A stretch of DNA of 26,180 nt from a virus. Its lineage: Duplodnaviria; Caudoviricetes. The translations under genes were made by a program, and so were the position numbers. Shown here piece by piece: positions 1 to 26,180 of the stretch. How positions within the stretch are numbered: position 1 is the stretch's first letter; every line of letters begins with the position of its first letter. The stretch lies in IMG/VR virus record IMGVR_UViG_3300030395_000077, positions 1 through 26,180 of that record. One strand, written 5' to 3'. Under the pieces are notes generated by a model that saw nothing but the letters and a program-made list of their open reading frames with translations, did not search any database and was not told the DNA's origin.

Positions 1-1
1 A

Positions 2-67
2 GAACCAGAGGCAGAGCAATCTGCCTCTATAGCGAAAATAGATGAGAATGGAGAACCAAACTTCTGA
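2..67 (+). CDS. 3' end of a truncated hypothetical protein (...EPEAEQSASIAKIDENGEPNF*)
   Basis: Open frame from the window edge to TGA at 65-67, which overlaps the ATG of the next gene (TGATG coupling). Confidence 0.6.
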   Translation, partial: EPEAEQSASIAKIDENGEPNF

Positions 68-273
68 TGGAATATTTTACTATGTTAACGATTGGCTACA
101 CTCTAGCGGAACACCAGATGTATATGACTGTCTGGTTTCCTAGCGAGGAAGCTTGTTGGAACGTACTGCTAAATGTCGGTGGGTTCTACGATCAAATAAA
201 TGCAACAGAAGGTCATTGTGACGTAAGCGAGGTCGCGTCACATATCGTACGGCCTAAACTTAGACCTTGGTAA
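67..273 (+). CDS. Small hypothetical phage protein (FxSxxxC...C, C-terminal RPxxRP)
   Basis: 68-aa ORF with GGAGA upstream (50-54), coupled to the upstream stop and tightly packed. Confidence 0.75.
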   Translation: MEYFTMLTIGYTLAEHQMYMTVWFPSEEACWNVLLNVGGFYDQINATEGHCDVSEVASHIVRPKLRPW

Positions 274-283
274 GGAATGAACA

Positions 284-1192
284 ATGGGAATAATTACATC
301 AATATACACACCGATCTGTGACTTAGACTTTAGTTGGGATGAGCATGGTGACGGTACTTATCAACAAAGCATCGAGACTACTAACTTTCGTAAAGCTGTG
401 GAGAAAGCACTGAAATGCAAAACGTCTTATCGTGATCAGCAGAGCGCATGGGTCTATCGTGAGAACGATAACTATACGCTTGGCTACGTTGGGTTCGGTG
501 ACATAACACACTCAGGCACAGGTGGAGACAAGTACAACGTTGTTTCTAAAAACATCGAGAACAAGAAGTACAGTTCGGGTCAGTCTAATTATCATGCGGC
601 ATCTGCATTGCATATGGACAAGGCTGTAAAGAACGCTCAGAAGTTTCTGCGTCCGTGGTCACCTATCGAGCATATCGCCATAAGCTACAGTGCGTTCAGA
701 CAAGACTGGCGTGACGTAGGTTTCAAGGCTGATAACGAATACAATAATAAACTAGGCGCAATGACTGGTGATATTCGGAATCGAGGTAACACGTTCAAGG
801 AGTTGGGTAACTTGTTAACCAGTGGGTACGAGTTTCTGTACCCTGATGTGCGTAACATGATTGAGGAAATACATACCGCATTGTCAGAATTGAACGAGAC
901 TAAGAAACGCCCAAAGATACACAAGTTTATCTACATACGTGAGTATCTCGGTGAACAGCAAGCGGCTAGGTTTCCAGTCAATGCAGATGACTATTGGTTT
1001 GACCACAAAGTGTTTCAACAACAGCACAGGGATATCCAGTGGGTCAAGGCTGATGATCTAGAGGAAGACGAGAAACGTAAGATATCATCTTTGTCTTTCT
1101 TGGAGAATGGGCAGTATATCGATGGCGTTGGCTTCAAAGCCGCAAGTAACTGTTACTACGTTGTACCAGAAGAAGGGAGATCTGAAGTATGA
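284..1192 (+). CDS. Hypothetical phage protein, 302 aa
   Basis: Long ORF with RBS TAAGGA at 271-276 and ATGA overlap with the next gene. Its C-terminus resembles the 80-aa ORF at 1657. Confidence 0.85.
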   Translation: MGIITSIYTPICDLDFSWDEHGDGTYQQSIETTNFRKAVEKALKCKTSYRDQQSAWVYRENDNYTLGYVGFGDITHSGTGGDKYNVVSKNIENKKYSSGQSNYHAASALHMDKAVKNAQKFLRPWSPIEHIAISYSAFRQDWRDVGFKADNEYNNKLGAMTGDIRNRGNTFKELGNLLTSGYEFLYPDVRNMIEEIHTALSELNETKKRPKIHKFIYIREYLGEQQAARFPVNADDYWFDHKVFQQQHRDIQWVKADDLEEDEKRKISSLSFLENGQYIDGVGFKAASNCYYVVPEEGRSEV

Positions 1193-1542
1193 GTAATAAT
1201 TTAAGAGACTACGTGGAGTTTAAAGAGTTGGAAAAGGTGGTTACACAAGTTTGCCGCAGTATCCAACAACTCAAAAGTGAACTTCACGAACTAAAACAGA
1301 AGCAACATAAAGAAGCTGTTTCGTTGCAGAAACAGATCAACCGTAGACCTGTGGATATGACACAGATGAGGGATGAACTATTTGACGATGTGAGCAAACA
1401 AGTCGAATGGAGATTATCTCAGAAGGTGTCTGAGTTTGATGGTGTTGTTAATAACTTTTTTGCCAACGCTAGGTTCACACCTGATGCTAGAGTATCTGAA
1501 CAGTTCGACACTAACCTCGAGTTAGACAAAGAAGATAAGTAA
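1189..1542 (+). CDS. Hypothetical coiled-coil protein
   Basis: GGGAGA RBS, ATGA overlap, heptad-like E/K/Q/L-rich N-terminal half. Confidence 0.8.
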   Translation: MSNNLRDYVEFKELEKVVTQVCRSIQQLKSELHELKQKQHKEAVSLQKQINRRPVDMTQMRDELFDDVSKQVEWRLSQKVSEFDGVVNNFFANARFTPDARVSEQFDTNLELDKEDK

Positions 1543-1583
1543 AAGAATCGGGGGTGCAGTAGACAGCACGTTAACTGCACCCC
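1541..1583 (-). terminator. GC-rich hairpin with a U-rich tail on the minus strand (possibly bidirectional terminator)
   Basis: GGGGTGCAGT (1551-1560) and ACTGCACCCC (1574-1583) form a perfect 10-bp inverted repeat. On the minus strand it is followed by CGATTCTTTT. Confidence 0.6.
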
Positions 1584-1614
1584 ACACTTGATAGAACAAG
1601 TGCGTCCAAATTAT

Positions 1615-1650
1615 TTATAGGTTGTATTTTATTACGCGTCAACCTATATT
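1615..1650. promoter_or_regulatory. Overlapping divergent sigma70-like promoters
   Basis: Plus strand: TTGTAT(1622-1627)-17 nt-TATATT(1645-1650), 6 nt before ATG 1657. Minus strand: TTGACG(1642-1637)-17 nt-TATAAA(1619-1614). Both sit in the inverted repeat TATAGGTTG/CAACCTATA. Confidence 0.55.
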
Positions 1651-1656
1651 TTACGC

Positions 1657-1899
1657 ATGAGTTCAACATATCGCGTAAAAGTAAACCCAGACAACTCTAC
1701 GTTCGAAATTACAAGTTTGGACATATTTACTCTTGAAATCGATGTTTCGGGGGTATATATGTCAGAAACTGATTTGCCCGAATGGGTCAAGAGGAAACTG
1801 TCGGCACTCTCGTTTTGTGATTGGGAGGAAAGATCGACAAACTCTTTAGTTGGTGTTGGGAAACGAATTAATGAACATGTGTTTTACATATACAATTAA
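1657..1899 (+). CDS. Hypothetical phage protein, 80 aa, probably leaderless; paralogous to the C-terminus of 284..1192
   Basis: ORF with motif DLPEWVKRKLSALSF...GVGKR...FYI. It has no SD, and the ATG lies 6 nt after a -10 box. Confidence 0.8.
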   Translation: MSSTYRVKVNPDNSTFEITSLDIFTLEIDVSGVYMSETDLPEWVKRKLSALSFCDWEERSTNSLVGVGKRINEHVFYIYN

Positions 1900-1908
1900 G
1901 TACCCCGT

Positions 1909-1926
1909 GTTATTATCGATAATAAC
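1909..1926. promoter_or_regulatory. Perfect 18-bp palindrome GTTATTATCGATAATAAC (candidate operator, copy 1)
   Basis: Intergenic and self-complementary, overlaps an extended -10-like TGnTATTAT (1908-1916), and has a near-identical copy at 6538-6555. Confidence 0.65.
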
Positions 1927-2046
1927 CGATGCCAGTTTTTTGGGTAGCCCCAGTCGGCGGTGGGCGGGTTTTGCAGATGTTTTTCCCAAAAACACCGACA
2001 GTGCGGAGAATTGGATTGGTTTGTTCATTGCCAAGGAGACCGCACA

Positions 2047-2724
2047 ATGAATTCTCTACGCGCAGAACTTGAAGACGAAGAAGAGAGACTACGTAATATA
2101 CGTGCGAACAGGTGGCAGAAGCCCACGAATGTTGGCAAGAAACACAGTCAGATCTTTTTTGTAACTAATAAAGAATTAGAAAACTGGGATGACATAGATC
2201 TGGATGAAGTAGACGAATATACTTCAACAGCAGTCATAGATAAAAACTTCGATAGTATTACCGAAGGAGAGATAGACAACATTGTCGCTTCTCTGAAGTC
2301 TGGTCTAGATGTGTCTGTGTGTGATAATGTTTTCACGATACCGGCTAACGCACCTTTGCATGATATAGAAATTACCGCAGGGTCGAGACGTGCAAAGTAT
2401 GAGAGAAAATTAGCAAACGTAGTATCTGCTCGCCAAGCCAAAGGTATAGAAACATGGCAGAAGATGAAACCATTCATTATGATGAAGAAGCGTTTGAACA
2501 GGGATAAGCAGTATGCGTTTCGTCAATTCCCCGACAAAGATAAAAGGAGAGCAACAGGTATGAAGTATGCACTTATTATGAGCAACGTGCCTATAGGTAA
2601 AGAAGGCAATACAGTGTTGTATTTTCATACACTGAAACAAGCTAGGGCAAAGATGCGCGAGTTTATAAAAGATTATGGGTATGAACCAAAACATTTAGAA
2701 GTAATGAAAGCAGTGGGAGAGTAA
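2047..2724 (+). CDS. Hypothetical phage protein, about 225 aa (acidic N-half, basic C-half)
   Basis: Same frame as track ORF 1960..2724. The start is moved to ATG 2047 because AAGGAGA precedes it and the upstream stretch looks like structured non-coding RNA. Confidence 0.8.
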   Translation: MNSLRAELEDEEERLRNIRANRWQKPTNVGKKHSQIFFVTNKELENWDDIDLDEVDEYTSTAVIDKNFDSITEGEIDNIVASLKSGLDVSVCDNVFTIPANAPLHDIEITAGSRRAKYERKLANVVSARQAKGIETWQKMKPFIMMKKRLNRDKQYAFRQFPDKDKRRATGMKYALIMSNVPIGKEGNTVLYFHTLKQARAKMREFIKDYGYEPKHLEVMKAVGE

Positions 2725-2725
2725 A

Positions 2726-2875
2726 ATGGTGAAAGAAAAACATCAGTATGAAAAAACTCAAAAAAGAATGGGTTTTAATGGATTTAAACAGCATCAGCCT
2801 GAGAGATTTAATAAACCAAGCAAAGCTGAGTTAGTAAAAAGGCTAAAAGAAATAGCCAAAAAAAGGGCTAAATAA
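2726..2875 (+). CDS. Small basic hypothetical protein, 49 aa (MVKEKHQYEKTQKRMGFNGF...KEIAKKRAK), not in the ORF track
   Basis: GGGAGA RBS at 2715-2720, ATG 2726, TAA 2873-2875; exactly fills the gap between its neighbours. Confidence 0.7.
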   Translation: MVKEKHQYEKTQKRMGFNGFKQHQPERFNKPSKAELVKRLKEIAKKRAK

Positions 2876-2876
2876 G

Positions 2877-3209
2877 ATGACGCCAGAAGCAAAAGTGAAA
2901 CGTAGGGTGACGAACAAGTTAAAAGAAATGGGCGCGTACTATTTCTTTCCGATGACAGGTGGGTATGGACGTAGCGGTGTACCCGACATTGTTGGATGCT
3001 ACAGAGGTAGGTTCTTTGGCATCGAAACAAAAGCGGGAAATAATAAACCCACAGCGTTACAAATGAAGAACCTGAAAGATATTGATAGTCAGGGAGGGAT
3101 AGCTCTGGTTATAAATGAAGAGAATCTATCCAGTATAAATGAACTATTGAGGGAAGATGATGCAGAACTTAACGAAAGCGGAGGAAGCCGAGTTACGATT
3201 TCTACGTAA
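2877..3209 (+). CDS. VRR-NUC domain nuclease (PD-(D/E)XK, Holliday-junction-resolvase-like)
   Basis: Motifs MTPEAKVK, GVPDIVGC, FFGIETKAG..KPTALQ, GGIALVINE. Confidence 0.9.
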   Translation: MTPEAKVKRRVTNKLKEMGAYYFFPMTGGYGRSGVPDIVGCYRGRFFGIETKAGNNKPTALQMKNLKDIDSQGGIALVINEENLSSINELLREDDAELNESGGSRVTIST

Positions 3210-3348
3210 CGAAGTAGACAAGTATGTAGTAGAAGAAGGTAGGTTGGATAGACATCCAAACGTCAAGAACGATCTAGCAAGAGCGAGACGTGAATTGAAA
3301 GAATACGTAAAGAAACTGCAAGAAGCAGGAAGACACATATACTGTTAA
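3157..3348 (+). CDS. Small helical hypothetical protein
   Basis: GAGGG RBS, protein-like charged helical sequence, overlaps the VRR-NUC tail and fills the gap to 3361. Confidence 0.7.
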   Translation: MMQNLTKAEEAELRFLRNEVDKYVVEEGRLDRHPNVKNDLARARRELKEYVKKLQEAGRHIYC

Positions 3349-3360
3349 TGGGAGACAAGT

Positions 3361-3792
3361 ATGGGTAAGAAACAAGAAAAGGCGTGGAAGTATTTATTAA
3401 AAAACAAAAGCGCAACAGCTAAAGAACTAGCAGATGCCGTAGGTATATCTTATGGGTATGCACTGAGCATTAAGAAAAAAATTGGAACACCACAAGAAAT
3501 ATTAGATGCCCCAAAGAAACTAAATAGATCCGATGTACTGGATACAGCAAAGAATTTAGTTAATGGGGATAGAGCCGAACAGCATGGCGATGCCACAAAC
3601 AACTTTGTACTCATGGCGGCATACTGGAATGCACATCTCGGACTTAGAGATTTCATATCTGTTGACGATGTACCGATCATGTTGGCCTTGATGAAAGTAG
3701 CAAGGTTGCACGGGGATGGCACAAAGAACATAGACAACTACGTAGATGTCTGTGGCTATATGTCATTGGGCGGCGAGATCTCTCAACTGTGA
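3361..3792 (+). CDS. N-terminal HTH fused to a DUF6378-like domain
   Basis: HTH-like ATAKELADAVGISYGYA. C-terminal LDTAKNLVNGDRAEQHGD...NF...AAYW...DV..MLALMKVARL...DNYVDVCGY is the DUF6378 pattern. Confidence 0.8.
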   Translation: MGKKQEKAWKYLLKNKSATAKELADAVGISYGYALSIKKKIGTPQEILDAPKKLNRSDVLDTAKNLVNGDRAEQHGDATNNFVLMAAYWNAHLGLRDFISVDDVPIMLALMKVARLHGDGTKNIDNYVDVCGYMSLGGEISQL

Positions 3793-5612
3793 ACTTTATA
3801 ACTCTAGACTTCGAAACTTATTACGACAGGCAGTACTCGTTACGCAAACTAACGACTGAGGAGTACGTGCGTGACGAAAGGTTCGAGGTCATAGGGCTTG
3901 CAATAAAAATAGGTGACAGACCTACGATGTGGATAGAGGGTGCTGCACGAGTCAAGAGTTTCTTATCAGAAGCAGACTTCTCTGGGTGCGCCATCCTCTG
4001 TCACAACACGATGTTTGACGGTGCGATATTGGACTGGCTATATGATGTACGTCCAAAAGTTTGGCTTGATACCCTGTGTATGGCGAGAGCATTACATGGT
4101 GTAGATCAAAGTGTATCGCTGAAGAACGTAGCCGAAAGATACGGTGTTGGAGTCAAAGGTACAGAAATACAGAACACAATGGGTAAGCACATAGATGACT
4201 TCACTACCGAGGAGTTATCTCGATTTGCTGAATATGCTATAAACGATGTTGATCTGACATACGACATATTCAAGCTGATGCTACCTAACTTTCCCCAACA
4301 AGAATTAGAACTAATAGACCTTACATTAAGAATGTATATTGAGCCAACGCTACGTCTCGATCTTGCTGGGCTACAAGAACATCTTACTGAGACACGTTTA
4401 CGTAAGGAGACGTTGTTGGAAGAAGCAGGAGTAGCGAAAGAGGAGTTGATGTCCAACCCCAAGTTTGCTGCACTGCTAGAGGGTCTTGGTGTAACGCCCC
4501 CGATGAAAATAAGCCCGACAACAGGGAAAGAGACATTCGCATTTGCGAAGTCAGACGAAGGGTTCAAGGCGTTAGCAGAACATGAAAACGATAAAGTACA
4601 ATCTCTAGTTGCCGCTCGACTGGGTACTAAAAGCACTTTGGAAGAAACACGTACAGAGAGGTTTATATCTATTGCGAAACGTGGGCTGCTCCCTGTACCC
4701 GTCCGTTACTATGCCGCACATACAGGGAGATGGGGTGGAGATGACAAGATAAACCTACAAAATTTACCAAGTCGTGGGGTCAACGGTAAGAAGTTAAAGA
4801 AAGCAATCATGGCCCCAGTTGGTCACACTCTTATAGATGCAGACAGTTCTCAGATTGAAGCAAGGGTATTAGCTTGGCTATCTGAACAGGACGACTTGGT
4901 TGATCAGTTTGCCAACGGTGAAGACGTCTATGTAAAGATGGCTAGTTCTATCTACGCCGTCCCCGAAGATCAAGTTACCAAAGACCAGAGGTTTGTAGGA
5001 AAGACTACAATCTTGGGCGCAGGGTATGGCATGGGGTATCTGAAGTTCGGGGCGCAACTCAAGACCTTTGGATATGAAGTACCCGAGGCGGAGGCAAAGC
5101 GGATTATATCTGTATACAGAGAGACGTATCCATACATTGGAGATTTATGGCAAGCGGCAAACAGGTGCATAAAAGAAATGCACAACGACAGCCTGTTCAG
5201 GTTTGGTCGGTCTGGAGTGCTTGACGTTAACGTGAAGGCCCGGGCAATCGTGTTGCCATCACAGCTAGAGATGTCTTACACTGATCTAGACGCTACGACG
5301 GAAGGCGGGCGAACTGAATATCATTATAAAACACGCCAAGGTCGCACTAGAATATATGGTGGTAAGGTGGTCGAGAATGTATGCCAAGCTATTGCTCGTT
5401 GTATTATAGGGTATCAGATGCTACAAATAGCTAAAAAATATAGAGTAGTATTAACCGTCCATGATAGTATCGTATGTTGCGTACCTGACCAGCTCGCTGG
5501 GGAAGCACAGGAATATATAGAGAGATGTATGCGTACGACACCTGATTGGGCCGGTGGATTACCCATAGACTGTGAGAGTGGTCTGGGTAAGAGTTATGGA
5601 GATTGCGAATGA
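3789..5612 (+). CDS. polA: Phage DNA polymerase, family A, with 3'-5' exonuclease
   Basis: ExoI LDFETY, ExoII HNTMFD, ExoIII YAINDVD, HTGRWGG..NLQNLP, motif A DADSSQIEARVLA, motif B RFVGKTTILGAGYG, motif C TVHDSI. Confidence 0.97.
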   Translation: MNFITLDFETYYDRQYSLRKLTTEEYVRDERFEVIGLAIKIGDRPTMWIEGAARVKSFLSEADFSGCAILCHNTMFDGAILDWLYDVRPKVWLDTLCMARALHGVDQSVSLKNVAERYGVGVKGTEIQNTMGKHIDDFTTEELSRFAEYAINDVDLTYDIFKLMLPNFPQQELELIDLTLRMYIEPTLRLDLAGLQEHLTETRLRKETLLEEAGVAKEELMSNPKFAALLEGLGVTPPMKISPTTGKETFAFAKSDEGFKALAEHENDKVQSLVAARLGTKSTLEETRTERFISIAKRGLLPVPVRYYAAHTGRWGGDDKINLQNLPSRGVNGKKLKKAIMAPVGHTLIDADSSQIEARVLAWLSEQDDLVDQFANGEDVYVKMASSIYAVPEDQVTKDQRFVGKTTILGAGYGMGYLKFGAQLKTFGYEVPEAEAKRIISVYRETYPYIGDLWQAANRCIKEMHNDSLFRFGRSGVLDVNVKARAIVLPSQLEMSYTDLDATTEGGRTEYHYKTRQGRTRIYGGKVVENVCQAIARCIIGYQMLQIAKKYRVVLTVHDSIVCCVPDQLAGEAQEYIERCMRTTPDWAGGLPIDCESGLGKSYGDCE

Positions 5613-6274
5613 CAACTTGGTCGTTCAGTAGATTAAAGTCTTTCGAGACTTGCCCCAAACAGTTTTATCATGTGACTGTACTAGGTGAATATCCTGTCGT
5701 TCAGACAGATGCGATGACGTACGGAACTGCAATGCACAAGGCGGCAGAAGATTATATTGGAGAGAATAAACCACTTCCAGACGAGTTTATGTACGTTAAA
5801 GGAACTCTCGACGAGCTGCGAGCGTTCAGGGGTACGAAGTTAACCGAGCAAAGATTAGGACTTACCAGAGACCTGAAACCTTGTGGCTTCAAAGACAAAG
5901 ATGTCTGGTTCCGTGGTATTGTAGATCTCGCCATCGTAGATACGTTGGGGGAGCGAGCATGGATTGTAGATTACAAGACAGGTAAGTCTGCAAAGTATGC
6001 TGACAAAGGGCAACTTGAACTTATGGCTTTGAGCATCTTTAAAAAATTTCCAGATGTAAAACATATCAATGCCGCCCTACTGTTTGTCGTTTCTAATGAG
6101 ATGATAGAAGCCGAGTATAAAATAGAGAATAGTTTCGATTTGTGGGGGAAATGGTTAAAGAAGTATGCTAGAATGGAAAAAGCGTATGAGACAGATGTAT
6201 GGAACCCGAGACCTTCAGGGTTGTGTTACCATCACTGCCCCGTACTAGAATGTGTCCACAACGGAAGGAACTGA
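5609..6274 (+). CDS. Cas4/AddB-like PD-(D/E)XK exonuclease with a 4-Cys cluster
   Basis: WSFSRLKSFETCPKQF, GTAMH, GIVDL, IVDYKTGK, QLELMA, C-terminal CYHHCPVLEC. ATG 5609 overlaps the pol stop (ATGA). Confidence 0.9.
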   Translation: MTTWSFSRLKSFETCPKQFYHVTVLGEYPVVQTDAMTYGTAMHKAAEDYIGENKPLPDEFMYVKGTLDELRAFRGTKLTEQRLGLTRDLKPCGFKDKDVWFRGIVDLAIVDTLGERAWIVDYKTGKSAKYADKGQLELMALSIFKKFPDVKHINAALLFVVSNEMIEAEYKIENSFDLWGKWLKKYARMEKAYETDVWNPRPSGLCYHHCPVLECVHNGRN

Positions 6275-6276
6275 CC

Positions 6277-6537
6277 ATGCCTTACAAAAATAAACCACGA
6301 CCATACAAGAAAGAGTACAAACAACAGAAAGCCAGAGGCGAACACGAGGCCCGTATGGAACGTCAACGTGCGAGGAGAAGTCTGGATAAGAAAAAAGTAA
6401 ATCGTAAAGGTAAGGATATTGCACACAAGAAAGCATTAAGCAGAGGCGGCTCAAATAAAGACGGTTACACTCTACAAAGCCCAAAGAAAAATAGAGCCGC
6501 TGGTGGGCGTATGAGTAAACCGAGAAAAAAGAAGTAA
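6277..6537 (+). CDS. Small, very basic HNH-endonuclease-like protein
   Basis: KGKDIAHKKALSRGGSN...SPKKNRA resembles the D-x-x-H...GG-x-N...N-R ββα-Me core. ATG 6277 follows GAAGGA. Confidence 0.7.
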   Translation: MPYKNKPRPYKKEYKQQKARGEHEARMERQRARRSLDKKKVNRKGKDIAHKKALSRGGSNKDGYTLQSPKKNRAAGGRMSKPRKKK

Positions 6538-6555
6538 GTTATTATTGATAATAAC
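6538..6555. promoter_or_regulatory. Near-perfect palindrome GTTATTATTGATAATAAC (candidate operator, copy 2)
   Basis: 17/18 identical to 1909-1926; sits exactly between the stop at 6537 and the helicase RBS AAGGAGA. Confidence 0.65.
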
Positions 6556-6567
6556 AAGGAGAACAAA

Positions 6568-7974
6568 TTGGGAAATGCGAATGCGAGGCCAGTTACCACG
6601 CTTATGGATGAGTTGTATAACTGGACGGGAGAGTACAAGCCGTTTCAACACCAAAAGAAAACAGCAACTTTCTTAACTGAAAATAAAAAAGGTTTTTGCT
6701 TTAACGAACAAGGCACAGGAAAAACTGCCAGTGCTATCTGGGCGGCAGATTTTTTAATGGAACAAAACATACTGCATAGGGTGCTAGTAATATGCCCCCT
6801 GTCAATCATGGACAGTGCATGGCAAGAAGACATACAAACCTTTGCGCCGCACAGAACATCAGACATAGCACACGGAGAGAAGTCTAAGAGAGAAAAAGTA
6901 CTGTTCAGCAGTACGCACTTCGTAATGATAAACTATGACGGTGTAAAAATCGTAGAGGACTCTATAAAGAAAGCAGGGTTCGACCTGATAATTGTAGATG
7001 AAGCCACACACTACAAGAACCCACAGTCACAGCGATGGAAAGTGTTGAATCGTATTGTCGAAAAGACAGGATGTGGTCTATGGATGATGACGGGTACACC
7101 CGCAGCGCAAAGTCCGTTAGATGCGTACGGATTAGCTAAACTTGTAAACCCTTTAAGCGTACCAAGGTTCTTCAGTGGGTTTAGGGATCAGGTAATGAAA
7201 CAAGTATCTAGGTTTACTTGGGTTCCAAAGCCATCCGCTGTAAATGTAGTTCATGCTGCCCTGCAACCCGCGATTCGGTTTACGAAAGAACAGTGTATGG
7301 ATCTACCCGATATGTTGTATACAAAACGTAGGGTGGCGTTAACTCCACAACAGAAGAAGTACTACGACAAACTAAAACGGGAGATGGTGCTAGAACTATC
7401 ACATGATAGCGTAACAGCAGTTAATGCTGCGGTAGCATTGAACAAACTCCTACAGATAAGTTCTGGTGCGGCATACACAGATGACGGCAGCGTAATAGCG
7501 TTCGACATAGACAATAGATATAAAGTTTTAAAAGAGGTCATAGACGAAACCGAACACAAAGTGCTTATCTTCGTACCTTTCAAACACACCATACAAATAC
7601 TAACTGACCGTCTACGCAAGGACGGTATAAACACAGAGATCATTCAGGGGGCCGTGAGTGCTACAAAACGTGCAGACACGTTTAAGAGATTTCAAGAAGA
7701 TAAGAACCCCCGGGCCTTGGTTATCCAACCACAGAGTGCTGCACATGGGGTAACTCTTACGGCTGCAAACACTGTGGTGTGGTGGTCGCCAACTCCTTCT
7801 CTGGAGACGTATGCACAGGCAAACGCTAGGGTACACCGAGCGGGCCAGAAAAACAGATGTACAGTTATTCAGTTAGAAGGCTCTGTGGCAGAACGCAGAA
7901 TGTACACACTATTAGATAAAAAGATAGACGTGCATTCGCAGATAATAAATCTTTATCAAGACCTACTTGACTAG
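6568..7974 (+). CDS. SNF2-family (SF2) helicase/ATPase
   Basis: Q-motif PFQHQ, Walker A NEQGTGKT, VICPLS, Walker B IIVDEA, motif III MTGTP, HGVTLTAA, motif VI QANARVHRAGQ. TTG start after AAGGAGA. Confidence 0.95.
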   Translation: MGNANARPVTTLMDELYNWTGEYKPFQHQKKTATFLTENKKGFCFNEQGTGKTASAIWAADFLMEQNILHRVLVICPLSIMDSAWQEDIQTFAPHRTSDIAHGEKSKREKVLFSSTHFVMINYDGVKIVEDSIKKAGFDLIIVDEATHYKNPQSQRWKVLNRIVEKTGCGLWMMTGTPAAQSPLDAYGLAKLVNPLSVPRFFSGFRDQVMKQVSRFTWVPKPSAVNVVHAALQPAIRFTKEQCMDLPDMLYTKRRVALTPQQKKYYDKLKREMVLELSHDSVTAVNAAVALNKLLQISSGAAYTDDGSVIAFDIDNRYKVLKEVIDETEHKVLIFVPFKHTIQILTDRLRKDGINTEIIQGAVSATKRADTFKRFQEDKNPRALVIQPQSAAHGVTLTAANTVVWWSPTPSLETYAQANARVHRAGQKNRCTVIQLEGSVAERRMYTLLDKKIDVHSQIINLYQDLLD

Positions 7975-7995
7975 TGCGCGTTTACTCACTATATC
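7967..7995 (+). promoter_or_regulatory. Putative sigma70-like promoter for the 8036-9358 genes
   Basis: TTGACT(7967-7972)-17 nt-TATATC(7990-7995) in one of the few intergenic gaps. Confidence 0.5.
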
Positions 7996-8035
7996 ACGTG
8001 TAGAGCAATAACAAGCGTATAATGGAGAATCAATC

Positions 8036-8431
8036 GTGAGTGTATCTATAGAGAGCTTAACTAGCGCATACTTAAACATTAGAGCGAAGCGATCAGAGCT
8101 TTCTGCTAAATTTAAGAAAGAGGACGCCGAACTTATAGAAGCGCAAACTCAACTCAAGTCAGCATTGCTTGACTACTGTGATGAACATGGTGTTGAGAGC
8201 GTTAGGACTGCCGAAGGCTTAGTATATAAAACAAGCAAGGAGAAATACTGGACGTACGACTGGGATCACTTCCATGCGTTTGTCTTAGAAAATAGAGTTC
8301 CCGAATTGCTTGATCGTAGGATAAATCAGTCCAACCTACGCGAATTTCTTGAAGACAACCCTGATAAACTACCAAAGGGTTTAAACAAATCTGTAGATGT
8401 GTCAGTAACAGTAAGGAAACCAAGCAAATGA
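8036..8431 (+). CDS. Conserved-looking phage replication-module protein (coiled coil + SVRTxxG + DWxxF motifs)
   Basis: GGAGA RBS and GTG start; pattern AYLNIR...VESVRTAEGLV...DWDHF...LLDRRI...LPKGL. Confidence 0.8.
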   Translation: MSVSIESLTSAYLNIRAKRSELSAKFKKEDAELIEAQTQLKSALLDYCDEHGVESVRTAEGLVYKTSKEKYWTYDWDHFHAFVLENRVPELLDRRINQSNLREFLEDNPDKLPKGLNKSVDVSVTVRKPSK

Positions 8432-8646
8432 CAGATAAAGTAGGATTTCAATCTATCACAAATAAATATGTTGATTCATCAACATTAGCAGAGTACTTTG
8501 GTGTTTCACCATCAACGGTACGAGGGTGGGTTAGAGATAGTAAAATACCTCGTAACTCGTATATCAAGGCGGGAAAAGAAACATACCGCTACAATCTAGC
8601 GTCCATAGAGGCGCACTTTATAGAAGGAGAACAAAATGGCGAATGA
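8428..8646 (+). CDS. Excisionase/MerR-like HTH DNA-binding protein
   Basis: LAEYFGVSPSTVRGWVRDSKIP...KAGKETYRY winged-HTH pattern. Confidence 0.85.
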   Translation: MTDKVGFQSITNKYVDSSTLAEYFGVSPSTVRGWVRDSKIPRNSYIKAGKETYRYNLASIEAHFIEGEQNGE

Positions 8647-9358
8647 GACATTTATCATCGCAAATGTAACTGCAATGTACCCGAAGATCGATAAGACATA
8701 TCGGTACGACGATAAAGCGGGTGAGAAAGGTGGTTGGGTCGAATGCAAACCCACCGATGCGGGCGCACAGTACAAGGTAAACTTTATCATGGAGCAGTCC
8801 GTAGCTGAAGACTTGTACACACGTATGGAGAAAATCTATGCGGGCAGTCGTAGACCAAACTGGCCTGAAGAACTAAAGGCTCCTGTTGATATATTTAGGG
8901 AGACCGATGAAGGCACTTGGGAAGGATCTGCTAATATCAAAGGTCAGTACAGTAACAGAGTTGTACCTGTGCCAGATCAGTTTGACTCTAATGCTAACTT
9001 ATTACCAGAAGGCTTTCAGCTTACTAGTGGTAGTACTGTTAATATTATGGTCGAGTTTGTACCCTACGCCATGACTAAAGAGAACTACGGTGTATCTTTA
9101 AGATTACGTCAGGTGCAGGTTGTTAAGCTTGCAGAACGTCAAGCGTACAATCCGTTTAAGAAAGTTGAGGGGGGTTTCGTAGCAGGTAATGAAACCACGC
9201 CATCCTTCGGCGCACTTCCAGAAATCGAAGACGAAATGGAAGACGTCAAGGAGCCAGAGAAGGTCGTGAAGATGAAGTCCAAGGAGAAGGCTACTACTCC
9301 TGCGACTGAAGAAGACCTTAGTGGATTAGTCAACAAATGGGGAACCAAGAAAAAATAG
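8636..9358 (+). CDS. ssb: Single-stranded DNA-binding protein (T7 gp2.5/DUF2815-like OB fold)
   Basis: AMYPKI..., LTSGSTVNI, GVSLRLRQVQVVKL, PF...EGGF, low-complexity charged tail; located in the replication module. Confidence 0.8.
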   Translation: MANETFIIANVTAMYPKIDKTYRYDDKAGEKGGWVECKPTDAGAQYKVNFIMEQSVAEDLYTRMEKIYAGSRRPNWPEELKAPVDIFRETDEGTWEGSANIKGQYSNRVVPVPDQFDSNANLLPEGFQLTSGSTVNIMVEFVPYAMTKENYGVSLRLRQVQVVKLAERQAYNPFKKVEGGFVAGNETTPSFGALPEIEDEMEDVKEPEKVVKMKSKEKATTPATEEDLSGLVNKWGTKKK

Positions 9359-9371
9359 ACTAACCACAACC

Positions 9372-9404
9372 ACGGTGGGCTTCGGGTGGGAGTCCACCGT
9401 TTTT
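9372..9404 (+). terminator. Intrinsic terminator after ssb
   Basis: ACGGTGGGCTTC/GGAGTCCACCGT stem (with G-U pairs) followed by TTTT. Confidence 0.75.
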
Positions 9405-9420
9405 ACCTGAAAGTAGCATA

Positions 9421-12198
9421 ATGAAAACGATAGACTTTTTAAAGTCAGTTTTGGGAGACAATGGACTATACTGTGCTTGGGGGTTTAAAGGAAACAAAAG
9501 AGTACAGCAGTTCTACAAAACTGTAGAAGAATTAGAGACCGCTGCGTATGAATACGACAGAGACGGTTACGATATATACTATGCACTAGCTACCTATAAA
9601 GAAGCGGGTGAGCAAAAAACACCGGAGATGGTGCTTGGTAGAGAACAAAGCAACGTACAAGAGATGCGTTCTTTCTTCCTAGATCTAGATTGTGGTGAGA
9701 AAAAAGACTATCCATCACAAGAAGCAGCAGTGGACGCATTACAAGAGTTCCTTGTAGAGACTTGTCTACCTGAGCCTATACTAGTCAACTCTGGCAACGG
9801 GGTACATGTGTATTGGCCTTTAGATAATCCTGTGTCCCGCGAGGAGTGGGAGCCAGTAGCTAACAAGCTCAAACGTGTCTGTAGGAGATTAGGACTTAGG
9901 GCCGATCCGGTCCGCACGTCCGATGCCGCTAGTATTCTACGCATACCCGCAACACATAACCACAAAAGCAATACACCTAAAGAAGTAATTGTATATGGAG
10001 ATGGTACTGAACTAACCTCTCTTGAAGTGTTCAGCAGTACGCTCGCGCCAGACGAAGAGGATAAAACGAACGAGGGTTATACGTTTGGTTCGACAGATGC
10101 GTTTGCTCCACACAGAAGCAATAAAGAATATCTATTTGAGACCATCATGCATAAAACTATGGACGGTGTGGGATGCAGTCAGCTAGGGTACATTGCATCG
10201 TATCAATCGCTTATTGATGAACCTCTATGGGTATCAGGGTTGTCCATAGCCAAACACTGCAAGGACGCAGAATATGCAGCAAAAGCTATATCTGATGAAC
10301 ACCCTGACTTCGATGAAGAGGTGCTGCAGAAGAAGCTTGAGGGTATCAGCCACAGACACACCTGTATAACTTTTGACGATAGACGACCAAATGTGTGTAA
10401 CGAATGTCCACATTGGGGTAAGATACGATCACCTTTAGATCTTGGAGAATATATAGCAGAGGCAGAGCCAGAGCCAGATATGCCCACGTACCCTGCCCCG
10501 TACTTCAGAGGTAAGAACGGTGGCGTATATAAAAGAGTACAAGATGCTGAAGGTAATCCAGAAGATTTAGAGATATACAAAAATGATCTCTTTATAACAA
10601 AACGGCTACATGATCCTGATCAGGGGGAGATAGCTGTATATAAACTGAAGCTGCCCAAAGATGGTGTGAGAGAGTTTAGCATACCGCTATCTTCTGTGTC
10701 GTCTACTGAGGAGTTTCGTAAGCACATGTCTGCACAAGGCGTAACAGCTATGGGAGCAGGATTAAAGTTATTGATGGAGTATTCTATGAGATGGGTTGAT
10801 GAACTACAGACACAAGGGCCAGCAGATAAGGCACACCAACAGTTTGGATGGACAGATGATACACTAGAGGAGTTCGTACTGGGCGACCGACTGGTGGTAG
10901 AAACAGATATAAAATTTAGTCCACCGTCTGCAAAAACTTCAGGATTAGTGAGTGCATTTGTTCCTGCAGGTACTGCTGATAGGCAGAAAGAACTGTTTAA
11001 CTTTTACAACCAAGACGGGTTTGAGTTGCACAGGTTTATTATTGGTATGGGTTTTGGCACTGCGCTGATGCCTATGACAGGTATAAATAGTATGTTGGTG
11101 CATTTGTTTGGTGGCACAGGGGTAGGTAAAACTACGGCTCAGATGATGGCGTTGTCTGTATGGGGTAATCCCGAACTTTTGATGAACCAGAGGGACGATA
11201 CCTACAACTCTATGATGAACCGTGGAGAGGTCTTGCACAACATACTCCTATCTATGGATGAGATGACAAACATAACAGGGCTAGAGTTCTCCAAGTTTGT
11301 GTATCAACTATCTGGTGGTAGGCAGAAGAACAGACTGACTGTTAGCGGAAATCAAGAAAGAACAAGGGGCAGACCTTGGGAGTTACTCAGTGTTTCGTCA
11401 GCTAACACAAGCGCATGGGAACTACTTAGACAAGGTAAGGCTGAACCCAAGGCAGAAATGCAGAGGCTACTAGAGATAGACGTGCCTAGCATGATCAAAC
11501 CCGACCCAAAGTTAAAGATCGTCACGGACGCTTTATTTGAAGATGTAAAGAAGAACTATGGGTGGTTTGCTGAAGATTACGTGCAGTGGGTAATAGCTAA
11601 CAAAGATACTGTGCGTGATTTGATGCAACAAGCTAGACAGAGAATAGACGAAGCGGCAGGGCTTACGTCTGAGAACAGGTTCTGGAGTGCAGGGTGTTCG
11701 GCATCTATGGTAGGGCTTCTTATAGCATCTAAGCTAGGTATTGTAGACTACCCTATGGATAAGCAGTTTGACTGGATTGTAGGTTTGCTACGAAAGCAGC
11801 GTAATACTGTAAATGATATAGGCGCGTCTGTAACTGAAACCATGAACGATTTTATTGCGGAACACTGGAGTAACATTCTACATATACGAAGTAGTCAGGA
11901 CAAAAGAACTGACGGTGTAGAAGAGATAGTCATACCTGACTTTAACCCAAGATCTTTGGTTGCACGGTACGAGACGGACAGAAGAAAGTTGTTTATACGT
12001 CCAACACCGTTACGCGAGTGGTGTGCCAAACAACAGCTAAATTATGCAGAACTTGTTAAGAGTCTGAAAGCAGACATGAACGCAAAAGCAAACGTGGTCG
12101 TGCGTTTTGGTAAAGGCACAAAGTTTGACATACCACCGTGCAAAGCACTTGAATTAGATTTTAGTATTGATGGCGCAAATGAACCAGAAAGTACTTAA
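9421..12198 (+). CDS. Primase-helicase: AEP (RepB-like) primase, Cys-rich middle domain, DUF927/P-loop helicase
   Basis: AEP motifs FLDLD, SGNGVHVYW, ILRIP.THNHK; Cys cluster GCSQL...HTC...CNECPH; QFGW; Walker A GGTGVGKTT; Walker B LSMDE; GGRQKNR. Confidence 0.9.
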   Translation: MKTIDFLKSVLGDNGLYCAWGFKGNKRVQQFYKTVEELETAAYEYDRDGYDIYYALATYKEAGEQKTPEMVLGREQSNVQEMRSFFLDLDCGEKKDYPSQEAAVDALQEFLVETCLPEPILVNSGNGVHVYWPLDNPVSREEWEPVANKLKRVCRRLGLRADPVRTSDAASILRIPATHNHKSNTPKEVIVYGDGTELTSLEVFSSTLAPDEEDKTNEGYTFGSTDAFAPHRSNKEYLFETIMHKTMDGVGCSQLGYIASYQSLIDEPLWVSGLSIAKHCKDAEYAAKAISDEHPDFDEEVLQKKLEGISHRHTCITFDDRRPNVCNECPHWGKIRSPLDLGEYIAEAEPEPDMPTYPAPYFRGKNGGVYKRVQDAEGNPEDLEIYKNDLFITKRLHDPDQGEIAVYKLKLPKDGVREFSIPLSSVSSTEEFRKHMSAQGVTAMGAGLKLLMEYSMRWVDELQTQGPADKAHQQFGWTDDTLEEFVLGDRLVVETDIKFSPPSAKTSGLVSAFVPAGTADRQKELFNFYNQDGFELHRFIIGMGFGTALMPMTGINSMLVHLFGGTGVGKTTAQMMALSVWGNPELLMNQRDDTYNSMMNRGEVLHNILLSMDEMTNITGLEFSKFVYQLSGGRQKNRLTVSGNQERTRGRPWELLSVSSANTSAWELLRQGKAEPKAEMQRLLEIDVPSMIKPDPKLKIVTDALFEDVKKNYGWFAEDYVQWVIANKDTVRDLMQQARQRIDEAAGLTSENRFWSAGCSASMVGLLIASKLGIVDYPMDKQFDWIVGLLRKQRNTVNDIGASVTETMNDFIAEHWSNILHIRSSQDKRTDGVEEIVIPDFNPRSLVARYETDRRKLFIRPTPLREWCAKQQLNYAELVKSLKADMNAKANVVVRFGKGTKFDIPPCKALELDFSIDGANEPEST

Positions 12199-12406
12199 AA
12201 TAGATGACTTGAACCCAGATGGCGTTGGTATAAGCGTCAACTGGGACGCTATGGAAGTAGGTTATTCTGTGTTTGTACCCTGCGTGAACACGGAAAAAGC
12301 GAAAGAACAAGCCAAAAATGTTGCAAAAATGAAATACTGGCAGATAGAAACGCGAGTTTTAGAAGAAGATGGTAAATTAGGCTTGCGTATTTGGAGAACC
12401 ACGTGA
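12167..12406 (+). CDS. Small hypothetical protein (WxxMEVGxSVFVP...GLRIWR), possibly DNA-binding; start may be 12170 or 12179
   Basis: Motif pattern seen in small phage proteins; overlaps the primase end and is the last + strand gene. Confidence 0.75.
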   Translation: MMAQMNQKVLKIDDLNPDGVGISVNWDAMEVGYSVFVPCVNTEKAKEQAKNVAKMKYWQIETRVLEEDGKLGLRIWRTT

Positions 12407-12475
12407 TATGGGTGAGACACACAGTATATAGTACTTCTCTTTAGAAATGACGCTATAGATTGTTCTCCCAACACT

Positions 12476-12503
12476 AGCCCCTACCAAGCGTAGGGGCTTT
12501 TTT
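12476..12503 (+). terminator. Intrinsic terminator at the convergence of the two gene blocks
   Basis: AGCCCCTAC-caagc-GTAGGGGCT 9-bp stem followed by a T run; abuts the stop codon of the minus-strand giant gene. Confidence 0.85.
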
Positions 12504-15500
12504 AATCAAAGATAGTAGGATCTCCGTACCTCTCGGCTTGCTCTACTAACATGTTTCTCAACCTTGGATTCAAGGTGAGGCCATTGTATGCCCCGGCTCG
12601 CTGCCGTATCCTACCACGTATAGACTTGTCTAGGTTATCTTGTAGGATCGGATACTGCGGGTAGCGTTGATTGTATTCTACTATCTTTTGCGCCGTCCTT
12701 TGCATTCCTTCCATATCCCCATCGAAGTACGCTCTAGCATACATGTTGTAGATTTGACGTCTTTTTCTTAGTATGGCCTTTTGTAGTCTCATTGTTTGTG
12801 AGTTTGTTGCCATCTGTGCGGAGTACGCTGCAGGGCTAAAACCAAAGAACTGAGCAACCAGATGTCCATCTGCAATATCTTGAACGATTGGCTTACCGTC
12901 CATAGTGTATGCACCACCCTCTCGTGCAAACCTAGCCGCCTTCTGCATATTCTTTATAGCTGCAGGAGATATGGTCTCTATACCACGTCTTAGTTTTTCC
13001 GTGTCTCCGTTAGCAGCGCCTTCTAATATTTGATTTAACCCACGTTCTGTATTTAAAGCTATACCTATGACAGGACCACCAAGTTGTTCCGCCATTCTAA
13101 ACAACAGAGGCCAATCCCTGTCCATCATGGAATCTCTATAGATTAATTCACTAAGTCCAACACGGGAAGCTATGTTGACACCTGTAAAGTAGTTTACGCC
13201 TCCTTTGTACACTCCTTCATGTAGGTAGGCACGTGCCATTGTCTTTGCATCGTCGTCTTCTCCGCCGGGGTCCATTCCCATAGCAGCCATAACCGTGTCT
13301 ATGACTGTTGTTGCTAACCCAAACCCGGGCATACCGTATACCCCTGCTAAGAGGCCAGATGTTCCATAGATACCCGCTAGTTGGTATAGTGCCAAACGTC
13401 TGTCTGCAGGAGATCCTTTTGTTATCTTCATAACCATCTCGGTAAGCATACCGATCATCGATACGCCGTATCGCTTATACATAAAGATGACCGCACCTAA
13501 GTTTCTCCTGCCAAGTTCAGGGGCAGCGGCAGCGGCTATACCACCGTTTGTAGTCTCTGTATCATAAACTGCATCTTGTGCTGCTTTGAGCAGTAGGTCA
13601 GGGTTAGCCCTTTGTTGTGGTGATAGTTTACTTAATGCCCCGCGATACGCGGCAAACAAAGCTGCTTCTCTGTTTATACGTTCTGTGTGGTGTTGGATAA
13701 ACCCAGAGAACTTATTAAACTTAGACCAGAAACCCCCCATCCTATCTACATCTAATATCTCATGATCGAGAGATCTTTTGAACTGCCCTAGATCTACGCC
13801 AGTATCTATGAACACTTGCAGCTCTTCCGGGGTTATACCCATTTTGTTGAGGATACGTCTCTGTACACGTGTCAGGTTTCTGGGGTTCACGTTACTTATT
13901 GAATATCCCGAACCTACCTCAGTCTCAATAGCTTGATTGTTAGCATCTGTGCCATACCCCATAATTGTACGAGTACCGCCACTATTTTTCATGAGAGACA
14001 TAGCACCTTTTATGCCTCCCATTGTAGTCCTAATTCCATACTTACCGCTAAGATATGGAAGGGTAACTAGCGGTATTTGCGTTAAGTTAACGAGACCACC
14101 TGATATGTTCATACCCAGTGTCATATTAAACCCAATACCTGTCAAAGCTCTGGAGGTCTTACTACGTTCAGGTATTGGACCATCTCTTACAGTGCTGCGT
14201 AAAGAGTTGAGTAGTTCGTTTTTGTCTATGCGGTTACCACCGCTCTCATTCATCTCTTTCTCAACTTTGCTAAGTGCTTGTTGCATCTTTGCTTTGTATT
14301 TTATGTTTACAGACTGCCGTATTAGAGACCTAGAGCGATCTGCGATAGCCTTCATAGAATCTTCGTTATAGCCCATACGTGCCTTGATAAGGTCACCACC
14401 TTTACGCATTCTAAACGACTGTAGGTAAGATGTCTCAGGTAGAGTTTTGAGTATGACGTTAGCTATCTCATCTTTTGTCTCAGCAGTTAGCTCACCGCTA
14501 CCCTCTAGTTTAGCCATTAACTCATTAACAAAAGACGCATTTGGCGCACGTCTCATAAAACTTGTAGCATCTAGTTCTTGTGTAGATTCTACAGCAAGCA
14601 TGTCATCTAGTGCATCTGCTTCAGACATCTGAGACATACCCTGAGTACGAGATTCAAGAGCAATTCTTGCGGGTGAACCTTCTGGGGCGTTCAGTATATT
14701 TTGTTTGGCATCTGCTACTATAGCTTCTCTGGCCCGATCCCTAGCCTGTTCTCCTTGGAACGAGTCTGAGTATCTTTCTATACGTCCTGTTACCGGGTCA
14801 ATAGCATTGAGAGACAGCCAGTAATCTCCACCGTCACGTTGTAATGGAGTATAAGGTTCTAACTTACCCTTTTTTATAAGGTTGGTGTAAAAAGTATCTC
14901 GTATAGCAGCCCTAGATTGTTCAGGTACACCAGATGCCTCTAGCCGTGTGTCTATGGCTCTAATCAGATCTTCTACCAAACCTTTAAACATGTTTTGAGA
15001 TTGATGATAAAGTCGTATAGGTTCACCTCTGTCTACACGCTGCAGTCTTTTGTAATCTTTTCGTATGATCTCGTACACTTTGTACATATCAGGAGAGTAC
15101 TTATCTCTAGCCTCTCGCTCTGAGAGTGCAGGATTTACTTGATAAGAAGTACCTATGTTATTTAAACGGTTCCATGCAGCTATATTCTTCTTACTAGATT
15201 TGTTAGCCCACTTAACAATTCCATCATTCACTTGGTTTACTTTGTCGTATCCTGACTGAAGTTCTCCACCAGATTGGTTCACTAGGTTGTTTATATCTGC
15301 CGCACTCGGGGCAAACTTCTCAGCCATACGTGTGACGTAATGTAGGGGAGTAGCCTTGAGTACCCAACCCTTCACCGTGCCTAACTTGTCCTGACTCCAG
15401 TCCTTGGGTGTTTGTTTTGTCAACTCTTCAAACTTATTATACGCTGTTTCATCAAACACAGGACTATTTGTTGTTGCATCTTGGAACAGTCGATCTACTG

Positions 15501-18500
15501 CGGCAGGGTTGTGAGCAATCTGAAACAATGGAGCAGCATCTCTAGAAATCGGTGCAGGTTCCATAAGTTTATATACAAGTGGGTCTATCACCTCTAAGAG
15601 AGACTTTTGCACTGGAGGCTTACCGCCAAGCTCAAATCCGATCCTCTGGAATATACGACGTATTGCTTCTATAACTCTTTGATAGGCCGTGCCGTATCTG
15701 TTAGGGTCTAGTAGCTCAGATAGAGTAGTTCGCATCTGTTGGTTGGAAGGTATTTCAGCGATAAACTCATCAAAGTTATATGCACTGGGGAAAGCTTCTT
15801 TAACATCGTTATATATTTTACGTAGTGTTAGTACGGGTGCGGATTGTGGGTTGTTTGCAATATATGAAGACATGACAGCGTGACCTACCTCATGTAGGAA
15901 CGTATGTTCTGTCGTAGGTACATTTGTATTAAATGTTATTGTGTTTGTTCTGGGAGCAAAGAACCCTGCAATCTGCTCGCCCTTATCTTCAAAACGTACT
16001 TGCGTGTTCCCCGCGTACTTAGCAAAAGTCTTTGCAAACATTCTAGAGGCGGGGTTTGCATCTGCAGCATACTGCCTCAGTGCATCGGATAAGTTGTTGT
16101 CCTCCAACATAGTCATAACTGTAGGATCTAAAGGCCGATTTCGATCCGTAACAAATTGAGTAAGGAGAGCATCTTTTTTGTTAAACAAGTCTGGGAGACC
16201 TAGAGAACCGTCTCTGTCTTGGGTTAGGTCTTCGTAGGTAAGCCCTTCTCCGTACAAACTTGCTAATAAGTTTTTATCTTCTCTGATCTTTGCCCGCATA
16301 GAGTTTCTTCTGAACTCTAGTTTCTCCATTGCACGTAGGGCTTTTTCGTCGTTGGCTCTGTTAGCAGTCTTGAAGTTTAACGCACGTTCTTCCTCTTTTG
16401 TGAGGAACTCTGTTCTGTCCAGTTTAGATAGCGAGGACTCTGTATCTAAATCTACCACTTTTGTGCTTAGTCCTTCTATCTCTGAAGGTAGTGAGATACT
16501 AGTTGCTAGTCTTTCTTCTCTTTCTTGTTCTACTTGTTCTTTATCTAGTTGCTCGTTTAAACGCTCCGTCGCTCTTTGTTCGTCTGCCTTTACTTTAGCC
16601 TCCATTGCTTCAGCTTGTGTAGGCTTGGGTTTACCATCTCTAGTATACGCATCTGCAAATTGAGCGTCCCACTCAGCCTGTGCCGCTACAGATTCAGGAT
16701 CACGACCAACGGGTCTAGGCTCTACATCCTGTAGTTTTGTTTTAATTTTGTATTGCTTACGACTTTTTGGGTTTAGACGTTCTAGTACATCAGCTTTCTG
16801 TTCGTTGTAACGCTTAGTGGTTTCTGGAGCTAAGTTATCAGTGACCCACTTCTCTGCTAATTTTGCTGTATCCTGATCAAAAGGTTCTGCAAACGCAGCG
16901 GCACGAGCGGCCTGACCCTCGCCAGATAATTTACCCCCTACACGGGCAGGAGCAGTATCGCTAACTTTTATCTGTGTACGTGAGGCTATCTCATCTAGAG
17001 CTGTCTCAGGTCGTTCAAACCTTTCAAAGAAAGTAAATGCAGCTTGTTCTTCAGGTGTTAGAGCAACCTCATCGGGATCATCACGCCGTTCGTATTTTCT
17101 TGATAGGCTGTTAAGTTTTGCAAGATCTTTCGTAGAAAGGTAGTTTTCTGGACTTGACGCTTCTCTGTCACCAACAAGCTCATCATGAAAAACTCCTAGC
17201 TCTGGGTTCTTTTGCTTCCATCCTGCAAACTTACCAACAAAAACATCACGCTCTGCCTGTTGCATTATCAGGTCATTCTGTAGTCCCGCAGGATCGTTGG
17301 GGTCTATGAACCTAGTGCCTTGTGGACCACTAATAGTTGTAGCCTGTGCTAGTAAGGTGTCTGTTGTTATTTCGCTGAATTTATTCTTTTTACGTACGCC
17401 ACCTGCTGCTGCAGAGACAGGTACATCTTTAGTCTTAGACTTGTCTGTGGCTTTTTCTGTAGTGTCCTCTAACTCTGCATCGTCTTTCTTACGAACCAGA
17501 CCACTCATATCTACAGACTCGTCCTCCTTACGGACCAGACCACTCATATCTACAGACTCGTCCTCGTTTGTGACTTCTTCTGTCTCTTCCTCTGTCTCTT
17601 CCTCTTTCTCTTTGGTTTTGTCTTCTACACTTTGTACTTTAGCCTGAGTTTTTATCTGGTCGGTTAATGTATCTGGCTGTACTCCTGTTGTGTCTGTAGC
17701 ACCATCAGTAGACAGCACACCTCCTCCCACTGGTCCATCGTTAGATGATACAGCGTCTTCGGTACTCTCAGCTCCACTTCCGTCCCCTTCGCCTCTAGCC
17801 ACGCTAGGTTGACTATCTCCATCGCCTGTTCCAGTTCCTGCGCTGTCAGCATCATCTGTGGTGGTATCAGTTGCATCGTCTGTCTCCTGCTCTTGTATTT
17901 GACTACTTGCCGAAGCAGTGGAACCTCCAATAGTTTCGTTAAAGCTAGTAGTGCCACGCGCTCGTCCGGGTCTTATTAAATCAACCAAGAACTGCACAGT
18001 ACCACCTGCAGCCCCGCCATAACCCGCTGCTTCTAAGTTACCCTCTCCAAGCTCTTGTTCTAGATTATATCCTTGCTCTATAAGGTTCTGCAGTACGTTT
18101 GCTGCTGTTTCCTGTGCGCCTTCTATACCACCCTGTGCAAGCGCACGTTTTATGCGGTTAAGCCCACCTGTGTTTCTTATACGCCTCATTATAGGGCCAC
18201 CAAGAGGGATAAGTTCAGTAGCGCCTACACCTGCGCCTTGTTTTATAGCTAGATCCCGCTCTGCGTCAGTAGCACCTGCGGCTAACGCTCTCTCACTTGC
18301 CTCACCACTACCCGCTGTAACTGCTGTACCAAACGCTAACGGTATACCAACATACGGTATAAATGCAGGGGCGTACGTACCTGCTACAGATCCTAACGTC
18401 TCACCGAACTTACCTACTTTCGAGTCTTCTAAACCGATGTCTGGTTGTATTTTTCGTTGTACACCATAGGACAAGCTCTTGATAAAATCTCGTGCAGACA

Positions 18501-18798
18501 TCTCTGTCTTATCGTCTAAAGGTAGTAACGCTGCAGTACCAAGTGCTGAAGTTTCTGCAAGACCTACACCACCTCGGCCTATACCTTTGAAGAACTCACC
18601 TACCTGATTAGAAAACCCAGAACCCTCGTCTGTAGGTGATACGCCATATTCAGCTTTATATTCTTCTATAAACTGTGCATCGTTCTGCCTGATTATAGAA
18701 TCAATTTTCCGTTGTTCGTCTGTAGTGGGTTCATCCCCAGCGATAGTAAAACTGTATTTACGTCCGCTAAGTTCACTAGCTTGGATGATGTTACCCAT
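12502..18798 (-). CDS. Giant internal virion/ejection (large polyvalent-type) protein with zincin metallopeptidase motif
   Basis: 2098 aa; Gly/Ala hydrophobic N-terminal region, acidic linker, GFF...NTI...FLHEVGHAV...DEFIAE, and a helical C-terminal region with hydrophobic segments. Last gene of the late block. Confidence 0.8.
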   Translation of the reverse strand: MGNIIQASELSGRKYSFTIAGDEPTTDEQRKIDSIIRQNDAQFIEEYKAEYGVSPTDEGSGFSNQVGEFFKGIGRGGVGLAETSALGTAALLPLDDKTEMSARDFIKSLSYGVQRKIQPDIGLEDSKVGKFGETLGSVAGTYAPAFIPYVGIPLAFGTAVTAGSGEASERALAAGATDAERDLAIKQGAGVGATELIPLGGPIMRRIRNTGGLNRIKRALAQGGIEGAQETAANVLQNLIEQGYNLEQELGEGNLEAAGYGGAAGGTVQFLVDLIRPGRARGTTSFNETIGGSTASASSQIQEQETDDATDTTTDDADSAGTGTGDGDSQPSVARGEGDGSGAESTEDAVSSNDGPVGGGVLSTDGATDTTGVQPDTLTDQIKTQAKVQSVEDKTKEKEEETEEETEEVTNEDESVDMSGLVRKEDESVDMSGLVRKKDDAELEDTTEKATDKSKTKDVPVSAAAGGVRKKNKFSEITTDTLLAQATTISGPQGTRFIDPNDPAGLQNDLIMQQAERDVFVGKFAGWKQKNPELGVFHDELVGDREASSPENYLSTKDLAKLNSLSRKYERRDDPDEVALTPEEQAAFTFFERFERPETALDEIASRTQIKVSDTAPARVGGKLSGEGQAARAAAFAEPFDQDTAKLAEKWVTDNLAPETTKRYNEQKADVLERLNPKSRKQYKIKTKLQDVEPRPVGRDPESVAAQAEWDAQFADAYTRDGKPKPTQAEAMEAKVKADEQRATERLNEQLDKEQVEQEREERLATSISLPSEIEGLSTKVVDLDTESSLSKLDRTEFLTKEEERALNFKTANRANDEKALRAMEKLEFRRNSMRAKIREDKNLLASLYGEGLTYEDLTQDRDGSLGLPDLFNKKDALLTQFVTDRNRPLDPTVMTMLEDNNLSDALRQYAADANPASRMFAKTFAKYAGNTQVRFEDKGEQIAGFFAPRTNTITFNTNVPTTEHTFLHEVGHAVMSSYIANNPQSAPVLTLRKIYNDVKEAFPSAYNFDEFIAEIPSNQQMRTTLSELLDPNRYGTAYQRVIEAIRRIFQRIGFELGGKPPVQKSLLEVIDPLVYKLMEPAPISRDAAPLFQIAHNPAAVDRLFQDATTNSPVFDETAYNKFEELTKQTPKDWSQDKLGTVKGWVLKATPLHYVTRMAEKFAPSAADINNLVNQSGGELQSGYDKVNQVNDGIVKWANKSSKKNIAAWNRLNNIGTSYQVNPALSEREARDKYSPDMYKVYEIIRKDYKRLQRVDRGEPIRLYHQSQNMFKGLVEDLIRAIDTRLEASGVPEQSRAAIRDTFYTNLIKKGKLEPYTPLQRDGGDYWLSLNAIDPVTGRIERYSDSFQGEQARDRAREAIVADAKQNILNAPEGSPARIALESRTQGMSQMSEADALDDMLAVESTQELDATSFMRRAPNASFVNELMAKLEGSGELTAETKDEIANVILKTLPETSYLQSFRMRKGGDLIKARMGYNEDSMKAIADRSRSLIRQSVNIKYKAKMQQALSKVEKEMNESGGNRIDKNELLNSLRSTVRDGPIPERSKTSRALTGIGFNMTLGMNISGGLVNLTQIPLVTLPYLSGKYGIRTTMGGIKGAMSLMKNSGGTRTIMGYGTDANNQAIETEVGSGYSISNVNPRNLTRVQRRILNKMGITPEELQVFIDTGVDLGQFKRSLDHEILDVDRMGGFWSKFNKFSGFIQHHTERINREAALFAAYRGALSKLSPQQRANPDLLLKAAQDAVYDTETTNGGIAAAAAPELGRRNLGAVIFMYKRYGVSMIGMLTEMVMKITKGSPADRRLALYQLAGIYGTSGLLAGVYGMPGFGLATTVIDTVMAAMGMDPGGEDDDAKTMARAYLHEGVYKGGVNYFTGVNIASRVGLSELIYRDSMMDRDWPLLFRMAEQLGGPVIGIALNTERGLNQILEGAANGDTEKLRRGIETISPAAIKNMQKAARFAREGGAYTMDGKPIVQDIADGHLVAQFFGFSPAAYSAQMATNSQTMRLQKAILRKRRQIYNMYARAYFDGDMEGMQRTAQKIVEYNQRYPQYPILQDNLDKSIRGRIRQRAGAYNGLTLNPRLRNMLVEQAERYGDPTIFD
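17488..17565. repeat. 2 x 39-bp in-frame tandem repeat encoding EDESVDMSGLVRK twice
   Basis: 17488-17526 and 17527-17565 differ at a single synonymous base. Confidence 0.95.
17664..17876 (-). CDS. Probable overprinted 70-aa gene nested out of frame in the giant protein gene
   Basis: Minus strand reads gcAGGAGAcagacgATG; the product is amphipathic and helical (MQLIPPQMMLTAQELEQAMEIVNLAWL...WEEVCCLLMVLQTQQEYSQIH), while the host frame here is a D/G/T/S-rich linker. Confidence 0.55.
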   Translation of the reverse strand: MQLIPPQMMLTAQELEQAMEIVNLAWLEAKGTEVELRVPKTLYHLTMDQWEEVCCLLMVLQTQQEYSQIH

Positions 18799-18808
18799 GT
18801 AGCTACTC

Positions 18809-21694
18809 CTACGTCAGATCATAGTTTGCAAATATATCGCTACCCGTAGGTATACTTCCAATAGACGCGGTTGTTATAAGTGCGTTTAACTGATCATCTG
18901 TTTGTTTAATCGCTTCTCTTAATGCAGCGGCTCTATCTGCGAGTGGTCCTTCTGGATTAGTACCCATAGGAGCTATTCTTTCAAGCTGCTCTGCTAGTTC
19001 TTCTCTTCGTTTTAATAAGATACGAGAGGACACTGTTGCCCCTGATATCGCAGCCCTATTTGCGGCGGAGGCTTTAGCTGCATCTATGCGACCTTGTAGT
19101 GCAAGTACCTGTAGTTTGTTCTTGTTGTAACTATCTTTACCTTTTTTCAAGGTATCTGTCCCTGCTTTTAGAGCTTTACCAAGACCTTCACCAAACGTAG
19201 GAGAAGGCATCATGAGTGCTGCACCTGCATTAGCCAAAGCCATAGCTTTATCAAACTCTCTATCTTTCTCTAGACCACTAAGATACTCAGACAACGCTGC
19301 GCTAGATGCCCCAGACTGCTTATCTATAGCACTCTGTTGTTTGTTAAGTAGCTCCATTAACTTGTCTATTTCTGTCTGAGAAGCTGTATCTGTCGCATCT
19401 TGCTCTTCTTCTAGTTGTTTCTTTGTTGCTTTATCTATCTCTCTAAAGTTTGGTGGTTCAGAGCCTACAGCCACGTCTTCAGCATCAAACGCTTTTGACG
19501 CCTTGTTATTTTCTATGGTTGTAAGAAAATCTGATCCAGCTTGAGCAACGTCATCAATAATCTCTAAGCCCTTTGCTCCAGCCTTTTTAGCAAACTCAAT
19601 AACATCTTCTTGTGTCATACCTCTTATGTCTTGACCTAGACCTTCAAGATACAGTTTAGCCCTGTCGAACCTAGACTGAAGAGTAGGTTTAGCATTTGGA
19701 TCAGTCCCACCGGGTATGCCTTCTTGTTGGTTTTCCAATGTCTGTGCGAACAACGCTCCAAGCCCTGAACGACCTCCACCACCGGGCATAGCCTTCTTCT
19801 GGTTTTCTATTGTCTGTGCAAAATAATCTCGCACGGATGACGGTAGGTACGCAAGGGAAGGATCGCCATACACTTCTTCTGGGCTTTGATCGAGGCGACC
19901 TGCTCGCGCATCTTTGAAATAGTCTGCCGCCCTACCTGATACATCAGCCATAGCATCGCCGTAGTCTGGTATTCCTACGCCAGCTATCGATGATTGTAAT
20001 TCTTTTAATGAAAGGCCGTAAGGATATACGCCTTGTATACGCTCTGGCGGTTGAATTAAGTCACCAAACTCATCATACTTAGGTATTGGTGCTAACCGAC
20101 CAAATTGTCCTTTTGGTTCGTAGCTTTTCAATATCTCAGACAAGACTTGTTGTTTCATGTCTTCACTCTCAGGCATAGAACCTGCTAGTGTTGCCTCATA
20201 TTGATTAGCAAGATCTGGTTTATAAGTATCACCCTCAAAGATTCTAGGGACTACCGCTGTATTTGATGGCCTAAAAGAAACCTCTTCTGGCCCGACTCTA
20301 AGAGGCACGGGTGTGGTCTCAGAAGCGAGTAAATCTCTAATTTGCGCTGCCTTCCTAGCTTCTGCCTCTTCTAATGCCTTACCACCTAACTTAAACGGTT
20401 GATTCGCACTGGATGTATTAAAGAATAGTGCATCATCTGAATCCCCATCGGGCATGATAGGTGGTGGTTGTGATATAGTTTGAGTTGGGATACCCAAGCG
20501 TGAAATTTCTTCAGCTACGCTTGATTGAACTGCGGATTCTGGTTTAGGAGCTACAGCTAGAGGTCCAGAGGGAAACACGTCTCCCTGCGATATTGAACGG
20601 TCGCCCATTGTAAATTTAGCCGGACCGTCGGTCATTGGAGAGCCGATCTGATTAGTTCCACGAGGAAAGCCACTAGTAAACCTAGAGTAAGCAGGGTCTC
20701 CAAACCCGGTAAAAGTATCTTTTGGACCAAAAGGTAGGGGCTGTGTAACAGTTGTCGGTGTGCCTTTTAAGAACTCAGTAGGAGTGCCTTCTGCAAATAG
20801 TGATGCGGCTATGCTAGGGTCTCCTCCAGCTTCGACTGGTTTTTGTGCTTCATCAAGAGCAGCCTGTCGAGCCATGTTAATAACATTTAGTTCTTCTAAA
20901 CTAAGCTTCTCTGCTGCTTTTTCTCTGTCATCAAAGGTATAAGCAAAATTAGGGTTAACCCTAGGAAGATTTCGTTGTAGCCAATTACCATGTTTTTTAA
21001 AGAGTTTATCTGATTGCCTGTCTTTTAGGGTTTGCGCCATGTCAAAAATTACACGGGCGTCATCATCCTCAAAAAGAGTGCCTATAGCGTTTAGAGACTT
21101 GTACGCGGTGTCTAGACTTATGTACGCCCCTGCCCCCGCTATTAGATTTAACGCTTCTAAACCTGTTAATTTTGCTTCCTTTAAAACCTTTTTGACGCTT
21201 TTACCTACTTGTATCTTTTTAGATATCTCTAAAGCCCTTGCAGCATCTGGGGGTATTGTCTCCAGTGCTTCTAAGGCTGTCATTTCAGGTTCTTGTGCTA
21301 CTCGTGGCTTACTAAACCCTGCCACATCGTATGATGGTGGACTCATTAGAGACATAATATTACTCATTATCCCACCGGGCTGTGCTTTTACTACGCCACC
21401 CTCTGCCATCTGCATGACGCCCGTATTCTGTGTGTTGTCTGTCTTTGCGTTCATAGCACTCGCTAACTGTGCTATACCGCCCTGCGGCACTCCTACAGCG
21501 TTAATAACTTCTTGAGTGACGGTATTTGCGCCATCAGTTGCTTCTCTTCGCGCTTGATCGCTTTCCATATTTTTTCTACGGTTTAGCTCACTTACAACCA
21601 TATATTGTGGCACTGAGCCTGATTTAAGAACTTGCATAAGTTGCTCTTTAGAGAGACCCTTTAACTTATTCTGCATTTCTATAAGATTGTACAT
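18809..21694 (-). CDS. Probable internal virion/ejection protein, 961 aa
   Basis: Large ORF in the late block; helical N-terminus, MAEGG motif, Pro/Gly-rich middle, and C-terminal ALANAGAALMM..PTFGEGLGKAL plus coiled coil. Confidence 0.65.
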   Translation of the reverse strand: MYNLIEMQNKLKGLSKEQLMQVLKSGSVPQYMVVSELNRRKNMESDQARREATDGANTVTQEVINAVGVPQGGIAQLASAMNAKTDNTQNTGVMQMAEGGVVKAQPGGIMSNIMSLMSPPSYDVAGFSKPRVAQEPEMTALEALETIPPDAARALEISKKIQVGKSVKKVLKEAKLTGLEALNLIAGAGAYISLDTAYKSLNAIGTLFEDDDARVIFDMAQTLKDRQSDKLFKKHGNWLQRNLPRVNPNFAYTFDDREKAAEKLSLEELNVINMARQAALDEAQKPVEAGGDPSIAASLFAEGTPTEFLKGTPTTVTQPLPFGPKDTFTGFGDPAYSRFTSGFPRGTNQIGSPMTDGPAKFTMGDRSISQGDVFPSGPLAVAPKPESAVQSSVAEEISRLGIPTQTISQPPPIMPDGDSDDALFFNTSSANQPFKLGGKALEEAEARKAAQIRDLLASETTPVPLRVGPEEVSFRPSNTAVVPRIFEGDTYKPDLANQYEATLAGSMPESEDMKQQVLSEILKSYEPKGQFGRLAPIPKYDEFGDLIQPPERIQGVYPYGLSLKELQSSIAGVGIPDYGDAMADVSGRAADYFKDARAGRLDQSPEEVYGDPSLAYLPSSVRDYFAQTIENQKKAMPGGGGRSGLGALFAQTLENQQEGIPGGTDPNAKPTLQSRFDRAKLYLEGLGQDIRGMTQEDVIEFAKKAGAKGLEIIDDVAQAGSDFLTTIENNKASKAFDAEDVAVGSEPPNFREIDKATKKQLEEEQDATDTASQTEIDKLMELLNKQQSAIDKQSGASSAALSEYLSGLEKDREFDKAMALANAGAALMMPSPTFGEGLGKALKAGTDTLKKGKDSYNKNKLQVLALQGRIDAAKASAANRAAISGATVSSRILLKRREELAEQLERIAPMGTNPEGPLADRAAALREAIKQTDDQLNALITTASIGSIPTGSDIFANYDLT

Positions 21695-22557
21695 TAGACT
21701 AACCCACGATAAAGACCTAGACCCGCTATCCCTGCACCCAGTGCTTGCTGCATTGGATTGTAGTTTTGGAACCCTGTTACTGTTCTATTAGGTTGCACAG
21801 GAATACCCTGCAAAATATTTGATAGGAACCCAAGCTGATCTTTGTTAAAGCCCTGTTGCCTAAGAAAGTCTTGATACCCAATATCCAGCCCTGCTTGCGT
21901 CTCACCAAGCTGTGCTTTACCGATACCTTCTAGTAACTGTGCGCCTTGTATGTCGGCGGCTCTACGTTGGCCCGCTAACCCAGCATACTGTCCAAGTCCA
22001 GCTAGACCTGTCTGCCTATCTCTATCAAATGCTGCTTGTGCGTCTCTAAACGCGGCCTCTCTGCCCATAGCATCAATATCGCCAAGCTGCTGCTGTAGCC
22101 CTTCTTGCGCCAAATAATCTGCAACGGCTGTCCTTGATCCACCAAATGCCCCTTGTTTTACTGCGTCTGCTGCCCTAGCTGCACCTGTTCGGTTAAAATC
22201 TCGTATAGCAGCGGTCTTCTGCCTGTCTAAAACAGTATCTAGGTATGGGTTCATATACTGATCTGCAACTGCACCCGTAAACTGACCGGGCATCGAGAGT
22301 GCGCCTACACCCTGTATCGCGGTGTCTAGTTCTGGCATCCCTGCCCCTGCTACATTCCGCACCATATTTCTGGAGTCAACTATATCTTGGACATCTCCAG
22401 ACTGCGCTAACCGTTGACCTTCAAAAGGCGTGTATTGCTTGTTGGACTCCGCCTCAGTACGCTCCATAAGGTTTTCGTAGTACGGACGAGCATACTCTGG
22501 TAGCTCTGTAACGTACGTCTGTTTACCTGTTTCTGCCTGTCTTCTACCCTTGCCCAT
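21694..22557 (-). CDS. Probable DNA-transfer/ejection protein
   Basis: LPEYARPY, YMNPY, GAFGGSR, Q/A/G-rich body and C-terminal hydrophobic LGAGIAGLGLY; TAATG coupling on both sides. Confidence 0.7.
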   Translation of the reverse strand: MGKGRRQAETGKQTYVTELPEYARPYYENLMERTEAESNKQYTPFEGQRLAQSGDVQDIVDSRNMVRNVAGAGMPELDTAIQGVGALSMPGQFTGAVADQYMNPYLDTVLDRQKTAAIRDFNRTGAARAADAVKQGAFGGSRTAVADYLAQEGLQQQLGDIDAMGREAAFRDAQAAFDRDRQTGLAGLGQYAGLAGQRRAADIQGAQLLEGIGKAQLGETQAGLDIGYQDFLRQQGFNKDQLGFLSNILQGIPVQPNRTVTGFQNYNPMQQALGAGIAGLGLYRGLV

Positions 22558-23000
22558 TACGATAGCTCCATTTTATAAGCAATATAGTCTGGCTTCCACC
22601 CGTACTTACCAAGCCAACGACCCCAACCTTTTCTACCATAACCTTCTAAATACTTACAGTTATGGTCTTTAGCATACCTAGAAATCATTTCTTGTGCCAT
22701 AGATAACCATTCTTTCATCCTTGTACCGCCTATCCAGTCCATAGCCATAGCATTTGCTTGTGGGTACAAGATGAGTCTGGTTGTAATAGCTGCAATAACT
22801 TCATCATCTTTGTCATGATCTACAACAATCCACAGGACTAACTCGTCATTTTTTACGAGTGGGTACAAATCATCTACTTCATACTTACCTTTTGCTGTGC
22901 CAACTGACTCTTTAAGTACTTTTGCAACGCTAGACCACACCGCATCTAGATAATCAGTCGGCACTGGTGTGAACATCAACCCTGTTCTTATGTCCTTCAT
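22557..23000 (-). CDS. GNAT acetyltransferase-like protein
   Basis: 147 aa alpha/beta pattern LWIVV...AAITTRL..YP...WIGG...W...AK..NC..LEGYGRKGW.RWL...GW, located among the ejection genes. Confidence 0.55.
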   Translation of the reverse strand: MKDIRTGLMFTPVPTDYLDAVWSSVAKVLKESVGTAKGKYEVDDLYPLVKNDELVLWIVVDHDKDDEVIAAITTRLILYPQANAMAMDWIGGTRMKEWLSMAQEMISRYAKDHNCKYLEGYGRKGWGRWLGKYGWKPDYIAYKMELS

Positions 23001-24139
23001 GTTATAGCACTTCTCATAATTTTTTCAGCGTCTATCTGTTTTGGTTGCTCAGTAGAACCTATTGACTGTTTACGAATTTCTTCTCGCATCTTATCTAGTT
23101 TCTTTGCCCCTGCATCACTAGAACCGTTGCCAATCATAGCAACTGTTGGAGCATCTATCATATACTCGTCTTTACTGGCTAGTAAGTCTTGTTTTCCGTC
23201 TATGGTTGCAGGTACTGAGTCGCTCATGCCGTCACCACCACCTTGCACTTGCCCGTCCATTTTTCCAGTTATATTATCATACTCACCGTCACGTACGTCC
23301 GTGATTAAATCTTTTAGTGCCTCTTCACCGTATTCGTTTACAAACATAGCCAATGCTATAGACGCTTGTTCCTCAGACATGTTTCCTTTCAAGGCGTTTA
23401 CAGCGTTTACGATAACATCCTTTTCGTTCACCCTCTCTGGGGCTGTGTCTACATCCCCGCCTTCTTGAAGAACTTGTACTTTCTGTAGCTCTGATGCAGG
23501 GGGGTTATAGAATCCATAGTTAAACTCTGGGTCTACTCCGGGTCTATACCTTGGCGTAGGGAATCTTATATTGTCCTGTATAGGCATTGTTTCAGTACGT
23601 TGGTAATCAGACTTCTCTGTACCTTCGTCCTTCGGTGCGCTTAACGCACTGCCTAGAGCTGCTCCCCCACCCACACCTGCGGCTAACATTGGGTTGGCTT
23701 TGGCTATGGCTATACCTTGATTGAGTAAAGGAGCCATTATTTTATCACCCTTTGTTGACGCTGCTTTGAAAAAATTAAAGGGTTCTTTAGGGACAAACAT
23801 ACCTGAGTTCTCAAGCGGAGTAATAGGTGTTGGCCCTTTTAGAGCCTCTGTCAGGTTAAAACCATACCCTTTAGACTTGTCTATATAAGGGGCCATAGTT
23901 ATTTGCTTCCCACCAAGCACGCTAACTTCAGGGTTTGTAGGCACAGCCTCACCCATTTTACCTAGGCCACCTAGTAGTTTACCACCCGCAAAGCTCAATA
24001 ATCCTGTCTTTATAGCATCCCCAAAATCGTCTCCTTGCAACAAACTACCGATCCCAGAACCTATAGATCCTGCAAGTAGTGGATTCATTGCGGGAAAGAG
24101 AGCTGGGGCTAAGAAGCTACCTAGAACGGGAAGTACCAT
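22997..24139 (-). CDS. Probable virion/ejection protein with a Gly-rich hydrophobic N-terminus and a C-terminal GDGMSDS domain
   Basis: ATG 24139 after GGAGA (the track start 24154 is an upstream TTG); glycine-zipper-like segments; GGGDGMSDSVPA...EYMIDA..V..IGNGSSDAGAKKL. Confidence 0.65.
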   Translation of the reverse strand: MVLPVLGSFLAPALFPAMNPLLAGSIGSGIGSLLQGDDFGDAIKTGLLSFAGGKLLGGLGKMGEAVPTNPEVSVLGGKQITMAPYIDKSKGYGFNLTEALKGPTPITPLENSGMFVPKEPFNFFKAASTKGDKIMAPLLNQGIAIAKANPMLAAGVGGGAALGSALSAPKDEGTEKSDYQRTETMPIQDNIRFPTPRYRPGVDPEFNYGFYNPPASELQKVQVLQEGGDVDTAPERVNEKDVIVNAVNALKGNMSEEQASIALAMFVNEYGEEALKDLITDVRDGEYDNITGKMDGQVQGGGDGMSDSVPATIDGKQDLLASKDEYMIDAPTVAMIGNGSSDAGAKKLDKMREEIRKQSIGSTEQPKQIDAEKIMRSAIT

Positions 24140-24181
24140 ATTTATCTCCAACAAGTCTGTGTATATACTAGCATTGGTACG

Positions 24182-24799
24182 CTAAGATATCCACTCATAA
24201 ATCTTCTTTGTTTCTTTTACACGATGATCTAATCCAGTGTAACCACCGTTTATACGTTTTGTCAGTCTTTTTATAGTGTCATCGTTGACACCTTCATCAC
24301 ATATTGTCCATAAATTATTCTTCTTAAAGAACCACAGAGCTGTATCCATTGCATAGTCCTCTTCTAACAACTGTGGGTTATCTAGAACTTCTGGGACACG
24401 CATGTCTGATGCAAACGATCTTACGTTGTTATATCCGGTTAATTGTAAAAATCCTCGGCCTATGTAGGCGCTGGCTTTTTCTTTGGTATCGTTCCCCATC
24501 CTGTCGAAATACACGTTTTCAGCCAGTGCTTTAGGGTTTCTGGCAAATGGTTCTGCGCTCTCTTTTGTAGGGAAACGACTAGGCCATACTTTCATAATAG
24601 CTTCTACAGAATAGTTTAGGTTCTCTCTTGTATACTTAAAAGATCCGCTTTCATGCACAACTTGACCTAGTAAATGTGCGCCCCGCTTTGGCGATAGTTC
24701 GTAGTGTGCTACTATAGCTTTGGCTGTGTTAGGACCGAATGCACCGTCTGGGGTTACGCCACACTTCTCTTGTAGTTGTTTTAGTGCTTCAAACGCCAT
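24182..24799 (-). CDS. Endolysin: glycoside hydrolase family 19 with a short N-terminal peptidoglycan-binding motif
   Basis: LQ...GVTPDGAFGPNT; HLLGQVVHESGSF, ENLNYS, GRGFLQLTG, ALWFF, TKRINGGYTGLDHR. Confidence 0.93.
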   Translation of the reverse strand: MAFEALKQLQEKCGVTPDGAFGPNTAKAIVAHYELSPKRGAHLLGQVVHESGSFKYTRENLNYSVEAIMKVWPSRFPTKESAEPFARNPKALAENVYFDRMGNDTKEKASAYIGRGFLQLTGYNNVRSFASDMRVPEVLDNPQLLEEDYAMDTALWFFKKNNLWTICDEGVNDDTIKRLTKRINGGYTGLDHRVKETKKIYEWIS

Positions 24800-25182
24800 T
24801 ACTTTCTCCTCACAAACTGCTTGTACCCTTTCACACCGAAAGAGGCACTTATTGCGATACCCAAGCTGTAAAAATACCAGTCCGGTGCTTTGTGAAGCTG
24901 TTCAAAGCCTCTGTCCACAATACCCTCTGCACCCGGCACGAATGCTAAAATTAATGGGATTGACAGCACAATTACAAAAAATTCGTCTTTCCAGCTCGAA
25001 CCGCTGTTCTCCGCCATGATACGTTCCCAATCAGCCACAGACGTTTTCTCAGATAATAATATCTTGGCTTTCGCCTCGGCCTCAGTAAGTTTTAGCTTTG
25101 CTTCTGCAGCTTGCTTTGTAGTCTTTGCATCGAGCCAACTACTTGCTAGACCTGCGACTGGTCCTAATAACTGCCCAATCAT
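24799..25182 (-). CDS. Holin (3-TM, GTA-holin-like)
   Basis: Amphipathic N-terminus, coiled coil, SWKDEF + TM (FVIVLSIPLILAFVP), PDWY + TM (SLGIAISASFGVKG), basic C-terminus; directly upstream of the endolysin. Confidence 0.8.
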   Translation of the reverse strand: MIGQLLGPVAGLASSWLDAKTTKQAAEAKLKLTEAEAKAKILLSEKTSVADWERIMAENSGSSWKDEFFVIVLSIPLILAFVPGAEGIVDRGFEQLHKAPDWYFYSLGIAISASFGVKGYKQFVRRK

Positions 25183-25811
25183 ATTAGTCCTCCTAAATAA
25201 TAACGTAAGGCCATAAGCCCACCTTCAGCTAACGCTGGGGTTTCAACAGCACCTTGTGACGAATACATCTCTTCATCTGGGTTCATCTGGCCTTTACCAA
25301 ATAGATTAAGCAAAGCACCGCCTATACCGCCGCTATTCACAAACCCCATTATCCCTCTGTCTAGACCGATGTTAGTACCTGCAGGGCCAAGACTTCTCTC
25401 TTGTGCATATGATCCTAAAGGACGCGCACCTATTAGATTGTTAGAAAACCCACCTATACCTGTATATATACCTTGGTTAAAGTTAGGATCGACACCTCGC
25501 ATTGCATCAAATTCGGCTTGAGATACATATCCGTCACCATCTTGATCATACTTCTTGCCGCCAACGTTGACGCGTCTCAGATCTCTAGAAGAGAACATAG
25601 CTCCACTGAGTCCGGGACCACCACCGTCTATTGTATCTCTAAACCCTGTATATTTAGGCCCACCCGCTCTCGACATAGCAGCATGTGTGTCTTTAAGAGG
25701 ATTAGGTTTACCTAAGAAGTCATAATGTTTTTGGATTTGTCTTCTGTGCTGCTCAAACTTTGCTTGTGGCCCTTTGGGACTATACCCCTTTGGCCCTGCT
25801 CCTCTACTCAT
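25179..25811 (-). CDS. Gly-rich hypothetical protein with one EF-hand loop and a C-terminal LAEGG motif
   Basis: DQDGDGYVSQAE canonical loop; ATGA overlaps with both neighbours. Confidence 0.75.
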   Translation of the reverse strand: MSRGAGPKGYSPKGPQAKFEQHRRQIQKHYDFLGKPNPLKDTHAAMSRAGGPKYTGFRDTIDGGGPGLSGAMFSSRDLRRVNVGGKKYDQDGDGYVSQAEFDAMRGVDPNFNQGIYTGIGGFSNNLIGARPLGSYAQERSLGPAGTNIGLDRGIMGFVNSGGIGGALLNLFGKGQMNPDEEMYSSQGAVETPALAEGGLMALRYYLGGLI

Positions 25812-26116
25812 TGTCCTTTACCACCCATGTTTGTGAATCCGAAATACGCTGCTGTTACGCCCGACACAGCAACCACATACACCGCAGCTATATCTGCAAG
25901 GAGATTAGACGCCTGTTCTAGACCTAACCAAGACGCCAAAACTATAAGAAGAGGATACGCCAACATGCCGCTCAATGCGAACCATGTCATGCGAAGCTGT
26001 GCGTCCCTTTTTGCGTCTGCATCTTCCATCATACGGCGGCGGTCTTCGAGCATTATTTGACGCTCATCTGGATCAATTTTTCCGTTATCGTTTAGATCGT
26101 ATTTTTGCTTGGGCAT
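25808..26116 (-). CDS. Small 2-TM membrane protein (holin/antiholin-like) with an N-terminal EF-hand loop
   Basis: AGGAG RBS; DLNDNGKIDPDE loop; TMs WFALSGMLAYPLLIVLASWL and IAAVYVVAVSGVTAAYFGF. Confidence 0.8.
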   Translation of the reverse strand: MPKQKYDLNDNGKIDPDERQIMLEDRRRMMEDADAKRDAQLRMTWFALSGMLAYPLLIVLASWLGLEQASNLLADIAAVYVVAVSGVTAAYFGFTNMGGKGQ

Positions 26117-26180
26117 TTGCGTACTCCTGACATATTCTTCTATTATACCCTAAAATAATTAATCGTCCATTTTTATCATA
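26085..26180 (-). CDS. 3' end of a truncated hypothetical protein (...YDKNGRLIILGYNRRICQEYANAQAKIRSKR*)
   Basis: Open frame from the window edge to TAA ending at 26085; overlaps the start of the 102-aa gene. Confidence 0.5.
   Translation of the reverse strand, partial: YDKNGRLIILGYNRRICQEYANAQAKIRSKR

Follow-up and report, generated by a model that had tools for sequence, protein, structure and literature searches.

The window analysed here, 26,180 nucleotides of the viral record IMGVR_UViG_3300030395_000077, represents part of the genome of a podovirus-like phage. Genes for PolA, an exonuclease, an SNF2 helicase, SSB and a DUF927 primase lie on its plus strand. On the minus strand is a late operon whose products include an endolysin, a protein that PHROG labels 'DNA ejection' and a giant protein of 2098 aa. 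The closest cultured phages by PolA show only 34-37% identity, and the sequencing runs that best match the window are marine metagenomes. The late genes upstream of the giant gene (18809..24799, minus strand) encode proteins of 961 aa, 287 aa, 147 aa and 385 aa and the endolysin, and the 287-aa protein matches phrog_4287 (DNA ejection protein). A 79-aa gene located after the primase (12167-12406) shows a weak match to DUF7303 and is conserved in the group.

The giant gene (12502..18798, minus strand) matches phrog_10089 and phrog_11358 over its C-terminal part. It begins with a Gly/Ala-rich N-terminal module (codons 1-285; 17944..18798), which is swapped among relatives, followed by an acidic low-complexity linker (about codons 281-480; 17359..17958), a zincin-like metallopeptidase domain (about codons 877-1080; 15559..16170) whose HExxH lies at residue 969, and finally a C-terminal module that is helical (12502..15393). 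The last is common to the DarB-like / PLxRFG giants of cultured phages, at 22-28% identity, and weakly resembles the PhiM1 ejectosome in fold (8vb2, E 0.075). Comparison with L007, L027, L028-L034 and L070 revealed a mosaic, in which each of three parts (the N-terminal module, the peptidase and the C-terminal module) varies independently of the others. The giant resembles the polyvalent proteins with MPTase domains described by Iyer et al. 2017 (PMC5512222) in its large size, late-gene context, zincin HExxH and DarB-like C-terminal module. Judged from its context, it is likely to be an internal virion (ejection) protein of this phage polyvalent-protein kind. Relatives of the giant are reported in virions of JC1 (gp69; PMC9144972) and phi24B (gp47; 10.64898/2026.04.10.717836).

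Within the linker, and in +1 relative to the giant gene, lies a nested gene of 70 codons (17664..17876, minus strand). This ORF starts with ATG at 17876, ends with a TAA at 17664 and overlaps the giant ORF (18798-12502) at main codons 308-378. A Shine-Dalgarno (SD) sequence, AGGAG (17884..17888, minus strand), is located 7 nt ahead of the ATG and is the strongest among the 62 +1-frame ATGs of the giant gene, in agreement with the original prediction, which had pointed to a strong SD at normal spacing. The frame of the nested ORF also holds the longest same-strand off-frame open stretch (102 codons) across the 24 genes of the window. A 97-aa longer form starting from GTG at 17957 was considered and ruled out, as relatives carry stops immediately upstream of the ATG. 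A scan of 17300-18900 for sigma-70-like promoters showed none. Within the nested interval, D, G, T, S and A account for 54 of the 71 residues of the main frame, which has no Lys and no aromatic residue at all. This shift in composition had been proposed to cover exactly the nested interval; it is indeed sharp at the 3' end, but the low-complexity linker extends past the ORF on both sides. Downstream of the nested gene, the linker contains a tandem duplication of about 39 nt (17486-17563), which is single-copy in L001, L003 and L004.

Taken by itself, the window genome does not place the nested ORF beyond chance. When the main peptide was held fixed and its codons were resampled in 20,000 draws, the +1 frame over the nested-ORF codons was open in 15-19% of the synonymous reshufflings, and an ATG ORF of at least 70 codons with an SD appeared in 4-6% of the draws. 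Stops in +1 can arise only where a purine comes after a host-frame L, I, V or M codon. The linker permits this at only 4 positions, and the openness of the frame in a single genome proves little. These figures speak for the reading that there is no gene here and that the open frame is the shadow of a linker poor in L/I/V/M. The significance of the nested ORF rests on its relatives and not on the window genome.

Relatives of the nested ORF were found on 102 other contigs (distinct names, duplicates removed). The nested frame was intact on all of them and lay wholly within an open giant frame, in +1, on 101; as most of these contigs were retrieved with nested-frame alignments or proteins, intactness is partly built into the set, but nesting is not. 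The complete giants of the relatives measure about 1,500-2,560 aa and carry the nested gene at host codons of about 370-880. No standalone copy was detected among the 102 contigs, which were gathered by seeded searches. The one locus with a host-frame stop inside an intact nested ORF (L144:2478-2648) is on a 4-kb metagenome contig and may stem from an assembly error, from a copy that has become defective or from a giant that is split. Searching from the host N-terminus, a query blind to the nested frame, yielded 16 loci, one of them ending too early; all 9 close loci among them had an intact nested ORF, at identities as low as about 30%. No nested-family profile match was obtained for the six distant N-terminal homologs (L011-L016), which match the N-terminal module only in part, at 34-40%, three of them being partial loci; 12 giants of cultured phages gave none either. 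Related giants can therefore be without the nested family. In five loci (L043-L047) the nested frame is open for 151-155 codons with an SD-like start upstream, and a longer form is possible there.

When 1.84 billion representatives were searched with a profile, 75 clusters came back; most are 57-100 aa long, and a few are spuriously long or are chimeras of the two frames. The family amounts to about 70 clusters at 50% identity. No real match was obtained when the nested protein and P0031 were searched by tblastn against 50,697 cultured phage records; searching GTDB genome contigs with the nested-family alignment A1 gave no relative, and a search seeded with P0067 gave no viral locus. The claim that gene callers would miss the nested gene was mostly upheld, although called products do exist (22 in one profile search and the 75 clusters in the other). 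Gene callers are described as penalising large overlaps (PMC10356776). In databases, some giants are mis-started inside the nested ORF (P0014, P0015, P0017 and P0019; 1747 aa).

Substitution patterns in the relatives carry the main evidence for a gene. The codon-position test used 15 hand-chosen disjoint pairs out of 53 loci and the last 57 nested codons. Differences at nested codon positions 1, 2 and 3 numbered 89, 35 and 194, and pooled pN/pS was 0.15 for the nested frame and 2.66 for the host frame. The nested frame was better conserved than the host frame in all 15 pairs. Outside the overlap, the third position of the host frame was the most variable, as is usual. An independent contig from run X19 showed the same shift in wobble: within the ORF, nested position 3 held 7 of the 9 differences, and upstream of it all 12 listed differences were at host position 3, as worked out by hand with 2 further rows outside the listing. 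The stop changed from TAA to TAG. This contig comes from an RNA library, which has no bearing on transcription. Raw reads from X23 and X24 numbered only 6 and 3, a depth too low to use. In L028-L034 the nested protein is far more conserved than the host giant; it shares 72% identity between the window and L028 and 81% between the window and L030, while the remainder of the giant shares 28% and 30%, respectively. These comparisons indicate that the nested frame is under purifying selection, and that the host frame reads through it as a permissive linker. The apparent positive selection on the linker (pN/pS 2.66) is a mere shadow of the nested frame, and such a false signal is a trap for evolutionary studies. 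The original prediction had also held that selection on the nested frame shapes the host linker, and this is supported by the host-frame composition of the overlap at 93 loci, where aromatics make up 0.3% as against 3-4% in the flanks and Lys 3.3% as against 8%.

Translation signals are equally well retained. In the window and 92 contigs, an SD of at most -4 kcal/mol together with ATG, GTG or TTG was present at 93 of 93 loci, against a control of 565 further off-frame ORFs from these genes, of which 110 had both; a stricter SD motif test gave 45 of 53 loci and 5 of 270 controls. The start codon was ATG at 72 loci, GTG at 13 and TTG at 8, and among 53 loci the stop was TAG in 28, TAA in 22 and TGA in 3. 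Host-frame residues at the nested SD/start site vary widely among the 93 loci. The expectation that homologs would likewise be nested in giant genes with SD, start and stop conserved was thus borne out, as was the expectation of frame-specific selection. An empty open frame explains neither the inverted wobble pattern and the pN/pS of 0.15, nor the conserved SD, start and stop, nor the higher nested identity in 15 of 15 pairs, and it is very improbable that no gene is present. We consider it almost certain, as originally predicted, that this ORF is a genuine nested gene, belonging to a large family that has no name, and its translation into a small protein is very likely. The family is widespread and strongly selected among phages yet largely invisible to annotation, and it sometimes leads gene callers to truncate the giant protein.

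Translation would proceed by internal initiation at the nested gene's own SD on the late mRNA. A programmed frameshift from the giant gene into +1, giving a short N-terminal isoform that ends in the nested domain, is the other route that we weighed. SD-like sites inside genes are able to stimulate frameshifting, and a few database proteins do fuse host and nested frames (P0040, P0041, P0050, P0076 and P0105). However, a true start codon follows the SD at 93 of 93 loci, alternating among ATG, GTG and TTG; no host-frame codon context is common to the 93 loci; and at several loci a nested-frame stop is located 1-3 codons ahead of the start. The junctions of the chimeras lie at differing places, as expected of assembly indels. 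A start that is always present, the lack of a common host context and the stops before the start make frameshifting the less likely route, and we regard it as improbable. With regard to origin, overprinting may be favoured, since such linkers are easily open in +1; the alternative, a once separate gene captured by read-through, is possible.

The product is predicted to be a small acidic two-helix protein. In the nested protein of the window, helices are predicted at residues 12-28 and 47-66 with a net charge of -7, and AlphaFold2 gave two helices with an ordered loop between them (pLDDT 84.9). The motif P-x-x-L-x-H-L-x4-W is present in 88 of 93 members; the C-terminal residue is His in 82 and Gln in 11, and the median charge is -5. 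Neither a transmembrane segment nor, in the last 56 residues, a lipobox was detected in any of the 93 members. Comparison of 64 members with Pfam, PHROGs and NCBIfam gave no consistent match, and none of the 64 matched TnpV (PF14198) in Pfam. The nested protein had no match among PDB sequences or in the ESM Atlas. In fold searches, Foldseek returned no match and the best VIA hits (Z 5.3) were to unrelated proteins, which does not imply a new fold.

The closest known kind of architecture is that of Rz/Rz1, exemplified by lambda Rz1, an embedded spanin gene inside Rz (PMC6139136). The likeness lies in a small same-strand +1 gene wholly contained in a larger gene, a mutationally tolerant linker and frequent omission from annotation. 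Unlike Rz1, the nested family has neither a lipobox (0/93) nor a transmembrane segment, and no separated form of it was found among the 102 contigs; unlike Rz, its host is a 2098-aa peptidase-bearing virion giant and not an i-spanin in a lysis cassette. The nested gene is a new instance of a known same-strand nested architecture. In the main text of Iyer et al. 2017 (PMC5512222), the terms 'overlap', 'TnpV', 'disordered' and 'low-complexity' are absent and nested genes are not described. In the main texts of the freely available articles searched, genes nested inside those of giant virion proteins are not described.

With respect to function, our best explanation as a whole, which we prefer only tentatively, is a nested gene translated by internal initiation, the product of which would act in the cytoplasm on the late operon's ejection proteins, as a non-structural chaperone of assembly or a loading factor. 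We put forward this role on its own with somewhat greater reserve. It is favoured because the gene is never found apart from the giant, lies in a late operon and encodes a small, acidic, soluble product, and because P1 provides a precedent, in that Ulx 'aids DarB localization' and both Ulx and DdrB are small accessory proteins that help to load the injected giant DarB (PMC9024508). These P1 proteins differ from the nested gene in being encoded by separate genes and in being virion-associated, and the analogy is functional only. Tail assembly chaperones such as P2 gpE and Mu gp41 (PF10109) are likewise small, helical and acidic and serve an ejected protein. Unlike them, the nested gene is not encoded upstream of its presumed client, and no tape-measure gene was seen in the window. 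Homology to tail chaperones was rejected: profile comparison gave probabilities of 0.1% for P2 gpE and 0.6% for Mu gp41. A weak match to PF10109 (6.6e-5) was seen for 1 of 64 members.

Co-variation with other modules was assessed over 55 dereplicated loci, with 7-46 loci per module, subsets that differ between modules and pairs that are non-independent. On this basis, nested divergence correlated with that of the N-terminal module (rho 0.59), of the upstream late genes (rho 0.45-0.80, except for a 127-aa gene at 0.15), including the endolysin (0.74; 7 loci) and the 147-aa gene (0.80; 12 loci), and of the 79-aa gene beside the primase (rho 0.52-0.59; 44 loci for 0.52). The values were 0.24-0.34 for the peptidase and 0.20-0.26 for the C-terminal module. 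Control windows of 55 columns from the C-terminal module gave 0.31-0.55 against the peptidase and 0.13-0.41 against the 79-aa gene. That nested divergence follows the N-terminal module and the upstream late genes also supports a chaperone role, while the peptidase and the C-terminal module co-vary with it only weakly, which argues against a tight link to the downstream part of the giant. The client would more probably be the N-terminal module of the giant or the upstream core proteins than the peptidase. The chaperone role is weakened by the lack of homology to known chaperones and by how strongly the nested gene co-varies with the 79-aa gene, a pattern that a host-tracking protein would show equally well.

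Such a protein would be a late host-binding factor, directed for example at a host enzyme or a replication-to-packaging switch, for which the giant gene is only a site on the late transcript. This is possible, and only slightly less likely than the chaperone role. The genes that the nested divergence follows (endolysin, 147-aa and 79-aa) may track the host or the core lineage, whereas the downstream modules reach only 0.20-0.34, and the control windows of the C-terminal module follow the peptidase and not the 79-aa gene. The much higher conservation of the nested protein than of the giant in L028-L034, and the presence of unrelated nested ORFs in such linkers of other phages, also fit host binding. 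Against this, the nested gene never occurs outside the giant gene on the 102 contigs, and much of its correlation is accounted for by its being physically linked to the operon's 5' part. The original prediction had further suggested, besides a chaperone, an inhibitor of the giant protein or its metallopeptidase; on this reading the peptidase would be held inactive until ejection. Among the first 53 giants, 50 have HExxH, and the conserved terminal His (82/93) could bind zinc. Nevertheless, four complete giants without HExxH (L070, L071, L108 and L148) retain an intact nested gene with its SD, the peptidase being absent from L070/L071, which makes an inhibitor unlikely; the co-variation with the peptidase, at most 0.34, is also weak. 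We therefore give inhibition very little weight and retain the chaperone as the preferred reading.

As a candidate chaperone, the nested gene may be of interest for how ejection proteins of 2,000 residues are kept soluble and loaded into the capsid, a step that is poorly understood. A bolder generalisation, which we hold to be rather unlikely though worth stating, is that the genes of injected phage giants are, as a rule, built around those of the chaperones that load them. The 'disordered linkers' of these giants would then be read-throughs of small, more conserved genes, and the His-ended family would be a dedicated chaperone that folds or loads ejection proteins in a large uncultured podovirus group.

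Other SD-led +1 ORFs, absent from the record annotation, were found in similar linkers of 5 of the 12 cultured-phage giants. The Erwinia phages PEp14, Pavtok and Stean share an unannotated 76-aa His-ended +1 ORF with an SD in a DarB-like giant, at 64-68% identity (L042:5619-5846, L088:3001-3228 and L089:3001-3228). Alignment of this ORF with the nested family by hhalign gave a probability of 7% (E 0.005, 31 columns) and there was no HMM match, both being His-ended. A second +1 ORF of 66-73 aa, located 6 codons past the nested stop, is present in four close contigs (L098-L101); it is basic and Leu/Trp-rich and has a strong SD. PEp14, Pavtok and Stean share a further unannotated +1 ORF of 105 aa, which resembles one in POI1126. 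ORFs of 105-107 aa are located at L042:7857-8171, L090:7676-7990 and L093:14338-14658 in the giants of PEp14, POI1126 and Bcep22, and weak TnpV (PF14198) matches, below the curated cut-off, were obtained for the 105-aa ORF of PEp14 (4e-4) and the 107-aa ORF of Bcep22 (0.045).
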